The notes beneath the pieces are model-generated. The model did no database searches. It saw only the letters and a list, made by a program, of their open reading frames with translations, and was not told the origin of the DNA. Positions 1-64,000 of a stretch of DNA of 64,000 nucleotides are shown here, piece after piece. The DNA comes from Hydrolagus colliei (Eukaryota): contig CM068747.1 in NCBI GenBank assembly GCA_035084275.1, forward strand, positions 22,320,001 through 22,384,000, written 5' to 3'. How positions within the stretch are numbered: the stretch's first letter is position 1; every line of letters begins with the position of its first letter. The translations under genes were made by a program, and so were the position numbers.

Positions 1-2120
1 CCTCTTTAAGATTGAGTGCCCAAACCGCACGTATTATTTCAAATGGGGTTCAAATGTGTTCTACATACAGTAGCTGGAAAAATAACGGTTTACTTTTATG
101 TTCCAGAGCTTTTATAATCAATGCTGGCAGGCCATTGAACATCATGATTCCTTGCTGTACTTGCGAAATAGACTTTAATGATCTATGAACATTAACCCAC
201 TCTGCTAAACTATTTGGCGACCTTCGAAAGTATATTTCAGCACATCACAAAACCCATAATTTGTAACAAGCCTGCTTTGTTGAGCTAGCTCTCTTTTGTA
301 TGAAGCTCAACTTGTATAATTCTCATGCCACCACTATACATCTGTTCTCACTTGCTTTCTTTCACCTGAGTGCCTGAATATGTTGGCTTTTATTCTGTTT
401 TGGGAGGTTTGAGTTCCATATTGACTCTTGCCAAGGTCAGACTTCACAGCAGCCAGATTGCATGAAAGAAACAGTGACGTAAATTGCTATTGAAATGAAT
501 AGGAGTGAGAGATTTGTTTTTCAGACAGAATGTTTCTCTGCTTCCTGAATTAGTGAGGCAATGAAGGTAAGTGACAATTGAGTGTTCTGCACCTTTGTAA
601 ATACGAAGCTTCTTTCACAGTTGCATAGGCCAAGGCTAGTGATGAATCTATATGAATCTATATCAAAGCTTTATACACAGGCTGTTTCAATAAGGCTACG
701 CTCAAAAAAATATTACGACCCAGTCTGTTATTCCTCAAACTATACCTTCAGAAGCGAATGTGTTCTTCTCAGATATGCTGTGGAGAAAGTTAAAATTCTG
801 CATTGTTCAGGTCAGTGATACTTGCAATACAACCATAGTCAGACATAAAATTTCACCTGATCTTAGCCGGGAAGGCAATTTTGTCTTCAAATTTGAAGAT
901 TGCGCAGATGTGTGGCAAATTCTTAAATTCAGTCTTAATTTGGAAGCCATTTCTTTCAAAACCAGTTTTGAAATTAAAACTGAATTTCTGAAATTTCCAC
1001 TCATCTGCACCACCTTAAACTTTGAAGGTTGGTTGATCTTACGAGCTGAGATATGATGGAATGTCAGGCCTGTCATCATTTAATATAAACAAAACCGCTG
1101 GCTTGCAACATCAGGAGACTAGATGGATTAAGAGGATAAAAAGATTTGGGGTTTTGTATATGGCATAAATACATGCAGTAATGTGATGGAAAAATCTTCT
1201 ATTTATGCTGGAATGCAATGCAGGCTGTATCGAATGTGAGTTCTGGTGCAATCTTGTTTTGAAGCCATTATTTTCACGTAGAACACGTGTGGCAACCTTC
1301 ACTGTCTCTACAGTTTCGTTAGCAATTGAATAGAAGGGACAGTACTTGTCAAGTCCATTTAACATTGGGAGAAAAGGCAAGGATTTTTGAACCAGTCCAC
1401 ATAAGACAGATACTTCGAATACAGCACCATCTGTTTCAAAAGATGGATTTCTTTCCAATCTAGTGATTAAAAGCTTTACATCTACAATGAATTATATTGC
1501 GTTTCACGTCAGGTTGTGTTGACTGTGGGCTGATAACAGTGACCTGTGTAATAAGCTGAAAAGTACAAAACACTTTGTAACCAAAGGTTGATTTGGAGTC
1601 TGATTGTGGTTTTCTTTTCTATCAACTCTCTTTGAAAGACAAATTGCCCTTTCGCTTGTTTGAATAAAATACAATTTGCAGTACAATTTATGGTCACATA
1701 ATATCAAATCAAATCATGGAATATCTCATCGAACATAAATTTACTAAAATGTACTTTGTATTTTGTATGCGAATGCAGCTGCCAATTTGCTTACAGCAAT
1801 TCCCAACAAACAGCCAGAAATTGAATGATCACTTTTATCTGCAGGATTGTTGGCTAGGTTAGTATTTCTCTTTTCGAATAGTGCAAGGGATCTTTAACGT
1901 TCCACCTGAACGGACAGATGAGGACATCAATTTAGGATAGCCAGCAAATGAGCAAATACGGAGATTTGTTTTCAAGCACGGAGGATTCATGATATGGAAT
2001 GTCCTGCTGGGAGCTGTGGTTCTGGCGGAATCAATATTAGATACAATATCAACTTACTTTTATAAATAAAGCCTTTCACGTCCGGAGAACATCCCACGGC
2101 TTTTGACAGTCCTGGCTTGG

Positions 2121-2443
2121 ATAATAATAACAATACTAATAATCCTCGCATTTGATATAGCACCTTTCACATCTTCTGGATGTCTCACAACGCTTCACAG
2201 AATATACTGTAAAATTTATTTACTGTACATTTATGGGCAAAACGCAGCAGCCAATTGCGCATAGCGATGTCCCATAAACAGTTGTAGATTGAAATGGCTT
2301 ATTTATTATTGTTTTTTTTCTTGAGGGATTATTATCAGGCGTGCGGAGTAAGAAAACTTGCCCAAGGTTTTGTCCTGCCGGGAATCGACCCCAAGTCTCT
2401 CCTTTTCAAGGCGAGTGCTCTACCCACTGAGCTACAGGACTCC
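2121..2443 (-). mobile_element. tRNA-derived SINE, full length
   Basis: Minus-strand head GGAGTCCTGTAGCTCAGTGGGTAGAGCAC...GGGTCGATTCCC (A and B boxes), CCTTGGGCAAGT core, and tail AAATGCGAGGATTATT. Confidence 0.9.
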
Positions 2444-2626
2444 AGATAAATAAACTGTATCTAAACAAAATGGAGTAAACTACAGGGGTATGATTAGGGT
2501 TTCTGATTTGAGATTGTAACCAAACAAATAAAGCACTCAAAGTAGAATTTTTTTTAAATCAATGTTTATTCAATAAACCAGAAAACAAAGGAAATACTTC
2601 TGACGTATCTCTGAGGTGAGGTTTAT

Positions 2627-3084
2627 TCTCTCTCTCTCTTTCTCTCTCTCACTCTCTCACTCACCCTTGGCGGTGTCCTGGTATATATAAACTGCATATG
2701 CGTCGCTCTCCGCCTCCCACTCCTGCGCGTGTGCCTGTACGCACGAAGGGGAGAGAGGCTCCTTCACTCTTAGAGGCTTCGTCAGACGAGCCTGCACGCA
2801 CAGAGGAGAGGGAGAGGTGGAGAAGGAGCAGGATTTGCGAGAGCAGGGAGGCACTGGGCATGTGTGAGGGAACCTCTCTTTCACCTCTATGTGCGCAGGA
2901 TAATCTTCGCTCCGGGATGCTACCTCGCGTAAAGAAGGCTTTATAAATACAAGTTGTTTTTGTTGATCCTCTCAATACACTGCCGAAAGGTTCAAAAAAG
3001 CCACGGTTTGTGAACACTCTAAAATTTCTCACCACTAAACTGCAAAATATCTAATTGCTTAACACCGAATACCCGGAACCCCAA
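2627..3084 (+). promoter_or_regulatory. CpG/GC-enriched island with (CT)n tract and TATA box; candidate promoter and non-coding first exon
   Basis: (CT)n at 2627-2658, TATATAAA at 2684-2691, many CpGs at 2700-2930 in a CpG-poor background, and a donor-like CCAA|gtaagg at 3084/3085. Confidence 0.4.
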
Positions 3085-5040
3085 GTAAGGGGAAACGGCA
3101 GGCGAATGGAACTGAAAGAATTTTGCTCTTAAAAGAGCCAAAACAGTTACAATGGCTGTCTTCTGTGCTTTCAATTTCTAAGGTTCTAAACAATGCAGCA
3201 CTCCCCTCAACACAGCGTTGGAGTGTCAGTCTAGACTGTACCAACCTGAGGCTTGAGCCAACAAATTCGGAGGCAAGATTGGCACCGACTGAGCCTTTGT
3301 TAAATTCTGATATCGCAATATACAGTACTGCTATTTCCCATTGGCTTGTTCCTGACTTTTTTTCACTTGGCGACTTTGGATTTCAAAACCAATGTTAACA
3401 CGCTGAAAGTAGCCCCTTCATCATTCTCGACAAATCTAGTTGTGTGAAGAGGACTGGAAAATGGTAATGAACAGGTTCGAAATTCTAAAATGCCGTTCTG
3501 ATAGTTATTCAATCTTCAGATATCCCTCATTAACTTGATCAGTGACCCTAAAATCCCATTTCCCCAGGGAGAGTGCATTACTCTGAAAGCACTATTGATG
3601 CTAATAAAAATGCTGCATAATTATGACTCTCTAAAAGCATATGAAAAGCTCAACTATTTAATCCTTTGCTTCACAGTAGCCTGAAGCACCATTCCAGAAA
3701 AAATACTAATGTGTTATGGCACTTAACTATCCTGTCAATCAGAACTATGATTAAAGAAGCTGTCTGCTTTAATACTGGAGCTGTCAATGGGAAATGTAAT
3801 GAAATTGAACATGTGTATATTACTGTTCACTCAGCCTAACAACCGCACAATTATGTTAGCTTTTTTGCTTCACAGTATGGACTGGTCACCTGTTCAGCTA
3901 TAATCAATCTGATCACTTTATTGTCCTGTAACTATCTATAATAATATATAATAAAATCCTTGCATTTGATATAGTACCTTATTACATCTTTGAGATGTCT
4001 CTCAGCGCTTCACCGAATATACTGTAATAACAATTGACTATATATTTTGCGGGCGAAACAGAGGAATCTATGCTTTTCCTCACAGCTGCAGGACATTGCT
4101 AGTAAATTGTCTTGAATGTCCAAAGCGATTGGGGTGAATACTGTGGACACCAATCAGGACAATGCACAAGTTGATTCAGCCTGTGATCCAATGAAATTAT
4201 CTCCCATTAATTCTGTTCTTCCCACTCGTACGTCTAGCTTCAATTATAAATCGGTGCTGACGTTAATAAAGGCTGTAGTTAAAACTTTACTGTATTTAAA
4301 ACTACAAAGCAATTTGTTTCAACTTTTATGTTTGATTTGTTCAATAAAACTGCTGATACCTATTTTTCTCTCTCTGCAGTCTGATTTTCCCCACTGCTGA
4401 TTTGGGTTCCATCCTTTTTTATTTCGCCTACCTGACCCTTTTTATTTCAAAGTTTGCTTAATTGCTTAATACATAGGTGTGAAACATGAGTTCACTTTTG
4501 GTAATTAACAGCACAGCATTATGTTTCAAGACCTCTCACAATTCTGTGGTTTGGTAATATTAGCTGATAACCTAAGGCTGCACAATTATTAGCTTCTGCA
4601 ACTTGTATTACGGTTTCTATTGAAGGTGAACGAGTTGCAAACGTTTCGATAGATTTCTAGTTAATGATAAGAATATGGAATTTTATTGAGAATTGAGGTA
4701 ACAGAATGAAAAGCATTAGTCACTGTCACTGTGTTAAAGCTGTCTTACTTTTTATTCACTCAAACATACACAGGGGAAATGTCTGTCTTATCTTCAGTAG
4801 ATTGAGCTCTAAATCATCACTAGCAATGATTGTTGAGGGCTACATCAAATATACTACATTAGCTATTTGGAAATTTACTGGCTATTCCTTACCCATAAAT
4901 GGATGAAATAAATTGGTTGTCTCTCACAAAGGTTAAAATATATATCCAGTATCCAGCACCTATACTTGCACTGGAAACCTGCATGAGTTAATAAATTTAC
5001 TTATTATTCATTTCCCACCTTTGCAGCATATAGGTATTGA

Positions 5041-5180
5041 TCAGTTCCGACGAAGGGTTGTGGACCCGAAACGTTGACTCACTTTTCCTTTCTCCATAGA
5101 CGCTGCCTGACTTGCTGAGTGTTCCCAGCGATTTGTTTTTGTTTCAGATTTCCAGCATCTGCAGTATGTTGCGTTTTTTG
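5041..5180 (+). mobile_element. Isolated Penelope 3' terminal fragment with a variant hammerhead motif (5043-5079)
   Basis: cagttccgacgaagggttgtggacccgaaacgttgactc...ctccatagacgctgcctgacttgctgagt is clearly homologous to 33615-33715. Confidence 0.85.
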
Positions 5181-5544
5181 AAGAATTTTTAAAATCTAAA
5201 TATTGATCTGTTTGTTTCATGCTTATTCGGTTGATAAATCATGCCTCGCCATGATTTTTGAAGCTGTCATTCAAACGAGGCATGGATAATTCATGGAATA
5301 CAGTCAAGCATTTCACTGTGCCATTATTTTGCAATGTAAAATATCTTTCAATGTCAAACGCCTAGTTAGTTCTGTTTGACAGTCCTCAGAATGACAGTTT
5401 CAAGATTTTCAGAACACATCAATCATAAGTCAAGTGTTATCTAGAAGGGGCAAGGATTTTCAAATTGCCCTTATAATTCCTCTATCCCTACCTCTCCTCA
5501 CAACAACTTGATCAGATATTCCAAGAAAACTTTACCACAGAAGA

Positions 5545-5888
5545 AGGCTAGATAGGGAAAAGCTGTTTCCGCTGGTAGATGTGTCTGTGACCCGTGGTCA
5601 CAGTCTTAAGATATCTAGCAAAAGAAGCAGAGGAGAGGTTAAAATAAAAATGTTTACTCAGCGAGTTCGAATTTGGAATGATCTGCCTGAAAGGGTAGTG
5701 AAGTCGGATTCGATAGCAGCTTTTAAGAGAGAACTAGATAGGTATCTGGGGAAGATGGGTTAGCAGGGTTATGGGGAGAAAGCTGGTGATTGGGGTTAAT
5801 GAAATTGACTTGCTCGGTCAAAGAGCTAGCACAGACTCGATGGGCCGAATGGCCTCCTTCTGTGCCGTAACATTCTATGATTCTATGA
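5545..5888 (+). mobile_element. CR1 LINE 3' fragment
   Basis: TRGHSLK...WNDLPERVV, homologous to 39200-39540, ending in ttctatgattctatga. Confidence 0.9.
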
Positions 5889-5897
5889 AGAAGTCTA

Positions 5898-6277
5898 GGT
5901 GTCAGCCTACCTCAGTTGGTATCACTCTAACCTACGAGTCAGAAGATTGGGGGTTTCAGCCCCACATTGGGATTTTGAGATCAGCGTCTCAGCTAACACT
6001 TCAGTGCAGTGCTGGGAATAAACTGAATTGTTAGAAGTACAGTACTATTCTTAAACCGGGCTCGTTGAGGTGGATGGTAAAGATCCTATAGAGAAGTTGA
6101 CCCAGATACAAATAGCTGTTCACCTCCTGGTCATTTGTGAGCATTGCTGTGTGCAAATTTACTGCCGACTTTGCCTACAAAATACAGTTATTACACTTGA
6201 TAGTGAATCCCTTGAATACTTTGGAAATGTCCTTGAAAGGTGAACGATGCTGTATCAAATGCAAGGATTATTATTAC
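5898..6277 (+). mobile_element. Older Deu-domain SINE (SacSINE/AmnSINE-like)
   Basis: tRNA-like head ctcagttggtatcactct...gagtcagaag, Deu-like taaaccggg...aggtggatggtaaagatcc, and an L2-like tail. Related fragments at about 1770-1935(-), 3190-3295(-), 31930-32110 plus 33716-33820(-), and 51205-51240 plus 52445-52686(-). Confidence 0.65.
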
Positions 6278-9200
6278 TGCAATTTATAATCTTCCAATGC
6301 CTCTCTAGAAGCATATCAAAGCATTAGCTGCAGCAGTGATACAATGCAATCCACTCACAGATAGAACAATTGACTTCTCTGTCAGTCAGACGTAGATGTC
6401 TTAATTGCCTCTATGCCAATATGGTGCACCTGCTGAAAGTATTTTTGAAACTAAATATTGAATGAACATTTATGTTTAAGCCCAATCAACACTACATTTA
6501 ACCCCTTCAAATAAAGCATGCATTTGTATTTTTATCCCAAAGTATTATATAACACAATTAATTTGGTATTCCATTTAGTGCAGTTTTTCTTACCGTTTTT
6601 TAAAATGCTTTTGTTCTGGTGGTTAGGCTTCATCGGAATTGTCCAACAATAAATATAAATATGAAAACAGTGTAATTACATGGCTTCTTGAATTTAGATT
6701 GTTAGAGTTCTGGGAGGTTAATGTTTAAAGAAAAAAGTGAGAGAGAAATACTAATGTATCTCATTAATTTCACAGCTTGAGTTTGAGGTAGGCACAGTAG
6801 GACTAGAAAGATTCTGAATAATTTCCGTCAAATGTGGTTGAACTGTGGAAGTGACTAGAATCCTATACTCTTCACTGCAATACAGAATAAATCCACAGTG
6901 AAACTTAAAACATCCGCTTGCGGACGACTTATAAATACTATTGTATTTGAAGCTGAGAGCTGTTGCTTGTTCTCCTATTGGTAACGAATATTACTCCCTC
7001 TGTGAGCTGAATAAATAGGCCGAGGCATTTAGCATAATTCGTTTATGAATGGCCCAAAGGATTGGTTGATGAAAAGTTCTTGCGTTTTGTTTCTTTCTAC
7101 CTTAAACTGGTGAACCTGGAAACTGCAACTCTTACAGCTTGAGACTGCAGACACCAAGCGCTTTGTCAGTAAACGCTGAACGACTTGTATAGTAACCTTG
7201 TAACTGTGATTTTGTAACGTTGTAATTTGATTTGATTTGAACGCTTTGAGACGGACAAAAAAATAATTGTACAGTATCTGTTAAACCTACAATTGAGAAT
7301 TTAACATCACGTTTGAGCAATCACAGTGCAGTGGGTGTGCGTGCGACCTAAATAAAAATCTCAAGAAGGTCGGGTCACTGTTTGCCTATGTCTATCGTGA
7401 CAAACAAACCATAGAAACAACAAGGCACATAAGTCATGCACAATAGAGAGACCAAGGTACCAGATTCTCCCATCTCCTACATTGCTGTCACCTTTATTAA
7501 TCCTTTCATCTTTGCCATTTACAGCACACATAGAGGCTAAATTGACTAGTTAGTCAATTATCAAGTGGTTACTAAGAGATGCTTTCTCTGGGTAGCCTAA
7601 GTAGCACTTGTGCCAATTGTATCACTTTTTAACCCTTGCACATTTGCGATCAATTGATTTAGCTTGGGCTACGGGGCAGTTCCTATCGTACCTTGAAGAT
7701 TGATGACTCCCATAGCATTTCTGCAATATAATTGCACCACAGTCCAGTTGCTGTGAATGGAGTTGCTCCATCTTTAATTTAACGATAAAAAAACATGTTT
7801 AACAGATACCAGACATGAGGTGATTGCCAATTAATATTCCCGCCTTTACAATAATGCTCACCAGATGCTAACTGTGTTTGACTTAATAGTTGAGTGCTTA
7901 ACAATAAATGCCGAGGCTTAATGCAGTGATTTTTGACAAACAATGTTGCTTTATATACTTACCCAGCAATAAACTATTATCACTTAAGTACAGCACTACA
8001 ATAGGGTATTGATTTGCATCAGCGTTGCTCAAGAGCTGGGCCACAAAAAAAAGCTGTCATGGCAACAGATAGCACAGCAATCTAAGAAACACTGGGGTCT
8101 GTGCCCACAATCCCTAAACGCTGAACTGCACACTGCAGTCATTGAAAGAGAATGAGAAGGCAAGTGCCTTAATGCAGGAATGGAGTGAAAAAAAATCTGA
8201 AGGTAGATAATTCACTTTTAAATTCTCTTACTTTTAAAGATCCTGCTTTGCCACTAGTACTGGAAGTTCGTTAGTAATGTGGTTGAAGGGAATCATTTGA
8301 GCAACTGAGCCCCTTTAATGTTTAATTTGAAGTAGATAAATATTAAAATTCCATATTGAGCGAATTTATCTAGGTAGCTGTTCCAACCTGAACTACAAGG
8401 ACTATAGGATACACAATAGAAATATTTAATACACCAAGAACTTTATGGGTCAAATACAAATGAGAGGATTTCTGTAGCGACAGTCACTTTATAAGATTAA
8501 TGATAGGATTGTACAACACTACTTTTCTATTTTTCTGAATCTTTTCTTCAATAATTAGAAGGAAAATAAAGGAATGTATGTTTTTAAATGTTAATTCACA
8601 AAATAAATCACCAGTTCACTGTTATTACTGGCTCACAGTTTTTAAAATTACATTATTTTCTTTTTTAATATTGTATACCTATGTTAGATAAGGTGTTGCA
8701 AAGGAGGCTTGTTGGAAAAGATAAATTGTATTTCGTTAAAGAGTTCGATAAAGGATACAAAGTTAGCTGATCGTGTGATGTAATTGTGAATATCCTCTAC
8801 AATGTATGAGCAATGCAGAAATGAGCAATGCAGTACAATGGAGAGTTTATTGAATTGTTGCATTGAAACGTATCAAGGTTGGTTAGTGTAGATGGGCTAA
8901 AATGATTTTTTAGATTTCAGCACAACATATTTCACAAACTCTGCAAGCAAGTTTCCATTTTTAATTTTTAAATGACAGTGAAACGTGAACAATCTTACTG
9001 TTTTATTCCCACCATGACAACACTATAAAGATTGTAACTGTAATAATATCTGTGATTTATTGTAGGTGAGCGACTGATATAAATTGGATTAGGATTTTAA
9101 TACTTAATGTTATTTGAACTCCCTTGAATTTGTTTTACATTTGCACACAGCTAAGGTGTGGGATTTACAGGACTATTCCCAGAGGTGCCAAGCTGCTAAA

Positions 9201-9955
9201 TTTGTTGGTTAAATTGTCAGTTACGTACAAGGCAGAGTTGCTAGGAGAGTGAATAATCGTGACTTCACGATCAGCTGATGTGCGCATTTCTTAAATCACA
9301 ACCTGTGGAGCACCACAATTTCTACAACATCTAGATTTCTTTTATTCAAGGGTGACAGACTCTCTATTTAATTGCATCCAGTCTCTCTCCTTATTTGTTC
9401 CAATGCATCAAGAGGCAATTTGGTTCTTTTGTTGCTTGCATGTTGTTGCAGGGCACCTCGTGTATTTATTTCTGTCTTAAGCAGGTCTAGGAGAAGGTAG
9501 TGACCTAGCCGGAACCTCCTAGCGAGTGGGTAAATCAGAGAGTGGATTTGGGGAGTGTTTGAGGCTAAATCAGATTCATTCTGAGAGGATAGGATCTTTG
9601 ATGCTGAATGGATAGTTTGAATGCTTTTACAGTTGCCCGAGACAGACTTGCATGTTTCACCTCCAATTTTTTTTTTGGTGGTTGGGTTCAGATTATCTTG
9701 TTAAACTCCAGCAGTGCCATACATTAAACAAAAATCTGCCTGAGCCATTTTTCATTGCAAGTGGCTCGGTGTGACAGCCTGAAAAGGTAATGAATGGCTC
9801 AGCCAATAGCATTTTGATCCTTTTATTAAGCTTGATTGTTTGATAGTGGTGTGCTGTGCAATATGTCTGTCTGCTGAGATTTGTGCTTCACTGAAGAATG
9901 TTCAAAGATGCTGAGATGAGTCTGACTATAATTGTACTACCTTAGGCCCGTCACT

Positions 9956-10056
9956 ATGGATTCCTCGCCTACAGAGCTGAAGGAATTTGACAGCAGTACC
10001 TTCAAATACCTAAAGCCAGACCATCCTGAGAAAATATGGCTAAGAGTGCAGGGATT
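9956..10056 (+). CDS. PDE1A: PDE1 (probably PDE1A) N-terminal coding exon, PDE1A2/PDE1C1-type start, containing the first part of calmodulin-binding domain 1
   Basis: ACTATGG Kozak context. Reads MDSSPTELKEFDSSTFKYLKPDHPEKIWLRVQG-TT|gtaagt (33 codons + 2 nt, phase-2 donor). Aligns without gaps to recalled human PDE1A MGSSATEIEELENTTFKYLTGEQTEKMWQRLKGI and PDE1C MESPTKEIEEFESNSLKYLQPEQIEKIWLRLRGL. A possible acceptor (ctgac...ccttag|) lies at 9945/9946. The family call is strong; the paralogue call is less certain. Confidence 0.9.
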
Positions 10057-10440
10057 GTAAGTATTTTCTTTATATTGTACTCTTTGAATATGTGAAATAT
10101 TCTGCAGCTTGATTCATTTGACAATAAAATCTTGCACGTCGTAAAGCTTTGCATTGTCCATAAAAAAAACTGTGTGTATGCGTTTCTCTTTTGAAACCAG
10201 CAATGATCTGATGTGCTTTATTATTTATCCTATGCGAAGCTTCTTTTCATACTGTTTCAAAACTATTTCATCAAAATTGGAATATGTACTGAGTGTGGAA
10301 TTATAAAACTAGATGGGCTTGTTGAATGAAGGCTTGGGTTCTGTATATGAAAGGCGCTATACAAATGTAGTTCTGTTGCTGTTGTGATTATTGTATAGGT
10401 CATAACATTCAATCCTCTTGAGAATGACACACAATTGTTT

Positions 10441-10740
10441 TTGGCAAGTTTCCTTACTCCACACACCTCTGTTTACCCAGCAGTAAGTAGGAACCCCGTT
10501 GGTAATTAATGACAGATCGCTTTTTCAGAATTACTGTACAGTAATAATCTCTTCCAAGAAAGTAATAATTTAGTCACTCAATCCACGACTGTTTTGGGAA
10601 CACAGGTGTGCACAATTGGATGCCACATTTCAGCTACAAAACATACAGTCACCACACTTTACAGTATATTCCGTGAAGTGTTTTGAGACGTCTCAACGAC
10701 GTGTTAAAGCGTTAAATCAACTGCAAGGATTATTATTATT
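10441..10740 (+). mobile_element. Headless tRNA-derived SINE, long-middle variant
   Basis: ggcaagtttccttactccacacacctctgtttacccagcagtaagtaggaacc, continuing to the gcaaggattattattatt tail. Confidence 0.85.
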
Positions 10741-11764
10741 TGGTACATTCATTTTCGTAACACATGGAAGATATGCCATTGAGCTAATCTTATTCTCTTT
10801 CATTCATTCTCTCTCTTTCTTATTACACATGACAAGGTATTGTCAATCCAGACAGTGGTGCCATCTAAGAGCAATTATAGTGATGTCATTGAAGAGCGAT
10901 TTGTTGAAAGCACAATGTATTTTTTGTTCTCCCTTTTTTTCCTATCGGTATAATTTAAAGCTGTAAATGTTTTCATTAAAAATGTGATTTTGGTTAAATT
11001 ATCCCTGGAGGAAAATGGATCTCTGTGACATTCATTTGAAATTTGAAAAACAATCTTGTATCCCGCCTAATCAAACAAATTGTCTATCTGTCAGAGTAGG
11101 TGATTCAACTGTCTCCTCAAATAATAAATCTTTAACGAATGAGTTTTAGGACTTAGAACGATCACGAAAGCTTCACTTTCTTTCCCAGCTGGGATAAACA
11201 GAAAAGCAATAATATTTGGGACAACTGGATTGTCGGTTGCAAATTGGAATAAGTAAAAAAAAAGAGTAAATAAATAGAAATAAGACATTTAGATATTTCA
11301 CTTCAGCTTCCAGTTGAAGCATATATTATCACTGTGACACAGTCCAAAGCCAATTTACAAGGACATCTGCACATCTCCACAGGGACCTTCAAGTTGAAAA
11401 CAATATATAGCATTTAGATAAGATAGATAATGGACTTTTGGTGCTTTATACATAATTAACATGTTCTGTGTAAGAATGGCATTTTATTGTTAAAGGTTAA
11501 GTGGCTGTGTTTATTCACTAATATTGACCTCCTTGTTGGTATTGCTTCTAACTTATAAAAACAATGTGATTATATACTTTTGATCAAAACACGACTTTGA
11601 CAAAGATGCATTTTTGCATGTCTGATAAATTCCTTTGATTGCACTCAGTGTTCTTAGAGTATTTTTGAATTATTTAATCAAGTTGTTCGAATTTGATTTG
11701 AAACATTCAAATAACTATTTGTGGAGAGCAAAATGACAGCTAATCTAACATTTTTCTTTTGCAG

Positions 11765-11791
11765 ACAGAAGTACAAAAACACATCACAAAG
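11765..11791 (+). CDS. PDE1A: 27-nt PDE1 micro-exon (phase 2-2) encoding (L)QKYKNTSQR
   Basis: ctaac branch point, then ttttcttttgcag| ACAGAAGTACAAAAACACATCACAAAG |gtaagg. In frame with exon 9956-10056 (TT|A = Leu). Matches PDE1C LRKYKKTSQR. Confidence 0.88.
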
Positions 11792-13044
11792 GTAAGGCTG
11801 CATTGCTGGATGTTTTTCTTGAATAGCTAAAATATTACTTTTTAAAATTTAAATTTGAAAAAAACACACAATAAATTAGGTCTTGTATATACCATGTGGA
11901 GAATGTATGAATTGGTCATTGCTAAATGCAAAGGAATTGTAAAAAGTGAATGTATATGCGAGAGTTTGGAAAATATATAATATATATCATATACAGTGTA
12001 TCGATTGCAAGGTGCTATATTATAAGTGTCTCACAATGGCGAATTATGCAGTTAAAGATTTATTGGAGATATAAAGCCTTCCAGATTATCCCCAAATCTT
12101 TTTCATTTTTCATTTAACCTTACTGGTACCCAGAATTTTAGATTCCCTTTTGTGGTGTGCATCGCCACATATTGAACTAGGGCTGCATTGCTCACCACAT
12201 TGCAGACATTTAAGAAACAACTAGATTCTATAATACAAAGATAGTAAGGTCATGATTCTGGGTGAATGAGATTGCACTGACATTTTCAGCTGAACACGTC
12301 TTGTCATTTTGGGGGTAACGAGTTGGAAGTAAAATAGAAGACACTTTGAAATGTTGCAGTGTTCTTTGCATAAATGTCGTTATGTTAATGAATGTAAAAG
12401 AACATTGCTCAAATCATTGTTAAAGCTGCAAAGAGTAGAAACAATCAAGGATGCAACTATGCAAGTTAAGTGTTCATCATCATTATTATTTAAACAAATC
12501 CTAGGAGGTTTACTGGCAAATGTGCACCTTTTTCAAACTGATATGAAAGTGAGTTATTTTTAATTCTCCGCAGTACTGATTTGAAGTGCCTTACTACAGA
12601 GCTGAATGCTTGACGGATAATATAAAGTTCAGGTTTTAATTATAGGTTGAATTGCCTTTGAAACTCATAATCGCGTTGAAAGGAATAATGAAATTGCCAC
12701 TTTGTACAGGAAAAAGCATATGCACGGAATAAATGATTAAAATATACAAAGTGCTATTACAACACATGCTATTGTTGTAAGGAACGCTTCAGATTTTGGC
12801 AATGTGTCCACACAGAGCACAACATCTGTGCTTCTGTACAGAGTACAGTGCTTTAATGAACTTCTCACTCTCAAGACCTGGAAGGCCAGAAGAACAGTAC
12901 TCGTGGATCTGCTGCAGAAAAATAACTTGCTGGACTGTAGTCACTGAATGCACATTTTAAGTATAATGCATCTTATCTCGTTTATGGGGAAGAAGGAGGG
13001 CATTCATCTAATGGATAACTGCTCACTTTCACCACAACCACAGT

Positions 13045-13357
13045 GGAGTCCTGAGGCTCAGTGGTTAGAGTACTCGCCTTACAAGCGAGAGTCCTCAGTT
13101 CAATTCCAGGCAGGGCGAAACATTGGGCAAGTTTTCTTACTCCACACGCCTAACAATCATCCCTCAAAAAAACCCAGTAATAAATTGGTCAATCCACGAC
13201 TGTTTGTGGGTCACTGCTGTGAGCAATTGGATGCCACGTTTCACCCACATATATACAGTCAATTCACTTGATAGTATATTCTGTGAAGCACTTTGAGACG
13301 TCTATATAAAAGACATGAAAAGCGCTATATCAAATGCAAGGATTATCATTATTATTA
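13045..13357 (+). mobile_element. tRNA-derived SINE, full length (Val-TAC-like anticodon arm)
   Basis: GGAGTCCTGAGGCTCAGTGGTTAGAG...CTCGC-CTTACAA-GCGAG...GTTCAATTCC; the tail ends AAATGCAAGGATTATCATT. Confidence 0.9.
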
Positions 13358-16300
13358 CAGTATTCTAGATCCCAGAGCAAATGGACTTCTGTGTATGGTT
13401 TGCTTACTCACTGGACAACAAAAACAGTGTTGTTATAGCATTCTCAAGAGGTTGTGACTATCAATTTAGTTGCTTTACAATTTTCCATTCATTAATATCC
13501 AGAGCTTAACTGGCGTCACTGGTAATCGCTCCTTTTCCCTATTTTCGAAGTGGCAACAGGGAACTCCAACTTCCAGATGATTTTTTCCAAAGTGATGCTG
13601 TGTGAGAGAGTGTTAGATCGATAACTCGGTTAAAAAACTTCAGATTGAGAATAATAAAATGCAGACGCGCATGCACTTTGGGGAAAACAAAAACTTTTAT
13701 TGACTTTGCAGCTACAAGTTTGCAAATTAATCAAAATAATTGCCCAGGGATTGCCATATGTATTGTTAATTAAATCAAAACATATGTAATATATCCACTT
13801 CCGAATGATTGAAGTCAATTATTAACCCGAGGGTAATGTTTCATCCTTCCAACATATTATTCCTGGTTTAAAAACTTGGTCTTGTACCCAGCCGTGTTGT
13901 TGCCAGGTTACAATGTTCATTCGTATTTCTCCAACAAAGGCATTGTTAACTCTGGAGCACTACCATTAACCTAGAGGGAAAAGCCGCGTAATGATATTTT
14001 TCCCATCTGTTTCACTCAAGCACTTTTTAAATACATCTTTCCTTCTGATATATCACTCTGTCTAATGTTGTTTTTATATTTGCATGTTTTCCAGTGCTGC
14101 AATTCCTTGTTAAGCGTGCAATATAATTCAACACAAAGCCTCCCAGCTTGAAAGGCTATATTAAATGGAAGGAATATTATTAGTATTATTATTAAACTAG
14201 CTTTTTGCTCATGTTACAAAGCTACTTGCGGTCTTGGAGATCTAGGCGTAAATAAATTTCACATCTGGTGTCAGATCATTTTGTTGGACCCAATATGTTG
14301 TTGAGTGGCAAGTGTCAATCAAGCTTTCCAGTTCATATTGCTCTACTAGAGACATGTGTTCGAATCCAGGTCAGGGTGAAACCTTGTTTCCTTACTCTAC
14401 ACGTCAGATAATAATCCGTCCAAAAAAGGCCTATAATAAATTGGTCATTTCAATCCATGACTGTTTATTATTATTACTGTTTGACTTCCAGCAGCCTCAA
14501 CACTCACCACGTTTACCAGATGACACCACTAGGTAGCAGTCTAACTGCTGGGATAAGCATTCGACAGGAAAGTAATCCCGAATCGATTATACTCCTGTAT
14601 GTACTTAGCCCCCAGACGGTTTTAGCAAACAGGGGAGAACACCAAGTCAAACGTATTATCAAATTGGGTGTCTGTCTTACACATGTTACAGGATTGCTTT
14701 GGAAAACCTTAATTTCTTTTAGTGAATATGTTTGTAAAAACTGGTCAGTGTCCTTCAATGAAATCGATGGATTGTCACTTGATTAAATTACAGACCACGT
14801 AATGATGTGATATTCGATCAAATAATTAATGCTTCATTTGAGTTTTAGAGAAAGAATTTTTTTTAATTTGGTATTGTCCTACACTTTGATAGGCATATTC
14901 CCCTTGCTGCTCACTGGATCAATATTTTTATTTCCTTCTTCCTTTTAGAAGCAGAAGAATATTTCCAGTAAATAAAGATTCCTTTGACCTAGAACGTTTG
15001 TGGTTTTGCTTTATTTGTGGCTGTCTTCGTGAATGAACTGGCCAGTTAATGGTGGACTAGCTAGTAGTAGCTTGTTAAAGAAATAATAAAGTATAATAAT
15101 TATTCCTAACTAGTTATTAACATTCCAAACATGTCAACATTCACTCTGTCCTAGCTTCCTTAAAGTTAGTGCTTTCTGCTTTTAAGGCAATTAGAGTTTG
15201 CATTATTGAATTTAATGCCCATCAGTTATTTTTTACAAGCTGCTGAACTGAGATCATTAATCTAGGTTTCAGATTTTCTATGTTCCAGTTTTGAGTTTTA
15301 AGAAACTATTGTACATATTGCTTATCAACAGATAAATTGGTATCCGTAGACACTGGAGTAATCACTTTCTATAGATGCATATCTTGTAAGCAAAACATAG
15401 CTATTGAATAACTGGAGTAACCAAATTGAAACCAAGTCGATGCATTTGGAATTCTGTCCCCCCAGGTTGATTTGTGAACGTCTGATTTGATTCACTTTGG
15501 AGAATGATGCTTTGTGACACAATAGGTTTAGGTAACTTCAATTGTTAAAGACTATCTATCTGTTTTATGTAAAACTGACCCACATGGGCACGGAAACTCA
15601 ATTGTTCAGTCACTGCTGCCGTGCAGCTGTTGTTGCTCAAAGGCATTGCAGTTGTCCTCGACAGTTTTGTACTGAAAAGGGTTGAAGTTGGATAAACAGT
15701 AACTATTCCTCTTTAATAGCCGGTGACCTCTGGCAAAACGTACAGCTATGTATACATCTGGGTGACAATGGCTTGGCAAACGCTGCAACAAGTACAACAA
15801 CTGGCATTTAAATATCGCACCCCTCACGCAGGGTATAGTGCTGCTCTCCGTAAGTGAAAGTGTGCTGATCCACACTTTCTGGGTTCACACGCTAACATCT
15901 TTGTGGTCTAATAAACAAGTTTGCCTTGCAGACTGCTAATCTAATGGTGGGTTTGCGTGTGTTTAGCCTTCGATGGCCCAGACTGTCTGGTGTGAAGATA
16001 GTAATTAAACATTGTAATAATTCACACAGTAACTTGGTAATCCATCTTGGAGGGAATATCTATTCTCTGTGTTTACCCTTGTGCACAATGTGGGTCTCTA
16101 TTCCCATGTAATTTATTGGAAGGAATTTGAATTTCCTCCTTATTTGCAGGAGACTTGCTCATTTATCATCTTTGTTTTTTATTAAGATAGGTTCTATATT
16201 CATCCATCAGCACCTCCAGGGATAATAATTTGGTTACTCAATCGGCGAGTGTTTGTGGGACACTGGTGTGCGCAATTCACCCACCAAAGGTACACTCCAT

Positions 16301-17618
16301 TCACTTTACAGTATATTCTGTGAAGCGCTTTGAGGCACCTTGAACACGTGATAAGGCGCTATATCAAACGCAAGGATTATTCTTATTGTTTCACACTTTG
16401 CTCATTTCGGGTACAGCTTTAATGTAAAAGAGGAGATTAAAAATAATTTGTCCATTGGAACTAGCACAGGGAGTGGACACCACAATCTGTTGCATTAGCA
16501 CACTTAATTTCTCATAATTGTTTTCTGTTCAGCTTTTGCCTCATAAACATAACGGTATTCATTTTATGCTAAGAGTTGTTATATCGCTATTGAATAACGT
16601 TACCGTCAAAGAGTGTTAGCATACAAATTGAGGCATTATCATGTTAATGGTGACTTTTCATTTTACACTTGGGATCGAAAGAGCTCCTGCTTCCCCTTTG
16701 GAAATACTGCCGGCTACAGGGAGTAAACTGATCGGCATTCGTTTTGCCTGATGATTACCCAGTGAATATCATTTTTCTTTGCTTTTCGGAAAGCATTGGC
16801 GATCGCCAGTCATTAGTTGGATTTTCAGATAGCATCGCATAAATTAAGAGTTTGAAAGACGATTGAAGCTGATGAAAATAGCGGCAAGGTCAGGCATTGA
16901 TTTTGCAATAGTGGTGATAAATGGAAAAACTCTACCAAGGGCCTGAAAGAGGGAATTCCACATGCTACGTTTCTGAGTTTACAACTTTCATGCCATTTAT
17001 AAATAACTTGGAGAGGCTCCTCGTATTATTGGAACAATTGCTATCATACTATTTGGACAAGCGATCAAAAGGACGAGGATAAATAGCATTCAAGGCGGTG
17101 TGTATAATTCAACGACTGGAGCTGAAAGAATTTGCCCGAGTTTCTGCCTCTGTGTTTTGCTTCTCTCCCCCTGTTAGTGTAGTTAGTGTCACAACTGAAG
17201 CCCAAAACTTATCAGACAAAACAATACTAATGCAAATTTACATTTATGTTACATTTACTTTCATGTCAGGAGGACATCCCCAAGGCACATGATTGTTCTG
17301 GGCTTGTACCTCAGCTGAGGGTGGGAGCTGAGGGGATTGGATCATGTGGCAATGATGGACTGAATACCAGAGAATATGTTTATTTAAAAATAACATAGAC
17401 ACCAAACCATTTACTTGAGCCTCACTACTGCCTCAGAATAATTGCAAACGGGTGTCAGTTTGCTCATGGGATGAAATGCCACACTTTTTCACAGTAAGAG
17501 AGGGGTCTACTGATCTACTGAACGACATTGGTCATAGAGTAGAAATATTAGTATTGGCAGCTGTGGAGGTGTCTACAGCTCTGAGTGCCTAACCTTCACC
17601 AAAGGATTAATAGATCAA

Positions 17619-17943
17619 GGAACTCCTATAGGTCAGTGGTTAGAGCACTCAGCTTACACACGTGAGACCTGTGTTCAAATCCAGGCAGATCAGGGCAAAA
17701 CCTTGGGCAAGTTTCCTTACTCCACATGCCTGATAATAATCCATCAAAAAAAAAAACACATTAATAAAAATTTATAATTTCAATCCATGATTGTCTGTGG
17801 GACACTGCTGTGCGCAATTGGCTGCCGCATTTCGCCCACAAAATATACAGTCAATTCACTTCACAGAATATTCTGTGAAGCACTTTGAGACGTCGATAGG
17901 ACGTGAAAAGCACTATATCAAATGCAAGGATTGTTATTATTAT
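17619..17943 (+). mobile_element. tRNA-derived SINE, full length
   Basis: Same head, core and tail as 13045-13357. Confidence 0.9.
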
Positions 17944-18779
17944 GTCAGAGGTAGATGGCATGTGGTGAAAGAAAGGGAGATCATTTGGAAAAAAAATTCC
18001 CTTGAATATGCATCTTCTTGTTTCTATACTGTTAACAAATGTACTGTTGATGGTTCGGTAAAATATAATTTTCAAGATACATATTCAAGGGATATTAAAT
18101 GTGGCCCACCAAATTTATCCAGCCTGACAAATAAGAAATGTAATGTTCCCCAAAATCAGAATATCAGCTAATCAGCTTCAGATCACGTAACTGGTTGTTA
18201 TAGTTGTTTGAAAAAAGTGAGGCAAAAAATAATCCTTGCATTTGATGTTGCGTCAATGATTCAAAACCCTTCACAGTTTTCCATCCAGCATTGCAAATTG
18301 TATTGGCAATCTGCCTGCTTTGTGCTTTCGATTAAACGATTCTTGCTTGCTTTAATTATGTGCAAGACCTAAAGGGTATTATTGTATAATTGCCAAAAGT
18401 TCTTATCGAAAGTGGTAATATGTACGAATGAAGCTGTCAGGGCATATATCAGAATCTGAATTAGATATCTTCTATCTGCTCACATGACAGCTTGGTTTGA
18501 TTAATGCATTGTATTCTGAGAAGCAACAAAATAATCAGCGTTTATGTGTGGATCCCCAGATCAGTTGTCCTATGGGAATAACACTACAGGATTTACCAGA
18601 GCAAAACAATTCCTATTTCCAAAAGATGTGTGGATCTTAATTGATATTAATAATTGAAATTTATTATCATTATCTCTACAATCGATGTAGGGGCTGTGAT
18701 GCGATAATGCCTCACAAGTGTAATGACTGTGTGTTTGTGAGTGTAGAATTATTAAAACTAATTGTTACCTTAACCTTAG

Positions 18780-18848
18780 TGTGCGCCTGTGTGTGTCTGT
18801 GTGTGTGAGTGTGTGTGTGTATGTATGAGAGAGAGAGAGAGAGAGAGA
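18780..18848. repeat. Compound (TG)n(GA)n microsatellite
   Basis: Directly visible dinucleotide runs. Confidence 0.95.
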
Positions 18849-19759
18849 CCCCCTTCACTTCTCCACATGTAGTGCTTGCAGCACAGCAGCATTATGTTAT
18901 ACAAAACACTTTGTCTTGAGTTCCCATTTACTCATGAGTGATGCTTGACAGTGTTGACAGTTTATTCAACGGCACAGAGGTCCTCTGAACCTGATCTTAG
19001 CAGTGGTCTCACCCAATGTCTTCCTATATACACCTCAAGCAGGGGCCAATGGATTGCTATCAGGAGTCAGAAAATTATACAGTATAGTCCATGAAGCTTT
19101 GAGACGTCTCGAAGACTCAATAAGGTACTAGAGTATATCAAAAGCAAGGATTATTTTTATGATTATTATTACATTTTGGTGGTTCAAAAACGATTCTGGT
19201 CATAATGCAAGCAATCGTTTTGTCTTGTATTTTAGATCATAGTACCAGAAACACTTGTCTGTGGGGATAGGGAGCTATATTTTAATTTTGTTTTTAGATC
19301 TCTATACAGTTCCTTTTTATTTAATAGAAACTATGTTTAATCTCTTTGTATGAACGATGTGATTTGTAACCCGCTGGATTTTTTACTTCTGCTTTCATGT
19401 GTTTTTGCTAAGAGGTCAGTGTATTGCTATAATGTCTCTCATTTTATTGTTTCGGTGGGAATTACTAATGGTGTTTGCACAGATTTCGAGCAGTACAGTT
19501 TACATTTTGGTGTCCCATTCAGCAAGCTTTGAGATCCATTTTCCTGAAAGGAGCAGCACTTCTTCATTAATATTTAACAACATCTAACAATATTTAACTT
19601 GCTCTGTGCTTTCTTGTATTTATTTTGTTTTGATTGAAACTGTCTATTCCTCCAAGGTGTCAGGATCAGTGATGAATGCGACAGAGAGGAAGATAGCAAA
19701 CTTCCTTGCTTCTCACAAGATCACAAGGGTTAAGTTGGTTGAAGAAGGCTCTTTGGTTT

Positions 19760-20042
19760 ATTATAATAATGATAATAATCCTTGCGTTTTGATATAGCGC
19801 TTTTCACATCTTATCAACATCTCAAAGCGCTTCACAGAATATATTGTAAAGTGAATTGAGTGTATACTTGTGGGCGAAATGTGGCAGCCAATTGCGCACA
19901 GCAGTGTCCCACAAACAGTCGTGGATTGAAATGACCAATTTTATTATTGTGTTTTTTTTTGAGGGATTATTATTATTCGTGTGGAGTAAGGAAACTTACC
20001 CAAGGTTTTATCCTGATCTGGCTGGATTCAAGCACAGGTCTC
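19760..20042 (-). mobile_element. tRNA-derived SINE with part of the head missing
   Basis: Reverse complement of the same family from the tail through the B box. Confidence 0.88.
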
Positions 20043-22089
20043 ATCCAGTCTCATCCCACAAGAATTGTGGGATGAGACACAATTACGTCCTTCCATCCCA
20101 CCATTAAGCTTATTTAAATGAGCCTCATGTCCTGAACTGACTCAAGCACCTTTCCTGGCAACCTATTCCAATTCTCAACGGAATTGATACAGCTTTGTGC
20201 TGTTGATTACAGTGAGCTGCAGCTGTCCTTTCATGTGTGGGAGAGCCATAACTCACATGCCCTTTGTTTATGTGAAAGAATGCCTGAAGCTCACCTTTCG
20301 TTTATTCCACTGTGTGCAGCTGTAGCTGCTGGGAATATCAACGTTGAGACTAATGCATGCATTCTGCACAGATGATAATTTTACATGTTTAGAAAATAGC
20401 TCAGCAAAATTACTGGTCACTGTAACAAAATAATCATGCGTTTGCTATACAGTATATATATTTTTTAAAAGTATAAAGTTACTGGAGAATAGAAACATAT
20501 TGCTGCAGTCTCAATAGATTTATTGCCACAGTAACAGGTGCAGATTGCCACTCTCTTTTGTTAATCTGTATTAAGCTACAGGGCAAGAAATTCCCCTTTG
20601 GCATTCAGTGTAGCACCTTTCTCGATGCGCTTGTAATGTAAGAGTATAATTGCGCATTGTACTGGACTGAGCATTGTTAGTTTTCTTTTTTAAAAACACA
20701 AGTCGGTGAATTATTTGCATTAAACAAATTGCAGTGTTGATCATCATGAAGCAGGGTTCCAGCTGTAGTTTTCAAAAAGTATGTGCGATGGAAAATGAAA
20801 CTGTCGTGGAATAACTCACAAAGAGATCAGGTTATTCGTGTAAATTTTTAACATGGTTTCCACAAACAAAGAAATTACACTCATGGGAACTCTGTCTCCA
20901 CTCAGGGCTTGGTACACTTGGTAAAATGTCTGATTATTACCATCAGAATCATTGGGTGGTTGAATTTGGCAGATATATGCCAAAGATATGTAACATTTCC
21001 ACCAGTAGAGAAGTTAATAGTTAAGACATTTGTGTTGGCTGCGAGAAAAATCCAGGTTGATAATAATATAACGTGCATTTGATGTAGCGTCTTTCACGTC
21101 GGGAGGATGTCTCAGATCGCTTTGCATGATTCACAGTAAAGTATAGTGACTGTGTGCTTTGAAAGCGGACACAAAGTGACAGTGCAAAATCAGAATGAGC
21201 CTCTCAAAATGTCCTAGGTGATGTCTGTAAAATTAGTTTCATTTTGTTTCTCAAAACAACAAGAAATATCACACTAAATAAGTTATTGGCTGTCTTCAAA
21301 ATAACTGAGCACTGTACAGTACGTACTTAGAAAGAGCAATCTAGTCTTTGTTATATAGCCAGAAATAATCAAGTCTGATAAGGTCAGCAACTTCAAAGTT
21401 TTGATTATCAACGCACCTTTGTTTCAGCCACTGTAAATTAAAATAGAAAGTGGGTGAGATTACATGAAATTGAATGGTCACTTGATATTGTAATGTCCCA
21501 TGAAAGAAATATTTGTAATCCTGTGAATGTGAACAATAATTTCAACAACATTTAATCGCCAGGGCTACTCAAAAGTTCTAATTAAATCAACCCTCAGTAA
21601 ACCGGATACCCTGAATCGACTTATCAAGATCTCCCATTACAATATAACAGTCTTGTCAGAATATAACATAATTATAGAGGTTCCGGAGAACTAAGGGGTT
21701 TGATTTCCCAAATATTTCTGCAACATCTGCCAGCATAGCATTCCCTCCTTTTCGGATATAATAAAACAGGAGTGCAAGATCTCGGTATTTGTCAGTCGCC
21801 TTCCAGTATTGTTAACAAAAAAGAATAATTTTCGCACTTGCCATTGTCACTCCAGGTGTTTAGTTGTGACATCAAGTTAAAATGTAATTTCCCAACTGGG
21901 CTTTTCATGGTATTGTTAGAAGGTGCTTCAACTACATGACCTTTTCTCAGAGCAATTTTATAAAGGATCGAAGAAGTTTTCCAACCTTTTTATTGTTGAA
22001 TTGCCATATGCTCATTCAGTGCTCCCTCTGTGCTTGTTTCCCAGCTTGAGTGTTTCCTGGTTAGTGTCCGGGTTTGTGAGAAATTATAT

Positions 22090-22431
22090 GTTGCCATGCA
22101 ATCCAGAGATCTGGGTTTGATTCCCTGGCAGGGCAAAACATTGGGCAAGTTTCCTTACTCCACACGCTTCTGTAAGTAGTAAGTAGGAACCCAGTTGTTA
22201 GTCGATTGGCGGATTGCTTTTCTGGGGTACTAATTCCTTCAAAATAAGAATAAGGAATCGGTCTCTTAACCCAGGACTGTTTGTGAGATACTGCTGTGTG
22301 CAATTGGTTGCCACATTTTGCTCCCAAAATATACAGTCAATTCACTTTACACTATATTCTGTGAAGCGCTTTGAGATGTCTAGAAGACGTGACAAGGCCC
22401 TATATCAAATGCAAGGATTGTTATTGTTATC
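22090..22431 (+). mobile_element. tRNA-derived SINE, long-middle variant
   Basis: B box and TTGGGCAAGT core, an extra GTAAGTAGGAACCC segment, and the family tail. Confidence 0.87.
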
Positions 22432-23412
22432 ATCAACATATGAAGCCACTCATCCGACGGTAAACTGAGTGAAACTAAAAATCTGTGGAGAAGAACTATT
22501 ACAAAATTGAAACTTCCTATTGCATGCAATTTTTCAAAAGTACAATTTTTAATTCACCTGGATGCAAGCGTGCTTTACAATATATTTATTTCCCCTGAAT
22601 GTACGCAAAACACGAGATGCACAGCAATCAGAACTGTCAGCCTAACCCACAAGCAATGCCTTCCACTGACTATGATTTTGTTTCCCACAGATTCAGCACC
22701 TTGGGATGTCTTCCTGATGTGAAAGGCGCTACACAAGTGTAATTTTGTTGTTGTTATAGATTGAACAAAACAGAGCATTGTTCCTCCTCCAGCTACAGAA
22801 AGCTTTGAGTGGTGTATGATGGATGAAGCAACTCTAGCGGTTGTCAAATTTCTAAGACGCCTTGGCGTTTTGGATCAGTCCAAAAATTTCCAGACAGACT
22901 CCCGAGTGCTGAACGTCACACACTGCCTGTCCTGACAGATCTCAGCACTTTGTAGACATAAATTGGATAGAGAGTTGCCCTGCTGAGCAAAGGTTGTTGG
23001 AGGCTGCCAACAAAACAAAAGCTCTGCTTTTACTCCTTGGCGTTCGAGCACAAATTCTCTAGGTCTCCCTGTGGCTTTTGCAACCACTCGTGTCAATTTC
23101 ACAAACATCTGCCCTCACTTCTATTGTTTCCAGCTGCTTTTTTTGGTGCTGTCATTTCGTGCAAAGCACAAAAAGAATACAACTTTTTGTTGCTTCACAA
23201 TAAAGGACACGAAAGATCTCTGTTGTGATTTGGTGAAGATGTGGAAATCTGTAGGCGTTGAAAAGAGTTGTGGAGGAGAAACAAGATGTTCAGTGGAAAC
23301 TATAGAGGATACCAAATTTCCTGGAGGCTGCATTAGCAATGGAGGTGATCTTTTAGCTCCAAGGATATAGAGGCACCCAAGATGTTATTAGAATAACAAG
23401 ACATTTGTAGCT

Positions 23413-23456
23413 ATGTACACAGACAGTGTCAGCAAACGGCTATTAGAAGTGATAAG
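23413..23456 (+). CDS. Candidate additional alternative first exon MYTDSVSKRLLEVIR
   Basis: GCTATGT start with an in-frame upstream TAG (23389-23391). 14 codons + AG|gtaaag, the same phase-2 AG ending as the 28377 exon. Lies in non-repetitive sequence. No homologue recognised. Confidence 0.35.
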
Positions 23457-23644
23457 GTAAAGTGTTCCTTTTTAAGAGAGAGATTGTCTACTACCAGTTG
23501 AAAATCAAAGAAAGCTGATAGTTAAACTGAGAAGGTAGTCACAGTTGATTTTAAACAACTGTTATTACTTCACCAAAGGAGATGAGTGGGATCAAGGTTT
23601 AATAGTTATAATAAAAATATTCCTGCCATTTGGTATAGCATCTT

Positions 23645-23722
23645 ACAACAACAACAACAACAACAAAATTACATTTATAGAGCGTCTTTCACTACGGGAG
23701 GATGTCCCAAGGGGCTGGGACG
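23645..23722 (-). mobile_element. Very short L2 tail insertion with a 13-bp target-site duplication
   Basis: (ACA)n aaattacatttatagagcgtctttcactacgggaggatgtcccaagg, flanked by ggtatagcatctt at 23632-23644 and 23723-23735. Confidence 0.8.
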
Positions 23723-26331
23723 GGTATAGCATCTTTGGTATAGCGTCCTATCACATTGTTCTCAAAGCGCTTCACAAAATACGCTGTAACATGGATTGAC
23801 GGTATATTTTGTGGGTGAAGTGCAGAAGCCAATTGCACACAGCACACAGCAATTGGCTGCCGAACACCACAAACATTGGTGGATTGAGTGACCACATTGT
23901 TTTTTAACAATGTTGTAATGTGAGCAGTTTAAGCTGCAAGCATGTGATCGAGAGTATGTTTGCTCATTGTATCCTCTTATATGAACTCCTTTGCTCAGAA
24001 AAAGAATTAATGCTAACGATGCCCATGGGGTTCTAGTTCCTGTAGATTTAAAGAAACAATGTTATTCCAAAACAATTACGTAACAATGACTTAACGAGCA
24101 ACACGTTTGGTTTTTCCAACAACATGTATTGTTGTTTTGCATAAATAAAGGTTGTTTAAAACCAATCTATATAAAATCACCTGTTGCAGTTATACATTTT
24201 TATTTGATGTTTCACCTGTGAATTGTGTTATTGTTTCCAGTAAGTTAGAATCCTATTCAGGATTTTATTCAAATCCCAAATTGACAACCGGGGCCAGTTT
24301 TTTTTCTTCAAAAACTTTGATTTTTCAAAGTAAAATACTGTAATAGAGAGCAGAAGAGCAATAAGATTTTGTTTTTAAAAAAAACACAGTAAAACGTGGC
24401 TGTCACTATTATTTAGTATTTTCAAATTTTGCACAAGAAATGTGCAGGTCTGATCCAAGAGTATTAAATGAAACTTTTATTCTGGTGGGGTTTTTTCCCA
24501 AAATGATTGCAGATGTGGCAAAGATCTCTCCCTGTAATGTTCAAAAAGCATACAGACTTGGTAAAGCGGTTACAATCCCATGCTTTTCAAATGTAGACGT
24601 CAGCGGATCCATCCACTGGGACCTGACGCATGGATAAAAATGGACCGAATAAAGAAAACGGAGGCATAACTATGACGCAACAAGTTCTGAGAATCTTCTT
24701 CCCTCATCCTTAGTTGGCTGCGACAGCTGTTATATTGAGAAGTTGCTTCTAATCTGAAATTATAGAAACAATCTCTGTGGTTTGTGATGTTGAATCAGAA
24801 TGATTTTACTTTGAAGATGGAACCAACGCAATACATAATTCATCAGACGATTAATGTCGGGGGGCCTAATGTCTCAAAGGGTCTAATGCACGTTGGCTTC
24901 CATATCCAGGTTTCCATAGGTTTCCATATCCAGGAAATCAGAAGTTACTTATTGCTTGCTCTGGCAATTGCATTCTCAGCTAATCTACCTTCAGAGCAGG
25001 GATTCTGCAGGGCAACGTGTCAATCCATTAGTTATAGAATGCAGTGTCCAATTCAATTACTAGTTAAGGAATCCTGTGTAGAAACCCTTGCCTATTTTAC
25101 ACCACAGTTAAACTGTGTGGTTAAGTCAATGACTGACATATTTAAGAACTCATTCTTTTTAACACTAAGCTCCCCCATACTCCAATAAGTCGCATTGAGG
25201 GCTACATGGCCAAGGCACTGGTAAAGGCCAATTTCAGAACAGACCAGAAAGTATGTCTTTATTTGGAGGGAAATGAATTACTGGAACAGGAAGGGTGGTT
25301 GAGACTTCTTGCCTTTTTTTTACAAAAAATGCTCGCTGGAAGAACAGTAGTGTGGAATGTTCTGGAAGGATGATAGCAACATTTTGTATTCAGTATTAAC
25401 TGAAATGATCTTGTAGAAATTCAATTCAGTTAATACTGTACTAGTAATTTGTAGAGGAATGGGTTAAAATGACTCAATTCTCAAAAGCTCGCTTGGCAGC
25501 TACTATTTTCTAGGGGACAACAGACGAAGGGAAAATAAGTTTTCTTCTTGTTCACATCTTTCTCTGAAAATTCTTGACAATCACCACAAGCTATGACTTT
25601 TGAATACACTCCAGATATGATACAAGCCACAAATGTGAATAACTGTTACATTAGTAAGAATATGCGTGACTTTAAGCTAGCTGTGTGCTTGGCTAATCAT
25701 GCGGTTGTTGGTGATGGACTGCAATATACACGGTCGATATGTTTAGCTCCGGCTGGCAGCAGGAAGTTTTTAATATACTTGGAAATCTAGTTGCTTTGGG
25801 TTTATTTCTAATGGTTGGAGTTCAAGAACTTGTAGAATGTTGTCCGTTTTTAAACTACGTGCTTGTAACAACCTTTCATGTGTGTTTATATTACGCTGAA
25901 TGTAATTCATCAAACTTTAAATATATGAGTTCCTGGAAATGCAGCTGTTTTTCCACCCTTGCCTGACTGACGTTCAATATGCGTTTACCCGACTTAATAC
26001 AAAATTGGGGTGAGAGCTATTAAAGCGAAATTACACGTTTTTCCATTCTTCTGATGTGGAAACTAGGGATGAACAACCAACGTGCCGTGTATTTATTTGC
26101 GATTGACGATAATTCCTGTTTACTTAACATCTGTAGTTTATGGCACGAATGTGATTTTAAACTATCACAGAAATCTGTGTTGAGGGCAGTGCATTAGGTA
26201 GTCTGCAATCATGGTTGATTTTACGTCAAAGTAAAGTAGTCGATAAGGAAAATTAAGGATGATGGCCTTGATCACAAGAGTTTCCATAAAAGGTGCTGCT
26301 CCAGTTATATAGAGTCCTGATCAGACCTTAT

Positions 26332-26758
26332 TTTGAATTCAAGATCCTCGTCCTCACCTTCACGGCCTTGCTCCCTCCTATCTCTCCGACCTGCTGTCTC
26401 CCTATCAGCCTGCCCGTCCCCTCCCTGCTCTGCGTCCACCGCCCGAACTGCCCCACCATAGGTAGCCGGGCTTTCAGCCTCTCTGCTCCCACACTGTGGA
26501 ACTCCATCCCGCAATCCCTTCGCCTCACTTCCTCTCTTTCCTCCTTTAAGGCCGGTCTCAAGACCTTCCTCTTCGACTGTGCCTTCTGTTCCCCTCCTAA
26601 CTCTTCCACCCTTCCTACTCTCCTTCCCCTTCCCCATACCCTGACCTTTCCCCACCTGCTCGGGTCCCGACCTGATTGTTGAACGCTTTGGGACGTCCTC
26701 CCGACGTGAAAGGTGATCTACAAATGTAATTTTGTTTGTTGTTGCTGTTGTTGTTATT
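26332..26758 (+). mobile_element. L2-type LINE 3' fragment, inserted into a degenerate CR1 (flanks about 26270-26331 and 26790-27000)
   Basis: FKILVLTF...GSRAFSLSAPTLWNSIP...SFKAGLKTFLF is the L2 ORF2 C-terminus. The tail reads gggacgtcctcccgacgtgaaagg...(TTG)n. The left flank reads LLQLYRVLIRP, which is CR1-like. Confidence 0.85.
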
Positions 26759-28376
26759 ATTTGATCAAGGTGCATTTCATCACACATAGGGTTGTAAAGA
26801 TATGGTATGTTCTGCCCCAGAAAGCAATAGAGGTGAAATGAACAGGGATATATGTATAAAAGAAAGATAGACGGAGACTTGAGTGATAGGGGTATTCAGG
26901 GCTATGGCAAAACAGTGAGGCATTGGGATTAAAAGATCTTCCAATATCTGATAAACTGATGGAATAGGCTCAATGGATGGAATAGCTACTTCCTGTTCCT
27001 ACATGCTGGTGTGATGGTTACATGAAACTACAATCATTTGATAGACACAAAGCCCTGTCTGCCTGTTCAAGTGGACCTCAGCAGCCCGGGGGCACTATTC
27101 CACAAAGAGACAAACATTTATCTTGGTTGCCTGGCCAACAAACAAACCCCCAGATAAAATTGGTCATTGACTTCATGGCTCAAATGAAATGCCAAATTAA
27201 ATTGGCTGCCGCGTTTCACTCTCAAATACAGTTACTAAATCTCACAGTAATTCCTGTAAAGCACTTTCAGGCATGAAAGGTGCTTTAGCAACTGTAAGGA
27301 TCATTATTATTTTATTAGATTATTGTGTAGGAATAGCTATGGTGCTCTTTAATTCTCTCTCCACTCAACCTCATCCCCACAACTGCTTCCAAGGGTAAAC
27401 TAGAATGAATGACAGCGGCAGTGTACAGCACAGCCAAACTCAGCCTATTCTTCAAACTCTGGTTGGTTGGAGATGGTGGTTAGGAGCTGAAAGTGGAAAT
27501 TAATGTCAAAGGCTGAATTAAATAGATTCAGCTTCCACACCCAATGCACTTCATAATGGCAAACTATTTTTTTTTAACAATTTCTGCCTTGTTGCACTCT
27601 ACTTAACATAATACAGTGTAGCTGCAAATCTCTTTCAGGGGTTCACTTAGTGTGTTTTAAATCAGATTTTGGCGAGTTTTAGTTAGCCAAAGGACTGTAC
27701 TGTATGTGCTTTTAATTTGGAGTGTTACATCTACACATCATCTGTGATGAATAAAAGCCAGATTGTGAAATAATTGCATCTCCTAAATTGCTATTCTTGT
27801 CGGGAAGTCAGCCAGACAGTTGTGGAGAATTCTTTATCTTCATCAGGCTGTGTATAGTCCTTGGGTTTTATAAGATAAACTTCCTTACAGTCACAGAACG
27901 TATTATTAAAACATTCCATTGCGCATTAATTTAGCACACAAAAACAGTTATCCAGACCAGTTTTGTAAAATGTTGTGCCACTTCTAATGATTCAGGGATT
28001 AATTTGGTTCTACGGTTGAGCTAAAATATGTGAGAAAGTGTTTGTATGGTTGCGATAATCTGTTACATCTTGTACCTGGATGACACTTGGCAAAATGACA
28101 GACGTTGCTTATACTTTACTTGCAAGCCCTTTCTCTTGCCTCAACATGCCTCCTTCTGCTTTGTAGCGAGTGCGCAATTTGGTAGTGCACAGACTTGCCT
28201 GTGTGATGTGGCCTCTATGGCCTTTTTTGCTCAGCTGTCAGAGAGGGAGGCTTCCCCAGCACAAAAGACCAATCTCTGTGCTCTCTACAGTGGGTTAGTT
28301 TAGAGAACAACTCTCCAGATTCTTCCCGAGCTGTTCCGGAGTTACTTCCTGTGAGGAGTATAATTTTCTCCTTTAA

Positions 28377-28429
28377 ATGGATGATTGTATTACCATCAAG
28401 AAAAAGCACCTACAAAAACCCATATTTAG
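28377..28429 (+). CDS. PDE1A: PDE1A alternative first coding exon (PDE1A1-type N-terminus) MDDCITIKKKHLQKPIFR
   Basis: AAAATGG-like context (tttaaATGG). 17 codons + AG|gtaaga phase-2 donor. Closely matches mammalian PDE1A MDDHVTIRKKHLQRPIFR. Confidence 0.93.
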
Positions 28430-29789
28430 GTAAGAAATAGCATTTGTTTCATCCACATTGGATTGCAAAAAAAAAAGAATGTTTTCTGTTTAGAAGTTTT
28501 CTGGCAGAGACGTTGTGCAAGTATTTTTTATTGCAATGTTTAATCATTTGGCTGTCAACATCCTGATAAATAATGTAATACCCCTGGAATGAAACTGCTT
28601 TCAACTTTTTAAGATTCTTACATATCGTTGTGTGCTATATGACTTCTTGTGCTTTGATCAAGCTTTTAAAAATACAATCCCTGGAATCTTATACAATACT
28701 GTTTGTGTGTTTACTATGCCCTTTAGTATTAAAGCTATTAGTTACAGAACTTTGTATCTGAATTCACTAGACCAGCTGATTATTTTAAATCATGAAGCGA
28801 TAAACTTTTTTTAATACGAAAAAGAGCTGTCTTTGACTCTTACCTTTAAGATGCAGTTATTAAAGTCATTTTTCTTTACATTACACAGACAACTTCTCGA
28901 GTGATGATCTTTGTAACAGACATTTCATGCAACTTTCGAAAATAAGACTAGTGTTTTGTTTGAATAAGCATAGTCCTGGTTCAGAATTGTTTTAGTTCAG
29001 CAACACGAGGTAAAAATATGAAATTTGCAACGGGTCAGGGGGGGAGGCAGGGGTTGGAAAGATTAAAAATATTTTTAAAAATTTTTTGAAATAAATATTG
29101 GGGCCATTTTTCTCATGTGTGTCAGTTTATATATACTGTATATATAGATATATTTTAGAAAATTATTTTTTCCATCTGTCCAAATACCTTAATCTTTCCC
29201 TATTCCAAAACTACTCATACTGACTTTAAAGTCTGCTGGTATCTCAGCGTGGGAGTAACTTTTTCTAGCAGTTGTAACGGATCTCTGCGGTTGCAAAAGA
29301 AAATAGTGTCCATAGTGTTTACAGCAAGTGACATGTCAAGACTCACTTGTATATCTCCACCAGACTAAATTTGATGGCATCTGCAGTATATCAGAGCCTT
29401 GAACGTGATAGAATCAATAAACATATTTAGTATAGAAAATATGAATGCGCAGACTGACTCTTCCGAGCTTGATTTTTCAAGTTCAAGTGGATATACATTA
29501 CACCACACATCAGTCGTATCAGTTGGGACCATACATTTAATATGACTTAAACACAGCATGAGTTATGTCAAACGTAGAGAAACTATAAACTCTTGACCAG
29601 GACTTTGGCAAATGTACGCCTTAAGCGATGATACGATTTACACAGATCAGACTTGTGCGAGTTTCACTCTGATGTCAGAAAAAAAACCTGAAGACATTTA
29701 CATTGCTGATAAACATATAAAGTGATATCAAGAGATTTATGTTGTGATGGACCTGTGCAGTGTGAGATTCCCTTAAATGTTATGGAAGC

Positions 29790-30140
29790 TCACTCGATGG
29801 CTCAGCAAGTTTTTCCATCTACTAGGAAGGTCTCATGTTCAATCTCTGGTGTGAGCTGAATTAGTTCATCTCTGTTAGAATACCGTAGAGGGCTGCTGTG
29901 ACTGGCCACAATGCACACTTTAGGGAGAGCAAAATTGGACAAGCTGTCTATGTCTGTTGACTATCCAGTAATTCCTGCTCATGTTGTGAGTGTGTGGATA
30001 TTGGTTAAGGACAAGGTTATCCACTGCCTTCCATCCCACCTCATCACCCCTCCAGCAAAATAGCCAGCAGACACACAGTATCAAGTCTCCCAGATGAATG
30101 GTTGTTTGACTGAGGTACCAGAGAGTAACCATCGCTCAAA
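29790..30140 (+). mobile_element. Ancient degenerate tRNA-headed SINE-like repeat of a third family
   Basis: tggctcagc...aggaaggtctcatgttcaatctctgg head and a tatccagt...cctgct...gtgtgtggatattggttaaggaca body. Weakly similar segments at about 45340-45450(+) and 18940-19075(-). Confidence 0.45.
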
Positions 30141-30474
30141 GATCTATACACTGGTCGGAGAAAACGTGAGTGAAACACCTTTAGGAGAAGAGAAATCTAC
30201 CGAGGGAACAACAAACTGGAGTTGGGCTACATTGTCTTTGAAGTTGTTAATAATGCAACAATTGTAAACTGCCAGTCATCAACATTGTAAAGATGAAAGG
30301 GTGCGTAATTCAAAACAATAATGCCGCAATGGTTCCTTTTCTTCTGTGCATGTTTCAAATTTAGCAGAGAGTCATGCAAATCTATTATTTACACATAGAA
30401 GATTGTTGTTCCTAGTCTTGCTCTCTGCCCCCACGCTTCTCACGTGAAATAGTTTGTGTAGCACAATCCTGCAC

Positions 30475-30535
30475 CATGATACTCTGTCATGATGATGATA
30501 CTCATGATACTCATAATACTGATGATACTCATGTG
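30475..30535. repeat. Degenerate 9-bp tandem repeat (CATGATACT)
   Basis: catgatact...gatgatactcatgatactcataatactgatgatactcatg. Confidence 0.75.
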
Positions 30536-32110
30536 ATGTACAAATGCCGACGTAGACCAATTGGATTGAATGGGCTGTTTCTGTGCAGTACATTCTATGT
30601 GATTCTATGTAATTCTGTGAATCTAATACTCCAATTAGGACGATTACATATGGTGGTCTATCAGTCTTCTGACCCGTCAGCTTTTCAAGGTACTTAACAC
30701 CAGAAGATCTATTTTTTTTTGGACACACCAAAATGATTGCATAAGTTCCAGTGGCCTTTTTGTCAAATTAAAAATCAGTTTTGAAAAGAGTCCCGTATAC
30801 AGTGGTGAGATCTGCTTTAACTAGGAAATTCATCTGCATTAAATTTATATAATTAAATAAGCATTAATTTAAAAAAGAGGACTTGATAATACTACATTTG
30901 AAGCAATGGACTGTTTAGAACAATCCGAACCTCTTTGCTCTATTGAACTCTGGAGATAACCTATGGATTATCTGTGTTGGGGATACATGATCATTCAACG
31001 CATCAATTTGGTGTGGTGTAATGCTTAACATATCAGCGCACTGTGCTATTATAACATTAGGCGGTTATAATGATTATTGGCAGACAATGTAGCCTGTGTC
31101 ATTGAAGAGTGATGGCATTTCCACTGCAGGATTGGTGGCTGTGAGATAATTGCAGCAAATCGTCCAGATGATAATGCTGCTTATTGAGAAATAACATTGG
31201 CGGCCTGTATAACGTGATGTATAAATTGTGAAACCATTTCCAGCAGAAATTCATCATTGGATAACTGTAAATGCACATAAATCTGCTATGCAATCATCCA
31301 GATCTGCCAGGGCTCTCAATTGTGTTTGGATTGAATGATTATTCTCAAGATGTATCAAAGATACTGGAATGAGCTGTGGGCAATGTATCTTTGCTAAGTG
31401 GTCAACAAACGCTTAGCTTTCAAAACAATTAGCTTTGCAATCTTGTAGTTATGTTTAATGATGCATATGTATGATTTTGTTAAGTGGTACCTGATTACTT
31501 TCTTGCTTCATGTGTGTTTTGTGCTTTTGTGAGATTTATGTCTTGTGATTTCATTTTCAATTTCCGTGCACCCTGGGTTATATTTGCTTACAAATGTGTG
31601 AGTAATTCAGGCCCAATGTGTTTAGATGTAGTGAAAATCCTTATATTCCACATTCCTCCAACAGTAACGCTGCTCCAAGTCATCACAACGACAACTTGCA
31701 TTTATATTGTGCCCTTTACTCCGGACGGCGTCTCCGAACGCTTGGGTTTGTTCCCAATAGCATGGCTTGAAGTCAAAGCACACTGAGCAAGGCAAGAGCC
31801 AAATATTTTTCCTCTATCCTCCTGTAATCCCGATTCTTCTGTATCGTGTATCACACCCAACTGTTTAAAGCAGCAGCTTTGATTGTATAGCAACAAAACG
31901 CAACAAAGCTGATGCATTTTTAGTAAGAACATTCAACATCCTTGCATTAGATATAGTGATTAGCCATGATCATGGTCTTTGAAATGTTTCAAAGCAAATG
32001 TTTCACTGGTTTTATAGAAAAGACTCAATTTTCATACGGCAAAGTCTCACAAATAGCCATGAAAGGAGTGACTAGTTGTGGGATTGTTGGCTAGGACACC
32101 AGGAAAAACT

Positions 32111-33715
32111 GACATTGAACAACTTCACTTTTTAACTCCAACCACTTCCTCCAGGTAAAAGGGGTCGTAATGGGAACCCGCATGGGTCCCAGCTACGCCT
32201 GCCTGTTTGTTGGCCACCTGGAACACTCCTTGTTCCGGTCCTTCTCAGGCCCGCTCCCCGACCCGTTCCTCAGGTACATTGACGACTGTATTGGGTCTGC
32301 CCCCTGCTCTCGCAGTGAGCTAGAGGCATCTGTAAACCTTGCCTCCACCTTCCACCCCTCCATAAAATTTACATGGACCATCTCTGACACTTCCCTTCCC
32401 TTTCTCGACTTCACCATCTCCACATCAGGCAACTGCCTGTCCACAGACATCTTTTACAAGTCCACTAACTCCCACAGCTACCTTCGCTACACCTCATCCC
32501 GCCCGGCCTCTTGCAAAGATGCCATCCCCTTTTCCCAGTTCCTCCGCCTCCGCCGCATCTGCTCTGAAGATGCAGCATTTCATACCAGAGTGACTGAGAT
32601 GTCTGGATTTTTCCTCGACCAAGGATTCCCACCAATTGTGGCAGCAAAGGCCCTTGACTGTGTCCGTCCGAATTCTCGCACCTCCAGCCTCATGCCTTTC
32701 GCCCCCCCATCGCGGAATCGTGATAGGGTCCCCTTGGTCCTCACTTACCACCCTACCAGCCTCACTATTCAACACATCATCCGCAGAAACTTCCGTCACC
32801 TGCAACGTGACCCATCCACCAAGGATATATTTCCCTCCCCTCCCCTCTCCGCATTCCGAAGGGTCCGTTCCCTCCTGGATTCTCTGGTCTACTCCGCTAT
32901 CAGCACCATCAGCTGCTCTCCTTCCTCTGGCACCTTCCCGTGCCAGCGCAGGAGATGTAATACCTGCCCTTTCACCTCCACCCAAACCACTCTCCAGGGA
33001 TCAAAACACAGCTTCCGTGTGAGACAGCGGTTCACGTACACCACCAACAATATAGTACACTGTATCCGCTGCTCATGGTGTGGTCTCTTCTACATTGGGG
33101 AGATTAAGTGCAGATTGGGAGACTGATTTGCAGAGCATCTTCGCTCTGTATGGAAGGTCAACCCTGATCTTCCAGTCTCCCTCCATTTCAACTTGCGCTC
33201 ACATTCAGGGGCTGATCTTTCGATCCATGGTCTCCCGCGCTGCTCCAGTGACTCACAGCGAAAGCTTGAGGAATAGCACCTCATCTATCTGCTGGGGACA
33301 CTACAGCTGTCTGGCCTCAACATTGATTTCAGGCCATAGGAGTTTCCCCCCCTCCCCCCATCACAATCATACCTCCAGACACCCCCAGGCTCTCTGGTGT
33401 TTTGTTTATTCTATCACCACTAAACACCTCTTCTCCCCAGTTTCGTTTAAACCCACCCCCTTCTGTTTCTCGCCCTGAAGCTGTTGACACATATTCAACC
33501 CATCAATTAACACACTTTTTTTATTTTCCTTTGTCTTCTTTGTCTCCTTTTTCTTCCATGTCCTGCCTCTCCCCCTTTAACGTCCTTATGAAACCTTTCC
33601 CTCCAAACAAGCCCCAGTTCTGACGAAGGGTTGCAGTCCCGAAACGTTGACTCTTTTTCCTTTCTCCATGGATGCTGCCTGATCTGCTGAGTTTTCCCAG
33701 CGACTTTTGTTTTTG
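32111..33715 (+). mobile_element. 5'-truncated, decayed Penelope-like retroelement (RT + GIY-YIG endonuclease + 3' terminal region)
   Basis: ORF 32170-33126 has RT motifs MGTRMGPSYACLF, RYIDD and LPFLD, then a Cys-rich linker and IVHCIRCSWCGLFYIGEIKCRLGD*FAEHL (GIY-YIG). In-frame stops at about 33124 and 33274. A hammerhead-type motif lies near the 3' end. Flanked by a 14-bp near-perfect direct repeat. Confidence 0.93.
33616..33652 (+). ncRNA. Minimal type-I hammerhead ribozyme motif in the Penelope terminal region
   Basis: AGTT-CTGACGA-A-GGG(ttgcagt)CCC-GAAA-CGTT-GACT. Has the CUGANGA and GAAA cores, stem II GGG/CCC, stem I AGTT/GACT, and the palindromic AACGTT typical of dimer-forming Penelope hammerheads. 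Confidence 0.7.
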
Positions 33716-36044
33716 CACCAGGAGAAACTCCCTACTCTTTTCAATTAGTGTCACATGGGATCTTTATCGTCCACGTGAACAGGCTGACGGAACCTCAGTT
33801 TAAGGTCTCCTCTTCTGAAATAGTTTATTGGTAGGTCTAATCCCAAGTAGAATATTATTAAGTACCTCCTTCAAAGATTTCAGAGGCATTTGCGCATTTT
33901 TCCTGTAACAAACGCAAAGATAATAAGATTTATAGAGCTCCACCTGAAGATGTGAATCCCACACTATGTTTGGGCCTCTGTGTTGGGCTGCGTTTTGGAG
34001 AAATGTTAGCCAATAAGTTCCCACTTTTGTTGCTCGATATCCCCCATTTGAGCATGTCTTTGTGGATTTCAGGTGGAAGTGGCTTGATCTCAGCCTTGAA
34101 GCTATCTGTGGCCAATAGCCTGTTTAGGCTCTTTCTAGACCTGTATCAAGAAGCAACGTTAATGAACTGAAGCAGGTTCAATCAGTGAATTTGTGTTAAG
34201 ATGCAGCGGGTTTGACTATCTAGTCGGGATGGTAAATTTTGACAGAGACAAGGACTGAATACTTTAAGTCAAATAATTTTGATCAGCAGCATTTCCTTCC
34301 CTCAAATAGGAAACTCTAGGCAGTGGTTAAAAGATGAGATATAATTGACCCGATTTGTGTTTCGTTAACATTAACCTCAGAAAGATTGGGTTGAGGGCAA
34401 ATAAAGGAAATGTATTATTATATAATTTGATGTTCTAATGTTATATACCCTTCTACATGTCTGCTGTTAATATTTTTTTCAAAATTTATTTTACTGGGGC
34501 AATCCCGAATCTACCAAATAATGCTGCTAATTTGTCAGAGTTGGATCATTTGGAAGAGTGTAACTGACTTTAAAGCTTTATAACTGGTGAACAAAAGCAG
34601 CTCCCCTTTGATTGATAAAGATTTTTGCTTAAGTCAGTTCACATGCTGTGCATTACACTGCTTGCAAAACCCACTGAAAGGTTTGTGTTCAAAGTTTAAA
34701 CCAGCCTAATCTGGACCACATGCTTCACAGCCCCGACATCGCCAAGGTTAAATGGTTTTCACTTTGAAATCTGTTAACTGTTCGTACTTGACCGGTTTAA
34801 TGTCAATGTTTTTAGTTAAAACTACAACTCTGCCCCATCAATCTAATGCCTGCAAGAGTTACTTGATAGCGTGAGTTTACTAGCTTGCAAATCCTGAAAC
34901 AAGATAAAGTTTCAAGTACGAGTCCTTTATGAAAATCCTCAGAAAAGAAGTTACAACCTGAGTACAGTATATGTAAATGAGCAACTTCTTAGAGAAGGAA
35001 TGTTTTACTATTAGTTCATAAACTGGATGTTAGAGCTTAGCTTATCACAGTCATATGTTTTTCCTGCCAAATTTCTTCCATTACTCTTCAGCCTCTTGCT
35101 TTCATTTCCTAACAAAGTTAATTAACTCGGGTTGCCATGGTTCCTGGAAACTAAGAGCTAAATACTAGCACATTTACAGCAACCGTATATAACATAATGG
35201 CCCTCTGCACTCAAGGACAATGTTTAACATACTTTAAGCACCTCAGTGTTATAAATTGTGAACTTTTAAATATTTTCTTCTTTGTTATTGCACTATTTTG
35301 AGACATTTTTTGTGGCCTGCATAACTTTTTAAAGCTTTATAACACAGGTATTGAGTATCTAAAATGCGCATAATTGGAATTTTGCTTTAAAAAGAAACTC
35401 TACAAAAATATCCAAGCACTTTACGGATTTAAAAGCTATGTCAGGGAATCATAATAAACAGATTTAAAACTAAAATAGAACTGGAATGGCAGATTGAATG
35501 TAGCTGCACATCTAAACAAAAATGCCAATTGTGGTCACAAAATAATTTTTTCAGGTTAAAAGATTCAGCATTATTTTCATGTAGATTTATTTAAAATATT
35601 TACTTTTGTGTGCATTAAATGTATGTTAAACAATTTAGATCAATGCCTTTCAATTAATTGCATTACTGGTCCAGGCTTCATCACCCAAAGTAAGAAGTTA
35701 TCTCCACAATCAGCAAACAAAAGCAATGAACGGAAATAGCCACATGAATTTATCTTGCACCATTTAACTTGATTTTCTGCAGAGAGAAGGAAAATTTATA
35801 GCGTAGATTGAATAGTTGAATGCTCAAACACTCCTTGTTCTTTCACTCTGAATCAGAATGTACCATCTTATCCCATTATGTATATACAGTACAGCCTATT
35901 CATGGCCAAGTTCATTTCTTAATTTCAGAATTCAGTATTGTGCAATTTTGGAAGATGACAAACAGCTGCATGCATGGAATGATGTGTGTGCCTTTTTAGC
36001 CTCGTGATTGAATTTCCAATCTGAGGATCAGAACTGCGGTGTGG

Positions 36045-36255
36045 TGTATTGCGGCTCAGTGGTCAGAGCCCTCGCCTCCCAAATGGGAGACCTGGGTTTA
36101 ATTCCCGGCAGGGTCAAACCTTGAACAAATTTCCTCACTATACACACCTGATAACAATTCCTCAAGAAAAAACCCAATAATAATTCGGTCACTCAATCCA
36201 CAACTGTTTGGCTGCCGCTTTTCGCCCACACATGCACAGTCAATTCACTTTACAA
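36045..36255 (+). mobile_element. 3'-truncated tRNA-derived SINE
   Basis: ggctcagtggtcagagccctcgcc...gggtttaattcccggcagg, followed by the family body. Confidence 0.82.
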
Positions 36256-39049
36256 TGAAGTGATAGAGGGATGATCGGATGGCTGTTCTGGATGGATGAG
36301 ATCTAATGGACCAAAGCAGCTTCTTCATCTAGACCAACCTTGTGAGCTTATCTTTCAACTCCTTTTGTCCATTTTAGGAGAGAGAAGCTTTTCTTCTGAT
36401 GAGCAGGTGTAGCTGCAAAAAAAAGTCAAAGCACTAGAATTTGACAGGCCACATAATCAATGCATTTTTCAAGTTGTAGTCAGAAGGAGAACAACACGTG
36501 GGGGTGTATATAATATTGTATATGTGCATCAGGTGTTCATCAGAGAGGTCAGATCTTGATATGTGTATAAAATGATTTCACTATTTTCCTACAATGTTTC
36601 CAAACTTTAAAATCTATCACTAAAGTTTCTTCTTCTGTTACGTATCTTACCCTCTATTTTATAGACGTGGGTGAAAACTGGTTTTGCACATGGGTTAACA
36701 GTGTAAAATTGGCAGGGCAGTGACATAGTTGCGACTAAGTCTTGACTAAGGCAATGTTCTTTTCTTGAAAGAACACCAAGGGCTAATAGAAAAAAATTGA
36801 ACAAAAATAACCATTCTCTTATTAGAACACGATATGTGTATGGTTCCCAAAGTCAGTTTTATCGGAAGCTGCTCTGTTTGTGTAGGTAGGTTAGCATTGA
36901 ATTCATCATGTGCTCGCATCAATTTTTTTAAAAAGTCCCTTACCACTGACATAACTCACTGTAGGTGCTGTGTATTTTTTTTAAGAAGCTACAGTTTTGT
37001 TCATTTTTGTGAAATGGCATTCGTTTAATAATACAGAAACACACAGTTCATTGCCAGAAGAGAAAACCACCTACTTATCTCTGTGAATGCTTAAACCAAT
37101 AAAGGAGAGTAGTTTAAGGAAATAAGCTATGCAATTTAAATTACCTCAGAAAGAAAACAAGCAGAATAAAATTTTCGTCTCAAAATATTTCCATATAGGT
37201 TTATAAAAGCTTCTTGGCTCACAAACCTCCACATTAGTTTAATGACGGGAAGGAAAGGTAGGCGATCTCTCTTGCATTTGTTCCCTTTACCATTGACTCC
37301 AACTCGGTAATGAAACTGAATACATCACATTGTCAGTTGCAAAGTTGTTTTTGGAATTGCTCTGCAAGCTGGCAGTAAGTCTGTAAAGACAATGAAGTTT
37401 AAAAACCTAAAGATATATGTTTGAATTTTTTTTAAAAAGGAGTAAAGTTTGAGGTAAAACATATGATGATCAAACATCTCTGACCAACTCTCTACAGCAG
37501 TTATGAAATGCCACAGATGCTGCTTCTAAACCTACAACAAAAATCCCTGCAAAATTTCCAGTTCCCAAACTTAGTCTTCGTACACATAACTTACACCAAG
37601 TTGAGTAATGTAGTGTTCTTCGCCCCCATGTTTCTCTCCCTCTCCCCACCCCCCCACCCCTAACCCCCACCTACACACATCCTATTTGTGCTTTGCAGTT
37701 TAATTATGAGTCATGAGTTACGACCAAAACACTTTAAGCACAAACAGCGTACATTGATGTCTGCACAGGAAATCAGGGCCTGTGGGCTAGAAATCCAAAA
37801 CAGAGGGACAAGACAGGCTCACAATACTCAATATAAATCAGTCCTGTGTGGAGCTATAAATGAAAAGCAGCAGTTTGTGAAAGGTGTAAATGTGATATTT
37901 GAAGAGGGCAGAATAAATAAATGACCAAACTGCTTGTTCCTGATGAGAGAAAATGACTAGAATTTTAACACATAGGCATTTTTTAAAATTGAAAGCCGTT
38001 TGCAGCTTTGTCCCCTAAAAATCTTTGTACCCACCTTCCTCCTTGTTTATCATAGCAATGTTGATCATTTTCTATTCGTTTTATGCACCCTCTCACACTA
38101 TGTTTGCTATCAAAGTACAAATTTTTAGGTGGTAAAGAATGAGACTGCTTTGAGTATTGGATTACTAAATCTCCTAATTGTCAGCAAGGGAAGTTACAAG
38201 GAGAAGCAACTAAGACTGTTCTTCTCCTCTGAGTCCAGGGATATCTTGAGAGAAGCTCACTGGGCAGTGTCAAACGATTCAAGGAGGAAACCCTGTGTCT
38301 AAAATGTATCGGATATTTGCTGAAAGTACTGTGTCTAAGTTTACACTTGGCCATAGCCTTATGACCATTGCCTTAACATGTAATTCCTCCTGCTTCAAGT
38401 GAGCTTGAAGGCCCAATTCCCACAAGTCTACCATAGAGCACAAAGACGTTTTGCCAACAGACTATGAATTGTGCAGATGGATGCAAATATTCTATTTGTC
38501 AGCTTCTTGTTCTCAAAAGAAAATCTTCTGATTTGAACTTTCAGCTTCCAACTTTCAGCACCTTGGGGTGTCCTCCCAACATAAAAGGCGCTATACAAAT
38601 GTCATTTGTTGTTGCTGTTATTGTTGAATTTAATGATATAGAGTGTCACCAAATGACAAGATGCCAATGTGACAACTTGACACTAAGTCTTTCCTTAGTT
38701 TTCCTAAGAGGATGGTGGCAGCTCAGCTGAGCTATCCAGAGCAAGGAGTGACACAGCGATACCATCCATTAGTTAGATTAGTTTTTTTCTTCTGAATGTT
38801 CATTGTGCTGCATATTTGCTTGAAGAAATTGTATCCAATGATTTTATATACTTTTGCTTGTGTTTCAAACCTTTGCCATCTCATTAAAATGATACAGAGG
38901 ATCTACAGCACTAAAGTGTACGATTGAATCCCATGAATGCTCGGTTTAAAAACTATCTTGACTATTTGCATTCAGCTTTTCTCAAGGAGTGAAGTCACCA
39001 GTGTTTGACTTATCTTCGGATGAAGGGAAAACTAGCTGGGAGGGGATAC

Positions 39050-39540
39050 ATATGTGCAAAGGAAGTTTACTAGAATGGTACCAGGATTGAGGGACTTCAG
39101 TTATGGGGAAAGACTAGATAGGCTAGGTTTATTCTCTTTGGAACAGAGAAGGTTGACAGGAAACCTAATAGAGGTTTATAAAATCATGAGGGGATTCGAC
39201 AGGCTGAATAAGGAAAAACTGTTTCCACTGGTGGGCGAATCTGTGACTCGTGGGCACAGATTTAAAATAGTTTCAAAACGAAGCAGAGGGGAGCTGAGGA
39301 GAAATTTGTTCACTCAGCAGGTTATTCGAATCTGGAATGCATTGCCTGAAAAGGTGGTGGAGGCCAATTTGATAACCGCTTTTAAAAGAGAATTAGATCT
39401 TTATTTAGGGAGAACAGGTCTGTTAGGTTATGGGGAGAGAGCGGGGCGGTGGGATTGAGTTGCTCTTTTCAAAGAGCCGGCACAGTCTAGATGGACCGAA
39501 TGGCCTTCTTCTGTGCTGTAAAATTCTATGATTCTATGAT
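39050..39540 (+). mobile_element. CR1 LINE 3' fragment
   Basis: QRKFTRMVPGL...LFSLEQRRL...TRGHRFK...WNALPEKVVEA is the CR1 ORF2 C-terminus. Ends in attctatgattctatga. Confidence 0.93.
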
Positions 39541-42500
39541 ATCGCAGCACCTAAGCACACTGACCCAGATCAGCCTGAACTGCATTCAAGCAGAGATTTG
39601 TGAGCACTTTCCTAATCAAGAAGGATAACATTGCTCCACAGCGCGCACTCACAGAAGAAGAAAAGTTGGGGCAAAGTTCTAAAAATCTGAGCCAAATCTC
39701 TGGAGAATTGTATGCTGATCATGAAATAACAATCTTCCCTTAATCCCAAATATGTTCCTAAATTGCTAAACAAATAACCCCCAGGAGAACAAATCTAGTT
39801 GTGTATAAACTCAGGAGTTTGTAGCCAGGTACATGCTGTACAGTGTTTGATGTGCTTAAGTTGAATAGCCAAATCGCCTCTAATGTTAATTGATGTAACT
39901 GTAAAATTAAATCAGATAAGGATAGTCTTACTGAGCTATAGTTATTTAACCACTTTTAAAAGCGCTACAAAATCTCAAACTTTTGGAATAACTTGTTATG
40001 TTTTTATTAAGTATGCTAGGCGACAACTTTCATCAATACAAAAGATTTAAAACGTTGTCAGAAGCAAATTTGATCAAAATCTGTTCAATTAATTACATTT
40101 TTATCTTTCTGTATTGGGTCAGTTACAAATACAATATGGAGTACTGCATTGAGCTCCTGATTACTGTAAAGTTCTTGTTCTCATTTCTGCATGAACAACC
40201 CAGGATGTTATTATCAGCATTTCACCAGGGCATTGTGCAATTCACAATCAGTTTGTGATATTTATTGGTAAATCAACATTTTAAAAAAAATCCAGTATGC
40301 TTAGAAAGCTAATGGTGCACTTATTCAATTATTCATAATGCAGGTAAATAACAAATTGTTTTGTTTTGATTTAGGAAGATATTTCTTTAATTTTTTTTAA
40401 AAACAGAAAAATTGCTAAACCAGGTTATCGCAAGTTGTTGGATGCGAGTAAATTGTTTATTCAGGGTAACATTATTGAAGGTTACACAACTCCTCAATCA
40501 TAACAGTTTCGCTGACACAAGTGACAATGCTTGTTGTAATAAAAAGATTGCAGTAATTAATTAAGGTTTGCTATGTTTTTTGCAAAGTCCCAATGTACAT
40601 ACTTTTTGTCCTAAACAACATGTAAACAGATGAAGGCAGGAAACGGTTCAGTGGTAATTTCTATCTGAAATGTTTTTTAAATCTTGTTTGAATCTTATGT
40701 AAATGTTATTGTTAAAATGAATTATAAATATTTTCTGAGACCATCAAGGAAGATTTAAAGGACACATATTAGCCTTGTAAATAGTAAATAATCTTTCATA
40801 GTATTGTACAGTACTATAAAGGGAAAACTTTCACCCACAAAATATACCATCAATTCACTTTACAATATATTCTGTGAAGCGCTTTGAGATGTCCCGAAGA
40901 CGTGATAAGGCATTATATCAAATGCAAGAATTATTTTATTATTATTATGTATGATCTATCAAACCTTACAATTTTGGGATGGTGGAATATGATGAATTCT
41001 AAGCTAATATCTCAATGTGGTACTGAGGGGGAGCTACATTTGTTAGAATTGCTGTCTTACCTGTGAGATATCATCTTGATCTGATTGTCTCGTGTGGATG
41101 TTAAGGTCCAGTAACATTATTTGAAGCACAGCAATTTATTCTGATTTACCGGCCAAATTCATTAAATAGATCCCTCGGCATTGCTTTTTGCTGATAAGCT
41201 CCCGCCTTTACCTGCTGCAAAATCACACAACTTCAAAAAGTTACCCATTGGAATCACTCATGTGCAAATTACTGAAAGGTAGCGCTTGTTACTGATTAAC
41301 AATCGGACTCTGGAAAGACCCCATTGAGTTGAAGCAGGTTGAGGTGTTTCAAAGTGAACAGGAATTGCAAAATGACATTAATTGGATTAATCCAGAATTC
41401 TACTGTGTTGATACAAATAAAAAAAAATGCCGGACTGTTTCTGTAAAACATTTGTTCTACTTTCTGCACATTGAAGAAGTTTCATTAAAAAAAATCCAAC
41501 CTGTTGCAAACTGTTAACTTCAGGTCTGATAATAAGGAACAATCTAAAGTCCTTCCGTGTGATATATATCGCTGTGAGCATATTGGCAGCGTCATTTGCC
41601 TCAATCCAATAAATTGTTGTTGTTGCCAACAAATGCACTGGCAGTACACTATACTGTACTGAAAGTTTGTGGAGTACTTTGAGATTTTCTCAACGTTATT
41701 GGTCCTATATCAGATGCAAGGTTATGTTCCGATGAGACATTCAAGTGATGTTCCATCTCCCTGAATTTACGATCCGGTGACATTATCCAAAAGGAGAATA
41801 GAGTTTCTCCCAGAGGCGAATGATCCTCCTGATTAATTAACCATTTGTTTCATGCTGTTTGCCTGAGTTTACTGAGGGGAAATAACTGCTGTGTTTGCTA
41901 CAGAAACAGTTGTCATGAATTAACTTTGAGCTGCTTATTGCCACAAGATGTGATCTTGTCTCAAATATTAAAATTAGCGTTTTATTTCCTCAAGGATTTG
42001 ACACGTGGAATCTGTCGCATTAAAGCAGATTGAAATTTAAACCGGTTGAAATTCAGCTGTTTAAATCCGAAATCAATTTGCCTCAATTGTTCAAAAATTG
42101 CAAGTTGAATTCACGTGCTCTTGTTAACTTGGATTAGAAAAAAAAATCCTACATTTTTAGTGACAAACAATTTATATAAGTAAAGACTGGGGATGTTGAA
42201 TGTGTGCTGCGGTTAAAAGTATAGTTACAAGATATTTAGAGGGTAGTATGATCTATGAATAACTGGACTGGGTACAGTGCATTTTGATGCAGAGCTGAAT
42301 CTCCTCTGTCGTGTTTATTTACACAGTGTAGAACTAAAGTATTAGTTTCTTATTAAGATAAACAAAGCTCTTTTATGCCTTGATTATATTTATTCTCTTT
42401 TAATGTCATTATATTGTAATAACTGCAGTCGCTTGTTTTAATAATCGTAAGCCAGACATAAATTATTCTTCTTGTGCTAAAAGTTGACACTGCTATTTTA

Positions 42501-45500
42501 CTGTACTGTGGAAATATTTGCTGAAATTGTCACAAGGGCAACAAAAATATTAATGCCATATAAATGAAAACAAGTAAGCTCATTAGCAGAACCTCGGCAG
42601 GAATGAAAACTATTCCAACCTCTATTATAGAAAGGATAATTCTGTCGCACTTTAGCAGCATTGAAATAAACCGCTCTAGTTGTTACAATATTACTATAGA
42701 AAAGGAAACTCAATGTAGTTCAGGTACAAGCTAATTTTGCTCACGTAGGTTTAACACAGCGGGAAAGCTGAGCAAATTCTGTCCGTGCCGAATTTTGGGT
42801 CCGAATCACTGACTGTCCAGTATCTTGGGACGTCCTCCTGACGTGGAAGGCGCTATACAATTCTAACTCGTTGTTGTTGCCGCCTGAGATGGAAAACTGG
42901 CCATCAAGGCTGCACAAGCTGTGATATTGTTTCGTTGGGTAAGCAGCCACCCGCCAGGGCATAGCCCTGACATTTTAAACCTGAAAGTAACATTCCAATC
43001 AGCAGGATTAATGTCACGTGAACCAAATCGCTGGCATAGTCCCACTGTGATTTGCTCTTGAGAGAAACAGTGCGTTCTTTTCAAGGTTAAAGCATGTCTT
43101 TATTGTAAATAGGATGAAGTAAAACTAAAATGTCAATATACTGTGGTTGAATTGGTACCTGTAACTGAATTGCCATCATGACTGTTTTCAATTTATTATT
43201 TTGCTGCCAACTGCTTCAAATTCTGAGTGTGTCAACTGTGTTGATTTTATTGGAAGAATCCATTGAGTGGAAATACCACTTGGATGTAAGTAACTTGTTA
43301 AATTCTTCAATAGAGCTTTTAATTTGAAAGCCTTTTTTGGGGGGAATTTTGTAAGTTACAGAAATTGGGCTTCAAAGTTGAAAGTAAATTTACCAATTTG
43401 CCAAACTCCGCACATTCTGAAATGATAGGTCAATATAATAAATCTAGATCCAGGTCAAATGTTTTTGTTACCCACATTTTGGTACAGAAACCTCGCGATC
43501 GTGAACAGAGATACACAGAGTTGCCGTGAATTGTATTTTTAAGATTTGATTTAAAAACTGATTTGTGGCACCTTGGAACTGTTGAAGGGTTCCTGTCTGT
43601 GGTGTTGGGGTTATTTACTAGATGTTGCATTCTATAATCCTTTCACAATGTCATGCTGCAATTCTTAAAAGCCTCACAATGGGCTTGGGAACACGGACAA
43701 AATAATTCTGCTTATCAGTGGTTCAAGGTTGCAGCTCCTCCACAAGTACATAGAAGTTATTCGTGAATTACAGGCCAACACATTTATTGGATTTAGTTGG
43801 AGAAGATTATTATTCCAAATCTGCTGACAGCCATGAAATATTATTTAGTACATGAGAGAATCATCTTAGTCCAATAGCACCAATTTCTTTGATGTTTAGG
43901 AGGCACTTGCTAAAGTACTTTTGCTTCATGCAATGGTATTTGGGTCCCGATCCCTGACTGTTCAGCGCCTTGGGACGTCCTCCCGACATGAAAGGCGCTC
44001 GATAAATGTAATGTTGTTGTTGTATTTGATCTGATGGATTCTGCAGAGCTCTGGGATGCTACCCTGGGTATAGGGTGCTATATAAATGCATGTTTTTGTT
44101 GCTGTACATGTTCAAAGGGAGAAGCACTAAAGAATTGCAGTCACCTAAATCTTTTCAAATGAACCTTACAGGAAATCAAGTTGTTTTAATGCAGTCCTCT
44201 TATTCTTAGGAATTGATTATATCATAATTATCTGCATTTTGCTTTGTTGATGTCTGAATCTCAGTACATATCCTAATACTGTAATGAGGAACAACAATTT
44301 ACGCATCCTAACTCTTCTTGCTCATACCTGAGGTCATATCTGTACATAGACACCTAACTGCCTGATGCCCTGCTAACTAATAATAATGACAACATTAATT
44401 GTATTTATAGTCCCTTTCACGTCAGGAAGGTGTCTCAAAGTAACTCACAGGATTCACTGTAAAGTGTAGTAACTGTGTATTTGAGGTGAACACAGTAGCT
44501 AATTTGAGCAAAGCAATGTGCCACAAACAGCATGAAGTGAACTATAAGTTTGGCGAATTGTTGGGCAGAACTTATTAACTATTGAGCCATCGGTATAAAC
44601 TATACAACTGAATTATCTTAAAAATAACCTCTTAAAAATTGCAGTGGCTAACTGTCAACCAGCAACAACAACAAAATTACACTTGTATTGTGCCCTTCAC
44701 GTCATGAGGACGTCCGAACATCCCACCGAGATTCTAACCCACAAATGTGTGTTGGGAGCCAAACTAAAGCATAGATTGGGTGATTCAGCCCAGGTTATGC
44801 CAACCAACAGGGTCTTTAACAGTGATTATTAACTGTGATAAATTGATGTTCAATTTATGGGCTAGGCATCATCTTAAACAGCAGTGATAGATTAGGATCA
44901 TAACATACTGCTTTTATTGCAAGTAATGTGATCCCTGTTAAAAAAAAAGTGAATGACGTATTCTGCTTTTATAAAGTTATTTGCGATTTGAACAGCACTG
45001 ACTGGCATGCATACACGTCAAATTGGGTCATTATAGTATTATTATAACCACATGTGAAAACAAACTTGGTTCTGAGAAAAAATGTAAGTGTTTAAGATGT
45101 ACTGAAAAACAAATTTGAGTTTTCCTTGAGATGCTTTGTGATTGCAGTTACCCAGAGGGACAGTGGGATTCTTGTAAGGAAGGAAATGTGTCAAAAGGTT
45201 TACACGTGTTCCCTGAACGGCGTGGGGTATAAATAAGACAACACGGTCTGGGAGTTGCCCTTCAAACCCAGTTGTTAGCCTGATCCCAGCCATAGTTCTA
45301 GTGATTCCTGGGCTTGGACAAGAGAAAGTCAACCACATTTCCTCACTCTCTTTTCACCGTCCAGTGATTGTTTTGATCGGTGATTCCTGTGTGTTGTGCG
45401 CAGACATTGATTGAAGATAAGACTGGGCCCAGCTGTAATATTATCCTCACTCATTAACATTTGCTGTGTGTGTGTTCGGTAGGATGAGGTGCCAATCTAT

Positions 45501-48500
45501 ATGGAAATGTACCTCAGCATGAATCACAAGCTCCCAGACCAGAGCGGAAGGGGTGATGGACGGAGAAGCAGAAATTGGTGTAAATTACTAAAAGATGTGG
45601 AATATAGAAACCTATATTGTGTGGTCATAATGAGCACATCTGTCTTTTGCCAGATTGTTGAAGAGATTCATTGAAGTACACGATGATATCTTACAACTGT
45701 CAGGATTGCAAACCCTAAGTTTTCAACAGCAACAACCAATTACATTTGTATAGCACCTTTCATGTCAGGAGGACATCCCATAGTGGTGGATTCAATTACT
45801 GTTCAATTGAAATTGGTGGACTCAAATCATGTTTGTATTTCTGTAACAAAGATAATCATATGAGAAGACGTGAAAAGTGCTATATCAAACGCAAGGATTA
45901 TTATTATTTTTGGTATTATATAAGTATATTATTTTTCCATTATTGGAAATGGAACAGAATAGAAAATTGAAAGCCACGGTACCCATGGCAAAAATATGAA
46001 TTCCAAATGCAGTCAAATTGAACAATGATCATTTATTTGATTTATAACCTCTCAGTAATGTTATTTACCTTAGAACGTCCTCCTGACGTGAAAGGTGCTA
46101 TACAAGTGGAATTTTATTGCTGTTGTTGTTGTTCGTGACCTATCTATATTCTGCCAAGTAATGCATCTGTCAAATAGATGCTTTTCTGTTACAGCCTGGG
46201 GAGAGATTTTTCTTTACAATTGCTTGAACATAGACGAGAATTGATAAAGAATCAAAATGTGGTGTGTATTAATGGAAATTTTCACAAAGTCAGATGAGGG
46301 AATAATGAAGTGTAACAGGCATAAATAAAATGAAATGAAAAGTTTATCAATCATTCTTTCCTTGACGGGATGAATGATGCAAATAATCTTGACGATCAGA
46401 ACCATCCTTTAAAAGATGACATCTGGGTGAATCTATTACAGGGAGAGCAAGATGTCAGATCAATCATCATGATTGATTCAAACTACCACGGGAATCTATG
46501 AACACATGTATAGGCCGGTAAGGTTCGTTTTTTAGAGCAAATCAAGCAATCAAGGGGTAATTTCTTCCCTGACAGTATTATTTTCAACAGTACCAATTTA
46601 CCAACTGAAAGTGCCAATCCAGACCTCCAACCTATTTTGGACAGTAATTGCCATAAATATTACAGCACTGAAGAGAACGCACACAGAGCGAAACATGTTG
46701 GTGCAGTTAATTGATAATCGACAATGGAAAGTTTTTTTTCTCTGTCTGATGAGCTGTTTGACATTTGGTAGAGGAAAAGGATACATTTCTTTTTGCAATA
46801 GCTTTAACATGTAAAGGAATTGATTAGGAATCACAAATAAATATTCACTGAACTTTTTACACAGAGCACAGCTTTCTTGCATGTTTATGCCACATGTAAG
46901 CATGCAGAAGTTATTTAAATCCATTGGGAGACTAAGTAAAGTGCACAGCCTAGGAAAATCGTACTCTAATAAAGGGATCGGACTTGATCAGCCAAATGGT
47001 CTTTGCCCATTTTCTACTTTGTTTTTATGGCTTTCAAAGAAAGGCTATGATCTTGTCAAATATGTAGTAGGCGCTTTGATGTCTCATGGGCAGCATTATT
47101 TGATGGCGGGAATATTTTATTTATACATCAGAGAGAAAGGAATTGTGGCAACGAAGGAACATTACAGCTTCTTTCCTCCAAATTTTCTCCTCCACTTTTC
47201 TTCTCTCTTGAAGGCATTTTCAATTGAGCTGGAGTCTATGCATGCTTACATGTGGCATAAATCAGACAAGCAGTGTCTTTGAATACGCGGGTTTAAATCC
47301 ACAGCAAAGCTGCCTATTATTTGTCCGGTTATATGGCTGCGACGTGGTACAGGCATTAACCTCCCTTTGGCAGAAATTTCGAAGAGACATGCTTGCATTC
47401 AGCAATGTTTTATTCTTCAGTCAGGGTTATGCTATTGCAGTATTAGTAAGAGCTGGTAATGTCCTTGGGAGGATGTGGCTATTTGAGATTTCTCAGACAA
47501 GTAACGAGATCGTCATGCGAGGGTGAAGGGCTCCAGAAACCCCTGGGAAAATACTTCTCATAACCTTTGCTTGATATCATTTCAGGCTGCTTGGAGTCTG
47601 TTGCTTTACTGCACGTTGCATAAATTTTAAAAGCAAAAAAAAAAATGCGTCCGTATAATTTTACGAATGTGGGTTATATTTGTGTCAGAATGCGGTGATT
47701 AACCAGATTAATGCTTTATTTATAGTGGAAATGGGAACCCATTGACCCTTAAAAAGGGGTGACTTTTGGTTCTGAATCCAACAAGAAGCATTTCACGGGT
47801 AACCAACAAAACTGCCTTTTCCCTTTATGTCCAATGCTGAGCTCCCACTCGTTAAAGAAAAGTCTCAAAAACATTGCTGCCCTCCTCCCATCTCTTGTAT
47901 TCCCAATTCCGCTACAGACATTTTGGAGGTTTCAATGGGATTTGCCTTCGTTCTGACTTTATTTTGCATTGCTGTGAAATGGACTTGATTGTAGCAGCAA
48001 AATGTTTGCCTGTGTGTATTCTAGGTGATGCCACATGATATGGTAATATGGACTGTAACCCTTTGCATGCCAATTTTATTTTGTCCTGCTGGTGAAACTA
48101 ATAATAATGATCTCTACATTTGGTATAGTGCCTTATCACAGTGCCTCAAAACACTTTATTAGATTTTATTGATACTCTGGCTGTCAATTAGTCGGCAAAC
48201 TTGCGCACAGCAATGTCATAAAGTGAATGACTAATTTTATTTGAGGCATTGTTGACCAAGACACCAGCCTATGGGGTCATTCTGAATGTTTAGCTGCATT
48301 TTGCTTTGGCTCTGAGGATAAGTAAAATCCAGTATATCAAGAGGCTGTTTGGAAAAATAAAATCTACATTGCACACTGTTTACTATCACTGTTACTACTA
48401 TTTTATTGCTGTGTTTAATTGTGGACAATGAATATTATTTTAAATGTCAATATTATCACTTGGAAATTGTGAGCTGTGCACAGTGTCCTAGCGACGTCAA

Positions 48501-48702
48501 AGCTTGTTGTTCCCTCAACATGAAGTGCGTTGGATAAACAGAATGCGGCCATCGGCTGTGTGTGTTCCAGTAGTTCTCTTACTCTTAAGACCCGCTTTAG
48601 AGTTTCAGAAGTGATGGGGATTTTACAGGGTTGATGGAAAACTCGGAAATTTATACTAACAAAACCTCTGTTGTATTTTTGACTATTGACTAGCTGTTTT
48701 TT

Positions 48703-49090
48703 AACAACAAAAAAAAAATTACATTTATAGAGCGCCTTTCACGTCGGGTGGACATCCCAAGGAGATGAACAGTCAGGCCGGGACTCGAGCAGGGGAGAGT
48801 GGCAGGGTGGTGGGGAGGGGCAGGAGAGAGTTAGGAGGGGAGGGAGAGATTTGGGAGGGCAGCAGAAGGCATGATCGAAGAGGAGTGTTATGAGACTGGC
48901 CTTCAAGGAGACAAGCAAGAAAGTGAGGCGAAGGCTTAAACAATGACTGTCCAGTGCCTTAGGATACCCTCCTGATGTGAAAGGCACTATACGAGTGTAA
49001 TTTTGTTGTTGTTAATGATGAAGGGTCTGTGGGATGGAGTTCCAGAGTGTGGGTGAGGGCAGAGAGGCTGAAAGCCTTCTGGTCGGGTGG
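48703..49090 (-). mobile_element. L2 3' fragment interrupted by an opposite-strand L2 tail (about 48944-49012)
   Basis: Homologous to the reverse complement of 26480-26750. The sequence resumes with gaagggtctgtgggatggagttcc after the inserted tail. Confidence 0.75.
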
Positions 49091-49371
49091 GGGACATGAA
49101 GCAGCCCTTAACTTTAAAAGGCAAAGTTAAGGATTTAAGAGGACATTCATACGTTAAATCATCACGGTTTAAAAAATATGATCTCAAAAATGTTTGACTT
49201 TGAATCTATCGCACGACAGACCAATAGAATGTAAAATTTGCTTTATTCTTCTCTTCCTTCCTTTGCTGAAGGAGCCTACAGCGTGGCTGTGAAAAATGTA
49301 CATCTCTGTATAAAACATATGACAATCAAGTTTCAACCTACAAATAACATCCTAAATCTGTCTCTATTAAC

Positions 49372-49685
49372 AATAATAATAATCCTTACATTTTGATATA
49401 GTGCTTTTCACATCTTATCGACCTCTCAAAGTGCTTCACAGAATGTACTGTAAAGTGAATTGACTGTATGTGGGTGAAAGATGGCAGCCAATTGCGCACA
49501 GCAGTATTCCACAAACAGTCATGCATTGAAATGACCAATTTTTATTATTGCGTTAATTTTTGGAGGGGTTATTATTAGGCATGTGGAGTAAGGAAACTTG
49601 CCCAAGGTTTCGCCCTGATCTGCCTTCGAACACAGGTCTCACGCTTGTAAGGTGAGTGCTCTAACCACTGAGCTACAGGAGCTCC
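49372..49685 (-). mobile_element. tRNA-derived SINE, full length
   Basis: Reverse complement of the 13045/17619 family from head to tail. Confidence 0.9.
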
Positions 49686-51240
49686 ATTATTACTTGTACC
49701 CTAGCTATAAAGTCTGCTTCAACAAGAATGAAGCCATGTTCCTTTGTCCAAGTGCTCCAAATAGTTTTAAAACGCTGATGGCTATCAACAGTTTTGGACA
49801 GCTCAAGTTGTGCAGTCTTGAGGGCCAACTTACTATCTGTGGAGGAATGGGTGTGTGTATCTCCAAGCTACCAGCAGATCTTCCTTCTCAAGGTCACAAG
49901 CAAATTTTGGAGTTGAGTTTCAGTATTTTGAAACAGAGATGCACAAGATGATTTGGACACCCTGCTATTTGGTACTTTGTGCTGAAAAAGGAGTTAAGGT
50001 TAGCAAGCCTCCAGATATTGTTCTCTCCCACTGCTCCCCAACCCAAAGTGGTAGATATACCAAACAGACTCACATCAAAAACAGTTGATGCAATATTGAT
50101 TTAATTTGTACCACTATAACTGGTTAAGTAACTGCTCTAAAACAACATTGTTATGTTTTATTGATTAGCATGTGTTGTGTGGTTCAGTGTGCATGTCTGG
50201 TATTTGGAAAAAGGTTAGTAATTGTTTTATATTCTGGATGGTACACAATGTTTTGCTACATTGATCCATTGATAGACTTTTCCCTACGTTCTATGAACCT
50301 GAAATTTTGATCTTGTTGGCAAGGGATTTTAATGGTGTTAATGACATCTGAGAACACAACGTTTTGACATCTTAAATGTAAACTTGGCTTCTTCCATTTT
50401 GACTTTAATCTGCACCTACCAGATTATTATTTTTGCCACATAAAATAGCACACATTTACACGGGCCCTCAGTGACCCCTATGAAATGACAGTTTCTCGTA
50501 TTAAACCGCAAGTCAAATTAAACTGACATGAAATATTTATTGGATGTGGTCAGATGCTCAAAAACCAGATGTTTAAAAAGTAACAAGATAGATGTGTGTA
50601 GGACACATCGACACGTCTGAGGACGGCTGGGCCAAAGGTACGGTCTTTGTGTTTATGGTTCTACCATCAATGCTGAGTGTCATTTAATGGTTATCTGATG
50701 ACAAGGTGGTTTGCCCTTTAGTGTAGTGGTATTCCATGTGTTTTCAAGGCAATGTGGAACAATTTACAATGGTTTGACCACCTGCTGTATCAGCAATTTG
50801 CTTGGCAAATGTACTGTTCGAACAAGTCCCCTTTGCCTGCCTTCCCACACCCCATGATTGCTGGTCCAGTTGAATTTAATTTTTTTGACATTCTAAACAC
50901 AGTCTGTGTTCAAGGAGACCCCTGCAGCAGCGTGTAAATTGTTCATCTCTAATTTAACACAGTTTGCATCTGGTATGTCTCCTCGTCGGCTTCGCACGCG
51001 GTTTGGAAAAGGTGAAAGCAATTGAAGCTGCGGGATTTCACACGCATAAGGTTCAAATTGTACAAACAATAATCTGCAGCTGAACTGTATCATTGCGGAT
51101 TTACTGTAAAACAATCACGTTCATCATGACATGATGTTGGTGATGTAACTGATGTAGCTCAACAAAAACACATTGTGCTCACCTATAATAGTCCAAATAA
51201 TACAAATAGTTATCCTTGCGTGTATTATAACACCTTTCAT

Positions 51241-52443
51241 AGAATCATAGAATCATAGAATCATAGAATTTTACGGCACAAAAGGAGGCCATTCGGCCCA
51301 TCTAGTCTGTGCCGGCTCTTTGAAAAGAGCGATTCAATCCCACTGCCCTGCCCGCTCCCCATAGCCTAATAGACCCGTTCTCCCTAAATAAAGATCTAAT
51401 TCCCTTTTAAAAGTTGTTATCGAATCAGCCTCCACCACCTTTTCAGGCAATGCATTCCAGATTTACCAATTTGTCTATATCCTCTTGCAGATGGCTACTA
51501 TCCTCCTCACTGTTTACTATTCTCCCTAACTTAGTGTCATCTGCAAACTTGGAAACTGTACTCCGTACACCCAAGTCCAGATCATTGATGTAGATTACAA
51601 ACAGCAATGGACCCAAAACCGATCCCTGTGGCACACCACTGCTCACTTCCCTCCAATCTGAAAAACAGCCGCTCACTACAACTCTCTGCTTTCTGTCTCG
51701 CAGCCAGTTGTGGATCCACGCAGCCACTGTCCCTTTTACGCCATGGGCCTTTAATTTCATAATAAGTCTCTCATGTGGCACTTTGTCAAATGCCTTTTGA
51801 AAGTCCATGTAAACTACATCAACTGCGCTACCATTATCCACCCATTCCGTTACCTCATCAAAACATTCTATCAGATTTGTAAGGCAAGATTTGCCTTTAA
51901 CAAATCCATGTTGACTGTCCTTTATTAGCCTATATCTTTCTAAGTGAAGATCTACCTTGTCCCTGATTATGGACTCTAGAAGTTTGCCCACTACCGACGT
52001 TAGACTGACTGGTCTGTAGTTACCAGGCTTGTCCTTCTGCCCCTTTTTATACAAGGGAGTAACATTAGCTATCCTCCAGTCCTCTGGCACGACCCCTGTG
52101 TCCAAGGAAGATTGAAAGATCGTGGCCAGAGTCCCTGCTATTTGCTCCCGTGCCTCACTTAGTAACCTAGGGTGCATCCCATCCGGACCAGGTGACTTAT
52201 CCACCTTGAGCGACGTCAACCTTTTTAGAACTTCCTCTCTGGTAATAATTATTCTATCCATTTCTCCTACCCTCTCCTCTAATACCATGGCATTGGCTGT
52301 ATCCTTTTCTTTTGTGAAGACAGAGGCGAAGTACTCATTCAGTACATCAGCCATGCCCTCTGCCTCCACAATGAGATTTCCTCCTAGGTCCCTAATTGGC
52401 CCCACCCTATCCTTGACCAACCTTTTACTCTTAATATGTTGCT
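51241..52443 (-). mobile_element. 5'-truncated CR1 LINE with RT ORF2 fragment and an internal deletion
   Basis: ORF 51443-52420 has KSPGPDG, NYRPVSLTS, DFQKAFDKV, GVPQGSVLGP and FADD. The 3' tail (TTCTATGA)n appears as agaatcatagaatcat on the + strand. Confidence 0.95.
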
Positions 52444-52696
52444 ATTGGGTGGGCATCTCAAAGCATGGATTCACTGTAAAGTGTAGTGATCCTGTAGTTT
52501 GCAGTGAATGCGGCAGCAGATTTGCGCACATCGGTGTCCCACAAGCAGCCATGAAGTGGGTGACTTGTTTTATCCAGCTAATGGTGGCTGAGGAACCAGA
52601 AAGAGATTCCCTTCTAGAGTTCAAAGTACTTGAACCCACAATATTCTGACTCGAAGGCAAGACGAGACTGCTACCAACTGAGCCAGGCTAACATGT

Positions 52697-53007
52697 GGAA
52701 TCCTGAAGCTCAGTGGTTAGAGCACTTACCTTGCAAGCGAGAAACCTGGGTTCGATTCCAGGCAGGATGAAACCTTGGGCAAATTTCCTTACTCCACACA
52801 CCTAATAAAATTCCTTGGGAAAAACAAGATAAATGAGTCATTTCAATTCATGGCTGTTTGTGGGCACTGCTGGGTGCAATTGGCTGCCATGTTTCTCCCA
52901 CATGGCAGCCAATTGCACCCAGCAGTGCCCACAAACACTGTAAAGCACTTTGAGATGTGTCTAGAAGACGTGAAAAGCGTTATATCAAATGCAAGGATTA
53001 TTATTAT
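52697..53007 (+). mobile_element. tRNA-derived SINE containing an internal inverted duplication
   Basis: Family head and tail are present; the hairpin at 52855-52937 replaces part of the body. Confidence 0.9.
52855..52937. repeat. Perfect 38-bp inverted repeat with a 7-nt loop
   Basis: tgtttgtgggcactgctgggtgcaattggctgccatgt - ttctccc - acatggcagccaattgcacccagcagtgcccacaaaca. Confidence 0.97.
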
Positions 53008-53247
53008 CTATAAAGTATACAAGCACATGGATGAATGTTTCCGTGTTTCTGTTCCGTTCTATCAGTTTGAATTGAATAGAATTCACACCATTACGATTAA
53101 ATGAATTTAGAATTAGAATGACCCATACTGCAGCAACTACAGTTATAGATTGCATTTAAGAACTCGAGAACAAATCTAAATGAGAATTGATCATTTGGCC
53201 CAGATACTGAAGTTCCACAAACCAATGCTTAAAGTTCTCTTTTGTAG

Positions 53248-53271
53248 ACTTAGCTCTGTTGATATCTGTGA
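53248..53271 (+). CDS. Candidate 24-nt frame-preserving micro-exon (LSSVDICE)
   Basis: gcttaa...ttctcttttgtag| A CTT AGC TCT GTT GAT ATC TGT GA |gtaagt. Open in the phase-2 frame used by the PDE1 N-terminal exons. No homologue recognised. Confidence 0.3.
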
Positions 53272-53690
53272 GTAAGTTCTTTATTATTTCTCCTTGAAAC
53301 CCTCCCTTTTCCCCACCCGCCCGGCAATCAAGTAAAATCTTTCATTACTTTGCACTCTAAACTTAGCAATCCAGTCAGTTGCTATCAACGGTTATCATTT
53401 CCACTGTTGTGTTGCATGTTTCCCATTCCCAACTGGATATAAATTCGGTTAATTCTGGAAATGTAAGTTAGCTGTTTCCTCTAGTTTTGTGTGTGTTAAT
53501 TAATAGCTATTGTTTCTTGAGACCTATTAGGTTTGTATTTCTTTCCTTTTTACATCCACAGTCCAAGCCAAATAACGTGCTTACATTTTTTTTTACACAC
53601 AGAGAGTTGTTCCCAGTGCCTTGGGATGACCTCCCGATGTGAAAGGCGCTCTAGAAATGTAATTTTGTTGGTTGTTGTTGTTGTTGTTAC

Positions 53691-53900
53691 TGTCTGGAAT
53701 GCACTGTGTGCAAGGTTGATGGAAACAGATTCAATAGCAACTTTCAAAGGGGAATTGAAGACGAAATGATACTTGAAGAGGAAATATTTGCAAGATTATA
53801 GGGAAAGAGTGGAGAACTTAGTGGAACTCATTGGGTAGCTTTTCCAAAGGGCCAACATAATTGTCCAAATGGCCTCCTTCACTGCTGGAACATGATTCTA
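53691..53900 (+). mobile_element. Degenerate CR1 3' fragment
   Basis: VWNALCARLMETDSIATFKGEL, followed by a ccaaatggcctccttc...gattcta tail. Confidence 0.7.
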
Positions 53901-54129
53901 TTAATCTGCATCATGTATCCATCTCAGTGTACCCAGGTATTTAAAGCAATGCTATAATGCCCCCCAAATAATAACTTGTATGTAGCATCTCTAGTTCTGT
54001 GTTGTGCCATAATCTGGAGCTATGAAAAATTGTAAGCAACAGAGATCTTGCGTTCTCCTCATGTCCTTCAGTAGACGTTTCTCTGAAACAAATTAGAATT
54101 CTCTGCTTCCCTAAGGGTAAATCGATTGG

Positions 54130-54345
54130 ATGTTGACAACGACAAAATGACATTTGTACAGCGCCTTTCATACCGAGAGGATGTCCCAAGGTGCTGGACA
54201 AATCAGTGTTTCAGATCCGAGCTGGGCATCAAGATTGGAGAGGGTAGAGAGCAGGGGAGAAGGAGTGGGACCAAAGGCAAAGTCGAAGCGGAGAGTCTTG
54301 CAACGTGTTTTGAAGGAGGCAATGGAGGGGGTTGCGATAGAGTGC
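54130..54345 (-). mobile_element. Degenerate L2 3' fragment
   Basis: L2 tail plus a purine-rich stretch (gtcgaagcggagagtcttg...ttgaaggagg) homologous to 56560-56680. Confidence 0.65.
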
Positions 54346-54908
54346 TTGGAGTTGACAGGCTATCAATATGGAGTTACAAATGATTTTCATGTTTAAAGAA
54401 TTGCATTTCTTCCCACATTAAAAAGCAAATGGGCTGTGAGCAGACGCTGCAATGTCAATAACCACTCACCCCAACACAGTTTACGCTCACAGGCAATTTA
54501 GAAAAAGCTTCGCCATTTCACAAGCAGATGGTTATTGTCAAAACAAATCAGAGGAGAATGCAAATCCACATCAGCATCAGTCATTTTAGTGTTTATATTG
54601 GACACAAAGCCCAGATGCGCACCTCTAATGCTTCATGTTAACGTGTGGGAGGCTGTGTACGAGACAATAAATGAAGGTCATGGTGATGATTCTGATGCTG
54701 GTAGAGTTGCAATAGTACTGACTGCATGAACATTCATCTCAATCTGCTCATTCTTAACTGGAAACCAAGATATTCTATTGTGGGTTGGTCTGGAATTCAC
54801 TTTAAGCTAGATTTTTTCTCGAACACATTGTCTTTGGAATTAGTGGTGATCTCTCTGAAATCTTTCCTCCTCATAGTAACAATAGGCAACAGTCAAAAGA
54901 GTACCCAT

Positions 54909-55233
54909 GATAATAATAATAATAATCCTTGCATTTGATATAGCGCTTTTCACGTCTTCTAGATGTCTTAGAGCACTTCACAGGATATAATGTAAAGTGA
55001 ATTGACTGTATATTTGTGGGCGAAATGCGGCAGCCAATTGCACACAGCAGTGTCCCGAAAACAATTGTGGATTGGATTAAAATGACCAATTGATTACTAT
55101 TTTTTTTGGAGGGATTATTGTCGGGCGTGTGGAGTAGGAAACTTCCCCGAGGTTTCGCCCTGATCTGCTAGGAATTGAATCCAGGTCTCTCGCTTGTAAG
55201 GCGAGTGCTCTAACTACTGAGCTCGGGGACTCC
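54909..55233 (-). mobile_element. tRNA-derived SINE, full length
   Basis: Reverse complement of the family consensus, including the A and B boxes. Confidence 0.9.
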
Positions 55234-56504
55234 ATCTACCGTCATCTGTTGTGCCCTCTATTATGTTTGAGCCGATGATGAACAACACGGTGCGATTAGT
55301 GGACAGTAGCCCCGTCCAGCCACTGCCATGAATAATACAGTACTTGGCGGCATGTGATAGGGGAGAGGGGCAGTGCGTGGTGCTGGGTGGAGTTGAGAGA
55401 AGGGCAATGTGTGGGGGTGGCTGGGGTGGGGTCGAGAGAGGGGCTGTGTGTGATCGAAGTAAGTGTGATGATGGAACAGCATAGACAGCAAAGTGGCAAA
55501 CTCAGGGTCTGCAAGGCAATTGTTTGTTTTCAAAAGTCACCTATGATCCATACCGTATACAATAATAGTCCTTGCATTTGATACAGCGCCTTAATCTCTT
55601 TGAGACGCCTCTGAGCGCTTCACAGAATATACTGTAAACTGAATTGACTGTGTAGGTTGCGGGCGGAACTGCAGAAGACTCCTGTTATAACACACTTTGT
55701 TACAAACGTGCGGCTGCTTACAGTACGATCGGGATGTGGACCCCGATGTTTACAGCATTGTTAAATATTTGGTAGCAAAATGGGAAGCTCCAGGCTCACA
55801 TTGTTCCCTTTCCATTGTGAAATAACACATCTGCCTGACATCTGGATGAACTTACATTGCTCCACTGAGTACAACCGCCACAACTGTCCTGTGTGCACAT
55901 CCTTAGTTTTTATTTGAACGGGATTATCTGGCGCACACACTTTGATTTCGCTTTGAAGCTGTTTGCGTGCGCAGGTATTTGCTTGGCTTCTTCAAGGCAG
56001 GGTTGCAAATACGGTTGTGACCTGCCCCTGGCTCGGTCCCGGGATCCGTTGTTGCAAAGCGCTCTGAGACGCCGTCCGCTCTGAGACGCCGCCACCCCAA
56101 TCGTGCTATATGTGAACCTCCATTATAACAAAAAGCGTGTTACTATTTTTTTACTATATATCCAGTTGTGCGTGTGTGTGCGCGCGCGTGCATATATACA
56201 CATATATGTATATATCCATAGACATCTGGAAACCGAAAATTGTTTATGTGCATCCAAGTTTGTCACCTTTTTAAAGGCTGCCTGCCCCTCTCTTGAGTGC
56301 TTTTAGTGCTGTGAATGTGAAGTTGTGCTGCCAAATCCCATGTCTTCAGCTTGCTCCCAGTGGAGTCACACAATGTTAAAACATGAGCATGTTAAAGCTG
56401 TTGTGAAAGCGTAATTATAATTTACCGGTAATTATGTTTTGCTTTTTGGAAATATTTACCCAATTATCAAAGTTTCCAAACACTCAATGCACTTTGCTGA
56501 GGAA

Positions 56505-56953
56505 TAACAACACAAACAAAATTACACTTGTACAGCGCCTTTCATGTCAGGAGTGCATCATAAGGTGCTGGACAGTCATTGTTTCAGAGCTGGGGTTGGG
56601 GACAGGGAGGTGACCAATGAGACCGTCGAAGAGCAGGGTCTTAAGGCGTGACTTCAAGGAGGCCAGGGAGGGAGCGAGCGAGGCAGAAGGACTGCGGGAT
56701 GGAGATCCAGAATTTGGGGGCAGAGTGGCTGATGGCTCGTTCGCCAATGGTGGGGTGGTTGGGTCGGGAGGCATGGAGCAGGCCAGAGCCCGCTGAGCGG
56801 AGGAGGCGAGCAGGTTGGTAGGGGTTTAGGAGGTCGCAGAGATAGGGTGGGGTGAGGTCGTGAAGGGCTTTGAAGGTGAGGACCAAGATTTTGAATTGGG
56901 TCCTCTGGGTGATGGGGAGCCAATGGAGTCGGGCGAGGGTTGGGGAGATGGGA
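56505..56953 (-). mobile_element. L2-type LINE 3' fragment
   Basis: The minus strand reads HWLP...FKILVLTFKALHDLTPPYLCDLL...IGERAISHSAPKFW. The L2 tail lies at 56505-56570. Confidence 0.87.
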
Positions 56954-57711
56954 TCACAAAGCTTTTCACTGTGCTTTGTTAGATTGAATCTCTTTGCTTT
57001 GTATTTGATGAATTGTGACTTCCAGAAGTTTAATGTAATCTGGTGATATATGATAATGTTTGGTCTATTGTTTAGAATTTTAGATAGTTAGACTGGCTCT
57101 GTTGGTAACACTCTCACCTTTGAGAAGGACTTTGAACTCATTGTCTCAACTGAAACTTAAATGATGTTCTGGGATGTGCCTGACTGTTGGAATTGCTGTC
57201 CTTTTGGATGAGAAATTAAACAGGAGTCCCTCTCTGTATTATATTTGGTTCATTGTGTTAGAGTTTGTTGAAAGTTAATGAAAAAATGCAATATATACAA
57301 ATATATAACAACAACAAAATTACATTTATAGAGCGCCTTTTACGTCGGGAGGACATCCCACGGCGCTGGATATACTACACAAATATACCAAACATCCAAA
57401 GCTTCTGAGTTAGTTTGTTTTTGATGGACAAAACATTTGGAGAAGACGATATTGTCAATAATTTTCTACAGATATGACAGGCTGGAAATGGGCATAATAA
57501 AGGGCTATGAAGCAGCTTCTCTGTATATGTAACATTGCAACAAGTGTGTTATTGCACTGGTGCAGGCTGAAGCTGTAGTCTTGAGACAAATGGATGGCTT
57601 GCAAAAGAATCAGATCATGATATGGAGCAGCCCAGTTCTCATTGCCGGTCTCTTTTACGAAAAGAAATGCAAAAATGAGCACATGGTTTCACTAAGGAAC
57701 ATTCAAAGTAC

Positions 57712-57940
57712 AGTAGTGGGAATGTGGAACTTGCTACCACAAGATGTTTTTGAGGCAAATCGCATAGATGTATTTAAGGGGAAGCTAGATAGGTACACGA
57801 GCGAGAAAGGAATAGAAGGTTATGCTTGTAGGATTAGTTGAGGAAGGGCAGAAGAAAGCTCATATGGAGCATTAACATCGACATAGACCAGTTGGGCCAA
57901 ACAGCCTGTCTCTGTGCTATATATTCTAATGTATTCTAAT
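57712..57940 (+). mobile_element. Older CR1-like 3' fragment
   Basis: VVGMWNLLPQDVFEANRIDVFKGKLDRY, followed by the gaccagttgggcc...cctgtctctgtgct 3' UTR and an attcta repeat tail. Confidence 0.75.
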
Positions 57941-60900
57941 CTATTTACTTTGCCTAAAATAAAAGCTCAACATTGTAAACCGCAGCTTTGAATTAGGCAG
58001 CAAAAAGTATAACTTTAGAAATGTTTTAGTTGCAGGAGGAGGGTTTTATGGTCAGCCGGAAGTCACATACAGAAACCCATCATCATGCTAACGAGTAAGC
58101 AAACCGGACTGAAATTTCCATGTACATATGCCAACTACACATGGATATTTCCCTCTGTCTAGAATGGAATTTCTCACAAGGTACGGGTTGGCAAGAACCA
58201 AGGCTTGAAGATCCCACGTGGGGTAACTGTAGCAGTTTAACCAGCTAAAACCACATAGCTTGTCATTGAGAGCACTGTCTGGCAAGCTTCTTGCTGCTTG
58301 GCCAACTTGGACCTCCCTATCCTTGGCTTGGTGTGTTAACAGGAGTTAAATGGGAAGAATCCATACTCCCAGTGCCCTGGATTACTGTGGATCCACGTCG
58401 CTTAGGAACCTAACTACTGAGCCAGCAACAGAGGATTGATTCGATTCCAAACTTCTGTAGCCAAGCATATTACCTTAGAGGTCATTCAGTACATGATGAC
58501 TGATGTGCCAGCTCCCCAGTACTGTAGTCTTATTCACTGCATTTTTCCCCAAGAATCTCTGAGGCCTCTATCAGTTGCTATTTTACGCAGCATCCAGCTA
58601 ATTGCAATAATTTTAGCCACAAAGCTGCACAGTTGAGCACAAAGTGCCACTTATGGATATTAGATATGTTGCTGCCGTGTATAAATATTTTTCGTGAGGT
58701 AGTGAGAATAACTCAAAACCGTGACCAAACTTCAATGAGACCATCTTTGTCCTTGCTACAGCGAAGGTCTTGGCAGAACTGAGAACAAATCTAATGTTAT
58801 TTAATGCTATGTTTAGTGCAAATGCTCATACATACATTCATTCATTTATTCATGCATTGGTCATCTATGTTAATATTTTCATAGCACAACAAGAACTATT
58901 ATTATCTAGTGAGAAGCACAGAGACCCTAATCTTTTGCGGGAATTTTTTGAATGTTAGATAGCAGCTAGACTTTCAGATAAAAATTATCCTTAAAAAGAG
59001 CCAGCAACAGAGGTTATGGGCAAATGACAAGCATGTGGGACTGAATAGGATTGCACTTGAGGGAACCGGCACAGACATGATAGGCCGAATGGCCTTCTCC
59101 TCTGCTGTAATTTTTAATGCATTGGTTAACAGATAATTGTAAAAACAGCGGACATGTATATACCAAATAGAAATAAGTGGCTTGAAAAAATAGCTCTGGT
59201 TAATTATTGTGTCCCATGAAGAGTGTTTATATCTAATTGCTGTGGAACAATAACAAATTTTGTTGTCAATAGCAGAGTAAACTAATTTGAATGACAAACC
59301 AGAATTGTGTATATATTTGAAAATGCAGGCATCAATAATAGCCACCAAGGGAGTTGCATAATCTTGGATTTTTAAAATAGATGAAGCGATTAAACTTTAT
59401 GTTTTATGGCTTATTCACTCCATGTTTCATTAAACATGAAACGTTACATTTTGGAATGGTTTATCTTTGTTGAACAGAATGTATTTGTTACTCAGAAAAA
59501 AATCTCCTCTCTTCCCTGTAATATTCATTGTTTATTGTTTGTGGGACACACATACTCTAAGGCTGTTCCTGTGATGTTAGTCGTTTGTTCCGTTGTGTGT
59601 ATGATGTCTTTTGGATGCCGTCTGAGGCCAAGCGGAGGAAAATATCTTTTCAGTGTGACCCAGAGGTTCAATTAGAGTCCCTTAATAAGCCATTGATAAA
59701 ATAATACCACAAAAAATTGCTCTCCTGATACTTTGCAACATGTGGCTTATTTCAATCTCCTTTTTCTGACAGTGACAGTATATTCTAGTGCTGATAATTC
59801 CAGAACAGTGTATTCTGGAGAGCAAACTGGATGCACGCCATCTGTAGAAATTGTGTCACTCTTGCCAAATAACCTAAAGGAGCTATTTATAATTACATTT
59901 TACATTTTCAAAATATTATTTTCTTAAAAGAACAGTCTGCCCCAAATTATGTATTATTAAAATGCCGAACGATTAATTTCCTTTCCTGTTTAATGTTAGT
60001 TATAAATTAAATCTAACTCACTGCAGTGATGGTGTCTGGATGTAAATCAAGAGCAACAATGGAGAATATATTCTAAAGACTGTTGTACCAGGAAGACAAA
60101 GAACAGCCTAGAGTATTTAGAAGGACTAGGTTCTATCTGCACTGAGTAACTAGTGCAAAATTGGACCATGTGTACATAAGGTACTCAATCTCGACAATTA
60201 ATAACAAGCAAAAATCATGAAAGACGAGGAAGTTTAGGGAAGGGTTTAAAAGAAAAGTGTCTCTGAGATGATGATGATGATAATAATAATGTTCGCATGT
60301 GCTGGTACCTTCTACGTTGGGAGCACATCTCAAAGCACTTCATAGTATTACATGTAAAATGTAGTGACTGTATTTTATAGGAATAGCGGACAGCAAGTAG
60401 CACCGATGGAATTGGATGTCAGAAACACGAGGCCAGACAAAGAGTAGACAGGGGAAATTAGAAAAGCCATTTGAGCTGCTAAATTTTAAAAGGAAATATC
60501 AGATTATATCACAAGATTCAAGAGAAGCAAAAGTAGTTGTATAAACAGCAAAGCTCCTTTCTCTCCTCCTGTGCGAGCATTTTTATATACTGAGCTCAGA
60601 TTGGCAGATACACACCGGACAAATATATTTTATGAGAGAGATCAACACCAAATTTCAACCCCAACGTGACCCAAATCTACAAACGAGCTTGCAAAAGCTC
60701 AGCTACTGAAGCACTGCAAGGTTCGCTGGATTTAATTTGTTTTGGTGACCATAAATAGGACTATGATGTTTCTTACATTGCAGCAAAGCGTCTTCTCATC
60801 GCAGGTTACGTTAACCTCAGCGTGAGCCAGCCAATTAATCTTTGAATGGCACGGTTCCAAGGAAAAGCGGAGTTAAGAATGATATTGCTTGGCTCACAAT

Positions 60901-62017
60901 GGGATGTTATACAGTCCTCATGTTTTGCAGGAAATCTGTACGCTAGTACAATTGAATGAGCATTAAAGTAATGCGGTGTGAGCATTTAATAAATATGTTT
61001 GCTTCAGAAAAGTATCATTTGTATAAGCCAAAGCTTTAACACTTTGGGTGGCCTGAGCTGGACAAACAACAGGAAACTTTCCCAGACTTTCAAGGCAAAC
61101 TGAGCAGTTTTAGCTGGTTAAACTCCAGCAATATTCCACGGCACGTTCTGGAGACATCAACTGTTGGCTCTTACCAATCTGTGCCTACTACTCTCCAGAA
61201 TTAAGTAATCAAAGTGCAGGGAAAGAGTGAACATTTCATCCTAGATACAGGTGTGTAGGTGGCTTACCATTGTCGAACGGCTTGGATTCCACAGTATTTA
61301 GCATAGTGATGGGTTTCCGCACGCCTCAGATTGAACAAATAAAATACTATTCACGTGAGTTATGCTTAATTCTGTGGTACGTCTGCCTATAACGTCATCT
61401 ATAACTACTGTATTTTGCTATATTGCCCTGTTCGACTGCTTAATGTAAACTAAAACATTATTGATTTAATCCAGTGTTTTAAGTGCCTAATCATACAAGC
61501 TCTAACATGTGTCCCATTTATATATTACCCATATTACTTTACAGAACAAAAAATTAACTTCCCAGAACAATCCAATAACATTTCAAGTATATCGTCCTTC
61601 ACTTTCGACAATGTTTCAAAAGTTTTAAAACAGTGGCTGGCCATCCAAGGCGTGTGGGTTGGTGAAGGGAGAGGAGGAGAAAGGCCCAAAGCACAAGTTC
61701 AATGACATTTAGTAACTGTGGTTGACAATAGGATTCATTTCTAACAGAACGAATGGCCTTGTCGGTCTTACAAATGTGTTCTCATGAATCAAGCATGCAA
61801 TACAGTACCGCAGTGTCCCGTAATGGAATCATTTTGACCTTAATTTCATCTACTTTTTCCAGTAATTGTGCCCTTTTTATTCTGTGCGATTATAACATAA
61901 TTGAAGACCAAAGAAAATGATGGATATGAATGTGGCTAAAAATGATGTGCAGCTGTACCCTAATTGAGTCCAGCTTGCAAATAATATCTGGGAGCAGAGT
62001 TACATTACACCGCATTA

Positions 62018-62347
62018 GAATCCTGTAGCTCAGTGGTTAGAGCCCCCGCCTCGCAAGTGAAAGACCTAGTTTTGATTCCCGGCATGGTGCAACCTTGGGC
62101 AAGTTTGCTTAACCCACAAGCGTCTGTTTACCTAGCAGTAAGTAGGAACCCGGTTGTGAGGCGATTTGATCGCATTTTTGTGGGGAACATTTCCTTTTAA
62201 AAAAAAGTTATAATAAATTGCTATGTGCAATTGGCTGCCATGTTTCGCCCAAAGAAACATACAGTGAATTCACTTTACACTATATTCCGTGAAGCGAATA
62301 TACATGCACTTGAATAGGTGCTATGTCAAATGCAAGGATTATTATAT
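62018..62347 (+). mobile_element. tRNA-derived SINE, long-middle variant
   Basis: gaatcctgtagctcagtggttagagc...ccttgggcaagt...ctgtttacctagcagtaagtaggaaccc, ending in the family tail. Confidence 0.88.
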
Positions 62348-63182
62348 TATTATGTTATTGATTTCCCCTCCCCTTAATTTAAAATTAATTTGAAGAACTG
62401 CAGGTGAATTATGCTGCTGAGGCAGAATGGAGCAACGCTGGATTAAGTCAGTGTTCTGCATGCCAGCACTGGCAACGCCTTCACATCCTTCTGCATGCAA
62501 AAAAACATGGATCAAATCTTGGCCTGGAAACTTGTTGCATTGTAGGCACGGCTCAGTTGTCTTTACCGTGGCCTCATGGGATTTCAAGATTAATTGCTGA
62601 AACTAAAACTGATCCAACTGTCACCTCTTACATTTGCTGTGGTCTAGCCAGCGAGAGGTCACATTTGGAAGGTGAAACCTCCAATTGGTGGTTAATTGGT
62701 GGTTTAGGGTAAAGCCTCCCTTGACTAGCAGTTCATTACGTGCATGACTGCCAGGCTCCAGACTTGTCAGCATTGCCAGTGCTACTGCTACACATGGAAG
62801 ATATGGAAGGTTATCTGTGCGACTGAACTTAATTGCATTCAAACTTGCAGGGCCATTTAATGGAGTGCAAACCACCCACCTGTGCAAATTGTTGAGTAGG
62901 GGACTTATGCAGATCCATGTTGGGAGAGATGAAATTGATTGAAATAAGTGAACTGTGATTTTATATTTTCTTTATAAATAAAGTCCATTAAGCACAGCCC
63001 ACTTAGCGCAATCAATTTAATTTCCTTCTAATACATCAAGCTTCTGCTATAAATAAATAGGGTTCACTTAGAGCATTGGGCTTCATGTGATTTAAGAGTT
63101 CACAGGGAATCATCTGTTCAGATCACTTGTTGCTTTGTTCTGCTGCACTAATGGGTGATGGCTTTATCCATTTCTCCCTCAC

Positions 63183-63231
63183 CCTCCGCCTCCTTCCTTC
63201 CTCCCTCCCCCCCCCCCCCCCCCCCCCCCCC
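63183..63231. repeat. C-rich tract ending in poly(C), G-rich on the minus strand
   Basis: ccctccgcctccttccttcctccct followed by about 25 C. Confidence 0.9.
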
Positions 63232-63327
63232 ATTCTGGATCCAAGACAAATCAGTGATGTTGCAAGATTTGAAGACTTTATAGAGTCATTCTTCAGCAAC
63301 ATCACAAGATCGCACAATTGGTCTATG

Positions 63328-63497
63328 TAATAATCCTTTCATTTGAATTAGCGCCTTATCATGTCTTTGAGACGTCACAAAGCGCTTCACAGAACATACT
63401 GTATAGTCAATTGACTGTAATATTTGTTGGCAAATCTCGGCAGCCAATTGCTCATAGCAGAGTCCAACAAACAGTCGTGGATTGAAGTGACCAAATT
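63328..63497 (-). mobile_element. SINE 3' half; similar partial copies at about 3945-4060(-), 16220-16388(+), 40830-40947(+), 55560-55670(-) and 63868-63980(+)
   Basis: Shared tail cagtcaattcactttacagtatattctgtgaagcgctttgagacgtc...gcgctatatcaaatgcaaggattatt, or its reverse complement. Confidence 0.8.
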
Positions 63498-64000
63498 TGG
63501 CTGAAGAGTGCTTTGGCCAATCCAATCTCATCTTCCAGGAAACTCATCCTAATGTCCCACCATCACAGCATCAAGCTGCTATTTAAATGTGTCCGGGGTC
63601 CTACCCACAACCACCTGACCAAAAATTCACATGGTGTTCATCTGGGGTCTTTGCAATGTTAAACTTGTTTGACACTTCATTTGGCTTTTCAACCGAATCA
63701 GCCTGGGATGATTCCAGCCCTGTTAAATATTTTGGAAGATAATCTGAAACAAAAGGAAAAAAACACACCCAGCTGTGGTTCCAACAACACAGCAAACCAG
63801 CAGCCCCATCGGTACCAAATAACTCAATTTAAGCTTCTTTTGGGGGAGTTTGGGATAAAACAATGACTTGCCCACAAATATACAGTCAATTCACTTTACA
63901 GTATATTCTGTGAAGCTCTTTGAGATGTCTAGAAGATGTGAAAAGCGCTATATCAAATGCAAGGATTATTATTATATTACTTGCAAGTGGTTATACAATG

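Follow-up and report, generated by a model that had tools for sequence, protein, structure and literature searches.

A 27-nucleotide micro-exon in the 5' part of chimaera PDE1A, in common with PDE1C and likely lost from PDE1A in amniotes

The window, that is, the whole stretch of 64,000 nucleotides of Hydrolagus colliei DNA analysed here (G000:C14:22320001-22384000; C14, C2, C39 and C23 are contigs of the same assembly, G000), was found to hold the 5' part of the chimaera PDE1A gene. In the reading that we consider quite probable, a 27-nt exon within it, common to PDE1A and PDE1C, is as a rule probably spliced in and probably disappeared from PDE1A in the stem lineage of the amniotes; its effect on calmodulin sensitivity would be fine-tuning at most.

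Exon boundaries were read from the sequence and are collected in the table below. The 27-nt exon has canonical AG/GT ends, begins after a gap of 1708 nt from the end of the preceding exon, and encodes the peptide QKYKNTSQ followed by a junction Arg. As a chance control, all AG-27 nt-GT candidates were counted from the upstream exon as far as the shared downstream one (225, 149 of them without a stop codon); the micro-exon scored 32 against the paralogue peptide and the runner-up among the 149 open candidates scored 9. The in-frame exon proposed in an earlier sequence-only reading was thus recovered at the same position. Its symmetry, also proposed there, holds as well: skipping leaves the frame intact, and the frame into the shared exon (LRCLVKQ) is kept for all four combinations of including or skipping the 111-nt and 27-nt exons. 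The LRCLVKQ exon starts at C14:22400356, 68.6 kb downstream and beyond the window; together with 11 further AG/GT-bounded exons it gives an open PDE1 frame of 487 amino acids, and the PDEase_I_N and PDEase_I domains of the gene are present in an intact reading frame.

The preceding exon had been taken to begin at the ATG at 9956. That ATG is usable as a start, and the donor assigned to the exon (GTAAGT, phase 2, after 10056) was right; the exon is not only a first exon, as its own acceptor at 9944-9945 makes it a 111-nt internal exon and admits exons from further upstream. Two coding exons 5' of the window (C14:22302300-22302369 and 22319103-22319256) match the Callorhinchus milii model and give an N-terminus 78 residues longer, as in that species. 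In a skate model (P0522) the 111-nt exon was skipped and the micro-exon kept. An alternative MDD-type first exon lies downstream of the micro-exon, so an MDD isoform cannot contain the nine residues. This exon had been put forward as a mark of PDE1A. It is present in the window, and no counterpart was found in the paralogous locus on C2 (best score 23, against 68 on C14), but its value as a mark is weakened by a similar exon in a PDE1B-type row. In that row, an electric eel model (P0241), an MDD-like segment leads into the shared exon, so that the MDD-type exon may predate the split of PDE1A and PDE1B. Near the start of the window, sequence signals suggest a possible promoter with a non-coding first exon, which might serve the isoform from 9956; among them are 16 CpG dinucleotides in 2690-2960, where an average 271-nt stretch of the window has 4.5.

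Table. Positions within the window of the PDE1A exons and other features.
Feature	Position	Strand	Details
Possible promoter with non-coding first exon (isoform from 9956)	2682..3084	+	TATA-like at 2682; CpG-rich; GTAAG donor at 3085
PDE1A exon, first half of N-terminal helix	9946..10056	+	111 nt; phase 2-2
Micro-exon acceptor region	11740..11764	+	branch-point-like pentamers, pyrimidine tract, AG
Micro-exon, 9 residues	11765..11791	+	phase 2-2; GTAAGG donor
Alternative MDD-type first exon, coding part	28377..28429	+	phase 2 donor
Retroelement-like frame by eye, long intron	32119-33126	+	no Pfam match
Retroelement-like frame by eye, long intron	39036-39458	+	no Pfam match
Retroelement fragment, long intron	51443-52441	-	Pfam RVT_1, E 7e-29

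Phylogeny, a topology test and flanking genes concur that the gene is PDE1A, as had been proposed. The PDEase_I_N exon is 98% identical to a C. milii protein, and among the matches listed, those named to paralogue level were PDE1A. A quick tree of 52 rows placed the window gene with RefSeq C. milii PDE1A (SH-aLRT 99) inside a PDE1A clade (95), and the C2 gene with the PDE1C-type rows (97). In a more careful tree of 18 rows (LG+G4) the pair of window gene and C. milii PDE1A was recovered at 100/100; support for the whole PDE1A clade was just 89/92, and the PDE1C-type rows were left unresolved. Forcing the window gene together with four PDE1C-type rows was rejected by the AU test (p 1.98e-05). 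A grouping of the catalytic region with PDE1C, which would have shifted the anomaly to the MDD-type exon, was therefore found neither in the trees nor in the AU test. Neither tree resolved the branching order among PDE1A, B and C.

On C14 the gene is preceded by an Nckap1-family gene (22.17-22.22 Mb, plus strand) and followed by a KRAP-family gene (22.51 Mb, minus strand) and a NeuroD gene (22.58 Mb, plus strand). By its terminal motifs the last is presumably NEUROD1. The order in human 2q32 is NCKAP1 - PDE1A - ITPRID2 - NEUROD1, with which the order and orientation on C14 agree. The neighbours fit PDE1A; of the genes named for PDE1A in the proposed synteny check, the one covered here is NEUROD1, a presumptive label. 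Members of the KRAP and NeuroD families lie beside the C2 gene too, and the discriminating neighbours are only NCKAP1 and the type of NeuroD. Both PDE1 loci (C14:22.17-22.58 Mb and C2:117.0-117.4 Mb) are followed by KRAP-family and NeuroD genes and form a preserved paralogous block, in which the KRAP-family gene has opposite orientations on the two contigs.

The distribution of the nine residues was tallied over 406 proteins of PDE1A type, which three homologue searches and two look-ups of clusters had drawn from the databases; left out were 155 rows of a representative search and its look-ups (P0208-P0362), the window's own exon and two PDE1C-like bird fragments. Inclusion was scored in the rows carrying the preceding exon, and 147 of the 406 were uninformative; rows are gene models, several per species, and count neither independent events nor measured inclusion. 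The nine residues were included in 31 of the 32 cartilaginous fish rows with the preceding exon, in 63 of the 67 from ray-finned fish, in two of three from lobe-finned fish (present in lungfish, absent from the single coelacanth model) and in the one amphibian row, a caecilian. In another 16 fish rows the micro-exon is joined to 5' exons other than the preceding one. None of 140 amniote rows (turtles, crocodilians, monotremes, marsupials and placentals) includes it, in line with the earlier statement that mammalian PDE1A runs without these residues. The informative rows contain no bird, lizard, snake, frog or salamander model. Six non-amniote models skip the micro-exon after the preceding exon (P0197, P0097, P0099, P0101, P0120 and P0124). 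The last of these, the coelacanth model (XP_064420106.1), may represent skipping or a second loss.

At the junction, lungfish, caecilian and teleosts have Met ahead of the micro-exon; amniotes, like the fish model P0097 that skips it, have Ile ahead of the shared exon. These residues fit simple skipping. As judged from the database sequences, a loss of the micro-exon from PDE1A in the amniote stem lineage is likely. On the same evidence the derived state is that of mammals and other amniotes, not that of the chimaera, and inclusion is the normal annotated state outside amniotes. The description of the exon as PDE1C-type, and as a rare retention in this genome, could not be upheld. Searches of the open-access literature found no paper on loss of the micro-exon from amniote PDE1A and none naming both microexon and PDE1A.

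Splice signals of the micro-exon were compared with those of 24 constitutive exons of the two PDE1 genes and fell within or above the constitutive range. The donor matches consensus at 8 of 9 positions (constitutive range 6-9), the tract before the acceptor has pyrimidines at 13 of 17 positions (8-15), and two branch-point-like pentamers are found at -25 and -20. No upstream TGC motif was found within 100 nt, except the acceptor's own at -5. These signals and the tally suggest that inclusion is likely the default. Inclusion is not strictly constitutive in the gene models: six non-amniote models skip the exon, as noted above, and for one ray-finned fish RefSeq has models both with and without it (XP_061089788.1, XP_061089789.1). 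Skipped models also occur in other teleosts, in C. milii (one UniRef entry) and in a carp PDE1C-type gene.

The nine residues correspond to 2.5 helical turns. If the segment is assumed to be helical throughout, simple arithmetic puts the hydrophobic face of one half-helix at an angle of 168 degrees to that of the other when the exon is included, and of -12 degrees when it is skipped. The 18-residue hydrophobic moment had a mean of 0.10 over 44 included junctions (range 0.02-0.25) and of 0.57 over 13 naturally skipped junctions (range 0.51-0.63), with no overlap between the two. AlphaFold2 models were made of both C. milii forms, and both were weak overall: in the inclusion form one helix was predicted over residues 24-53 (pLDDT 77-78 at 31-50, model mean 60.6), and in the skipped form a low-confidence helix over 24-44 (mean pLDDT 48.2). 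A search of the PDB returned PDE1B catalytic domains only, with no credible match for the N-terminal region. The nine residues are predicted from these models to lengthen the N-terminal helix and to set its hydrophobic halves in opposition, and the form that looks like the classic amphipathic first calmodulin site is the skipped one, not the included one. Across its junction the inclusion form is predicted to be helical and is basic (+3), with a hydrophobic moment of only 0.11 against 0.56 for the skipped form; a Trp1/Tyr10 spacing remains, which could leave room for a different mode of calmodulin binding.

In the mechanism suggested by these predictions, several phase-2 modules would splice into the shared LRCLVKQ exon, the micro-exon among them. 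When it is included, the half-helix that carries the Trp and the one downstream would be separated by an additional 2.5 turns and point in opposite directions; when it is skipped, the halves would run together as a single basic amphipathic helix, known from mammalian PDE1A2 as the textbook first calmodulin site. The switching of the enzyme on and off would reside further downstream, in the inhibitory helix and the second calmodulin site. A bolder proposal is that the textbook PDE1A2 calmodulin helix was itself made by loss of the exon on the amniote stem, fusing opposed half-helices, that PDE1B reached the same state separately, and that some fish still toggle between the states by splicing; we regard it as rather doubtful.

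The choice of N-terminus in PDE1 shifts the EC50 for Ca2+/calmodulin, and the first helix of mammalian PDE1A2 and PDE1B1 reportedly binds calmodulin. Two N-terminal calmodulin sites are described for PDE1 in reviews (PMC13095499, PMC11281825, PMC6023290); three other papers gave background only (PMC9812569, PMC4817061, PMC7216078). According to PMC12610503, human PDE1B cut down to residues 82-501 is still controlled by calmodulin, by way of the inhibitory helix and the site that follows it. With the proteins aligned by a conserved Trp (100 in PDE1B, 105 in P0003), the micro-exon peptide, at 35-43 of P0003, falls inside the deleted part and ends about 44 residues before the boundary at residue 82. 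Since the PDE1B N-terminal region is not needed for activation by calmodulin, any effect of the micro-exon would be one of tuning; the dispensability result concerns human PDE1B, not fish PDE1A.

A rival reading takes the exon of fish PDE1A for a regulated cassette, whose tissue-specific skipping would build the amphipathic site and shift Ca2+/calmodulin sensitivity, with amniotes having fixed the skipped state. The symmetry of the exon, the fish annotated with both forms, the skipped models in teleosts, C. milii and the carp PDE1C-type gene, and the sharp predicted rise in amphipathicity on skipping all agree with this. Table 1 of PMC3327670 also lists a 27-nt Pde1c cassette (chr6:56295120-56295146) that is included in pathological and excluded in physiological hypertrophy of the mouse heart; judged by its length and isoform labels only, it is probably the homologous exon. 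The authors of that report tie the event to Pde1c1 versus Pde1c2, however, so that it may reflect first-exon choice only. With 31 of 32 chondrichthyan rows including the exon, strong splice sites, no TGC enhancer-like motif upstream and a corresponding region that is dispensable for PDE1B activation (PMC12610503), we consider a regulated cassette of this kind unlikely. A switch limited to tuning is possible in some bony fish, as far as their gene models indicate.

The C2 paralogue carries an exon of the same length and phase (27 nt, 2-2) at the same position (G000:C2:117017808-117017834), 2701 nt after an exon homologous to the preceding exon of C14, and 19 of its 27 nucleotides are identical to the C14 copy. 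In the reverse test at the C2 locus the exon scored 32 and the next candidate 14 (376 candidates, 259 of them open). By length, phase, position and related sequence, the window exon is thus homologous to the 27-nt exon of PDE1C. The name PDE1C for the C2-type rows is presumptive, taken from a motif quoted in the sequence-only reading; no retrieved row bore it. The same exon at the same position in the paralogue indicates that the micro-exon arose before the duplication that gave PDE1A and PDE1C, in agreement with the age first proposed for it. A weak third match of the upstream exon, on C23 (E 0.52), was taken as chance, with no splice donor where one was expected.

A similar 9-mer stands at the same place in row P0211 (XP_061411803.1), which fell outside the PDE1A and PDE1C clades in both trees. 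Its accession range is one that we take to be lamprey, and it joins a PDE1C2-like upstream segment to the micro-exon-like 9-mer. The nine residues are missing from PDE1B-type rows, and in invertebrate-type rows the upstream segment is a different one. The micro-exon might conceivably have arisen by duplication of the 3' end of the invertebrate-type upstream exon; the terminal Arg common to both is explained by the phase-2 splice consensus. PDE1B was not found in this genome by a family search and a protein search, which gave only two PDE1 loci, and was absent by tblastn from 150 kb around a second Nckap1-family gene (C39:1830001-1980000, containing 600 N). The missing PDE1B reflects either a loss in chimaeras or a gap in the assembly.

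That PDE1A acquired the exon later from PDE1C, through gene conversion or copying of the exon, or that the window gene is a second PDE1C, would accommodate the alike peptides, the PDE1B-type rows without the residues and the open branching order, but is very improbable: the AU test rejects membership of PDE1C and largely refutes that identity, the two genes lie on different large contigs with matching neighbour families, the first residue of the 9-mer (usually Gln in PDE1A, Arg in PDE1C-type rows) fits an old divergence, and P0211 carries its 9-mer outside both clades.

The closest known counterpart is C. milii PDE1A (XP_007888298.2, our P0194; A0A4W3J5Q7), the same gene with the same upstream exons and an identical nine-residue peptide; it differs by a few substitutions only, and its UniRef model A0A4W3J1L6 skips the exon. 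The PDE1C1-type N-terminus (rabbit A0A5F9CSR5, carp rows and the C2 gene) has a homologous preceding exon, likewise followed by a 27-nt exon of phase 2-2 that leads into the shared one, but belongs to a different paralogue, in which the micro-exon was kept in mammals. In mammalian PDE1A2 and PDE1B1 the exons that make the first calmodulin-binding helix are the same two, the preceding and the downstream one; there, with no micro-exon between them, the halves are contiguous and amphipathic. Neural microexons controlled by SRRM3 and SRRM4 have a UGC motif in the upstream pyrimidine tract and neural-specific inclusion. The PDE1A exon resembles them in being at most 27 nt long, frame-preserving, deeply conserved and at a possible interaction surface, and differs in having no upstream UGC-type motif and in its apparently default inclusion.

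As a sequence feature the exon is ordinary, being already present in RefSeq and UniProt models of the Callorhinchus orthologue and in public models from most fish. PDE1 is a drug target, and the view of the human enzymes is unchanged by these results. What they give is a polarity: the difference between mammalian PDE1A and PDE1C likely reflects a loss from amniote PDE1A, not an invention of PDE1C. They also provide two naturally occurring protein forms, differing by the nine residues, with which the role of the N-terminal calmodulin site of PDE1 may be probed.
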